A stretch of DNA of 63,982 nucleotides, filler included, from Basidioascus undulatus (GCA_000826855.1; 14 parts of 14 records of this genome joined end to end with filler, not necessarily neighbours in it), one strand, 5' to 3'; positions 1 to 63,982 are shown, counted from the whole stretch's first letter. Numbers and translations are program-made. Notes: generated by a model from the letters alone, not told the origin.

Positions 1-1401
1 TACACCCACCCCACCCCATCCCACCCTCCTTAGCTCCTCCCTCCCCTCACCCATTCCTCAAACCCCCACACCAAGCACCAACCCCCCCAGTCATCTAACT
101 CAACCCTCGCATCCCCCTCCCACCATGCATTTCTCCCTCCCACAGCGCCGCCCCTCTCCCCCGCCTCACCCACGACCAGTCCCTTACCCTTTCCGCACGC
201 TTCTTACAAATGCCCAGCTCGCCTCGACAGCCAGACGCCTTCTCCCGCGAGCTCATGGCGGCGCTCGCGAACCTCAGCCAGAAGCAGCAGAAGCCGGGGA
301 TGCCTCCCACACCGCCCATGACCCCACCTCGCCAGGGGGCGCGGAATCTGGGGGGCAGGAAAGGACCCAGCCTGCCGCCTTCGCTGTTAAGGAACGAGGC
401 GGATTTGGTAAGAGCTACGTTAAGTGTTCAGGATGTGGGCTGTTTGGGGAAGGGCGTCACGCTGCAGAGCAAGGAGTTGTGCTGGGCTAGGGGGAGGCAT
501 GGATAGCTAAATTTCCTTCAATGAATAGTATCAAAGGACATGTGGGTTTCACTTTGCAATGTGCGACGACCCACCACATTCTGCGTTCGCGGAGTCGAAG
601 AACTGTGAGTAGGTGCAACTTGACGCATATATTTTCAGGGTACAGCAGGCCTTAATCTGTCAGTTTCTTTTCGATTGTTACTTGAGGTCCATTATGGACC
701 ATTGAAAGCAAACTCCGAGTCAAGATGGGTAGAAAGTGTGCGTGAGTACCGAGTGTGCTGGACCGGACGACAGCTTGTGAGAAACTTGGAGTCGGGAAAC
801 CACTCCGTGTCCCGGTACCATGATTAATCTTGAAATACTTGATATGGTGTACAATGCAAGACGACCATAGGCTTATGCCCTTCTCTTGATGGGCAGTCGC
901 GAGACCCAGCACTAGCACACGCACCAGCCTGATTCACGGCCTGTCCAGCAACAGAAACAACGCGCGGGCCCAAGGAAGATACGTGTGCCACAATCTCAAG
1001 CGTAAAACTAGTAGAGTCGGTTTTGTGATGCATACGCAGCCTTGGTCAAGCAAGTTATCGTTGCAGTCTGGCATAAGGCTTTCAGCGAATCAATCGTTTG
1101 ATTGACCTGACAACTGACAGCTGTGCAGCCAGATGACGTCAGTTCGCCCCGAGTGATCATCGTGTCTTCATCGTCTGCTCTTGCTCCTCCTGACCTACTC
1201 GACTCTCTTCCTCGCTCTACATCACTGTTTGTAAGTCTCTCATCACGGTTCCTGTCATACGCCCTCATTCCTACTTCCGAACTGCGTTGGACACTCCCCA
1301 ACCGCTGATACCCACCTGGACTTTCCCAGTCACCTGCCCTCTCCACCTCCCCCCGGCGCCCGTCCCAATTATCCTGCATCCGCTCCCGCCCAACAAGCTA
1401 T

Positions 1402-3015
1402 ATGATTCCGCGCGCATCCCCAGCGCGCAGACTATTCTCTCTCTCTCGACACTTCACCACCACCACCGCGCGCACCATGTCCAGCAAGCCGACGATCCCC
1501 CCTCCCCCGCCCCGCGCGGCGGCGTACCTCCCTGGGCCGACCGCCGAGTCGCTCGCGAAGGCGCGCGAGCTGGCTAAGCGGGATGCGGAGGAGCACCATG
1601 TATTCTTTAATGACAGTGCGTGGGCTCATCCTTACACGTGGGGGAAGATGAGAGAAGCTGACTGGGGAGCTGCGCTGGCGAGCAGAGGGGTTCCACAAGT
1701 GCGTTCTGGGCTCTTCCAGCATGCTTCTGGGAGAAAAGGGGAGATGCTGAAGTGAGTAATGTTGGTGGATGAACAGTCACCTCGTTCACGCCACGTACGC
1801 CGCCGCCTCGCTCGGCGCTTCCCCAGCGCTGCTCGAGGAGATCTACGCCGTGCACGCCCCGCAGCAACGTCCGCGCCTGCCCGTCGACACGCCGATCAAG
1901 CGCGAGAACTGGAAGGACCACTTGGGGCACGAGAAGTGGGTCCTTCTTTCCCCTCTTCCCCCTTCTTCTCTCCCCTCCCCTTCCTCTTCTTCGGTTTCCT
2001 TGGTTGGGGTGACGGGAAGAAGCTGATGGAGCGGGGGGCCGACAGGCACTATTCCGGCCAGCTCGAGTTCTTCAAGAGCGAGATTAAGGAGCGCGGGGAG
2101 GGGCAGGTCGTGGAGACTTATTTGTTCTCGGAGGAGGCGAATGATGCGAAGGGGAGGATGCTTGCTAGGCTTGTGGTGCGTTCGTTTCCTTCGTTTGCCC
2201 CCAACGGCAGCCTCGGCTCAACAGGAATCACTCCTCCGACAGTCCGGAGCTGTTCACCCTATGATCCTCCTCGGCTACGGCGCCGAGTTCTCGGACAGCC
2301 TGGTCCTCGCCGAAGGTACCTTCCTACTTCCCCCTCCCTCCTTGCCTTCCCGCTCAACCTCCTCCCTTTCCGTAGGGCTCGCCTCAGCCGCCGTCCACAC
2401 CCCCATGGTGTCCCCCCTCCTGCCGCCCTCCCTCTTCTCCCCAAGCCTTCGCACCTCCTCCGCCTCCCCCTCCTCCCTCGCCGCCGCCTCCCTTTCCGCA
2501 ACCCTCTCTTCCCTCTCCCTCACCTCCAGCACCCTAACGACGTTCGACGTCCTCGCCGCTTGCCTGTCCGACCCCTCGCTAGCAGCGGGGCAAGTCAACA
2601 AGCAGACGTCCGAGAGCAAGCTCAACGACGCGCTGCGCTCTTCTGCTGAGCGCATTAGGGAGTACGCGGAGCTGTGGGTCGTGGGCGAGGGGGAGGAGCA
2701 AGTTGCCGCGAGGCTGGAGGAATTGGCCTGGATGGCGTTGGTGGTTTATGCGGCGGGAGGGGGGAGAGCGGGGAAGGAGTTTAGGGCGGACTTTTTGTGC
2801 GTCTTGTTGACTTCTCTTTCCGTCTTCGTGATGAGAAGGAGAAACGGGATGGCTGACTGAGGAGGAATGGGCAGCTTGATGCACTGCGTAACATCCTCGC
2901 ACTTCCTTCCTCCCCTCCTGCGCCTCCTCTCCCCGCGCTCGCAGCGCCTCCTCCTCACCGCGCACTTCCGCGTCACGCTCGGTGCGTCTAGCCTCCTCCC
3001 TCCTCCCTCCAGATC
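1402..3015 (+). CDS. Questin oxidase / AflY (HypA, DUF4243)-family oxidoreductase, intron-containing, 3' end cut by contig end
   Basis: Spliced exons give HHVFFND|RGFHN|HLVHATYAAASLGAS, ENWKDHLG, HYSGQLEFFKSEI, SGAVHPMILLGYGAEF, LAEGLASAAVH and ADF|LMHCVTSSHFLP, the His-rich motifs of this family. In-frame ATGs at 1402 and 1477. Confidence 0.85.
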
Positions 3016-3115
3016 NNNNNNNNNNNNNNNNNNNNNNNNNNNNNNNNNNNNNNNNNNNNTTAATTAATTAANNNNNNNNNNNNNNNNNNNNNNNNNNNNN
3101 NNNNNNNNNNNNNNN
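3016..3115. other. Artificial contig linker (N44-TTAATTAATTAA-N44); first of 13
   Basis: Identical 100-nt linkers with a six-frame stop palindrome also at 6130-6229, 9244-9343, 12357-12456, 15419-15518, 18504-18603, 42416-42515, 45527-45626, 48629-48728, 51729-51828, 54825-54924, 57921-58020 and 61017-61116. Confidence 0.99.
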
Positions 3116-4270
3116 TGGACGCCGGCGCGGGGGTGACGGTCGCGGCGCCGGCCGCGGGCGTGTCGCTGCCCCAGGTCGCGGCGGCGGACGCGGCGGCGGA
3201 CTCCTCGTCGGACTGGTCGTGCGGCGCAACGGTGACGGTCGAGCAGACAGCGAGAACCTCGCCGATATAGATGTTCGAGCAGTACGAGTCGATCTGTCGT
3301 GGTTTGGTGTGGGTAAGTACAAACGCATGAAAGCGGCCGGAAATGAGCGAGACGCACCTGGGGGTTGTTCAGCGCAAGGGTGGTGGTATTGATGCCCGAG
3401 GCAGAGGCGATGCTCTGAGAACGAAAGAGCTCGTCAGGACCAGGCCCGCCTATAAAAATCCACAGAGGAAGACGATGCGTACGTCGCAAGTGTCGCCGGC
3501 CGCAACAGTGTAGGTCTCCGTGCAGTCATAGCCGGGCCAACCAAGGCAGAGCTCCTGGCCGATAGCGAGGTTGCTGCAGGTGGAGTCGATCGAGTCGAAG
3601 TTGGAGGCAGCGAGCTGGTACGTCGAGACACCCTGGGACGCCGAGATGGACTGCAAGCGAAGAAGGCGAAGAAGACAGATGAGCGAGGAAGACGGGCGAG
3701 ACGTGTCAGACGCGAACCGACCGCCGCGGGGGCGTTCCCGCGCGTGTCGCAGATACTCACGTCGCAGATGTCGCCCTCAACGACGGTGTAGTTGCGGGTG
3801 CAGTTGGCGGAGACGGCTGTGTCAATGGAAAGGAAAAGAGCAGGAATCGCGTCAGCGTCGTCGTGATGGGCAGGCACAAGAGTCGCCCTGAACTGGCGGG
3901 CATTGAATTGACGCTAGCCCCGTCTACTCGGGCCGAGGGACGATGCGCAGCAGGACGCGTTCGCGTGAGCCGTTGCAATGCATTCTTGCAACACTGCCTG
4001 AATGTGCACTGCGAGCACAACGTCGGCGACTGTGCAGAGCGGGGCGTATAAAGGGCAGCGGGCGGTGAAGGCATGAGGACGCTCAAGGCACCGCCAAGCC
4101 GTCGGGCTCGAGCGCGTCCGCCCCTCTCCTGACCAGCCCCTCGAGCGCGGCGCAGAAGACCACGCCCGCGACCTCGACGACGGCGTGCGTATTCCTAGCA
4201 GAATAGAAAGATACTCACAGCCAACGACGGCGGCGCCGACGACGGAAGCGAGCGCGAACTTGGTGAACAT
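3116..4270 (-). CDS. Secreted protein with two LysM domains (chitin-binding, effector-like); 3' end truncated
   Basis: Signal peptide MFTKFALASVVGAAVVGSVSA. LysM1 is CTRNYTVVEGDICD|SISASQGVSTYQLAASN..CSNLAIGQELCL. LysM2 is CTETYTVAAGDTCD|SIASASGINTTTLALNNPQ|IDSYCSNIYIGEVLAV. An Ala/Ser/Thr tail follows. Introns are canonical GT-AG. Confidence 0.9.
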
Positions 4271-6229
4271 TGTGGGGATCCGGGGTTTTGTCGGAATACA
4301 AATATCGAAGCGGAGTGCGGGTAGGTTAATCGGCCTCGAAGGGAACGTGGGTGTCGAAAAGAGCGTGGGTCGCGGGGACTGGCGTCGAAAGAGGAATCTG
4401 GTCGAAAGGGCGGCAGATGGAGGAGGAAGGGGGGGGATGGAGAGGTGAAAGAACAAGGAAGGACAAGGGAGAAATGAGGCACGGATCTCAAGCAGGACAA
4501 GGGGCCGGGGCCGGGGCGGGGGGCGGCTGCCGAGATCTGCCAGACTGTCTGGCTCAAACTGACCGCAATTGGACTTTTGGTAGGATGCGCTTTTAAAATA
4601 AATAGGCCTTGTAGTATCTACGTTATCGTATTTAGCACGCTCTGATCGCAGCGTCGGTGACTCTTGTGCCTGCACGCCAGTCGCTGTTTCCTCAACAGCC
4701 GTCACGGGCACAGCTGAGCAGTTCCGCGCCGCTCTCAACGAAATTGAAAACTGCGGTGGTAACTAAATTGCGGAGTCTTCAACCACAAACTGACCAAAAC
4801 TGCTGAGGAAAAGGCAGTGGTGCAAGAGCCGACTCAACGATCAACGCCGTGGCAGTCCGTGCGTCTGCAGAGCAGTTAAATTGGCCTCCTCTCCGCTCGT
4901 TCGTTCGAGAACGCCCAGCCTCCTGTGCAGAGCTCCGCCAAGTCCACCTCCCCTCTGAGAAACCATCATGCTAGCACCACACCTTGACACGGATACCGCA
5001 CGGGGACTCACTTGTGAGGCTGTGTCAGGTCCACGACGGTGAATGCGCCAGTTGTCGTACTGGCCATGAACGAAAAGGTCGTCAAAGGTCGTCCTGTCGG
5101 GATGATCGGGAACAGACTGCACTCCTTGAAAAGATTATAAGTTGATTTTTACTACCTAGGTAAATACATTAGGTTGTCTGTGCAGTGGTTGCAAACGTGC
5201 TTCCAACTTTGGAAGCCCACCGGGTATTTTCGGCGACAGAGGCACGCTGAAGCAGGGATCGAGGAGGACCGCCGAAAGGTGAGGGAGAGGGGAGCAGGGG
5301 GAAGGGATACCAACGTAAACACACAAAAGAGGTTCACAAATTTGAGAGCTTTGAGGTCTTCGAGGTGACGGTCAGCCAGCGAGGGTGTGGGGTCTCCCGC
5401 CTGGCCAGCGAGACCCCGTTTGACGACTTGAAACACAAGCAATTTTGTCGGGATTTCCTCCGACCCAAGACAGGCATGGAAGGAAGGAGGCCCAATATTT
5501 TTATGGATTGGAAGACGGTTGAAGTGTCCAATTAGCGAACACGCTTGAGACGAGAGCGGCAGTCCTTCCTCGTGAGCTCACGGTGAGGCCAGACTCGTCG
5601 GATAAAAGACCTGTTTCTCTCGGCTCGATCGCAATGTAGAACACGGTTCGAGATAACATATGTGTCACTCTCAGCGAGAACCCCGATTACTCCAGACCAA
5701 GAGGCACAGCGACCAAGCGCAGTCTCATGCAGTCGACTCCGTGCGCATCGAGCAGGCCCTCGGCAAGCATTGCGTTGCTGGCTCTTGAATCCCTCAAGCT
5801 TCGGAACAGTTCCGATGAGATCTTTAGGTACATTCGAGCTGCACTTCCAGCAAACATCGAATGGGATGCACGGGCAGTCTCCCTCGAGACATCGGCCGTC
5901 TGCAGAGTTGGGCGGCTAGAAATGGATGCCTCCGTGAGTCAGGATATCACGAAAAAGAGTACATCCGGATGAAGAAGGCGCGTTCTTGGCAGATGTTGCC
6001 GTGAGGGGGAAGGGGCTGTATATCCGCTACCCGCCCTCGCGTGGCTACACTGCACGCACGCACTGTTTTCACAATACGCCTCTTCCGCTACTGCAGGGGC
6101 GTGTATCCTCGCTTCCCCCCGCCTTCCCANNNNNNNNNNNNNNNNNNNNNNNNNNNNNNNNNNNNNNNNNNNNTTAATTAATTAANNNNNNNNNNNNNNN
6201 NNNNNNNNNNNNNNNNNNNNNNNNNNNNN

Positions 6230-7267
6230 TCCGATCTATTTTATATCCACCCCCAATCAATCCTCTTCCCGCCGCCCTCCCCCACTTGACCATACTCCCC
6301 ACGCCCCCATTCCAGTCCTCGACGCGCCTGCGCGCAGCAAGGCTTATCGTCGACCCGTGCGTGCCGACAAACCCGGCGTCCATGCTTTGGAAGACGGCGT
6401 CCATAACAGGCGGATACCTTGTTCCCATCTCCAATCCCATTACCCAACGCTCGTCAACCCCCTGAACTATCCTTTTGTTTCGGAACGGAGAAAGGAAGAA
6501 GGCAGAAAGGAGAAGCGGAGCCGCACCATTTCCCCAGCCTCTCCTCCGTCCCCTCCAGGGTATGGTCGACCCTCTTCCATCCCCGCGCGTGGACGTTAGC
6601 CCAGAAGGCAGGGTCGCGCTCGTCGCTCGTGACGAGGACGTGGGCCGGGTCGGCGTTAACCCCGCAGGTGCGGAGGAGCTCCGCGCGGACGGCGTCCACG
6701 CTGCGCGCGTAGGATGAGAGGGGGGCGAAGCACTCGGCGGGGCTGGAAGATTTGCACGCGCTAGAGTGCAGGAAGTCGCCGTGCCTAATGCGGAGGGATA
6801 TGAACTGCGCGAGGGTGGGCGGAGGGTAAGTGAAGTGGAAGGGGAAAGGTTAGGAGAGACGGTGGGTGGGGTGGGGTAGGGAGAGAGAAGGAAGGACGCA
6901 CGGGCGGGACATTCTCCACCACAAACGCCCGACGCAGATACCCCTCCGCGATCCACCAGGCACACGCACCTCGAAACCGTCCCGTCGGCGGACCCCGCAA
7001 ATAGTCCTCCACCCTCCAAGCCTCTGCCTCTGGCACCACCACCTCCCCCTCCAACTCTACTACACCACTGTCCACCCCAACCCGCAGCGTCCGCGCCCAT
7101 CCCACGCCGTTCAGCCCGTAGTGCCCTATCAGCGTGGGAGGACGATGAGCGCGAGCGCGAGGGAGAGGGCGAGGTGGAGCGCGCGCATGCCGGATTTTGT
7201 GTGGTGGCCGGAAGAAGAAAAGATTAAGAGGAACATGTGCCGTAGTTGAGAAGACAGTCCGGAACAC
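6230..7267 (-). CDS. O-fucosyltransferase-like (GT-B) protein, C-terminal domain; possibly a degenerate copy
   Basis: FISLRIRHGDF..C..C, VLVTSDERDPAFW..GWKRVDH..W|YPPVMDAVFQS..GFVGTHGSTISLAARRRVEDWNGG match the O-FucT-like motifs (H/R-x-R-x-x-D-F, TSD, FVGT..ST). The 5' part is not resolvable and there is no stop before the contig end. Confidence 0.6.
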
Positions 7268-7490
7268 GCCTGGGCGGTCGAAGCGCAGGGGGGACGGGAA
7301 GGCATTTGAACGCGTGGCTCGGACGCAAGCGCGGGCGGTGGGATGTCCGAAACCCGAAATAGATTATTATTGAGATGCGATCCGCGAAGAATAAGCAGAT
7401 GAAAGTGTGATGGAGGTGAAAGAGGTGAAAGAATGAAAGTCGACAGCAGTGTCCTGGCACATCGCAGCTGTCCTCCAGATCCTGATTTCC

Positions 7491-7961
7491 TCACTCCGCC
7501 TTTTGCTGCTCCTGCTCCTGCTCGTTCTCTTTCTGGCCTACGCCCGTACACCGACCTCGGTAGCACCCCCAGCCATCGCACTGTCTATCCGTCTGGCACC
7601 TGTCCGTCCCTCTCCACCCTATCAGCCTCCCGCCTTCCTCCCACAAATCAAGAAGCAACTACGCACCTTGCCCCGTACCCCCCACACGTAAATTCCACGT
7701 GCTCATTAACAGCCCAGCACTGCGCGCCCCCCGCGCACTGCGCTGAGGACGCGCACACCGCGCCGAGTGGGAGGGTGGAGGGGCGCGCGGAGATGCTGGG
7801 CAGGGAGGCGGGGGAGGTGGTGGTTGCTGGGAGGGGTGCCTGGGGGGCAGGGGAAGGTCAGGGGAAGGGAAGGGGGAGAGAGTAAGAAGGGGACGGACAC
7901 CGGCGGGGAGGGCGAGTGCGAGGGAAGGGGAGAAGAGGAGCGGGAGGAATGAGAGGCGCAT
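7491..7961 (-). CDS. Small secreted cysteine-rich protein (114 aa, 8 Cys), 3 exons
   Basis: Removing introns 7840-7898 and 7600-7666 (GT-AG, with CTGAC/CTGAT branch sites) gives MRLSFLPLLFSPSLALALPAGAPLPATTTSPASLPSISARPSTLPLGAVCASSAQCAGGAQCWAVNEHVEFTCGGYGARCQTDRQCDGWGCYRGRCTGVGQKENEQEQEQQKAE*. Confidence 0.8.
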
Positions 7962-8983
7962 GGTGGGTAGTAACTAGGAAGAGAGGGAGGGGGGGACTCT
8001 TGCGTGGTCCGTACGCGTGTTGAAGCGTGAGTGAGGGAAGATGAAGGAAAGGAATAAAGGAAGACGCGTTGGGTGTTTCGAACGAGGCACTGCAGTGAGC
8101 GGAGCAGGTGCGCTGCGTCATGCTAGTGTAACGGTAGCGCCGCACCAGGGGCGGGGTGGGCGGAGTGCATCATGCTCGACGGATATAGCAAGGCGCGGAC
8201 GCGATGAGCGGCGGTGTGAGATGGGCGGCGTTGAGGGGCATCGTTCGTTAAACAAATAACACAGTGAGGGCTGGGAGGAGTCGGGCGGGATGGACTTTGA
8301 GTGGGAAGGGCTGTTTGCATGGAAGCGGAGCGGAGAAAGAAGACTGCAACGATTGTTGTTGAGGTACCCAAGACGTACCGGTAACGGAGACGCTCGCTCG
8401 CTGGCCTCAGCACGCTGCACTAATGTCCTTGAAACTACATGGCGATGAAGGCGTAGATGTGTCTCCCTGGCTCCAAGAGCAACTAGACAGCTCGACAAGC
8501 GAAGAAGACAATGTCATATCGACAGACCCGCACAATATGTGTCGCCTTGCAGAACACTGTGACAGCCGACACCCATTTAGTGAGGCGAACCACCTCCCCA
8601 TGCAGCCTTCTCTGTGTGTCTCCCATCACCGACCTCTTCGTCCTTAGCATCCCCGACGTTACGCAGCTCCCGATCAACGTGCCAGCAACACCCCCAGATG
8701 TTTGACGATCCCCCCGCGGCGGCCGAAGCGCTGGGTTCCGCCCCCGCGCCCGGCGACTTGAAGGCCGAAGACCGGGGCGCGTGAAGACCGGCAACCCTCA
8801 GCCAACCCTCAGCCAACTGACCCTCATCGACCCCAAGTCTTCTCTCTCCTTGGCTCCGACACTCTCAGCGACACCACGCACCCACACCCACTCATCTTTC
8901 TTCTTTCTTTCTATCCCCCATCACCACAACATACCACAATCCGCCACTCCAATCTAGTTGCAGCCACACCCACCCGTCACAGC

Positions 8984-9243
8984 ATGCCGGTCGTCCCCTT
9001 CCCCCAGGACCCGATCGACTTTTCCCGCCAGGGCATCGTGCGTTCGATCTCCTCCTCGTGGCGACGTAGAGCACTGGCGCTGACGACCTGGCAATGGCGA
9101 GCAGGAAGTTCCCGGCACTCGGCGACCCGGCCAAACAGGGCACTACCGCAATGGTTCGCCCCCTCCATCCCCATCCACCAATGCAGTATTTCGCCTCCCT
9201 CATCATCCCCGTCCTCCTCGGCCTCTCCATCTACGCCCTCAAC
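8984..9243 (+). CDS. Long-chain fatty acyl-CoA synthetase, 5' end only
   Basis: Spliced N-terminus MPVVPFPQDPIDFSRQGI|EVPGTRRPGQTGHYRN resembles the N-terminus of basidiomycete ACSL enzymes (recalled, not searched). The contig ends before the AMP-binding domain. Confidence 0.55.
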
Positions 9244-11452
9244 NNNNNNNNNNNNNNNNNNNNNNNNNNNNNNNNNNNNNNNNNNNNTTAATTAATTAAN
9301 NNNNNNNNNNNNNNNNNNNNNNNNNNNNNNNNNNNNNNNNNNNATAGGAAGTCTTCCATTCGTAAAGGCGCTTTGAAGACGCTCGTTGCGGGCTTGCCGC
9401 ATGGCAGCTTGCACGAGGATGAACGGCGAGGCCCACGTCGTCGCGTTCACCTTAATGGAGGCCTGGAGATGGTATATAGGTGTAAGAAAAATCCTCGTCT
9501 ACGAGGAGAGCGGTGCGGGCAGGCGGTGGGCGAGGATGAGGCAGGTGGAGCGGCGGTGAAAGGGCAGGAGTAGGCGGGAGTGGTGAGGATCGGTGTAGCG
9601 ATGAACGTGGTACAACGTGTAGCTTCCTTTGATTGGTGTATGTGCGCTTGCTTATTCTTAGCATAATGTAGGTAACTGAGAATTATTACTGCAAGACAAT
9701 ATGAGTCGAGCGTCCCTCCATCTGGACGGCCTAGACTCGGACTGTACGTCCTTGCTGCCTTGCTCTAACGCGTCGCTAAATTGGTCTGCCAGCAGCGTTG
9801 GGCCTAATCAAACTGGTCGATAACAAGAGCGCAAGGTTACCATATATTGCAGGTGAAGAAGTGTTGTATGTGACGCTATAAGGCACTCGAGATTCTGGAA
9901 GACAGAGGAGAGCCTCATTGAGGGCACAATCTTATCGAGTTCGGCGGGTGAAACGCGTGTCTGCAGGGCAGCGCTCGGCACGGTCCTGTGTCGAGTCCTG
10001 CTTATGAATTTGAGCTCTTTCGTGTCTTGGTGCTATCGCTCCAGATGTCAAGTTCAATCATTTCTGCAAAAAAGTCTCCATCGTGATCGGACAGTACAAT
10101 CGCCCGTTCATCAATAAGTCCCCTCTCGACTCCCACCACCTCATGCTGGTGTCCGAGAAGGACAAAGCCCGCAAAAACCTCCTTGTACCCAAGCTGTAGT
10201 GGAGTACGACCGGTATCTTATCCCTAAAATGATGGACTTGAGCGAGGCATTCCGGGATAGCGCCCTTCAAAGTCTTATGGTCTACCGTCCATCAAGCTCG
10301 AGGATGGGGAAGCGGAGTGGCTCGGGCTCTATTAGATCGTCTGTCGAAGCTGTACTCGTTCGTCTTTTTGCTGTTTCCAACCGTTGTGGTCTATCTATCA
10401 TAAGGAACTCTATTTTCAACGCCCCTTTTTAGTAAAACTCCCCGGCGCCCAGCCCTATCAGCTTCACCCAGTCTCATTGGGTCGTCAGACGCTGCGGCAT
10501 GTACGCGCTGTGTCTTCGCGTTTCCCCGTTTTCCAGTACAATAGTAATTCCGACCTCCATGGCTTCTCAGAAGCCACGGTGTGCTCTCTCTTAACATTCA
10601 TTCCTGCAAGCAGAGCGTGACAGGCAGGTGGACAATCATCGTTATTACCTACTGTCGTCACTTGCACTCCGCCGCTTGCTGCGTCCATCAATCTCTCCGA
10701 GTAACCCGCATTTTTCTACACCAATAAGACCATATTATTCATGCTCATCTGGGTTGAGTATTTTCGGCTCACCGCTTACTCTCCTTCTCGCTGTTTATGA
10801 TTCACCGTCGTTGGGCTCATGTCGGCACGCTCAGTTGGGGCTTGGGTTGGTCGTTTATCCTTCAACGTGACGACCGGAATCCTGAAAGGTAAGGCCGAGT
10901 GTTCGAGAGCGCAGAGATTCCACTTGTTCACTAGCTGATTATGCACGAATAGTAGTGCATAGGAGTCTCTGACACAGTGCGCAGGCGCAGCTTCCATTTA
11001 GACCAGACATGTACGCTGCACAAACCGGGAGTACATCACAGCCAGCGAACCGCTCTGCCCAGCTGCCTCCGACCCTTTCCCCCGCCCTGACATCTGCGAG
11101 ACCTATACGTTTCATGAGGCACCACTCGGAATGCACAGATCAGCGCGAGTGAGCGAACTGTCGCTGTTGTACTGGCTCGTTAAAGCGGGGGTCTTCTCGT
11201 GCATCCTTCCGCATTTGCCCTCGACAGTCCCTCAGCGCACAGACCTCTCAGACCGACGACACACACATTACTCAGCCGACACAGTCGTCATTTCAACCTC
11301 CGTGTACGTCTACTCGTTTCATGATCATCCTTCCTCAGCACCAGCCTGCCCCGTCCTACCCACCGCACGCTCGCCATTCCCATTTTCCCCTCCCGCAATA
11401 TAACCCTACCCAAGAAGCACGGCCCCAACGTGAAAATACGAAGGGGACAGAA

Positions 11453-12273
11453 TCACGCCTTTTTCGGCGGCGGGACGAGCTTGAGCGAGAAGTCAATGTG
11501 CTGCACGCTCTGGTGGACGGCGGAGGTGCTGAGGATCTGTACCCCCGCGGCCCACCCAGCCCTCAAATCAGCTTTGTCTTGCCCAGCTACTGTCCGGGAA
11601 GGGGTGGAATGTGTACGTCGATGTCTGTCCCATCCCCACAATAGCGAGCGTAAGCAAGGGACGGGAGAAGGATGAAGAGGGCAGAAGACGGTGGGATGGA
11701 GAGAGAAAGGAGAAGGTGAAGGGGAGAAGCGAAGGAAGGAAGGAAAGAAAAAAAACCGCACCATCGCTCAGCCGGCTAACCAAGTTGCCCTCCTCGATCC
11801 CGCCGCTCGTCTCGATCAGGAAGGTACGCTTGCCCGCCCAGCGCTCCTTCAGGCGCGTCGAAGTGGCGTGGAGCGCGTCGCCCTCTGCCATCGCCCATAG
11901 TTCCTATCAGCTATCTTTCTTCTTCCCCCTCGCCTCAGCTTTGACGGGATGAAGTAATACCCAGGTTGTCGAGCATCACACTGCCCCGAAAGAGGGGGTA
12001 TGAGAATCTTCGGAGAAGGGGAAGGGGGTGGGAGTGTGGGAGGAAGAAGGGAACATGCAACGCACATATCAGCCCCCGCCCCAATCGCCTCGTCTGCCTC
12101 CTCCTCCGACTGGACCTCCACATCAATGCGGAGCGAGAACCCGGCGACAGAGCGGACAGCCTCGACGGCGGCGGTGATTGAGCCTGTGTTTCCAGCCACC
12201 ACACCGGTCCGTCAGATGGCGGAAGAAAGAGATGGAGGGGGAGGGAGAACGGACCGGTGGACCAGACGTGGTT
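11453..12273 (-). CDS. BNA6: Nicotinate-nucleotide pyrophosphorylase (quinolinate phosphoribosyltransferase), 3' half
   Basis: Exons [86 protein letters not shown]; stop at 11453. The 5' part lies beyond the contig end. Confidence 0.93.
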
Positions 12274-12456
12274 GCTTTTTTGGCGCGGGGGATTGTCAGT
12301 TGGGGCGGGTAGCGGGCCTAGCTGGGGTGGCAGCCGCAGGGGAAGCCCTTCGAGCTNNNNNNNNNNNNNNNNNNNNNNNNNNNNNNNNNNNNNNNNNNNN
12401 TTAATTAATTAANNNNNNNNNNNNNNNNNNNNNNNNNNNNNNNNNNNNNNNNNNNN

Positions 12457-14278
12457 GGAGGAAAGGTGGGAGGAGGGGATGCGGGTGGTGTGCGAGCGCG
12501 GGGGGAGCTCCGCCGTGGGCGTCGAGCGCCGAGTCGGGGACGTCGTGCTCGCAGTTGGGGGCCGGCGCTGGTACAGGTCGCGCAGCTGGGCCTGCGAAGG
12601 GCTGTTGTCGACCGTGTTCCTTCGCGTGCGACGGTACGGCGTGGAGGAGGGGGGGGTACGCTGCTGCTGTATCTGCTGCAGGTTCGTCGTACTCGCCGCC
12701 GAAGTGGGCGTCTTCTCCGGCGAAACCTCCTGCAACTGTCTCAGCGCCGCCGGCACGCCCTTGCCCGAGTCGTACGGGCTTAGAAGCGCGCGCAAGTCCG
12801 GGTCCAGCCTGTCCAGCCCGAAGCTCTCCTCCCCACCACCCTCCTGTTCCAGCGCCGCGGAGGCCTCCCGCGAGGCGATGAGCACTTTCATCCGCTCAAA
12901 CGTGTCCTTCATCTCCTGCAGGCTCCAGCGCCGCGCTGAGGCGGGCGAGAGGTCGCGGAGGTCGGGCGGGCGCGGGAGGGCGAGCGGCGGCTGGGGCTCG
13001 GCGGCGGGGAGCGTGGGCGACGCGGACTCGGAGACGGCGGCGGTGCCCTCGCTTGTGCCTTCAACGAAGAGCGCTGGGGCGGGGGCACCGGAAGCGGAGG
13101 AGGACGTGGAGGCCGGGGGCAGGTTCTGTTGCAGTGCGCGCAGCTCGAACACGACGTCCTGCAGAGGGCTGCGCAGGCCGTCCTGTGCTTCGCGCGCGTC
13201 GGGCGCAGCGGTGGCAGCGGCTAGATCGATGTGACCCGCATCTCCATGGGAAAGCTGCGAGGCGCCGCCGCCGCTGGAGGGCGGTGTCGGTAGCGGCTGA
13301 TGGTCGTCCGCGCGCGGGGAGAGAGCGAACGGGAAGGGATCGTTGGTGAACGAGTCGTCCCCGGCGGGGTTCGGAGAAAGGGTAACGGATTCTGGGGCGG
13401 GCGGGGAAAGGGCTGAAGAGGAGGGTGATATGGGGAAGGATGCCGAAAGTTGGAGCGGAGGAGGAGGTGGGGGTGAGGTGCGGGATGACGCCGCTTCGCC
13501 GGAAGCCGTGAATTCGTCTGTCGAGCCGACTGTCAGTCCGCCGCCTACCGTTCAGACAGAAGAGCAAAGCAAGCTCACCGGCCAGATTCCGAGCTGCCCC
13601 ACTGGTCTCGCCTGTTCGCGGCTCCATATCCGGCAAGACGAACGCGTCCGTATTCGGCGTCGCGGGTATAGGGCTGAGCCTCCGCGCCGCGGCGCCTCCC
13701 GCATCGCTCTCAACCTCGCCCTCGCCCCTGCACTCGAAACTTTCGTCGCCCTTGCACATGAAACTTTCGTCCGAGACGCGTCGCATGGCTTTGGGGGGAA
13801 CGAGCCCGCCCGGACGGCTAATGACGACTACCTCGTCTGACTCCTCTGCAAGGGAGGGTTGCGAGGGCGGTTTGGAGGTTGAGGTGGACAGGGAGGAGGT
13901 GCTGGAGATAGCGGTTGGGAGAGATGATCGTCGTGCGGGAGGAGTGGCGAAGGAGAAGGGCCTGGCGAAGCGGGAGCGCAGAGAGCGGATGGAGGGGAGC
14001 GTGCTGCCCCCGCCCCCGCCCCCGGTCGCGCTTGCACCCCCGCTGTTATGGGAGCTGTTCGAGCTGGTCGGGGATGTGAGGGATGTGGATGTGGGACGCT
14101 TGGGGAGCGCCGAGAGCGGGAGGGAGGGCGTGCGCGAGTGCGAGGACGGGCGGGGGAGATGCGAGGGCGAGGGGGTGTTGGAGGGAGTGGAGCAGGTTGA
14201 TGAGGATGGCGCGGAGGAGAATGACGAGCGCGAGCGCGGCACGGGAAGGAGAGACGCCACCGCCACTGAGAGTATCAA
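12457..14278 (-). CDS. Hypothetical Ser/Pro-rich, largely disordered protein; start unresolved, 3' end truncated
   Basis: Two long GC-rich open exons (about 14278-13580, and about 13530 to the contig end) are joined by a GTGAGC...CTGAC...AG intron. One short helical patch (RRWSLQEMKDTFERMKVLI); no recognised domain. Confidence 0.55.
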
Positions 14279-15051
14279 GGCTGGTCAGTACGCAAGGAAT
14301 CCATCAGTAGGGGGTCTTGAGGAGACGCACTGGCAGCGAGTTGGGAGGGGGATGTGGGGCTCGCAGTGCAGCCTCAACAGGTGCGCCTGCCCGCCTTCGA
14401 TGTACGCGAAGCGCTGAATGTCAAGATCTGTAAGAGCACGGTCATTTAGGGTCTCAATTTTACCAAGAAACCCATCCAGCCCATGCAGCAGAGCAATCCA
14501 CTCCGCCCAGCATCCCCAGCCTGCACGCGGCTCCGCCGCTCCCAAACTTACCTCAAGACGATACAGGTCCTCTCGCGGCGCTCTCAGACGGAGAGAGCCA
14601 TTCGGCGCGGTCTGGTAGTAGAAGGACCCTGGGGATACACAGCGATGATGGGAACCGCCAAGGCTGGAAGGCCGAGAGGAAGTTCAAGAGATCAGCAGCA
14701 GCGCACGCGCCCTCACGCGCCTTCGGGCCGAGTGCAGGGATGCCGAACGTCATGTCCGAGTGTCTGACAGGACTTCATTTTCGAAAGTGCGCAACAGTGC
14801 GCAAGGAAAGGAAAGGTTGATGTTAAGGCGGATTCTCGATCGAGTGAAGTCGAAAGGCATGGACGGGCGCAAGCAAAGCGAAAGTGGGGTCGATGTGTCG
14901 CTGATCGCAACGAGGCGGCGGGCACTGGCCGCTGTGAGAATTGCCCATGCCAGCCTGCTCCATCTCACAAAGACGCATGAGAAAAACCAAGTGTACGCCA
15001 TTCAGTCCCGACCGCACATCCTAATAAATCTATGCACCTCCTTCCTCCACC

Positions 15052-15368
15052 CTACCCCTCCCACACCTCCCTCCCCCTCTCCTGCCCCCTGAGCCCATCC
15101 CAAGCCGGCCTCACCCACATGCCCTCCCTCGGCAGCTCCCTCCCGTCCTTCCCCAGCTCCTCCTCCACCACGCTCCTCGCCTCCCTCGCCCACCCGCGCG
15201 GCTCCGCCCCTGGGCGCAGCAGCGCCTCCCCGAGCGCCTCCCAGTCGGCATGTGGGACCTGGTGCCCGAAGCCGAAGGTGTATGTCCGTGCGGGGCGGAG
15301 CGTGAGCGAAGTGGAGATCGCTTGGGCGACGCCGAAGTGCGAGGCGTGCGGGAGGAGGCGGAGGCAGT
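15052..15368 (-). CDS. PhnP-like metallo-beta-lactamase-fold hydrolase, last exon
   Basis: Frame not shown in the ORF track: DCLRLLPHASHFGVAQAI..LRPARTYTFGFGHQVPHADW...MWVRPAWDGL..*. It matches the PhnP C-terminal motifs H-x-S-H-F, G-F-x-H and P-A-x-D-G-L. Splice acceptor at 15369-15370. Confidence 0.75.
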
Positions 15369-16573
15369 CTATTAGGAGGAGGGGGAGGGGGGAGGAGAGG
15401 GAGAGGGAGAGGGAGGAGNNNNNNNNNNNNNNNNNNNNNNNNNNNNNNNNNNNNNNNNNNNNTTAATTAATTAANNNNNNNNNNNNNNNNNNNNNNNNNN
15501 NNNNNNNNNNNNNNNNNNCAACGCGCATACATCTTCACCACACCACCCTCTCCGCCTTTCCCCTTTCTCACTCTTTTCCGCGCCCCGCACAATCCCATTC
15601 CAACGCTACCCCGACCCTCCGAAGTCCGCCGCGACATCCACAATCAGGCACCGCAAACCCCTCGTGCTCGTCAAGGAGGACGAGACGCCGAGCCGCAGGC
15701 GCGCGGCGGCGGCGGGGGAAGGGATGGACGTGGAGGGCGTTGCGGACGGTGGGGAGGAGACGCCGGGAAGGGGGAGCGTGAGGCCCGCACTGTTGGCTTT
15801 CGCGTAAGTAATGGTCTGGGAGAGAGGGGAGATGGGAAGGACAAGATGAGAGGCGAGGCTGATGAAGGTGCTATGGTCGGGGCGCGTACAGATACAATGG
15901 CGGGACGGCGGTTGATAAGGTAGGTGGGAGGTGACGGACGTGCGGACTGAAGGGGGGGCTCTGGGAGTTGCTGTGGTCTGGACAAGCGATGTATGATAGG
16001 GAGGGGCAGGGACGATCACCGAGATGGGAGCTCGAGGACGACGCATCGGCAATTTGTATCATTACCACCACCACCCTCTGGCGCATTCCTGCATTGTTCA
16101 TTGATGACCGTATAGCCTGTGGTGCTTTGGTCTTGCGGGTTGCTTCATTCTAAGCACGTCGACTCCGAAAAATTCCTAGGCCTGTAATGTTTCACCCAAA
16201 CCTCCCTTCGAAGACCCTGTATCGCTTTGTGCTTCTGTGTAAGTGGCTATGCTGTCCTTATGGTAAGCAATACAAACCACATTTCTTGAAAGTTTTTGGA
16301 AAAAAAGAAAGAGGCTCGGAGGGTTTCTTCCTCGCCTCGGACTGGAAATGAGAGTTAACATAGGCTCATTGCGCAAACCTGAAAAGGCATCAGCTTCAAT
16401 TGACTCATACCGGGCGGATCTGATCTTCTGAATTGACTTCCCCGAAAATGTGCGTGTGTGACGTGCTGAGTTTTGGATCCGCAACAAGATGAACCCCACA
16501 CCCACGTTCTCACCGAGTCTTTCGACTTCAGCTACGTCCTACTCCAACCACCAGCCTATACTGGACCTGTGTC

Positions 16574-16777
16574 ATGAATGCTCCAATCCACACCATTCCA
16601 GCTGAGCTGCTTTCCCCGATCCTACAAATTGCAACAGACGGTGCTGCGGCCGCGGACCAGCTGCAGTACAAGGCTGTGCTTGCCCGATCTTTTCCCTTTG
16701 TAGCTCCAACATTGTTGGACTGTCCCTTGCCTTGGTTACCATCGCGCCTTGGTTGCTTGTTGTCCTTGGTGATGTGA
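16574..16777 (+). pseudogene. F-box-like N-terminal relic
   Basis: MNAPIHTIPAELLSPILQIA resembles the fungal F-box-like start (I-x-x-L-P-x-E-L-L-x-x-I). The frame closes after 67 codons with no spliceable continuation. Confidence 0.35.
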
Positions 16778-18029
16778 CCGGAGGAGCCGGAGTTGGAGCA
16801 GCTCGTCGCCTTGCCGACACCCTTGGGGGAAGATTTAGCGTCCTGTTCGGGTTCTTGCTCTTGTCGTCCTTTTGGGTGTTGCTGTTCTTCTCCTCCCCTT
16901 GCGTTCCTACATCAGAGCCGGGCTTGGTGGTAGTCTCATCAATGTCCCACTCTCCGAGCTGCTCACTCTTGACCCTTTCTGCCGTTTGAGGGACCGCGTC
17001 GATGGTGTGCCCTTCGAGTTATCCACCAAGCTTTCATTAAGATCCGCTTCTTGAAGCGGGAGTCACAGGCGTTAAGCAGCCTGTCTCGGATCATGCCCCA
17101 CCAACCTCGACTTCGAGTTCGAGGAGTTCGCGCACAAGAAGCTCGGCAAGGGCGGCGACGACGACGTGCGTACATCCCCCGTCGCCAGCACCACAGCAAG
17201 AACAGGGAAGGAAGCACCGCCGGGTGTACGGTCACGAGTAGGCCGCTTAGGCGTCGCTGCAGTACGTTCATTCTCTTGCGTCTGCGTCTTTTCAAGTCAC
17301 GCAGCTCATCACCTCTGCCGCTCAGTTTCCCCTTTTCTTCGTTATTTTTTTGTTTTGATACCCCATATATTCGATCCTGCTTTTCGTTTTCCATCCCACC
17401 TCTTCCATCCCCGCTCTAGACTGTGTCTGGATTCATATACCACCTGCCCACCGAAAAGCAGCATGCTCTCTCTTGACTTGTGCACGGCGCAGTGGATGTA
17501 GATTTCTACTTTCCGTTATATTTTTGAAGGAAAGGGACTCGTGATAATCAATAATACAAAATGTCGCGAGGAAAGTTGGACATGATATTCAGGAGCTGCA
17601 GCAGCGAGTGAACCAACGTCATCGAAGTCTCGGCCTTTGAATTGTTCTGAGAGCGAAAGCTCATTTAAGCCGAGGTGACTTCGAGAAAATGAGATGAGCT
17701 CAGTCAGCACCTCCACGGCTGCATCACTACAGGTTGTGGTTGTCAGACGAAACGAGATGCAGCACTCGGAACGGCGACGACCAGTGCGAAGGAGACGATA
17801 TCGACATCAGCATGTCGAAATACGAAAGATGAAGTGTTTGTCAGACATTGCTCAAAAGCGAAAAGCGAAGCTTGGTGAGCAGAAGACCGAGCGGTCGTAT
17901 TCTTTAACGTGCGCCTCGCACCCGTCATACCTGCATGCCCGCAAGCAGATGAGCACATTCAGCAAGCAACAACCTACATTCTCCCACCCCCCAATCCATC
18001 CTTCCTCATCCCATCCGGAAACACCGCAC

Positions 18030-18503
18030 TCAAACAGCCAAATACGCCGGCGGGGCGTCTTCCTCCTCCTCCTCCTCCTCCCTCTCGATCGGCGCGAACT
18101 CGAACCCAAGCACCGGCAGTGCCCTAAGTTCCCTCGGGATCTTGCTGTCCTTGCCAGCCTTGTTCTTGTCCTTACCTAGACGCACCCGCACCCACCACGA
18201 CGTCTTCGTCGTCTTCGCGGCTCCGGAGCCACTGTCGGCCGCGGTGTGGCACTCCTTGTGGACGGGGACATTGAGCGCTATCAGGAGCGCTTGGCGATCA
18301 CGGGTGGGCTGCGGGGCGCGCGAGGCGCGTGGGCTGCGCGCAGGGGAGGAATGCTCTGCACCGTGCCACCGGAGTCAGCAGCCTGCGGAGTTCGCCTGGA
18401 GAAGGACAGCGACGCACTGCTGGACATTGCGGATGTCGAGGAGGGTGGGGTCGCTCATTCGATTGTGGTTGTGGTTGATCATGCGTTGGATACTGTAGGG
18501 GAC
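18030..18503 (-). pseudogene. 3' part of a hypothetical gene interrupted by one TGA
   Basis: One frame runs from the contig edge (VPYSIQRMINHNHNRMSDPTLLDIRNVQQCVAVLLQANSAGC*LRW...) to EREEEEEEDAPPAYLAV*. Its single internal TGA is compatible with CGA>TGA. Confidence 0.35.
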
Positions 18504-18624
18504 NNNNNNNNNNNNNNNNNNNNNNNNNNNNNNNNNNNNNNNNNNNNTTAATTAATTAANNNNNNNNNNNNNNNNNNNNNNNNNNNNNNNNNNNNNNNNN
18601 NNNTCTTTCCCTCCCTCTCACCCA

Positions 18625-21600
18625 GTGACCCGCCCCCAACCCTCCAAGCGCACCTCCTCCCTTTCTCGGGGCTTCCAACCGACCCGCTCGACGCCGCCTC
18701 GCTCTTCCTGGGCTCGAGTATCGTCCTCTGCTCGCTCGGCGCTCTCGCACACGTCCCGGACGCGGTGGTGGACGCTGTACCCCCCGCGAGAGTTGCGCTG
18801 GATGGGGCGGCGTGGGTGGGAGGTGGCGAGGTGATGGTGCGCTCCTTCCCCTTTTTGGGTGGCCGGGTGAAGAGAAAGGGGATGGGAGGGCTGAGATGGG
18901 ATTGGGGATGGCGCGACAGTGGGTCTTGCACAAGTTTGGAGGGGCGATGAAGCAGGTCTCGTTCTGGGGCGATCCGGCGCAGCGTGCGTTGCGTGTTGCT
19001 TTCTCTTATTCTTTTCTGGACCGATGATGACTAGGACTGGCAAAGCTGACGGTGTGCGGAGGACGTGCAGGCCCGACCTCCGGCCCTGCCGAGCCCGTCG
19101 AGAACATCTTTGCTGTTAAACATCTCAAGGCGGGGGTGCTGAACCTCGAGAGGCAGTGTGCGTTTACTTCACCTCATCTTGTGGAAGAAGAAGTAAGAAA
19201 GTGGGGAGCAGGGCTGACTTGAGGAGGGAAATTGGAGAAGACCGCATGCCGTTTGCGCTCGCCCAGTTTTTGTCGAAAGAGGTGTACAGCGGAAAACTGC
19301 TGAGCGCTGAGAGCGAGGGGTGCGTTCGGCGCGCAGGTGCTTGAAATATCACGTGGCTCATTCGTTGTTGTCGGGGAAACAGGACGTGGGACTGCCTTGC
19401 GTTCGTGGATTGCAAGGCAGGCGAGCAGGCTGCGCCGGAGGGAGAGAGTTTCGTGGTGCTTTATTCTACCCGTCTCTCATCCCCACTGTTTCTCGGTTTC
19501 TCATAGCGTGTAGTGAATGCTAACGCAACCCCTTATCGCAGTCCGTCCCCGAGCAGCAAGCTATCCTCGACCTCGTCAAGAACTACTACGCCCACAAGCC
19601 GTACATCGTGCTCGTCCCCGCAGACTGCCCCGCCCAGCGCGACGCGGTCGAGCGCGCGCTCGTGGACGAGGGCGTGCCCGCGGAGGGGCGGGTATGCACG
19701 CTGGAGACATTCCAGGTGCGTTCCGTGCGAAGCGAGAGGGTCAAGTAGGATTGGCACTGATTGAAATTGGGTATGAATGAAGGGAGGAGAGTCGGAGGTC
19801 GTTCTGATCTCGCTCGTCAAGAGGGCGGACCGCGCCGCGGATGCGGAGGCCGCGGCGATGCTTGCGCGCTGCAAAGGGGCGGCGGTGGTTGTTACGCCTG
19901 TGCGTTGACCTTCCCCCTCCGTCGTCTTCCAGCCCCAAGCTGACGAGATAAACATTTGGCCCTCACAGCGCAAGCTTATCGCGTACAGCTCATCCAAGTC
20001 GCTCATCGCAAAGCTCGCCAAGGCGCGCGGCGAGAATGGCTGGGTGGAGGCGCGGGCTGTCGCGGAGGGGAGCGCGGACTTGCCAGGCGCGCCGGGGACG
20101 GTGAAGGTGGTGAGTTCGAGAACGATTACGGCTCGAAGGGTAGACGTGTAGGGAGCGGGAGCTGATCGTGTGCTGGGATCGGGGCGGGCAGGACGTCGTA
20201 CGCAAGAAGCCTAACACCCCCGCCTTCCCTCCCTCCCCCGCCTCGCCGAGCAAGACGAAGAGCGCGCCCGCTACGGCGCGCTTCACGCCCGCTGCTTCGC
20301 CCGTCAGCATCAAGCCGACGGCTCCCCTCCCCGGCCCGGCATCCTCACCCGTCAAGCCGACGCCAACCGCTTCCCATCCCACCGCCGCGAAGTCACCTCC
20401 GCAGCAGCAGCGCCACCTGGAGCCGACGCCCGCCCAGGCTGCGTCCGGCGCGTGGAAGCTGAGCCAAATAACGAAGACGGCCGAGTCGCCCGCGGAGGTG
20501 GTCAAGCCTTCGGAAAAGCGCCGTGAGGACCCGGCGGAGCGCAAGGGCAAGATTATCATTGGGAAGATGACGGGGAAGAATTGGCACACGCAGGGTGCGT
20601 CGTCCGGCCTAGGAATAGTACGAGCATGACTAATTGGGGTGGGGAGGCACAGCGTGTCGGTACTTGCTTAATAGGGAGAAGTGCCCTTATGGGGATCATG
20701 TGTGTTCCAGTTAGGTTGCGTGGCGGTGAGTGATCGTGAACGCTGATGTGCGGGGACTTTGATAGTGCACGTTCAAGCACGATCTCGAACCGGAGATCGT
20801 CCCGCCGCCGCGCAATAAGAAGACGCACCACAAACGCCCGCTGTCGCTGCCCGCGTTCGCGTCCCCCAAGCCTACGGGGGCGTTCACGCAACCTGGCGCT
20901 GCGCCCCCTCAGTATCAACTGCAGCAGCAGGAAACGCCGCCGCCGCCTCAGAAGGCGCCGTCGCCTCCACAGCAGCAGCAGCCGAGGAAGAGCTGTGCGT
21001 GCCTCTTTACGCGCCAACATCTTGAAGGCAGTTACTGACAGCCAGCGCCCATAGCCGCCCCGACGAGCACCGCGACCCCGTTCGTGTCCGCGTCCGTCCC
21101 GCTCACGCTCCCACCCGGGCTTGAGTCGTGGGTGCGCGACCCGCGCCCAAGCACGCCCCCGTCGTCGCTGCCCTCCAACTCGCCGCTCTTCCTCCGCCGC
21201 GAGCTGCCGGAGACCGAGGGTGGGAGCTCGGACGAGGTGCGTTCGCCTGGAAGATACAGGGGGAGAACGACAGCAGATTCGGGTGCTTTTGGGTGCGCAG
21301 TATGAGAGCGATGAGGAGGTCGGGATGCCTACTGCTGCTGAGGTGAGGATGTGATGCTGGATGGCGGTTCAACGGGTATTGAATTGCGTGGGGGCCAGAC
21401 GCGTTCTTCGGACTCGGGCAAGAAGGTCTGCGTCGACCGTATAGCGCAGAAAACTTCGACGTAAACTGATAGTCTTTGCGGGGCCGCAGTTCGGCGACTT
21501 CTCCGCCGTGCCCGACCCGAATCTCCCGCTCCTTCTCCCCGACATCAAAGCCGAGATGGCGGAGATCGCGAAGCGGTGGGGCGAGCGGCAGCGCGCGCCG

Positions 21601-24027
21601 ACGTCGCTCCTCGGTCTCGTCGAGCTCATCGTCCTCCACGTGCACCGCAACGACGCCAACTCGCTCCCGGCGCTCGCGCGCCTCGCCCAGGCCCACAAGG
21701 ACACGTTCGCCAGAGCCGTCAACCAGCCGTACCGCGGTTGGCCGCCGCTCATGTGGGCCTTATCGTGGAATGATCCGGCGCTGGTCAATGTGTGTATGAA
21801 GCGGTAACGAAGGGATTTTTGATGAGGAAGACGCTGATCGGGTTGGGAGGCAACAGTTCTTGCTCGATAATGGCGCGTCGCCTGATGCAGTCGGCGGTGG
21901 TGACGCTCGCATCCCGGCGCTGTACGTCCGAGTTGAGCCTGCCTAGTTGACGACGCTGACCTCGTTTTCGGATATCCTGCAGCGCTTTCTCCATCATCCA
22001 CGAGCACAGTCTTGAAAAGGCACGTCTTCTCTATCCTGCATACTGCAGCCGCATCGATCTACTTACGCTTCCCGCCGCCAACAGAGCGAGATGACGAAGC
22101 TTCTCCTGATGCGCGGCAGCAACGCCCTTGTCATCCCTACCCGCCTGCTCGAATCGACGATGCCGGCGCTGCGCACGCTGCCGGCGCCGCTGCTTGACGC
22201 CATTCAGACCGGGATGAGCTCGTGGGCGTCCGGCGGCTGGACCACCAGGCTCTCCGAGCACATGCCTCAGGCGATCCGGTGAGCGTCAGGCGGAGGTTGT
22301 ATGAGCGAGGCAATCAGAGCACGGGTCGCTGACATGCGAGGGACGCTATCGCCAGCTACATGGTCGCCAAGTTCATGATGGCTCAGGCCACGACGCCCGA
22401 GCAGAAACGCATCCTATCGTACCACTTGATGGGTGACCTTCCCAAGACGACGTAAGCGTTAGACTCCGACTGCCTTCTTGTGCGGCCGACTAATTACTGG
22501 CCGTCGCCTGGGTGGACAGCGCCGACATGATCGGGCAGGAGATGGCGTGCGACGAGCTCATTGAAGCCGTCGTCGCGCACCGCGACAAGGGCTCCAAGGA
22601 CCGCGCGCTCGTGTTGTTCTTCGCTGGTGCGTGTCTGAAAGTCTTTTTGGGAACCTGCGCAAGCTCATCGACGCCCGCGATGCAGGCCCGCCCGGCCATG
22701 GCAAGCGCCGGCTGGCGCGCAATAGTGCGTTTTCACTCTGATCGGCGTTGGAACGAGGCGGAGACTGAACGGCCCTTTCGCAAACGCAGTCGCCAGCGTC
22801 TTGAAGCTCGACATCTGCGAGATCGACCTCGGCCAGTATACGACGGAGACTGCGCTCTTTGGCAAGCCTTCGGCGCCGAGCGTAAGTGTTTGTGCTTCAC
22901 GGCAGAATTCGTTTCCGGTAGATACTGAAAAACGTGATATGGGCAGACATCGGGCTTGAACGAGTTCTTTGCTGAGCGCGACGGCGAGCGCGCTGTGGTA
23001 TTGCTGTCCGTCACCCTTTCGCCTCCCTGCTTGTCTCGCTCCAGTCGGTCTCACGCCTTCTCGTCACACACAGGGACGCTCCGGAGAAGCTCAAGCCGGG
23101 CTCCTCGCGTCTCTCCAAGATCTTGCTCCAGTTCGCGGACGGTCTGTAGTTTTGGTCGGACTTCGTGTACCCAAATCTCGAGGCTGACAGGGGCGGGCTT
23201 TGTAGGCTCGTACCTCGACAGGTGGACCGGCGGCAGCTGCGACTGCTCCGAGTTCATCTTCATCGTGACGAGCGAGGTCGGCAGCTCGACGATCCTCAAA
23301 TACGTCGATAACCATCCGTGAGTTGCACGGTGTGCATGGGCTTCGATGGTCTCTACTGATCTCGCGGAGGACGCAGGGAACGATTCGCTACGGGCTCGGC
23401 GAGCAAAGAAGTATGCCACAGGCTTCAGCACCTCCTCGAGCGCAAGATCCTCGCGAAGCTTGGGGTACGTGTTTCTCGCACATCACCCCAGTCGATGAAG
23501 TCTCATTCTTCATTGACAAAGGACTCGCTCGGCGAACTCATCATCCGCATCCTCCCCTTCACGCCTTTCGCCCCGCACGAATGTGCCGCTTTGGCCTCCC
23601 AGCTGCTACTCAATTCGAAGCGTCAGCTCGTCAGGTGCGCTATTTCCACGCTGTTGCGTGCCAACCGCATCCTAAGTTTGTTTGGTGCGCGGACGGAAGT
23701 CTCCTCGCGGAGAACCCAGAAGACGAACTTCTGGCGCAGCACCCGCTCTTCGGCGTCTCGGACGAACCGATGCTGGTCTCGCGCGTCCTCGCGCCCGCGT
23801 ACCAGTCGACCCACGCGCTCGGCGGGGTTGGGAGCCTGAGGACCGCCGTCGAGCGCTGGCTTGCCGACCCAGCCACTGCAGCCGCATCGAGCGTCGTCGC
23901 TCGCGCAACATCCGCGGGACCGCTCGCGGGACCGCCTCGCACGCAGTCGTCCTCCAATCAGGGCAGTGCGGGAGGGGGGGGTGAATGGGTCGAGGTTCAT
24001 GTAGGCCGACGCGGTAAAGGGCATTGA
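18625..24027 (+). CDS. Multidomain protein: degenerate SF1B (Upf1-like, AAA_11/AAA_12) helicase, CCCH zinc finger, ankyrin repeats, degenerate ClpB-type AAA+ (AAA_2); 5' end truncated
   Basis: About 27 introns splice into one open frame ending at the stop 24025-24027. Helicase motifs: IVLCSL, VALDGAA, FWGDPAQ, LERQYRMP, FLSKEVYSGKL, TLETFQG, VVLISLVK, MLARCK. CCCH: CRYLLNREKCPYGDHCTFKH. Ankyrin: GWPPLMWALSWNDPALVNFLLDNGASPDA, IPALAFSII..TKLLLMRGSN. AAA+: IGQEMA, LVLFFAGPPGHGK, LNEFFA..VVLLDAPEK, DGSYLDR..DCSEFIFIVTS, ILPFTPFAPHE. Confidence 0.8.
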
Positions 24028-24611
24028 GCACGCTTTTCACGCTTCCACACACCCTTTCTTTCCCTCCTTTATTTCCTTCTTTTCCACTCTTAGCACGTCT
24101 TCGCTTCCTTTCTTGGCCATTTCCCATTTCGCAAAGAAATCGCATCGTCGCACAGAACATCGCATCATTACCCCGAACCACACTCACTGATAGCTCTCGG
24201 CAACATCCATAAATATCTGTTTTGTATTAAAACAGCACAGGCCGTCTACGCGAGTATGCGGGCGTTGTCGGGTGAAAGCAAACCGCATACAGACGAGCTC
24301 GGCTGCCTGAGAAATTCTTTCTGTGAGCACGTCACCAACGCATTCGAGCTACAGATTGGGGCGGTTGTCATTTAAAAGTAAGGTGACTGATCAGGGTAGA
24401 GTTTAGGGTGGGACGTAGTGTCACATGCAACGACACGTTACTTTTGGACAGGTCAGGTCGCACCTCTGAGATAACACGAGTAGGCTGGATCAGGCCGTAT
24501 CAAGGGGACCCTGGCTGTGAATGACAAGAATTTGCATATAACACTCATGCAAAGCACGATATGACGGTATAACCAAGCACCCAAAGCTCGCAACGTAAAC
24601 CCCCCGTTTCT

Positions 24612-26091
24612 TCAAGCAAACAACGCCGCCTTGATGTGTTCCGCGGCGAGCTTCACAGCCACCTTGGCAATAAAGCATGACGAAGTCGTAGATGATGCTG
24701 AGGAAGCGGACGCTGTCGTTCGCGTCTCAGGACTGTCAGCTGGGCCGTGCCTTTGCCTTGACAAGAGTGAAAGCAACGTACGCAGTAACGTCCACCCCGG
24801 CTTCACGCAGCTTCGCAGCGTACGCCTCGCCCTCGTCGCGGAGCACGTCCGCCTCGCCGGTGAAGACCAGACTCGGCGGGAGACCTTTGAGCTGCTCGAG
24901 CGGGGCCCGAAGAGGGCAGGCCAGCGGGCTCGTGCGGTCCGCGTCGCTCGCGGAGTACTGGTCCCAGAACCTGTTGTCCAAGGTCAATAAGCTCCCTTCA
25001 TTGGTTCCAGAGGGCCACAGGCCCTTACTCTCAACGCACTACTTCATGCCCTCGCGGCTGAGGAAGTAGTTCTTGGCGAACTGCTTGTAAGACCTACGTT
25101 TCAAAGGACCATTTGGTGACCGGGTAGAATAGGGCTGACAAATATGAAAGAAGACAGAGTAAGAAACTTTCTGTCTAGTACGGAAATGCGCATGTAAACA
25201 TGAAAGGACGCCTGACGCAGTCAGCTGCAAAGAACTTGACACCACCACGCTGCTTCGCCAGAAGCGTCTGTGCGATAGCCAAGCTCCCGCCGGCCTTCCA
25301 AGTCCCAACGAGTCAGAGAGTTCCTAAGTTGGAGTATTCAGATAAGAAGCACACACCGAGTCCCCAGCGATCGCGATCCGCTCGCCGTCCAGGCCCTTGT
25401 CCTTCCCCCGCCGGAAACAACCCACTGCACGGCGCTCCAGATCTCCTCGATGGCCTGTGGGAAGCGAGCCTTAGCAGAGCGAGTACTTAAATCTCAGTGA
25501 ACTCAGCCTTTCTGAGCTCATTGGCTGCGCTGACTCGTGAATCAGGCGCACCTCGACGAAGACCACAGCTGTGCCCGTCCGGGTCGCGAGCTCCGCAACG
25601 AGACGGTGGTGCGTGTGCGCATTACCGAAGACTCACCCTCTGGATTCAGCTTCATATTACTTAATCTCATTACTCTTGAGCATGTTCATAACACACGCTC
25701 CGTGGACGTAGACAAGGACAGGTAGCGCCATGTCCGCGGCGTCAGCAGCTTTGACGATCTGGACCTTGACGGGGTCCTTGCCGTTTTGGTCTGAGGGACA
25801 GAAACTCCCACTCCAGACCGCACGTCGTCGACCGTTTTGCGGCCCTGGTTTCAGAATCTAAGGTGAGCTATCGCTACTCGAGACACGCAGGCAGACGTTT
25901 AGGGACAGGAAGCGGTTGCTCACCTCCGGGATGGGGAGTTGGAAAAGGAAAGGCGGGGAGCTTGTTACCTGAACGCTGGAAACATGAGCGCCAGCACAGC
26001 TCCACAGATGAACGAGGAACACGAACTCTGCGAACTCAACAGCGGCAGCCTCGAGCACAACGGGCGTGGTGGTGGACGGGGTGTTCGGCAT
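24612..26091 (-). pseudogene. HSL-family alpha/beta hydrolase (Abhydrolase_3 esterase), disrupted
   Basis: VVLEAAAVEFAE|VTSSPPFLFQLPIPE|GRKTVDDV, LVYVHGA, VFGNAHTHHRLVAEL, GDS|AGG and LPPSLVFTGEADVLRDEGEAYAAKL are present. Disruptions: a 1-nt frameshift in the G-run near 25405-25410, the catalytic His replaced by Tyr (IYDFVML, 24688-24690), and a C-terminal deletion/frameshift. Confidence 0.8.
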
Positions 26092-26914
26092 AGCTGACGA
26101 CGGAGATGGTACGTTGGATTCTGAGTGAAGTTGTTCGAAGAGTCGGATAGACATAACATGCGAGCTGACAGAGAGAATATCTGGACGAGCCCATGGAGCG
26201 CAGAGCTCAGATATGTCTGCGCTTGGTGAGATCCTGGACGTCCGCCCGCGCACGCTCACGGATGAGTCAGCCAAGCTGCGGGTATTAACACGCGACCGAA
26301 ATGACACGAGGTACGATATTGGGGCATCGCATGAGAAGAACCTACGACGTGCGGACGTTCTGAAGTTCCATGAACTGAGCGTCACGGCGTCGATGACTGA
26401 TTTCAGCGATGACTGACTGCACATTCGCCAGTGGGGCCCGATGCGGAAGCGCAAATGGGTTATCTAAAAATCTGCATTTCTTTCAGGCTCGTCTGATTTG
26501 CAATAGTTTTATAAGCTGGGCAGAGTGAAAGGCAGATGCAGCTGAAGATTGGCAGAAGATCTTCGGGTGTACTCCAGCCCCCGGTGCAAGGTTGCTGTAA
26601 ACTATCGGTCTCATATTCGCTGTTCAGACTTCAGAAATACGAGGGTGCGCAAAAAATTGACGTGTCTCAAAACCAGACATTGTTGTGAAGTATGCCTCGT
26701 GGCGCCAATAGGGGTAACGAGATGACCATCTTGCCGGCTGGCCAACGACAGAAACAAAGCTTGGTATTGAAAGTAACTTTACCCGATGCAAGGGAGACGG
26801 ATGCATGTAACACTCCGGCTTACACGAGCCCACGCCGAGTCAGGTGCAATCGCACAGTTCGAAACAAATAGATATTTCCCGGGTTGTAGCTCAAGCGGTC
26901 CTTCTTATCCCTAA

Positions 26915-28510
26915 CTAAACCGGTTGCTGGGGGGCCTTCTCGGCCTTGATGTTGTCGATATCGTAAGCTCTCTGCTTGGCTGCCTCCTGCTCCTCCTTGT
27001 TCTCGTACACAACCGGACCCCAGTTCCTGCCGTGCGCGACGATATGGAGAAGGTCGTTCCGGGAGCTGTGGTGGAAAAATTCGTTGCACAGTTCACTTTT
27101 TTAAAGCCTGTTCCAAGGGCTGAGGCTCGCGAGACTCTTCGACTCACTAATTGCCCATGGGGTCGGCCACGAGCTTCACCTCGTCAATCTTGTCCAGTGA
27201 GATTTCAGCATACAGAATTTCCTCGACGCCAGGGTCAATGGACTTGGTAATCTGGGAGCCATCGGGGCCGTATATCTGTTTTTGGATGGAAAGAAGAAGA
27301 GGACTGTACTTCAGCTTGAGGCAAACAGGCGACAGTGGAAAAGGTAGATTTAGGAGTGGAGGACCGACCGTCGAGAAGCCGCCACCGGGAAACTTGAACC
27401 ATTGGAACCCGGCGATCTTCATCTTCTCGGCGCCCGCCTCACTGACGACCTGGCACCCGACAATGCCAAAGCAGCCTCCCTCCATCGCGACGAGCTGTGT
27501 CATCCGGCTCGACGCTTCGCCGCTAACGATGTACGGAGAGCCTCCAGTATGGGGTGGGAAGGCGGGCCACCATCCACCGACAAAAATCTGCGGATACTGG
27601 GAATAGAAGTGACACTTGAGGAAAGGCTGAATATACCCAAGGCGGGTGTACGGGTGTGTGGTAGGTGGGTTCAGACGCTCCAAAGCATTCCGAGGCTGAC
27701 TCTTGACTCACTTGAATGTGTTCCCAGCAGTTGAGGCTTCCCAGCCGGCCGTACTCAGTCTGTACAACGTTGTAAATACTCTGAGCTGAAGGGGAAATTA
27801 AATGATCCGAGCGCCTTAGCACCAGTACGTCAAATGCCAATCACTATACGCACCGCTCCCATCGCCATAAATCGTCCTCTCGTAGTGTGTCGGCTGAGAG
27901 ATTAACTGCAGTCAGTCCGTATCACCGCCCGCTCATTACCCGCTCAAATAAACGAGGCCTCACCTTGATCTTGCGGCGGTGATTGGCAATCTCGCCGTCC
28001 GACGTGATCGTGACTTGGGCAATGTAAAGAGACCCCGCGTCGCGCTCGGAGAAACCGAGGACGACCGACGCTCCGGCTAACTTGACGGCTTCGCGGATGC
28101 GATCCATCTCGGGGGAGCGCAGTGGCAGTGAATTGGCCTGGTACTGCTTCAGGACACCCTGGCTCGTCACGAAATCGTTTGCCCACGGGGTCCAAGGGTA
28201 TCCTGGACGCATCAGTGGAGTCAGAAACGGGGAATAAGGCAAGCAAAAGAGACGTTTCGCGCCTGGAATGAAGACTTCGGGAAAGCCGATGATTTTGGCG
28301 CCCTCGCTGGCAGCCTCCCGGATGATCTTGATCGTCTTCTCAACGCTCCCTTGGAGGTCGAGCCAAACCCTAGTCGGTGCCTATGACTTTCTTAGTTCTC
28401 TGCTCTAGTTCCAGGAGACAACAACTGCAAGACACTCACGGCTCGGCCTGCACAGCGGCAACCTTGAACTGGCGAGCATCGGCGTTGGAGGGGCTGAGCG
28501 TGACGGGCAT
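26915..28510 (-). CDS. Nitrilase (carbon-nitrogen hydrolase, fungal nitrilase/cyanide hydratase class)
   Basis: FKVAAVQAEP|VWLDL; triad motifs FPEVFIP|GYP, HRRKIK|PTHYERTIYGDG and LNCWEH; then GGGFS|IYGPDG and DPMGNYSRND. ATG at 28510, stop at 26915; the frame is intact after splicing (one GC-AG intron). Confidence 0.93.
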
Positions 28511-29045
28511 GGCAAAACTTGGAAGTCTTAACGGATACCAGGCGACGAAGATGATGGGAATGGATGCGTTGAGAAGGAGAAAGTCTCCCGGACTGCAGCG
28601 GTCATATCAAAGGCAATCCGGTCTGGCGGCTCTCGAAGCCCACGTGTGACGCGGTGGGAGGTAAGGCATTGTCTGTAGGAACCGAATCACTTGCAAACCT
28701 TTATGTGGTTCACCTTTATTCGCCACAGTAACGAGGAGGAATGTTATTGCCTTCAGGAGGCCAGAAATGACAGGCACGACGACGGTTACTAGCGGTCGCT
28801 CGCAAGCAATGAAGCCTGACTGCGATCTGCTGCCAGCACTCCGCTTCTTACGAGGTCATGACAGCAAAGACCCCCTTCACCCCATTGAAGCTTTGTAAAG
28901 GAGCCACATATCATTTCAGATATCCTATCGCTGTCCAAGTCTCGATGAAGGCTGAATGCAGGCGATCAATGGTGTCTACGACCGCACCGGCACAGGCTCC
29001 CGGACCATGGAATAGACGTCGTAGTCCAGGTGGCGTTCCTCCATC

Positions 29046-29705
29046 TCATTTCTGACCCACTGAAATTTGTGTATAACAAGGCATCAATAACAGTAGATGG
29101 CAACGTACCAGCTTCCATCCGAACTTCTCGTACACCCCAAGCGCGAAGCCTCGACGTAGCAACGCCCTCTTGGTCGGCCATGCTCGTTCCCCAGCGAAGA
29201 AGCGTGGTGGCCAGTCCTTGTCCTTGAAAATCGGGGTGCACATCTAGAACGCCCAAGTCTAGCTTGGCCCGGCACGGGGAAGGGGTCAGCAAGGGCCACC
29301 AGATGCCTGCCTTATCAACGAGAGACGTACGGTAATGCTGGCGCCCCTGCATGTGCTCCCACTTTCGCCTTTGAAGGTCCTCGTAGAACGCCTTCTTCTC
29401 TGCTTCCTCGGCCTCCGAAATTCCGGGGTCGCGCAGTGTCTCGTGGAGCGGCACGTGTTCTCCGTCCTCATCTTGGGGATGAGGGAAGACCCAGACGGCG
29501 CGGCGATCTTGCTAGCGGAGCCGTCGTCATCTTGGGCGAGGACCTTTAAAACACGCCAATGAGGCTGAACTGCAAGATTGCTCGCAAGGGAGTGCGCGTT
29601 GATGTCTTGGCACGAAGACGGCATCTTGAAAGCGAACGTCCAAATCGCCGAAAGCGACGGTATGTCTGAGGCCGTGGCTCGGACGAGCTCCAATGTGCAG
29701 GGCAT
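29046..29705 (-). pseudogene. GNAT acetyltransferase, frameshifted
   Basis: LVRATASDIPSLSAIW..., then a frame change to VWVFP..MQGRQHY|LDLGVLDVHPDFQGQGLATTLLRWGTSMADQEG (acetyl-CoA motif A). YVEAS and VYEKFGWK lie in further frames. Confidence 0.75.
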
Positions 29706-30302
29706 GACCGTCGAAGGAAGTGCAGCTTGAGAGACTGAGCTAGCGTTATAAAAAGAAAGGAAATGGCTCGTTTTATCTGATGGCTTTTCTACTCCTGCCT
29801 GCGCACGCCGCTGTACGTCTGCGCGCCGTGTGGCCGTCTATCCGGCCGTCCCTCCGGGCTTGCTCCGAGGGCGTGCTGCCCGAAAGTGATATTTGATTGA
29901 CTCACCAGCTGGTGCGGATTATCATTTCAGTAGCAAGGGAGGCCGCTGTCGCTGTGGCCGGAATGCCTGTGGTCGCAAGGCTCCCGCAAGTGCCCGACGA
30001 ATGCCTGTGAAGCGATCAACAGGCGACCAATGATCTTGATCCACCATGATTAACCTCAAGGCTTATTTTTAAAATATATACACGACCGAATCGGCTCGCT
30101 CATAGAACCACCCAACGCCTACGGTAACGCACTTTGGCCGTCGTTCCGCCATCTTGTCGTGGTTCCTGCCCCTCTCTCATTTTCCTTCTCACCTTTCCTC
30201 CAACGGGGACCCGATTGCAATACGGTCGATAAGGATGGGGTATAATGTAAGTCTATGATAAAGTGGTCCACAGTACGAATCCGAATCCGCCATATGAAGT
30301 CC

Positions 30303-38056
<7,754 letters not shown>

Positions 38057-38946
38057 TGCGGATGGCGGAGGATGCGGTTGAGAGGGTTCTTATGCTGTTG
38101 CGATTGCACAGATGGAGGTGGGAGGGAAATAAATCTGGAGATCCCCTGCTGCTGACGCATCAGCGTCTTCGCGTTTGCCAGGAACGAGCCGACCTGCCGA
38201 GCGGGCCGGCCGCCACCCGGTTGCTTACCGCGCTCTTGCGCGCTCGCCTTTACTGCATTTTCTAGTTGTGGATACCGTTTGAGCTGTATAAAAATGAGAC
38301 TACAGCCCTAGATAGTGAAGATGTAGAGCCAAGCACGCAGCAGGGCGGCAGCCGGGCGACAGAGTCGAGTTGCAGAGTCGCAGGCCACCTGGACCACTCT
38401 TGCGGTATTTTGCTCCTGACAGGGGCATACAAGCAGCTTCTTTCTGCTTTCATTGGCCAGAGGAGCAGCACACACGTACTTTGATGCATTCCGAGCAGCC
38501 TTATTTGAACGAAAATGTGTAAAATGCGAGCCAGTCCTGTCAGTACATCTCGCAGACTGACGGCGACAACGCGACAACGCCGCATTATGTCGACGCTGAG
38601 GTCAAGTCTGCGTCTGTGTCGAGCATGACGGCAAATGAAGTGCTCGCAACGGTACCGCGCCCTACTTCATTGAGGCATATCCCAAGCTGAAGGCTGAAGC
38701 GAAACGCCTGAGGACTCCAAGGGCTGCTGAGAACGATGCGTCTTCGCGTTTCGCGCGCTGATGACGTTGCTTGCCCTCCTCGCCATTCCCTCCGTGCTCG
38801 TCGCTTTCCTTCAATCCACCACCACCGCTTCCCCTCACCCTTCCAATCCCCCACAACCTATTTAATCTGTTCGTAAATACCTGAACCACCCTCCCAGCGC
38901 TGCACTAAATCACTTCCCCCTCCCGCCCCCACAGACACCCTCCACC

Positions 38947-39592
38947 ATGTCCTCCGCTTGGCAAGTCCGCTTCTCCAACTCGCGCCAGCAGCCGTACTTC
39001 TTCAACTCGGAGACCCGCGAGTCCATCTGGGAGCCTGTGCGTCCCATGCCCGCCCTGTCCTCAACATATCCTGTCTCGTGCAGGGGCTGACGCGTCGGTG
39101 TGGTGTGTGCAGCCCGCGGGCATGACCGACGCGCAGATCCGCGAGCTGCCCGGCGCGGACCTGCTCGTCAACGGGCCGCCCAAGGTCCGGGCGTCCCACC
39201 TCCTCATCAAGCACGCCGGTTCTCGTCGCCCCGCATCCTGGAAGAACGTGTGTCCACTTCCCTCTCCCCTCCCCTCCCTGTCCTCTCCTCATCCCCGCCC
39301 CCTGTCCGCTCCTCAGGACAACATCACCCTCCCGCTCCCCGACGCGCTTGCGCAGCTCAAGGCGTTTGAGGCCGAGCTGCGCGCGGCCCCGGACCTGCCG
39401 GAGCGATTCGCTGTGCTCGCGGGCGAGCACAGCGACTGCTCGAGCCACGTGCGCGGGGGCGACCTCGGCAGGTTCACCCGCGGCCAGATGCAGAAGCCGT
39501 TTGAGGACGCCGCGTTCGCGCTCCAGCCGGGGGAGATGAGTGGGCCGGTGGAGACGGATTCGGGGGTGCATTTGATTTTGAGGCTGGAGTAG
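38947..39592 (+). CDS. ESS1: Peptidyl-prolyl isomerase Ess1/Pin1 (WW domain + parvulin), 3 exons
   Basis: WW domain WQVRFSNSRQQPYFFNSETRESIWEP|P; parvulin KVRASHLLIKHAGSRRPASWK, SDCSSH..GGDLG.F.RGQMQKPFEDAAFAL..SGPVETDSGVHLILRLE*. Confidence 0.96.
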
Positions 39593-41589
39593 AGGGGGGA
39601 AGGAAGGAGGGGGATTGATATATGGGGCTTCGCTGCTTTATGAGGACGAGAGAGACACCTGGGCTGAATGCCGGTTTGTGAACTGTTCTATGCATACCGC
39701 TGTAATGTCGCCTTCCTCCTGTTTACGTCTGAATGGTTTGTGCTACAGCAGAAACGGGCTGCCAGTCCCGGGCCAGGACCCTTTCGCCCTAGCGACTTCT
39801 GAGCGAAACCACGCGGATTCTTGCAATATTGGCAGAAGATGAACTTGACCCTGGGAGGAGGTGCGTAACATGTTTTTCAAGGGGGAGTCTGCCCAAGCGG
39901 CATCGCTGTTGAGTCGCACACATTATGTAAGCGCCCTCCCGGGGCTCTCTGCCACCAGAGGTGGATTTTTGAATAGTTATATTCATTGTCTGCCCAATAA
40001 GATATTTCCATACGCCAAATAGGATATTTTCATACGTGAAGGTACATTTCCTACGTGCGCTGCGTGCCGCGGAAGTAACCACGCCTTAGACGCACCCACA
40101 CGCGTCTCGACTCCCGACTCCCGGAACTGCCTTTGAGCTCATCCATCTACCACCTCGAATTGCAGCCTTTTTCCCCCAGCACATCTGCAGCCTTCCCAAT
40201 AGGGCGTTTATTCTCCGTTTCGCAATGGCTCTCCGTCCTCCCCACTCCAAGTCCCTCATCTTCCCCCACCCGTCACATCTCTCCTCCCCTCTCTGGGACA
40301 TCACCCGCCTCCTCGAGCCCTTCTCCGACCTCCTCCAAACGCACTACCGCTTGAAGGGCGTCGAAGCCGACGTCCCGCCCGGCGCGTCACTTTCCGGAGG
40401 TGGACCAGGCACTCTGCGCGCTGCTGCAGGAGGTGGTGCGCCGCGCGAGGGAGTACCTGGATTGGGTGGACGCGCAGCAGGACCTACTACTTAATGTTCG
40501 TGGGGGAGTCAAAAGCAAGGAAGAGCTGAGTGGAGAGCATTGGAAGAGCGTCTGCTTGGCTACGACGAAGCTCAAATACAGCTTCGGCAGGTCCTCGGTG
40601 CGTACTTTCCCTGGCGCTCGAACCCTGTTTGGATGCTGAGGTTTTATTTCTTCCTGAAACAGCATATCGGTGGCACCGTCAGCACACCTGGCACCTCTCG
40701 CCGCCCCCGCCCCCCTGTAAGTCTCTTTCGCTGTGCCCGGGTCTGTCGACCTGTCATTCCACTTTCGCTAATGCGCTATCAAGTCTCCCTGCTGGGTGGT
40801 CTCGCCGGTGCGTCAGCCTGGGCGATGCACTTTGTTCCAGTCTATCTCGCCACATGCGTTCTCCGACGCTGCCGTTTCCCGGCGTAAATAGGCCGAGGTT
40901 GAGATACGTATACAGCGACAATCGAACACCTCAAAGGCTAAATTCATATACCCTGAGGCTAAATTTATATACCACGTTGATTTACAAGTGGTGTACTTAC
41001 TTGAGTACACCCACCACTTCTTCTCTGCAGCGCATGTTCAAGAGGTCCAGCCCCCTTGAGATCAGCGGTTGTCAGCGGTGCTCATCATCAACCCACATGT
41101 AAATCTTTTCGACCAAAAGAATGGTAGAGCGCGTCACGCCCGGTACATACAAGACCCGTAGTGGGACGATGGGGGCCGTGGCCGCCGAGGCGACAACATG
41201 GGCGCCGAATCGGCCCGCACTGCGCCATCATCTGCGTCGCATCCTCACCTCAACTCGCCCTCGTTCTTCTCCTTATAGTCCTTGGTGGCCAGCTCATGGC
41301 ACAATACGTCAGGATCAGATTGGTATAGCCCTAACCAGGACCGCGCGCACTCGACAGCACAACAGCGAGCAGCTCCTCGAAGTTCCGAGCCCCCCGCGTA
41401 CAACCGGCACATTCTCTGGCTTTACTCTATTTCAGCCGTGAGCAGCCCTCAGTTTCTTGCGGTGCCTCAATGCTCAACAGTTGAGCCTCGCAGACAGCCT
41501 CGGAAGCTTCACTTGCTTTTCACGCAATTCACCTTTCACCCCTTTCACCCATTGTTCCTCTGCCGCGCTTCTCCCGTGCCCCGTCTCGC

Positions 41590-42415
41590 CATGCCCGGCT
41601 CCTCAGACCCCCACAAAACGTATCCTGCATATGATCTCGGTACCATTTCCTTAAAGATACTCGAATATTGGAAATAGCAGCCAGACTGATGTGTGGGTGG
41701 GCAGATTTTTCAAGGACTGCGACGCTCCTGGCGGCTGCGTATGCCGGTTCGCACGCTTCTGTGTGCTGGACCCTCTCAACTCTCGCCGAGGACAGCGCGC
41801 TCGGCGCCAAACTCCTGATCGCGGGGGCGTTCTACACCCACATCGTCTGCATATTCAGCCTCGCAGGCCTGTACGGCATCCTTCGCGTACATGCCATCAA
41901 CTATCTTCCCGCACCTTCAGACACATCTCTGCAGACACTGAAACTCAACTACGGAACACTGCAGTCCTACCTCCCCGCCCTTGACGCCTTCCGCACCTTC
42001 ACGTTCATCGACCTCGCGCTCGCCGCCACCGTCTTGTCCCTCAACGGCCCTCTGTGCATTGCCGAGGGCTTGCTCGACACGCTCTGCCACGACCTAACGA
42101 GCGGCGAGAGTCCCCGGCGTTGGAACCTCACGGAGGAGGAGAGCTGCAAGGACGTCCTGCGCGAGCTTGTAGTTGTCTTCCTCCCAGGTTTGGGGATCGT
42201 GCTCGTCATTAAAGTGAGTCCCCCTCACTCCAGTTGCGCTTCTTCCACGCCTTTTCTCGCTCCTCATCGCCTGGTACCCCCACATATACCTCGCAATAGT
42301 CTCCAAATACACGCAACACCTCAAACGCCTGCTGTCCCTAAGCCCGACGGATCCCTCCACGGGATTCTTCGTCCTTCCCGCCAACACCCACCGAATCCCG
42401 CAGCGAGCTTGCGAG
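41590..42415 (+). CDS. Hypothetical multi-pass (about 4 TM) membrane protein, possibly degenerate; 3' end unresolved
   Basis: Hydrophobic segments TLLAAAYAG.., LLIAGAFYTHIVCIFSLAGLYGILR, FTFIDLALAATVLSL and LVVVFLPGLGIVLVIK, with a Cys-containing loop. The first splice donor is not canonical. Confidence 0.45.
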
Positions 42416-42515
42416 NNNNNNNNNNNNNNNNNNNNNNNNNNNNNNNNNNNNNNNNNNNNTTAATTAATTAANNNNNNNNNNNNNNNNNNNNNNNNNNNNN
42501 NNNNNNNNNNNNNNN

Positions 42516-42993
42516 CCGGGAAGTTTCCAACGAAGGCCGAGATCGTATAGCCTCCTCGTCCCTCTGTACAAGCTCCAAGGTCAATGACGGTACGCAGAGC
42601 AATAGTCAAAACAAAAGCCTCACCTCGTGTCCCATTCACGACCGCGCTGGAGCTCTTTTGCCCAAAGAAGTCGAACACAAACTCGCTGTCCGACTCGAGG
42701 ATGGCGATGCGGTCGACGAGCGTCATCGCATTCTGGAGCTGGTCGAACCGGTCCTGGGCACTCGGCGAGCCTGTTGCCGAGGGAGTTGGGGTGCTCAATG
42801 CGTCAGACGTGGACGATACTGCGTCCGAAGTAGACGTAGCAGTATCGTTGGATTGGACGGGGGGAGAGCCTGCAGCTGCTTGCGGGTCCAAGACTTCATG
42901 AGGGTAGAAGGAGTGGTTGTACTGCCCGGAGGCGAGGAGAGAACAGAGCGAAAAGAGAGTCGCAAAGAAGGATATGAGCGTGCTGGATCGCAT
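42516..42993 (-). CDS. Secreted spherulin-1/germin-like cupin, 5' part
   Basis: Signal peptide MRSSTLISFFATLFSLCSLLASG and an S/T-rich spacer, then LQNAMTLVDRIAILESDSEFVFDF...GRGGYTISAFVGNFP, typical of fungal spherulins. A TATA-like TTATAAATATAA lies about 105 nt upstream. The cupin His motifs lie beyond the contig end. Confidence 0.75.
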
Positions 42994-44211
42994 GGCAGGC
43001 AGGTGGGCGTGCCAAGATGAAGTGCTCTGCTGTGAGAAGTTGAGCGGAGAGCAGCAAAGACCTGCAGTGGGAGCAATGCGGGTGTTCAGCTGAACTTATA
43101 TTTATAACCGAGTGATAAAAATACCAATTCGAATACAAATGAGGCCCCTCCATGGCTGAAGTCGGGAGATGTTCACCGGAACTGGATGCAGTCTCCAGCC
43201 TCTCAAACTCGCCCAGATCGGTTGTGACATCACCTCTCGCCTCTTTATGACTACGAGCGGCGTGTCCTCGAAGCAGAGGAGTGCTTATAAAAACCAAGGT
43301 CCGTTGCATCTCCGCAGCATGTTTCAATGTGCTGGAAGACCAGTGCAGGACTGGTGAGAAGATGCAACCTTTCAGCTCCGGCGCCAACTAGCGCTGTTCG
43401 AAATGTCCGAGCAATCATCGACCCTAATATTCAATGCATGCTAGACCAGCTTCGAAATATGCGGCCTCTGACAGTGTCCCGACGAGCTAGCAGGCCAAGC
43501 CGACGACGAAGGCAGAGTGTTGTGAATGCCCGTTTGTTCCGAAGGAACTGGAGGGCGCAGCATGAGGTTGATTACGCATGGCACAAAGGCCCCCTCGGCC
43601 CACCGCCTAGGTTTCCTCCAAATCCCACCTACTGAGTCCGCCGAACATCCCACACCACGCCGCCCGCCTCCATCGGGTACACTTCACGCAATGACGGGAG
43701 AGCGTCTGCGAGCGCGGCGACGTACGCGTCTCGGGCCTGCTCATCTGCGGCGAATCCTTCACTGACGAACCCCGGCACCGCGTCGAACCTGATGAGCGTT
43801 TCGAGAGACAGGGGAGCATCAGCATACATTGAGGGATCACACCTCGAATATTACCTGTGGATGCAACTAATTTTTTTCTGTTCGCGACCAATAGCTGCCA
43901 TGGGCCCCCATCCTGGGGCACCTTCGACAGAACCTGCCATGCAAAAGCTAACCTGGACCCACAGAACCGGCAATTGTTGTCACTGAGCTCCGAGTCCTCC
44001 AACCACTTAGGCCTTGTGGCTCGAGGTAAATACATACACACACGGGTTGCATAACCGGCACTCCGTAATATTGTTGGGCACTAGCGCACGAAGCACGCGC
44101 ACGTCGGCGGGGTTACTAATAAGCCCATTTTAGCTTCGCGTCGCTTGTTTCCCTCTCTGTTCCTCGCCTTGTTCTACTTCGACTTTGCTACGCATCGCTC
44201 CCATCATCAGG

Positions 44212-45526
44212 ATGTCCTCGCTCACCTCGCCGCCGACACTCCTCACCATCGTGCTGGAGTTAGTCCGCTTGATCGTTTGCACACTCCTCCCCGACATCGC
44301 CAGTGTCCGTGCATTCAACAAACATGCAGGCGGCTGCTCGAGGAATCGAACAAGCTCGTGTGGTCAGAGGTTGAGGTGCAACGCACTGCGAGAAGCTTGG
44401 CACAGGCGTAAGTCGGCTGTGTGCTTTGAAGCATGTCCTGCCGCTCATCAAGTTGAGTTTGTTTAAATCATGCGCCCTAGACGGCACCTTCTGCCTGTAT
44501 CCCTTGTCCTACTGAACCTCCCCCTCCCCCTTTTCACCCCCTCCGTTGCCCCATCTTCCTTGGCAAAACCCTCAGGTCTCTCTCAATCGTTATGGGCTTG
44601 GATGTCAAGTCCGTCTTGCTGTGTGACAAGTTCACCATGCTCGAGCACCTCGCCATCTACCACCAGGAAGAAGACCCCAACAGCTCAACGGCCCTGACCT
44701 CAGATAATCTCGTCAACTTTGACCACCTTGCCGGCCACCTTTGCCACCTCAAGCTGCAAAACATTGTGCTCAACATGTCAGACATGGCAGCTTGCCGCTC
44801 CGTCCGCAATGCTTGTGCGAGTTTGATGTCATGTGGCGGCCCTTGCATGAAAATCACGGGTCCTGGTGGGACATCGATAACCTTCCGGCACCGGAGGAGC
44901 TCAGTGCCTTCAGGCTCTACAACATCGCACCAGACCCCGAATCCATCACCGCCATTGCGGGTGCCTTGAATAAGCTGGAGGTGCTCAACTTGAACTTTCT
45001 GCCTATAAGATTCGACGGTAGGGTTATTGTTCAACATGCACTCTGACCTGTTCTTGCCTAAGTCTTACAAGATTTCATCCCCTGTCCTGCAGAGTTAGGT
45101 GACATCTTGGACAGGCGCATAAAATACCGATGATGGGGTTCTGGTGACATTGTGGCTTTCTGCTCCATACCGCCTTCCGCCCTCCTCAGCCCTTCCTTGC
45201 CAAACATCATCACTGACTGCTCCTCTTGTCTCTCCCCTCCCCTCCACAGGACGCTTACCGCACAGTGCTCGCGCCCCTCTCCTCCACCCTCCGTTTCATT
45301 TCCCTCTCCGGCCTCACGCCCGCCCACAACCCCTCCGTACCTAACCCACCACTCGCGCCAACGGAAGCAGCCTGTGCAGAGCTCGCACAGGCGCTACCCC
45401 TGCATCACCATCATTGACTGCATCCTCAACACTGCTTCCCTGACTGCATGCACCATCCTATGCACCATTGAGACCACCCTCCGCTGCAAAAGTGAGCATC
45501 GCCAAGCCCAACCTCTGGCCCCCCCT
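44212..45526 (+). pseudogene. F-box/LRR-like gene relic
   Basis: MSSLTSPPTLLTIVLELVRLIV..VRAFNK/TCRRL..LVWSEV is an F-box-like start. LxxLxL repeats follow (LEHLAI, LCHLKL, LSAFRL, LEVLNL), scattered across frames with stops. Confidence 0.5.
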
Positions 45527-45626
45527 NNNNNNNNNNNNNNNNNNNNNNNNNNNNNNNNNNNNNNNNNNNNTTAATTAATTAANNNNNNNNNNNNNNNNNN
45601 NNNNNNNNNNNNNNNNNNNNNNNNNN

Positions 45627-47759
45627 GCGCGTCAGCCGATACGCTCCTCGGCTTTGTGCCGGTGGAACACGCACCTCGACCGTGCGCGCTCGCACCCGAC
45701 CCGTCCCCCGGGAACTGGCCGCGCCTCCGCCCCGCGCGGGGGCGGAACCTCGTCTTCGGCGTGGACCTCGCGCGGGCAGCGCGGGAGACGCGCATTGCGG
45801 AACCGCCGGGGTCGGGTGGGGGACAGGGTGCGGGGGGACGGCCCTCAGCGGCCGAGCGTGCGAAGCGGAGGGGTGGCAGCGGGATGTGGGACAAGATCAT
45901 CGAGGACGAGCGGAGGGGGCTGGCGGAGGAGGATGGACGCGCGTGGCTGCCGGCTATTGTGCTCAGGTGTGCGGAGCACTTGGCGCATTGGGGGAAGCTG
46001 GAGGAGGGGATCTTCCGGTGCGTTGCTCGCTCGCTTTTCTTCTTTCGGCGATGGGCGAGCTCGGGGTGATGTGGAACTGAGGCGCCTCGTGCGGGATCAG
46101 CATTTCGGGGCGCTCGTCGCATATCGCCCAGCTGCGGGCGGACTTTGATTCAGGTGCGTGTGCGAGGCGAACGGGGATGGAGGTGGCGGAGGCGAGAGAT
46201 GCTGAGCTTGCGTGTCGGGTGGGCGGGATAGGCGCGGACATGGACTTGCGCTCGATCGACGCGTATGATCTTGATCCCCACGCGGTTGCGAGTCTGTTCA
46301 AGGCTTACTTGCGGGAACGTGCGTTTCACCCTTCTCTCCTCGTTCCCCTCCTTTCTCCCCTCCTCGTCCCCCTCCTCCCTCCTTCTTCCCTCACCCTCTC
46401 TCCTCCCTCGAATCCCTGCCCTTCCTCGTCCGGCTCACGTCCCTCCCCTCCGCCCTCCAGTCCCCGAGCGCATCCTCACCGCCCCTCTCGCGCCGGCCTT
46501 CGACGGGCTGATGCAAGACCGGGCGGGCGTGCCCGCGTCCTCGGAGGACCACGGATTCAGCATCAACCCCAGCTCGCACGCGCACGCGCACGCACCACGC
46601 ATCCCGCCCGCCTTTGCCGCCGCCGACGAGGACGTGCCCCTCCCTGTTGTTGTCCGCGGGCTGGTGGAGCGCCTGCCGAGGGAGAACTACTTCTTGCTGA
46701 GGGAGACGAGTGCGTGCATTTTCTTTTCTCGGGGATGAAGACGCGCGGGGTGGGAAGGAGGAGACGCGGCCGCTGATGAGGTCGGTGGGCGTTGAATCAG
46801 CGCGACTGCTTAAGACTGTCGTGTCCCACTCGGCGCAGAACAAGATGCCGCTGAGCAACCTCCTCCTCGTCCTCTGCCCGACCCTCAACCTCTCCGCGGC
46901 GTTTGTCAAGCTCCTCGTCGAAGACTGGGACGTCGTCTTCGGTCCCTCCCGGCCCTCTCCGACTCAACCCGCCGCGCCCGCCGCCGCGCCCGTCTCCCAG
47001 CCGATGACGCCCTCGCAGTCGGCGGAGCCCTCGTTCGCCGTATCTGACTCGCAGTGCTCGCTCCGGGTGCCCTCCATCTCGACCGCCACCGCCGCGAAGG
47101 ACGACTGGGACTCGTTCTCGTCCGACGGGTTCTCGCACCACGTTCCGTCTCCCGTCCCCTCTCTGCGACACATCCCGCGCTCGCCCTCCGATCCCAACTT
47201 CCTGCTCACCGTCTCCAGCAGCACAGGCAGCATGCGCCCCACCACGCCCGTACTCGGCCGCTCCTCCCTCGACAGCACCTCGCTCCTCACGTTCCCGCAG
47301 CCCGGGCGCGAACTGCCCCTCCCGCCCGACCCGTCCGATCCCCCCACACCGCGCACGACCATCCCGCGGCCGCCCCAGCGACCCACGGGCCAAAACCGAC
47401 GCAAGAACTCGCTCGGACAGCTACTTCTCTCTCCCGGCCTCGTGAAATTCCGAGCGTCCGCACCGTCCAGCCCCGCCGCGTCCTCGTCCACCTCCGTCTC
47501 CACCTCCATGGACCCCGCGCCGCAGCCTGAAGTGAAGCCCCCAGCGGGCGCGGTCGCCAAGGCGAAGCAGCGGCTCGCGGCGGGCGTGCGGAGCTGGAAG
47601 AGCGCGAGCAACGCAAGCACCGCGAGCGTCGACTCGATCATTTCTGACCGGAGCGAACGAAGCGGCACGCCCGAGCCGCAGAGCCCGCCGACGAGCGTGC
47701 GCTCGAGGATTGGGCTGTTCGAGCGCGGGGGAGGGAGGAGGGACCGGAGCCATGGGTAG
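45627..47759 (+). CDS. RhoGAP-domain protein, 5' end truncated
   Basis: VFGVDL, LPAIVLRCAEHL..EEGIFR|ISG (arginine finger), DPHAVASLFKAYLRE|LPERILT, LVERLPRENYFLL and NKMPLSNLLLVLCPTL. A long Ser/Pro tail runs to the stop at 47759. Confidence 0.92.
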
Positions 47760-48094
47760 TCCGGATGGAACGGTAGTGCTTGGCTTGTCTGTCTCTCGTA
47801 TGTCTGCGACTCCTTATCTCCTTATCGCGCGCCACCCACTCTGCATTAACCCCTCACCCACCAGTCCTTCGTGATCCCATCTCCTGCGCTCCTCACTTGC
47901 CCCCTCGGCCGCTTGGAACACTTTCGTTGCCTTATCACATCACATCACGCCCACGCACTTTTGTTTTCATCTTCCACGCCAACCGATCTACCCTGCTTTA
48001 TGCTCAAAACCGTTGTATAACCCTGCGCGCCCCTGACTTGACATTTACGCTGTGCGCACTTGGATGTTTAGGCGTTAAGAGCTCTGCATGCGAC

Positions 48095-48185
48095 GCCGCT
48101 AGTGGGCAACAGGAGGGGTAGAAGTACAGGAGCGAGAAGGGCCGCTAGTGGGCAACAGGAGGGGATACAGGAGCGGGAAGGGGCC
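48095..48185. repeat. Imperfect tandem duplication, period 46 nt
   Basis: GCCGCTAGTGGGCAACAGGAGGGG occurs identically at 48095-48118 and 48141-48164, each followed shortly by TACAGGAGCG(A/G)GAAGG. Confidence 0.9.
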
Positions 48186-48209
48186 AGGCCAGCACCAAAA
48201 CCACATGGG

Positions 48210-48628
48210 CGAAAATAGAACCATCGTCTGCGAAGAAGTAGGAGGCTGGCATGGTGCAGCCATCTCGGTCAAACACAAGGTCTGCCTCGGCATTCAGTGC
48301 TCGGACCAAGGGGTCAATAAAGATGTTGAACAGCATGGGTGACGCCGGGCCCCCCTGGGTGAAGCCGCAGGTGCGGCGGAAGGAGGGCAGGCGCTGGCCA
48401 TTCACCACCAGGCTTGCACATGCCCCATGCCCCGTGAGGGCCCAGATGATGGAGCGCCACTCTAGGGGTGCCCCTCGAGCGCTCAGGACTCGGTCTATCG
48501 CTCCCAGTGTGGGGGAATCATAGGCCGTTGCAAAGTCAAGAAAGACTGCGTACCTCTTCCCCCCCCACCTGGCCTCTGCATCGACACAGAGCACCTGGGT
48601 GAGGCAGGAGTAGCCCCGTCGAAAGCCA
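48210..48628 (-). mobile_element. Non-LTR (LINE-type) retrotransposon reverse transcriptase fragment
   Basis: Intronless frame GFRRGYSCLTQ..AVFLDFATAYDS..VNG..GFTQGGPASPMLFNIFIDPL..FFADD, covering roughly RT subdomains 2-5. Similarity stops just after FADD. Confidence 0.9.
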
Positions 48629-48728
48629 NNNNNNNNNNNNNNNNNNNNNNNNNNNNNNNNNNNNNNNNNNNNTTAATTAATTAANNNNNNNNNNNNNNNN
48701 NNNNNNNNNNNNNNNNNNNNNNNNNNNN

Positions 48729-49260
48729 TGCAAACTCTCTCACAGCCTCCCCTACCCCACCCCTCCAGCTCCCCTTCCAATCCATCTACGTCTCCTCCAA
48801 AGCCGCCCTGCACGCGCTGACCGACGCCCTCCGCCTCGAGCTCGTGCCCCTCGGCATCCGCGTCGTCCTCGTCGCGCGGGGGGCGTAAAGACGCAGTTCC
48901 TCACGAACGAGGCCGGGGACTGATCCGAATTGAGCCTGTACAAGAGCCTCAAAGCCCCCCTTGAGGCGAGGGCGGGGATGTACACTTATGAGAACGGGTC
49001 GCCGACGGTGGACAACTTTGCGGAGGAGGTCGTGCGAAAGATCGTTGGGCACGGGAAGGGAGGACCACACATATATGCTAGGTAGTGAGTTGGTACATTG
49101 GGGGGTGAGAGGGATGCCCACGACGCTGATTCTTGCACCGCAGTCGCGCACGCCTCCAGCAGTTCATAGCGGCGTTCTGCCCGTCTGGGTCTTCGACTGC
49201 ATGCTGTATAGGGCGTTCCGTTTGGCGGAGGTGGAGCGTAACATCGCTGAGCAAGAGTAG
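48729..49260 (+). pseudogene. Short-chain dehydrogenase (AYR1-like), disrupted 3' part
   Basis: IYVSSKAALHALTDALRLELVPLGIRVVLV carries the YxxxK motif. A frameshift precedes GGVKT, followed by an in-frame TGA and the C-terminal LPVWVFDCMLYRAFRL. Confidence 0.7.
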
Positions 49261-50283
49261 AATGTGCCGCGGGGTATCTGTTTGTTTGAGATTTGCGAAT
49301 GTGTTTTTGCGTTCGACATGCATCTTTGGAGACGAGACATCGGTCAGCGAAAGCTGCAGTATACTCATAGTTACATCTTCAGCCCAGTTCAATTCGACCG
49401 AGGCAGCCTCAGGCAGCACACGCATCGTGCCGAGACGGGCACTTTTGAAACGAAACTTCTTGTTCCAGGACGGGGGTTGTTGGGAGAACTAGGTGACGCA
49501 GCCTTGTCCACAGCATGGCGTCCTCCTCAGAGTAGTCAGCGCTGTACATGTAATCTTCCAGCTCGTGCCAGCGAGGCACCGTCGACTTCACTCAAACCAG
49601 ACGCTCAGCAGTCAAAGGACAAATGTACTTCACGTGTTTCACTGATAATCAATGTCAGTGAGAACAAAATCTGCTGTGTTCTGAGCATCGTCAGCGGTAA
49701 GATGCGATTTTCGCTTATGGCAATGGATAAACCCACTTCTCCGGGCTTGTAACCTCATGTCAAATTTTTACTATTCTAGTATAACCTCCGCATCATTACC
49801 GGAGGTAAAGGCACAATTTTGACACATCCTCTGAGGCACGGCATAATCCTCTATCTTCTCTGGTAGGTCAGGCTTTGGCAAGGTCTGTATCATGATCCAA
49901 GCCGACGACATCAAGGATGGGTCACAACCCCAGGCTGAAAAACGAGTTGCCACAGTCTCCATTGCTTTCCGCTCTGCGTCCCACCTGTTCTACCCAGTTC
50001 CACTCGCTTCCGCTCTGCCCTACTTTGCCACAGTTTCCACCAGTTTCCGTCCTGCTCTGCTTCAGCCTTGTTCTCTTCCTTTCTGCCCGTCTACCTTTAA
50101 AAGCGCCACCCCTAGCTAGCCTTGCTCCTCATCCAGTCTTGCTCGAGCCACTAGTCCTTGGTCTGTCTCTAGTCCTTGCTCTCTTACCCCGGCCCTTGCC
50201 CCAGTCATCTCATACCTTACCACCTGTCCTGCTGGCAGTCCCCGTCGCGGTCTGCCTCTGCCCAGCTCGATTCCTGACAGCCA

Positions 50284-51335
50284 GCTCAGGCTCGAGGAGA
50301 ACTACCGTCTCCTGCTCGAGGAGAACTACCGTCTCCTCTGGCCCAACAGGACAGAGGCGGCCTGACAGGCTGCGGCAGACTACGCGGCGTTCATCCTATG
50401 CGCTGGCGAGGGGGTGGAGCGCAGTGCCGAAGAAAGCAATGTCATGCCACCAGAGAGCGCTCGCCTCCCCAACAGTCAGCTCGAGCAGCTCATCACTGTG
50501 ATCTATTCCAGACCTGGGATCCCGTCCGCTCATGTGAGTTTCCATGCCTCTTTCAATGACAATGTCATTTTTGGCTCAAGATGGTCAGCAGGCTTGACTT
50601 CCTGGCTGAGCATGCACTCCTGGCACCGCGCAACACCAATGTGGACGAGATCAACAACACCATCCTCAAATACGTCCCTGGCGAGGTGTGAATATAAGAG
50701 AGCACGGACTCCTTTGACAAGAAGAACACCGAGATCTATCCACTTGAGTACCTCAACTCCCTCACCCTCCCTGGCATTCCCCTTCACAAATGCACACTCA
50801 AGGTGGGCGTGCGCATCGTCCTGTTCTGTAATATCAACCCCGCCGGTGGCCGCTGTTACAGTACTCGCCTCATCATCACGGCACTCCACAGTTGCCTCAT
50901 TGAAGGTGACATCCTCACTGGTGCACACTGCGGCAAGCGAGTGCTCCTACCCTGCGTCACCGTCTCCAGCAATCCCAATGCAAAGCTTCATTTTGAGCTG
51001 TGCCGCCGCCAGTTCCCACTGCGCCCGGCCTTTGCGACGACAATCAACAAGTCGCAGGGCCAGTCGCTCAACCATATTGCTCCACCTCGCCGAGGACATT
51101 TTTGCCCATGGACAGCTCTATGTTGCTCTTTCCTGTGCCACAGATCCTTCCCATGTTCATGTTATCTGTACTAATCAGCCTCAGGGGAACAGCACCTAGC
51201 TGAAAATGTAGTATTGGAGGAGTTTTTGCATTAAAATTTGATATCCCTTGCTTGCATGTACACACTTTGGCTGTATGCAGATAAAGATTGTGTGGCGTTG
51301 GCAGTCTGTGCAGTTCTTGCACGGCCTACCACTCG
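50284..51335 (+). mobile_element. Helitron relic: degenerate PIF1-family helicase C-terminal half plus candidate 3' terminus
   Basis: LRLEENYRL, ALLAPRNTNVDEINNTIL, YPLEYLNSL..GIPLHKCTLKVG, RRQFPLRPAFATTINKSQGQSL, IFAHGQLYVALSCAT and ENVV are present, with stops and frameshifts. Hairpin CTGTGCA-5nt-TGCACGG (51306-51324) is followed by CTCG|T (51332-51336). Confidence 0.88.
50290..50337. repeat. Perfect 24-nt tandem duplication
   Basis: GCTCGAGGAGAACTACCGTCTCCT occurs twice (50290-50313 and 50314-50337), at the left edge of the helicase similarity. Confidence 0.93.
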
Positions 51336-51654
51336 TTATAACGAAGACTAGACGAAGTATCCAAATTGAAAGGGGGGCTGGCTTTGGTGCGGTGCAACAG
51401 CCACGCTCCGGCCTCAGCGACTGACACGTTGAGTCTGCTCGACACAGCAACTGGCGGTGATAGGTGCGACAGTCGAACGCAAGTGGTATATAAAACGTTT
51501 GGCTTTAAAAGGCAGACTGAGTGTCCCGAAAGCTGCCAGAGGAGCCTGACGAGGGCAACTCAGCCGCTGTCAGACCACTGCGGGGCTCGCTGGGGCTCCT
51601 CGCTCGCCGCCCCAAAAAGTACAACCTTGGACCTACGTCCAAGGATCAAAAATT

Positions 51655-51728
51655 CGACGCCTGTGTGATTCGAACACACGCTCCCAGAGGGAACTGCCTT
51701 AGCAGGGCAGCGCGTTAACCACTCCGCC
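51655..51728 (-). tRNA. tRNA-Ser(GCT): tRNA-Ser(GCT), intronless; the first few nucleotides are cut off by the contig end
   Basis: Minus strand: A-box GGCGGAGTGGTTAACGC; anticodon arm CTGCC-CTGCTAA-GGCAG; long variable arm TTCCC-TCT-GGGAG; T-arm GTGTG-TTCGAAT-CACAC; 3' AGGCGTCG with discriminator G; then the Pol III terminator TTTTT. Confidence 0.95.
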
Positions 51729-51828
51729 NNNNNNNNNNNNNNNNNNNNNNNNNNNNNNNNNNNNNNNNNNNNTTAATTAATTAANNNNNNNNNNNNNNNN
51801 NNNNNNNNNNNNNNNNNNNNNNNNNNNN

Positions 51829-52461
51829 GCGTTTCAAGTTGGGTGCAGTGTTTTGTTCGGAAGATGGATCGGGTTCCCATGGTGGGGGGTGTACATCCTG
51901 CTGTGGTGGTTGCCGGCACGCCTCAGTTGGCGGAGTTGTCGTTGGTGGAATTTGCCGACGATGACATCGAGATTGCCCTCCGTGCTCTTTCTACCCCCAA
52001 AGCCTGCTCTAACTCGACGCTACCTCGTGCACAATCACAATCGTAAAGCTCTCGCCCCTGCTCGCCCTTGGGCCCGCGCTGCGTGTGCTCATCTTTACAC
52101 TAGATCTTGAAACGCCCGGAAGCTTCCTTGGGACGATGGGCGTGATTGTCCTGGGCATGAACTTACCAAGTACATGTTTCAGGACCGCCTCATCAATGCT
52201 CTTGCGGCGCTTCCGGAACGGCGGGAGCTGAGCATTTCCATGAACCTCTTGACAGACGACGAGGACCAGGAAGACTTCGCTCGTTTGCTCCACCGGAGGC
52301 GTGTCGCTAACGGCTTCGCAGCTCTCGCGACGGAACTTGGCAAGCGACTGTTGCGGCTGGAGGACTTGGATATGGGAACTTCTGTTGGTTCTCAGCTCAA
52401 AGACCTTGGACTGCGGTTCTTTTCCGCTCGTGGAGGCGGAGATCTGTGGGTTGAGACTTGA
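51829..52461 (+). pseudogene. LRR-like (F-box-type) gene 3' region, probably degenerate
   Basis: LxxLxL patches (LAELSLVEF, ALAALPERRELSI, LGKRLLRLEDLDM) lie in non-contiguous frames. Confidence 0.3.
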
Positions 52462-53902
52462 ACGTGATGGTGCTGTATCTACGTGGATTAATTTCAATGG
52501 CAATGGGTTGGGCGTCGCCGTTGAGGTCGAGATTTTTGCGATGATGACCATGTTGTGTCGTGTAATCGTGTTGTTTGTCCTCAAACAGCCCTTCTGAGCC
52601 CGTCTTGGTAACGCCCTTAGTGCGGATACTCACACACGCTCTGAATGATGAAGGCAATATACGATGCCCAGCCAGGCTCCGTCGCCTGAGGTCCATGGCC
52701 GGGACTTGCCTGAGCGCCTGAGCATCATCCAGGACTGTCGCTTGGGTACGGCTCCCTGGCACTTGTAGGGTGCTTCAGTCCGGCCTTTACCACCTTCGAG
52801 GTTAGCAACCTTTCTTGTAGCCTTCTTTTATCCAGATAACTGAGCTTTGGTATGCTACTTGCTCCAAAGCCTTCAGCCCTCCTTGTCTCTGCGGCCCCGA
52901 AGTCGCTGAAGCCCGCACGTCCGGTCCTTCACTGAAGCAGAGCACACTGCCTCTCGAATTAGGGAAATAAGTTACCACGGCATTCACAACGAGACAGGGC
53001 CAGCTTGAAGCGTCATCCTTGAACTCGGTAGCTTGTGGAGCTGTCGTGCGGGCAAGCCTGCAACCATACAACCCGGCCAGCTTTATGTGGACATCGGAAA
53101 TTGAGCTACGTGTATTCCATAACCTGGCATACTGTGTCAGCTCTATACATTGTATACTGCAGAACCTTCTCGTCCCCAGGCCATGGCGAAAGACACTTCG
53201 CTGCCTGCAGACGGCGGCCCGGCATAGTGCTCGTCTTTTCATCGTCCAACTCTTTTCTCCTAGCTTTGTAGCATTCTTTCTGCGGCATGAGGGTGTAAAT
53301 ATACGATGCTTTCAGCGCTTCTCATCTCAGTCATCAGTACTGCTCGCGGCTACGGTAGGTATGCCCGGAACGGAACGGATGTCCGGTACGCCAGCGGGAC
53401 TTGCTAACGACATTACAGCGAAGACCAGTATTGGAAGTTTAATGAACCAATGTCGAAGGTACTGTACTAGTAGATCTGCATAACGCCACACGAGCAGCTT
53501 GAAGCTTCCATATGCTTTCGAAAGCTTCTTGCACGTCTTGCAGGTCGGACAGAGCATTTGATGCACAATGCCTGGTACATTAAGCAGACAACAAATTCAT
53601 CATTCCTGATAAACGTGCTCAGTAATAAGGACTTGTTGGTCATGGCTGCGAGGAGATGCATAATGAGGGCGACAAATCGACTTGCTGAAGAATGTGCTGG
53701 GGACGGCTGACCATTTGCGCTTACCTTTCCGATGAGACAAGACGCGCTTACAGACGCGAACGCGTCAGCCCAAGCTGAAAGGCCGATCGACCATTGACCG
53801 CCCTGCAGCTCCACGTTCCCTTCCCACTCTCTCCCTTCCCCTCATACCACTTCCTCGTCCTCCCATACCCTTCCTACCCTTTCAATACCTAGTTTCGTCA
53901 CC

Positions 53903-54824
53903 ATGCCCGCCAAGATCGCTCTCATCACCTATAGTCTTTACACGCATGGCAAGTTTTTTGCACATCGCAGCACGTTGACTGTCCACTGACATCCCCAACC
54001 CTCCGATAGTCGACCAGCGTGAGTGACTATTGGATGCCAGCTGGGACGACTATCCGCTGATGAGCTGTCTGTCTCTTTTTATACCACTCACAGTTGGCCA
54101 CAAGGTCGAGGAGGGTCTGAAGGACGCCGGCGCTGAGGTCAAGCGGTTCCGCTTCGCGGAGACCCTCTCCGACGAGGTCGTCGCCAAGAGTGCGTCTTCT
54201 TTCCGCCCTTCTCGGCTGTCAGACTCGCATGTAACTGAGGACCGTACCTTTCCATCCGTAGTGCACGGCGCGCCCAAGCCCGACTACCCGGTCGTCACCC
54301 CCGACGACCTGAAGGAGTTCGACGGTACGTCTTCCTTTTGTACTCGCGTTCCCCTCCCTTGCCCGCCTTCGTTTCAGCTTGGAACATGCATGAGCCTTCA
54401 ACAGTTACTCATTATTCCATTGCCATTTTCCAATCCGCCAGGCTTCGTCTTCGGCTTCGGCACCCGCTACGGCCGTGCCCCCGCTCAGGTCTCCGCCTTC
54501 TTCGACCAGACTGGCGGCCTCTGGGCTACCGGCGCGCTCGTCGGCAAGTTCGCCTCCGTCTTCACCTCGTAAGCACAAAGCTTTTATGAAAGAAAATATC
54601 GAGAAAGGAGAGTGCTGAACATGCGCGTCACCGCCAGGACCGCCGGCCAGGTTCGCCCACCTTCTCCTCGTCCCTCTTCCTTCGCCTGGCGGCTTGCTTA
54701 CTCTTCTTCCTTCTAGCACGGTGGCCAGGAAACGACAGCGCTTACGACGGTCCCCTTCTTCGTTCATCATGGCATGTGAGCGTGATTCATTTCGACGAGG
54801 AGGGCATCATGCATCACACACTGA
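53903..54824 (+). CDS. Flavodoxin-like NAD(P)H:quinone oxidoreductase (WrbA/Pst2/Ycp4 family); 3' end truncated
   Basis: [106 protein letters not shown]. Confidence 0.93.
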
Positions 54825-54924
54825 NNNNNNNNNNNNNNNNNNNNNNNNNNNNNNNNNNNNNNNNNNNNTTAATTAATTAANNNNNNNNNNNNNNNNNNNN
54901 NNNNNNNNNNNNNNNNNNNNNNNN

Positions 54925-56451
54925 GAGGGCGCCTCGTAGTCGGACTCTTCGTCCGTGAGCGTTTCGCCTGCTGCGCGTCGCCTGGGGGAGATGTACGAGG
55001 GCGTCAGTACTCCCGAACGTGTAAAGGAATTGTAGGAGGGGAAGGGAGACGAGCCGCTGCCGCTCCATCTTGATGTATTCGTTGATGCGACGCGTAAAGT
55101 CCGCTTGATGGTGCCGGTAGTGGTTGACCCAGCTCTGCGCGGAGTGGGCCTGCGCCCAGGGGTACATCTCGGGCTGTCCGACACACGCACGCACGCATCA
55201 GCATAGGGAAGATGAGAATGGGGGGAGAGAAGAAGGGGAAGGAAACGCACGTTCGCTTCCAGAGCACGGTAGATCTTGAACCCAGACCGATTGCGTAGCT
55301 TCGGGTTCACCTTGGCGAGGTACTCAACGAGGTGCTGGTCCTCCTCTTCCGTATACTCGTTCCGTCTAAAAACCACTCCTCACGCGCGCCCCAGTCACTA
55401 CTCCGTCCCTCTTTTTCCCTATCTTCCAGGACCCAGAAGAAGACCAACGAACGACTCACGGCTCGCCGGCCTTGCGCCCCCCGCGGTTCTTGATCACCGT
55501 CCCGTCCTCGTCGACGACCATGGGCCGTGGCGCGCGCGGCTCGGCCGGCGCGTCCGTGAGTGTCAGGACACCCCGCGCGACGCACAGCCGCGCCCACGAG
55601 ACGGGCTTGACGATCAGTTCGGGGTCGTCGACTTCGAGGTGCGCGGCTGCGGACGCGTGCGTGGCGTCGGACGTGATGAAGATCGAGCAGTCTTCGCGCG
55701 CGGAGAGGTCCGCGCCATTCAGCTGCGGGTGACATGGAGTCAGCGAAGACAGATAGGTTGGGAGGGGGTAGCGAACGCAGGGCGCACGTAAAGCATCTCC
55801 TCCAGTTCCAGCCGCTCCGTGCCCTGCACCGACTCATCCACATGCACGGGCAAAGGCGCACCGTCCTGCGCGACAAATAGCGTCTGCGGGAGGACCTCGT
55901 TCTTCTTGACGAGTCGTCCGCGCTGGACGGCAGCGCGGACCCAATGCCAGGGGAGGATGTCGAGGTTCTCTCTCCCGGCGTTGCGGTCGCGGAGGGCCGT
56001 GCCCTTGGGGTTCCCGGCGTCGACGAGGAGGAGGCTCGCGCGCGAGACCTTGGCGTGCATCGACCCCCCGTGCGCGGCGATCGTCTGCGACAGCTCGGCC
56101 GTCACGGACGCGGGGAGGTGCGTCGCCAGGCAGATCGCGATGGGCTCGCCGGTTGCGGCGTGGGTGAAGAGCGCACGGGAGGGGCCGGGGGAGGCGTGCG
56201 TGCCCGAGGGGAGCCCGGGGAGGGAGAGCCCGGTGAGCTGCTGCGATTGCGCGAGGATGCGCTCGAGCGTCTGGGAGAGATGGCAGGAGGCGAGTCAGCG
56301 GCAAGGGTGGAAGGGAGGGAGAGAAGAAACGCACGAGTCGGGTAGCCTCGTCTGCTGTGCCTGGATGTCCCTGGTTCTGGAATGCGCCTGCGTGCGTCGC
56401 AAACACCTGGGCGAGCAGCTCGAGGTGGTTCGGCTGCGCTCCGGTCGCCAT
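54925..56451 (-). CDS. RAP1: Rap1/TERF2IP-like telomere protein: two BRCT-like domains + Rap1-type Myb domain; 3' end truncated
   Basis: BRCT1 LF..PIAICL..IAAHGG..LLVD..WVRAAVQRGRL; BRCT2 LFVAQDGAPLPVHV..LNGA..WARLCVARG; Myb RNEYTEEEDQHLVEYLA..RSGFKIYRAL..YPWAQAHSAQSWVNHYR. Confidence 0.75.
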
Positions 56452-56982
56452 CGCGCTGTGGCGGAGCGGGCGAGGTGGGAAGGGGAGAGAGGGGACGAGG
56501 TGTATGTGGATCTGGCCCGCTTGTATAATTAGTTATATGGATAGTGAGAAGTGCTTTGGAACTGGGAGGACGATGAGGGCAGGAGGGCAACAATCCGCGC
56601 TCAGCGTGAGAGTCCCTGACTTCCTCGAAATTATTGGGTTAGGTTTCACATTTGTGGAAGGACTGCTTTGCATGTGTTTTCACTATAGCGAAATATGTCC
56701 GGATCCAACCCAGCTCCGGTTTCATGTGTACGAAGATGGCAATACAAAACCCCTAATGAGTGCGGGTCCTGGGAAGGGAGGAGCTGGTTTCCTGCTCCCG
56801 GTCGAGGACTTGGAGCTTCAACAGTCGTCTGTACGGACGACTTCTAGGTAGCTGAATCCAGCGTGCTTCAACTTTGGTTCACAATCTGCGCAAGGAAAAA
56901 TGATTTCATCCTCATACCTTTTGCCAGATTATTCAGCCCGTGGAAGAAAGTAAGGGCACCACAAAAGCGAACAGTGTTGTAA

Positions 56983-56995
56983 ACGCGCACGTGAC
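56983..56995. promoter_or_regulatory. Overlapping MCB-like ACGCG and Cbf1/bHLH E-box (GTCACGTG on the minus strand) in the RAP1-SGO1 divergent promoter
   Basis: ACGCGCACGTGAC at 56983-56995, and a second ACGCG at about 57008. These motifs are short and the genome is GC-rich, so chance occurrence is possible. Confidence 0.3.
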
Positions 56996-57130
56996 TTGTC
57001 TTTGCAACGCGCTCGGATGCGCGACTGGCCTTTGACGTTTGACCACCCTCCATTCTCCTCGCCTCGCCGCGCCGGTTCCTTGACCGTCTACTCTTCTCTC
57101 CTCCCTTCTCTCGCCCGCGCTCCGCCCCCG

Positions 57131-57920
57131 ATGGCGACCCGACGACAGCAGGGCGGCTCTGCGCGCGCTGCGGAGGGCGCGCTCGAGGCGTTCGAGATCT
57201 GTGCGTTGCTTGGTTGGTCGATGGGAGGCGGGGGGGGGAGAGTGGGCGCTGATGCGGGCGCGGCGATGCTGGATGGAGAGATAGTTAAGCGCAAACACTG
57301 CAAGCAGAACAAGGAGATTATTGTGTGCGTTTTCATATGCTTTTGATGAGGAGATAGGGAGTTATGAGGGATGAGCTGAACGGGGAGGTGGGTGCGGGTG
57401 CAGAAACAACACGCTCCTCAACCTCCGGAACCAAGAACTCCAGCTCGAGCTGCACAAGCTCTACGACGAAAACACCCAGCTCCGCGTCGCCTTTTCCAGC
57501 CTGCGGGCACAGCAGCAGCAGCAGGTGCGTCCCATCTCTCCCATCACCCGCCCTGTCTTCCCACTCACCTTCCCCTCCCGTCCACCCCGCAGGTTCCCAC
57601 CGCCGCGCTAGACGCCATCATCACCTCCCTCCAGTCCCTCCGCTCCTCCGCCGCATCCGCTCCCATCCCCATCTCCGCACCCCCCATCCCTACCGTCCGA
57701 CCAACAGTCCAGCCCGTCCCGCGGCAGCAGCTCGCCGCCCCGCCCTCGCTACCCTCCCTTGCCGAGGACGGCGACGGCGACGACTCGTACCCGTCCCCGT
57801 CCCCGTCCCCGTCCCCGTCCCCGCCGAGCTCGCCCGAGCTCGCGCCCGCAGCTGTGCCCGTGCCTGTGCGCGCGGAGAAGCGGAATAGGAGGAGGGAGAG
57901 CGGGATGCTCCCGCCCCCGA
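57131..57920 (+). CDS. SGO1: Shugoshin N-terminal coiled coil; 3' end truncated
   Basis: Spliced ALEAFEI|FKRKHCKQNKEIIV|NNTLLNLRNQELQLELHKLYDENTQLR matches the shugoshin N-terminal pattern (KR..KQN.EI...N.....R..L......L..EN..LR). The C-terminal SGO motif is not in the contig. Confidence 0.78.
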
Positions 57921-58020
57921 NNNNNNNNNNNNNNNNNNNNNNNNNNNNNNNNNNNNNNNNNNNNTTAATTAATTAANNNNNNNNNNNNNNNNNNNNNNNN
58001 NNNNNNNNNNNNNNNNNNNN

Positions 58021-58733
58021 AACCTCCCACCCTCGCCGCCGACTCGAAATCAGAAGACGCACCTGATCTGTGGCCCCTTACTCATCTTGACTCCCAGCCC
58101 AAGTCCCACTTCGTCTCCCTCACCCAGCGATCCAGCGCCCTCCAGCCCCAGAGCGTTCGGCGGCTCGCCCGTCCCGCCTCCACCGGGTACGCCGACCCTT
58201 CCGACCTGCCTGGCAAAAGCGCTCGGGGGCGGGCCTGCCGTCGGACGCCCGATCCCAATACTCCTCCTCGCCGGCTCCCCCGCGCCCCCACCCTCCTCCA
58301 GCAGACTCGGCACGACGTCCTCGTCCCCGGCAGAGATGACCTGCGCGTGCGCTAGCGGGCTGGGAAAGCTCGGGGCCGTCTCGAAGTGGTGGCGTGTTCG
58401 TCTGGGGGGTGCGGGCGCAGTGGGGAGGTCGCCCTCGTCGAGGAAGAAGATGCCCGAGGTCGCGCGCGGGCGGACGCGCGGGGAGGACGTGGGGGAGGGG
58501 CCGGAGTCGTCGTCGGTCGAGGTGGGCGACCCGCGCGGGGTCTGGTACGCCGCCGCGGTCGCCCCCGCGGCGGAGGTGGTGGTCGAGAGGCGGTGCGGCG
58601 TCGGGATGGGGCGCGTCGTGGGCGGGGCGGGGGTTAGCGGCGGCGGCGGCTGGTTTGGCGGGTGGGTCGGAGGGCTCCTGCGCGCGTCGGAGGAGGCGTC
58701 GGAGGGCGCCCGCCGGGGCGGCGTTCTGGACAT
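58021..58733 (-). CDS. Hypothetical Pro/Ser-rich protein, first exon
   Basis: About 225 open codons from the ATG at 58733, ending at a GTGCGT donor (about 58062). The contig ends in the intron; no domain recognised. Confidence 0.5.
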
Positions 58734-61116
58734 GGAGGATGGGGATGGGGACAGGGACGGGAACGGGACGAGGAGGGGATGTGCGGCGTCGTCCCGGTTG
58801 GCTTCACTGGCTCATTGGCGGGCTGGAGGGGGATGACCTGCGGATGGACGATGGACAGCGTTAAGGTTAGTGTGCGGGTGTGAGAGGCCAAGAGCAGCGT
58901 TGAGCATCGATATGCAATGGCGATTGGGAATTGCGATAGCGGCGGCCCATTGCAGAGCCAATCCCTCCTCGTCCATGTCGCACCGCTCGAGCCACATCGT
59001 CCTCCGCCCGCAATTCGCCCCCCACAGAATCAACGCAACGCTCACAGTCCAAGTGTGATGCGGTCGACGCCAGCGAGCGAGAAGAGTCCCTAGGGACGCG
59101 GTGAGAGTCGAAGTCGGCGGCCGGGGGGGTCGATAGGCAATGTTCGGCGGGCCGGGGAGGAGGGAGCAGGAAGCAATTGGAAAGTGAGTGGCGGCTGGTG
59201 CTGCGATAACAAGATAGTATGTGTGTCAGGTCCTGGGCTGCTCGAGCGAGAGCTACCGTCGGGCGGGAAGCGAGGATGAGGATCGCCTCAGTTGGGCTTG
59301 ATGCTCGGGGTGCCTTGCCTCGCCTTACACCGGAGGCGAAGCTTGAGCTATTCCACCGGGCCGACAGGGTGTGCTCGGCGCTAGAGGCGCGGTTATGTCC
59401 GGATGCGATTGAAAGAGAGAGGCTCACGCAGGACAATGGGTCGGCGCGAGGAGGGCAGGGAAGGAAGTTAGGCGCGGGTAAGGTGCGCGTCGCAGCGGGC
59501 AGCAGGGGCGCGATGGAAGGTCGGGCGAGGGGAGAATGTCGGCTGGGAAAGGGTAATGGAGAGTGTCGGTCGTGTGAGGAGGGCGTTCGATGATGATATG
59601 GGTGTGTGGGTGTCTAAATGTAGAGCACTACTGCGCATGGAGAACGAGAGAAGCAGGCACTCGACCGTCAGTTTCAGTCCAGCAGCCGACGACCCACAGC
59701 TCTTCCTCTCCCTGCAGCTGCCTACGCCCACACACCATGCCCGGTATCCCATACCCGCACCACCCACCCCCCTCCCCCCAACACACACTCACCTAACCAC
59801 TCCTCCAACTCCAGCAGCAGCAGCGCCAGCACCAGCCTAGCCAGCGAGCGAGCTCAAGCGCGCGCCGCTCTTCCAGGCGCAGATAGTCCTACTTTTGAGC
59901 CGCCGTCGTGCGCTTATCGGTTCCGGGTTCTGGACCTTCTCGAGGATAAAAAGAGACGCAGGAGCAGCTATAGGAGAACGAAACGACACGGTGGGATCCC
60001 ACTAGCGCAGCTTGGGAACATGGAGCGCGCCGGCTCGCGCTAGGGTGTTTGTCGTGGTTACGGTTGCTCGTGTGCCGGGCTCAGAGGTTCAGCACTGCGA
60101 GATGTGCATGAGTCCACCAGAGGGTGAAGGTTGATCAGAACATTTCCAAGATTCAACACCGTCATTCTTCCCTTATCGTTGGTCATGAGGTGCGAGCAAA
60201 GCGCGCGAACGAGCAACGGATCGATACTGATCGACATGCTGCGATAGACCTTGATCCCTCTCCACTTCACGCTCTCCCACCACTCACAATTTGGAAAGAC
60301 GCTACACAATGCAAAAATCTAGAAAAAATTTACAGAAAAAATTACAGAAGAATCAGAGAGACAGTCCCGCGTAAGAGGTGCATCCCGCAAACAATCACTT
60401 CGCAACCCCTTCCGCAGTAGTGCTCTCAATGCTTTCAAGTGCTTTCGAAAAATGCGAGCCTCAAAGCTCCCAGCCAAGAATCACATGTTATTATAAGCAC
60501 GACACTTCCTCTCAAAGGCTCCGGCTCCGTCCCAAGGAGCTGCACTGCGGGCCCCGGGGCGCTCTGTGACCGACACTCGCACATTCCCACGCCCACGCAG
60601 CAGCGAACTCCCCTCCTCTCGCCTGTCACCCTCAGTCGCTCAGGTCATTCAGAGCAGCCTCCGACGACTTTATGCAACGGAGGCACCTTCATAGAACCTG
60701 CATTCAATTTGCTGTACCTTTTCTTTTTCCTGGCGCCGTCAGTCGATGGGGTGCGAGGTCGTGAGAGATGATGGGTTGGGAGTTGAAAGCGGATGTTAAT
60801 TGCCTCGATGAAAAGGATTGAAATGCTCGAGCGAGTGCGGTACAGAAGGAGGATGAGGAGCGGCAGTGAATCCCCGCCGCCTGCCTTATCGAGATGACTG
60901 GCGTCGAAGCGCTTCGCTCGAGCTCGAAACCCGGGCCCCCCTCCCCCCTGTCCCTCTCCCACATCTGGAACTCATACTTGACGCCCCTCTCCTCCACCTC
61001 TCCTCTTTGCACCTCGNNNNNNNNNNNNNNNNNNNNNNNNNNNNNNNNNNNNNNNNNNNNTTAATTAATTAANNNNNNNNNNNNNNNNNNNNNNNNNNNN
61101 NNNNNNNNNNNNNNNN

Positions 61117-61345
61117 CTCCTTCCGCCCCGCCATGGCTCGCGCACCCAAGCTCCCCGCCGCTCCCTTCCCTCGCACCGGAAAGCCCGCCCAGCGCCCCGC
61201 CCCCGCCCCTGCCCCCGCGCGGCGCGAGCTGCACCCCGAGCTGCGGGATCTCGCCTCGAACGCAGAGGGGCTCAGCCTCGGCGGCGGCCCGGCGGAGACG
61301 GCCGGGAGCGCTCTCGGGGACGTCTTTTTGGAGGAGTGGCTCTGA
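61117..61345 (+). CDS. 3' end of a hypothetical protein
   Basis: GC-rich frame open from the contig edge to DVFLEEWL*, followed by UTR-like, more T-rich sequence. Confidence 0.4.
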
Positions 61346-61795
61346 GGGGGTGCGCTGGACCGGGATGAGGGGGTTGTTTGGATGCGTTGTGAGGAAGAGA
61401 GGAGGATGGGACTAAGGCCGCAGGCTTGACGACGTGATGAGACTTGATTGTTTGGTGTTTTGCTTGATGCTGTTTTCCCACATAATGGATATACGACTTG
61501 TGTGATACTGCGGATGGTCAACTTGTTCTGTTGGTTATTAATAGATTAGGGCTGTTTGACGTGATACCCTTGTGCTGGAACGGGCGGATTGTCTGTGACG
61601 CCTAGTCCCAGCAAAAGAAGCTTGTGCTTGCGGATCTTCGCGGTGGCATACGAAGGTCGGAAAGGATCCACGCTGGACCGATACGCTCTGACGGCAAACA
61701 GGAGCACTTTCAACGCGCAATGAGCGATCCAGCCCACTTGAGCGGGTAGGCACTGCTTCGAAATGTCATGCCTGACTCATCCCAGACGTCCTTAC

Positions 61796-62734
61796 GCTAC
61801 AACACAACGACTCTGCGCCTCCAACGCCTCTTCGAGCGACATGCCCTCCCAGTCCCACAGCGTACCGTCCAGCAGCCTCGTCCGCAACTCGGCAGCGAGG
61901 TCCACCGACGTCACGCAATGTCTCCCGTCCGCAGCAGGGTCACCTAGAAGAACGGAAAATTGAAAAGTCTGGGATGCCTCGTGTTAATCTCGCAGCTGAG
62001 CAACAAAGAGTCATCGGCCTTGTCCGGCAGGACAAGAGGCGCGCGTTCGAGCATGGGCATTGCGACCAAAGACAGAGCGAAGCCTTCGAGACGGATCCTC
62101 AGCGGTGATGTGCTTTTATTCACAAGATGGGTCAACGAGGTGAGCTTTGCAAGCGTGTTTACGCTGTTTAGCAAGAGCGTATCGTCGGCAATGCACAGCC
62201 GCTGAAGCCGAAGGTGAGTTGTGTCCCGCACTGAAAACTCACCGCGAAGGAGGAACGAGGTGCCCGGCACACGGTCATGGTCATCCCAGGTAGACTTGAT
62301 GGAATACGGCACGCCGGATGTCATCTGTACGCGAATCCTTGAGCATTTGCAGAAAGCATCGATCGTGACCAAGCGGCGCAGAGTCGGACAAATGGCTCCC
62401 ATGGCCTCGGTAAGAGCTACGAATATATGGTCTCCCACTGCGGTGGCTGCCTGGCTGCAAGACGGCCTCAATGTCACAAAGCGCAAGCGACTCGATGAGC
62501 AGTAGCGGCTGAAGGGTGCGTCCGCCAGGTTGACCGCGCCCAGCGACAGCACAGATAATCCGCAGATCGAACGGTAGAGATGCCTAATCACGATGTCCCT
62601 CACGTCGCGCGAGACGAGCGTGAGCGCGAGAAGTGTCCACGACGTTGCGGGCTCGCCCGTACGAGAGGATACGACGAAGCCGCGAGCTGTTCAGCAGCGA
62701 GCGCGACGATGTCGAGCGGTATCGAATTGGGCAT
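61796..62734 (-). pseudogene. F-box/LRR-like gene, frameshifted
   Basis: MPNSIPLDIVALAAEQL shifts frame before TLLALTLVSRDVRDIVIRHLYRSI (F-box-like). LxxL repeats follow (CPTLRRL, LQRLCI, LTSLTHL). Confidence 0.55.
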
Positions 62735-62924
62735 GATGCCAAAGCTTGATAAGGGAAATCGGTCTTCGTGAGATTCGAGATCGAGCAGAGTACGCGAGAG
62801 AGTGCTCTAGGTACGTCGAACTTACGGAGAGGTCCGCCGAAGTCGTCGCTTCGCCACGATACCCTTCTCTCTTCGACCCTCGACATCTCATTGTCCACTT
62901 GTCACCGCCTTCCACTAGACGACC

Positions 62925-63671
62925 ATGGCCGCCACCCGCCGCCCGCGCCCCATCCGCCTCTGTCGGACCTGCAAATCGTCCACTCGTCCAGACGGGCGCA
63001 AGCTGAGCCTGTGCGGGCGGTGCGAAGCTGGTACGTCAATCAGATACTCCATTTGCCGCCAGCCGATATGGTGTCATACTGCTCAAAGGACTGCCAGGTC
63101 CAAGACCGGCCGCGGCACCGGACGACGTGTTTCGCGCACCTGGCGTTGCTGCAGCCGGCCGACGCGTCCCTGCTGTGCGCTATGGGAGACTTCGTCTGCG
63201 GCGCGGGAGGTTCTTCCTCCTAGCTGGCACGCTCGGTCTACAACTCCACCAGGACTCCGCGAACTCCGGTCCCACGCGCTGAGGATCCACGCGCACCCCT
63301 GCTCAGCTACGAGATCCGAGCCGGTCTCGTTCGAGATTGTGCGCTGCGAAGAGGTCAGGGACGACGCGAAGGGGACTTGCTGGGCGGACGTCAGGCGAAG
63401 GAGTGTCGGAGTGTCGGATGGGAGAATCCAGGTCGGGAGTTGACGGACTTCGAAGCTGCTCCTGAGTTTCCGTGATGCGTGGGGCCGGAACGACCGCGAT
63501 CGCTCACCCTGACCTACACACAGTCCATCGGAGGACACCGGCTCGGCCACGGTGATTTCCTGCGTCAACGACCACGCAGTATGCCGCGCCTATCCCTTCA
63601 CGAGAGACCATATTCAGGAGGACTATGGGACAATTGAGGTGGGCGATCAGTGGTGGCATGGCTGGAAATGA
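62925..63671 (+). pseudogene. MYND zinc-finger protein, disrupted
   Basis: CRTC..LSLCGRC|..YCSKDCQVQDRPRHRTTC has the MYND pattern, with the conserved W replaced by R. It needs a 32-nt intron, and a frameshift or stop follows near 63200-63223. Confidence 0.7.
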
Positions 63672-63982
63672 ATGCTGCAGGAATCGGTCGTGTCTTAAAT
63701 GCAGTCACCGACGTACGCATGAAAGACAATGAGCTGCGCGAGCGCACCAAAGAAGGCCTCTCAGAAGTCAGATGTGTTGCAAGTTTGCACAGCTCGCTTT
63801 TCCAAAAATCAAACAGTATTTGCTCAACTCCCAGTCCAAAAAGCCATCATCCCCCACGCAGTCCCACCGGCAGTCCCATCCGCAAACCCTCGTCCGCCGA
63901 TGGTACAACAATCATCTTCACATCAATATGCAATAACCCACTCTCAACACCAACCATCAAGAAGCCCCATCTGCCCTCTCCT

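Follow-up and report, generated by a model that had tools for sequence, protein, structure and literature searches.

The window analysed here, by which we mean the whole stretch of 63,982 nucleotides, is a chain of contigs separated by spacers of the form N44-TTAATTAATTAA-N44, drawn from a fragmented draft assembly with many 3-kb contigs, in which base errors or a chimeric contig may occur. The gene that concerns us occupies the left end of the sole long contig in the window (18604-42415), and the contig end truncates it on its 5' side: the first 22 bases (18604-18625) read as the 3' end of an intron, with a pyrimidine tract and CAG, visible coding begins at about 18626, and the exons upstream of that point, helicase motif I among them, lie off the contig. 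Our splice model, obtained from a purpose-made splicing search and then corrected by eye, spans 18606-24027 on the + strand (as do all features described below) and comprises 27 exons and 26 introns, which together hold 1,188 codons in one frame down to a TGA at 24025-24027. An earlier note on this DNA had proposed just such a single frame from the contig start to the stop at 24027, with about 27 introns, and had placed the starts of three junction introns at 20110, 20595 and 20700, all of which our model reproduces exactly as introns 8, 9 and 10. The introns are compact, with 25 of 26 measuring 57-87 nt and the remaining one, at 147 nt, forming the longest non-coding gap within the model; 25 have GT-AG ends, and the sole GC-AG intron is intron 16 (22020-22084, donor GCACGT), close to which lies a GT donor that leads into a nonsense frame. 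The genes adjoining this one are ordinary metabolic and transport genes. A conserved enzyme encoded next door finds best matches of only 67% identity, and for that reason we regard the basidiomycete lineage as unsampled.

Several statistics bear on the reality of this exon chain. The strong donor GT[GA][CA]GT is found 16 times on the + strand and twice on the - strand, where shuffled sequences average 5.0 and never exceed 13, and 15 of the 16 + strand sites serve as donors in the model. The model frame is preferred in 27/27 exons, with four linker exons held out of training, and third-position GC is strong across all of them. The splice path scores +393 on the gene strand and -16 on its own reverse complement, while the same algorithm gives +332 in sense and -32 in antisense for a neighbouring gene that was not in training, so the exon model scores as a real gene does and control DNA does not. 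Random DNA of equal base composition would be expected to show about 28 stops by our estimate, and the model has none. It was also stated at the outset that the unit is hidden in the ORF track, and this is borne out by our family profiles, which reach at most 6.3 bits on the unspliced six-frame ORFs and match only after splicing. Searches of single exons against Pfam and the PDB and by fold prediction returned nothing significant, exons 6, 14 and 27 found no relative in very large sequence libraries, and no orthologue of the fusion gene was found when one was sought.

The first eight exons (18626-20109) encode, by the splice model and column statistics, the rear RecA1 and the RecA2 of an Upf1-like (SF1B) helicase. 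The evidence for RecA2 is strong: the spliced protein matches an AAA_12-family profile over exons 3-7 (residues 121-254, 19136-19836) with 40.1 bits and an E value of 2.4e-12, compared with 1.5 bits for the best of 200 shuffles and -1.0 for the reversed protein. Like the Clp-D2 profile used below, this one was purpose-built from bacterial members and applied to a fungal protein, the AAA_12-type set being 29 of 30 bacterial ORFs located with PF13087, after one of fewer than 600 residues had been dropped. Motif IV (Q-x-R-M; 19154-19254) appears as QYRMPF and motif V (T-x-x-x-F-Q-G-x-E; 19707-19812) as TFQGGESE, both in register with the profile consensus, and motif III (18968-19075) and the Arg of motif VI (19858-19875) are kept as well. 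The helicase fold had been drawn at 18625-20100, and of that extent the RecA2 part stands, while the RecA1 part in exons 1-2 finds no profile support; exon 1 returned nothing in an atlas search, motif I and the N-terminal RecA1 were not found on the other contigs of the window, and Pfam gave 0 helicase matches on single exons and unspliced ORFs. It is within exons 1-2 that the motif II-like segment falls (18798-18815), and here the Glu present in 29/29 references is a Gly in the model (LDGAAW), a placement that rests on MAFFT and on spacing, since hmmalign leaves these exons unaligned. An Asp-Glu pair was sought anywhere in exons 1-2 and none was found, and we think that, on this alignment, the motif II Glu has probably been lost.

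Beyond the helicase and a long linker, to which we return, lies a CCCH zinc finger of spacing C-x8-C-x5-C-x3-H (residues 458-477, 20655-20780), in keeping with the finger proposed at 20653-20780. It is divided by intron 10 (20700-20765) and assembled only across that intron, and the pattern matches once in the model, in one of 5,000 shuffles and once among unspliced ORFs totalling 100,299 residues. A second linker follows, rich in Pro, Ser and Gln and carrying an acidic patch, which takes up the rest of exon 11 and exons 12-13, with introns 11 and 12 inside it (20781-21342); both linkers are disordered. The region after that (exons 14-17, 21490-22278) is helical and ankyrin-like. Ankyrin repeats had been called at about 21720-22140, and of these we recover one weak repeat (residues 702-734, 21724-21889, spanning the exon 14/15 junction) at 12.1 bits and E 0.0024, where the best of 200 shuffles reaches 6.4, while a possible second repeat (21911-22132) is recognised by eye only. 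Pfam Ank_4 matches exon 14 weakly (E 0.15), the atlas returns ankyrin-like clusters at 0.95-0.97, and exon 14 folded alone is unreliable (mean pLDDT 51). On balance we lean towards true ankyrin repeats here.

Exons 19-25 (residues 855-1024, 22521-23410) encode the large domain of an Hsp100/Clp D2-type AAA+ module, agreeing with the AAA_2 module placed at about 22520-23640. The identity is secure: the Clp-D2 profile scores 33.7 bits across these seven exons (E 1.9e-10; best shuffle 2.0), and in pairwise comparison E. coli ClpA-D2 gives 26.7 bits and ClpB-NBD2 21.3, compared with 4.5 for ClpX, 4.4 for HslU, at most 5.3 for shuffles and scores below zero for two other K-12 AAA+ ORFs. Pfam also offers a faint match of its Torsin model to exon 19 (E 0.096, 13.2 bits, below the cut-off of 27). 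What column alignment with 27 Clp-D2 references reveals is a module in which four residues, each invariant in 27/27 of them, are replaced in the predicted protein (the coordinates given are those of the motifs): the Walker-A Thr by Arg (22626-22711), the pore-loop Tyr of G-Y-V-G by Thr, with a 2-residue insertion beside it (22861-22955), the Walker-B Glu by Ala (22995-23089) and the sensor-1 Asn by Glu (23262-23282). Most structural positions survive, as do the Lys of Walker A and, within the Walker-B box, its Asp and the second Glu-Lys. The local profile alignment stops at residue 1024, and the C-terminal part beyond it (the rest of exon 25 and exons 26-27, 23411-24024), a presumed lid with an Ala/Gly/Ser-rich tail, gave no match in the PDB and no reliable alignment to ClpB_D2-small, and the lid is unrecognisable; where the lid, the arginine finger and the sensor 2 residue were aligned by force, the results disagree.

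Our main reading, to which we give a probability of about 0.5, is that this is one basidiomycete gene, truncated at its 5' end and coding for at least 1,188 residues, that fuses helicase, CCCH, ankyrin-like and Clp-D2 parts into what would be a non-motor RNP scaffold. The order of parts runs from the rear of an Upf1-like SF1B core through a Pro-rich linker of about 130 residues to one CCCH finger, a second linker, the ankyrin-like region and a single Clp D2 AAA+ domain with an Ala/Gly-rich tail. Given what sequence can tell, a non-catalytic RNA-binding scaffold is the reading that suits these parts best. The earlier note's observation of the fusion is confirmed and its interpretation partly supported, for it had gone on to propose a sensor of RNA that is coupled to an AAA+ output of ClpB/Skd3 type able to oligomerise, and this is where the replaced residues matter.

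Could the protein nonetheless be a working sensor, in which RNA is read by an active helicase, which in turn drives a ClpB/Skd3-type AAA+ output that is itself active, forms hexamers and relies on non-canonical catalytic residues? The order of the domains fits such a machine, as does what both modules have retained: in the helicase, motifs III, IV and V together with the Arg of motif VI, and in the AAA+ fold the Lys of Walker A, the Asp and second Glu-Lys of Walker B and most structural positions. We nevertheless hold an active sensor-plus-remodeller to be improbable, because the four invariant Clp-D2 residues are replaced and the motif II Glu, by the MAFFT placement, is a Gly with no Asp-Glu pair in exons 1-2 to stand in for it. 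Moreover, two of the four replaced residues are needed for the disaggregase activity of Skd3 (PMC7343390).

The scaffold reading also supposes one gene, and the question is decided at the junction of the two halves. Intron 8 (20110-20191, 82 nt) joins them, with a GTGAGT donor, a CTGAT branch and a CAG acceptor, and it opens onto exon 9 (20192-20594, 403 nt, residues 323-455), a linker rich in Pro, Ala, Lys, Ser and Thr, which is followed by intron 9 (20595-20652, 58 nt, donor GTGCGT, branch CTAAT). One might instead propose a pair of neighbouring genes in the same orientation, with the 'intron' at 20110 unspliced, a helicase gene ending at a TAG at 20149-20151, and a CCCH-ankyrin-AAA+ gene starting downstream. 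That in-frame stop, which had been anticipated near 20150, is indeed there when intron 8 is retained, retained intron 9 meets one at 20627-20629, and each of introns 8, 9 and 10, left unspliced, reaches a stop within 4-13 codons; an in-frame ATG stands at residue 448, just ahead of the finger, GC-rich DNA leaves frames open by chance, and the splicing algorithm threads control DNA too. Against this, exon 9 has a frame margin of 37.0, where the maximum in 177 non-coding windows is 22.3, and the frame it favours is the one passed on by exon 8, while Met is absent between residues 262 and 448, so that exon 9 has none before 448. An exon that is coding in exon 8's frame and has no such Met must belong to the upstream gene, and a downstream gene would then have to start inside the coding region of its neighbour. 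The donor, branch and acceptor of intron 8 all follow the consensus, its length is typical, and a terminator and promoter would have to be accommodated in a non-coding stretch of at most 147 nt. We consider two genes decidedly improbable and one gene with one transcript likely, because the linker exon is coding in the frame handed over to it and lacks a Met before residue 448; the single-gene fusion originally put forward is likewise favoured by the statistics and by profile matches that arise only after splicing. Less probable still is a non-functional locus, whether a gene copy in decay or a chimera created in assembly from two unrelated loci joined in a low-complexity stretch, for although catalytic residues are gone from both modules, three exons lack relatives, the draft is fragmented and the joins adjoin Pro-rich low-complexity sequence, the 1,188 codons are stop-free where about 28 stops would be expected, the signals of all 26 introns are intact, third-position GC is strong in every exon, both folds retain their structural positions and have changed only at functional ones, which is the pattern of a pseudoenzyme and not of random decay, and a scarcity of relatives is to be expected when even the conserved enzyme next door finds so distant a best match.

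How might a non-catalytic scaffold of this kind work? We imagine that neither the helicase nor the AAA+ module would act as a motor, that RNA would be clamped by the helicase shell together with the CCCH finger, and that protein binding or self-association would fall to surfaces of the dead AAA+ module and of the ankyrin-like region, with the long disordered linkers making the whole a flexible RNP scaffold and not a translocase or an unfoldase. As a complete mechanism this is tentative, and we would put it at somewhat short of even odds, RNA binding, clamping and self-association all being inferred. A bolder thought, which we must call rather unlikely, is that nature has made a 'double pseudo-NTPase', in which an Upf1-like and an Hsp100-D2 shell, both inactivated, are retained as an RNA clamp and a surface for assembly and are linked to a CCCH finger and ankyrin repeats, giving a lineage-specific RNP scaffold, in a basidiomycete clade so far unsampled, of a combination not previously described. 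If that were true, the scaffold might perhaps serve RNA surveillance or genome defence; a role in innate immunity is speculation.

The combination of helicase, CCCH finger, ankyrin region and Clp AAA+ module was sought in the literature and not found, which accords with the earlier impression that the two halves had not been seen fused. HELZ and ZNFX1 are Upf1-like SF1B helicases with CCCH or other RNA-binding fingers, to which ZAP-type fingers may be added, and the fungal protein resembles this type in uniting an AAA_12-type RecA2, with motifs IV and V, and a CCCH finger in one polypeptide. It differs in having a motif II without its Glu (again by MAFFT placement). In HELZ the finger precedes the helicase, and neither ankyrin repeats nor a Clp-type AAA+ module is known to us from any HELZ, ZNFX1 or ZAP-type protein. 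On the other side, E. coli ClpA D2 and ClpB NBD2 (Pfam AAA_2), which match the AAA+ module best in pairwise comparison, share with our protein a Walker A, pore loop, Walker B and sensor 1 in register, but the fungal protein has no N-domain, NBD1 or M-domain, and its functional residues are replaced.

Skd3 (human CLPB) resembles the fungal protein in layout: in both, a lone Hsp100 D2-type AAA+ domain, with no NBD1, immediately follows an ankyrin-like region. Skd3 is a mitochondrial disaggregase, first seen in choanoflagellates and ranging over metazoa and choanoflagellates, and mutants in its Walker-B Glu or pore-loop Tyr have no disaggregase activity (PMC7343390). Unlike Skd3, which begins with a mitochondrial targeting sequence, the fungal protein has a helicase as its N-terminal part; its host is a fungus, its ankyrin signal is weak, and its Walker-B Glu, pore-loop Tyr, Walker-A Thr and sensor-1 Asn are replaced. 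A further parallel comes from the plant SMXL/D53 proteins, 'atypical Clp-ATPases' that are described as using a Clp/Hsp100-derived module as a regulatory scaffold, are not known as unfoldases and localise to condensates (PMC9133912). The SMXLs are plant-specific, lack any helicase, CCCH or ankyrin portion and, according to the same review, keep a double-NBD ClpB layout with Walker A and B motifs (PMC9133912), all in contrast to the fungal protein; the likeness is a works-like analogy only, in which a Clp-derived module serves there, and would serve here, as a scaffold.

We put the probability that the spliced model at 18606-24027 on the plus strand is a single gene at roughly 0.8, on the strength of the DNA alone, and we think that its architecture, a helicase half joined by a proline-rich linker to a CCCH finger, an ankyrin-like region and an AAA+ module, is probably both real and undescribed. 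The setting has to be kept in mind here, since the 63,982 bases are chained contigs and not a single piece of DNA: 13 spacers of the form N44-TTAATTAATTAA-N44 (for example, 3016-3115 and 18504-18603) separate them, so that any feature crossing a spacer is an artefact. The contigs are about 3 kb each, except for one of 23.8 kb (18604-42415), and the gene lies at the left end of this sole long contig, whose opening 22 bases are a pyrimidine tract with CAG at its end. The contig thus opens within an intron and 5′ exons of the gene are missing; a search of the window's remaining contigs did not turn them up. At its end, the preceding contig has an apparent exon on the minus strand (18400-18503) with a GTGCGT donor, unconnected to the gene.

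The model comes from a dynamic-programming splicer that allows introns of the form GT..AG but no stop in frame, and rates each path by codon usage and splice sites, with scores bootstrapped from the obvious long exons of the gene itself. Three corrections by eye, namely a micro-exon supplying the rest of the zinc finger, the acceptor at 19783 and a GC-AG intron at 22020-22084, gave the final version, which has 27 exons (18606-18836, 18920-18983, 19071-19157, 19241-19319, 19383-19455, 19542-19715, 19783-19899, 19969-20109, 20192-20594, 20653-20699, 20766-20994, 21055-21236, 21301-21342, 21490-21789, 21857-21921, 21983-22019, 22085-22278, 22356-22451, 22520-22626, 22686-22724, 22790-22881, 22947-23005, 23074-23141, 23206-23317, 23377-23464, 23522-23634 and 23700-24027, all plus strand) and 1,188 codons open up to the stop at 24025-24027. 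The earlier note had spliced about 27 introns by hand into one frame from the contig start to 24027, and this is borne out by our 26 introns and a frame kept to the stop; its three junction introns, starting at 20110, 20595 and 20700, are our introns 8, 9 and 10. Along the way we dropped the overlong introns (120-232 nt) of an earlier model, which concealed micro-exons, as well as the acceptor at 19792 in favour of 19783, which brings back the Gly-Gly-Glu of motif V and agrees with the helicase profile, and a GT donor near 22024, with which the frame becomes nonsense. The GC-AG intron that replaces this last, with its GCACGT donor, is the sole one of the 26 with a non-GT donor, and is required because the ankyrin-like frame is otherwise lost. 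One strong plus-strand donor motif, at 20726 inside intron 10, goes unused by the model; it may serve as an alternative 5′ splice site, though the lengthened exon meets a stop at 20712-20714.

A splicer of this kind can of course trace a stop-free route through any GC-rich DNA, and controls were run for that reason. With the same algorithm and parameters, the path score is +393 on the gene and -16 on its reverse complement, and an ABC-transporter neighbour gene that lay outside the training set scores +332 in sense and -32 in antisense. The donor motif GT[GA][CA]GT occurs 16 times on the plus strand versus twice on the minus strand (mean 5.0 and maximum 13 in shuffles), and the model uses 15 of those 16 sites as donors. 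Intron lengths fall within 57-87 nt in 25 of 26 cases, the other being 147 nt, and a CTRAY branch site stands 5-45 nt ahead of the acceptor in 16 of the 26. A three-periodic composition model prefers the frame of the model in all 27 exons, and the four linker exons, excluded from training, also prefer it. Pfam returned no match on 62 unspliced ORFs and faint matches, all under the cut-offs, on 21 exact exons, while our three family profiles, built from bacterial members located by Pfam models in other genomes, reach at most 6.3 bits on the unspliced six-frame ORFs of the window. As the earlier note had it, the architecture is not visible as a unit among the ORFs; the family signals arise from splicing, which supports the exon chain independently, and such genes in intron-dense fungi will be missed unless spliced models are made.

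Could there be two genes here, parted at the linker? The 403-nt exon 9, which follows the helicase half, is coding in the frame handed on by exon 8, with a frame margin of 37.0 versus at most 22.3 in 177 equal-length non-coding windows, and it cannot open a gene since its first Met is residue 448. Retention of any one of the junction introns would bring in a stop within 4-13 codons; an upstream gene that ended by retention of intron 9 would oblige the downstream gene to begin inside the upstream coding region, and the longest non-coding stretch in the model is 147 nt. Searches for orthologues found none with the exons used (6, 14 and 27): exon 6 had no match at E up to 10 in a set of 91 candidates (a 19-residue match in a bacterial genome was taken as chance), exon 14 had none among longer proteins, in metagenome contigs or, with phmmer run exhaustively, among 1.84 billion representatives, and exon 27 had none in metagenome contigs. 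These blanks count for little, because the best of the 109 relatives of an adjacent nitrilase or cyanide hydratase exon (27925-28380, minus strand; CN_hydrolase, E 1.7e-16) is just 67% identical. Among the matches listed, all 65 nitrilase relatives with an organism name are basidiomycetes, and on this showing the source is a basidiomycete to which nothing in the searched libraries is closely related, a poorly sampled lineage that explains the blanks for fast-evolving exons. The other neighbours are an Abhydrolase_3 gene that converges on the 3′ end (24736-25038, minus strand), a GNAT, the large, intron-rich ABC transporter gene with ABC_membrane matches (31500-37700, minus strand) and, further right, a parvulin-type PPIase (Rotamase) exon (38909-39589, plus strand); none of the neighbours, the nitrilase included, suggests a function for the gene.

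Taking the single gene as our reading, its parts are of unequal clarity. The SF1B helicase that the earlier note proposed is upheld by a profile of 29 AAA_12-bearing ORFs, which gives 40.1 bits (E 2.4e-12) on the RecA2-side residues 121-254 (exons 3-7), with motifs IV and V in register; shuffling 200 times gives 1.5 bits at best, and reversing the sequence gives -1.0. A sequence search of PDB with exons 1, 4, 7 and 27 gave nothing meaningful. Motif III keeps its Gly-Asp (29/29 references) and Gln (28/29), and motif VI one Arg (29/29), while a second motif VI Arg (25/29) and an Asn (27/29) are lost. In the MAFFT placement the motif II Glu of 29/29 references is Gly, a loss that is less secure because hmmalign leaves exons 1-2 unaligned and the atlas has no usable match for exon 1; no Asp-Glu pair occurs anywhere in these two exons. 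The proposed CCCH finger is also present, with C-x8-C-x5-C-x3-H spacing at residues 458-477, and forms only once introns 9 and 10 are removed; the pattern turns up in 1 of 5,000 shuffles and once in the 100,299 residues of unspliced ORFs. The ankyrin part is only probable: the profile finds one repeat across the exon 14/15 junction (residues 702-734; 12.1 bits, E 0.0024; best shuffle 6.4). Pfam Ank_4 matches faintly, the atlas leads for exon 14 are ankyrin-like, and the fold predicted for exon 14 alone (mean pLDDT 51) was too poor for a fold search.

The AAA_2 module is likewise confirmed, since it scores 33.7 bits (E 1.9e-10) over exons 19-25 against a Clp-D2 profile of 27 members, with a best shuffle of 2.0. 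Residues 857-1006, spread over six exons, align with E. coli ClpB NBD2, and in the E. coli panel ClpA-D2 scores 26.7, ClpB-NBD2 21.3, ClpX 4.5 and HslU 4.4, with two further AAA+ ORFs below zero and shuffled queries at 5.3 or less. No alignment was obtained for the lid, arginine finger and sensor 2, the ClpB_D2-small alignment being unreliable. Structural positions are retained against the 27 ClpA/ClpB D2 references, and four residues invariant in all 27 are replaced: Walker-A Thr by Arg, pore-loop Tyr by Thr, Walker-B Glu by Ala and sensor-1 Asn by Glu. In Skd3 (CLPB), mutants at the Walker-B Glu and pore-loop Tyr are without disaggregase activity (PMC7343390). Both motors, in short, look switched off with their folds kept. 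The RNA sensor plus remodeller of the earlier note is at odds with these four replacements and with the motif II Gly, and we consider it unlikely; our best reading of the sequence at present is a scaffold that binds RNA and does no catalysis.

If the single transcript is real, two motor families have been joined, both with functional residues replaced and folds kept, and the gene would illustrate clearly how nature can turn motor domains to new use as binding modules. The front half is reminiscent of proteins that combine a helicase with a CCCH finger, HELZ among them, and we know of no co-occurrence of Upf1-like SF1B helicases with Hsp100 D2 AAA+ modules. Our literature searches outside the subscription journals (helicase, CCCH, ankyrin and AAA+ in fungi; Skd3 in fungi; Upf1-like pseudohelicases) turned up no account of the combination. 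Plant SMXL proteins (PMC9133912) are a loose precedent, the likeness being that of a Clp-derived scaffold and nothing closer. The rear half is like Skd3 in layout and lacks its functional features, and the gene lies outside the animal and choanoflagellate lineage that PMC7343390 gives as the range of Skd3; if there is indeed one transcript, the layout of ankyrin plus a single NBD2 arose outside that lineage as well.
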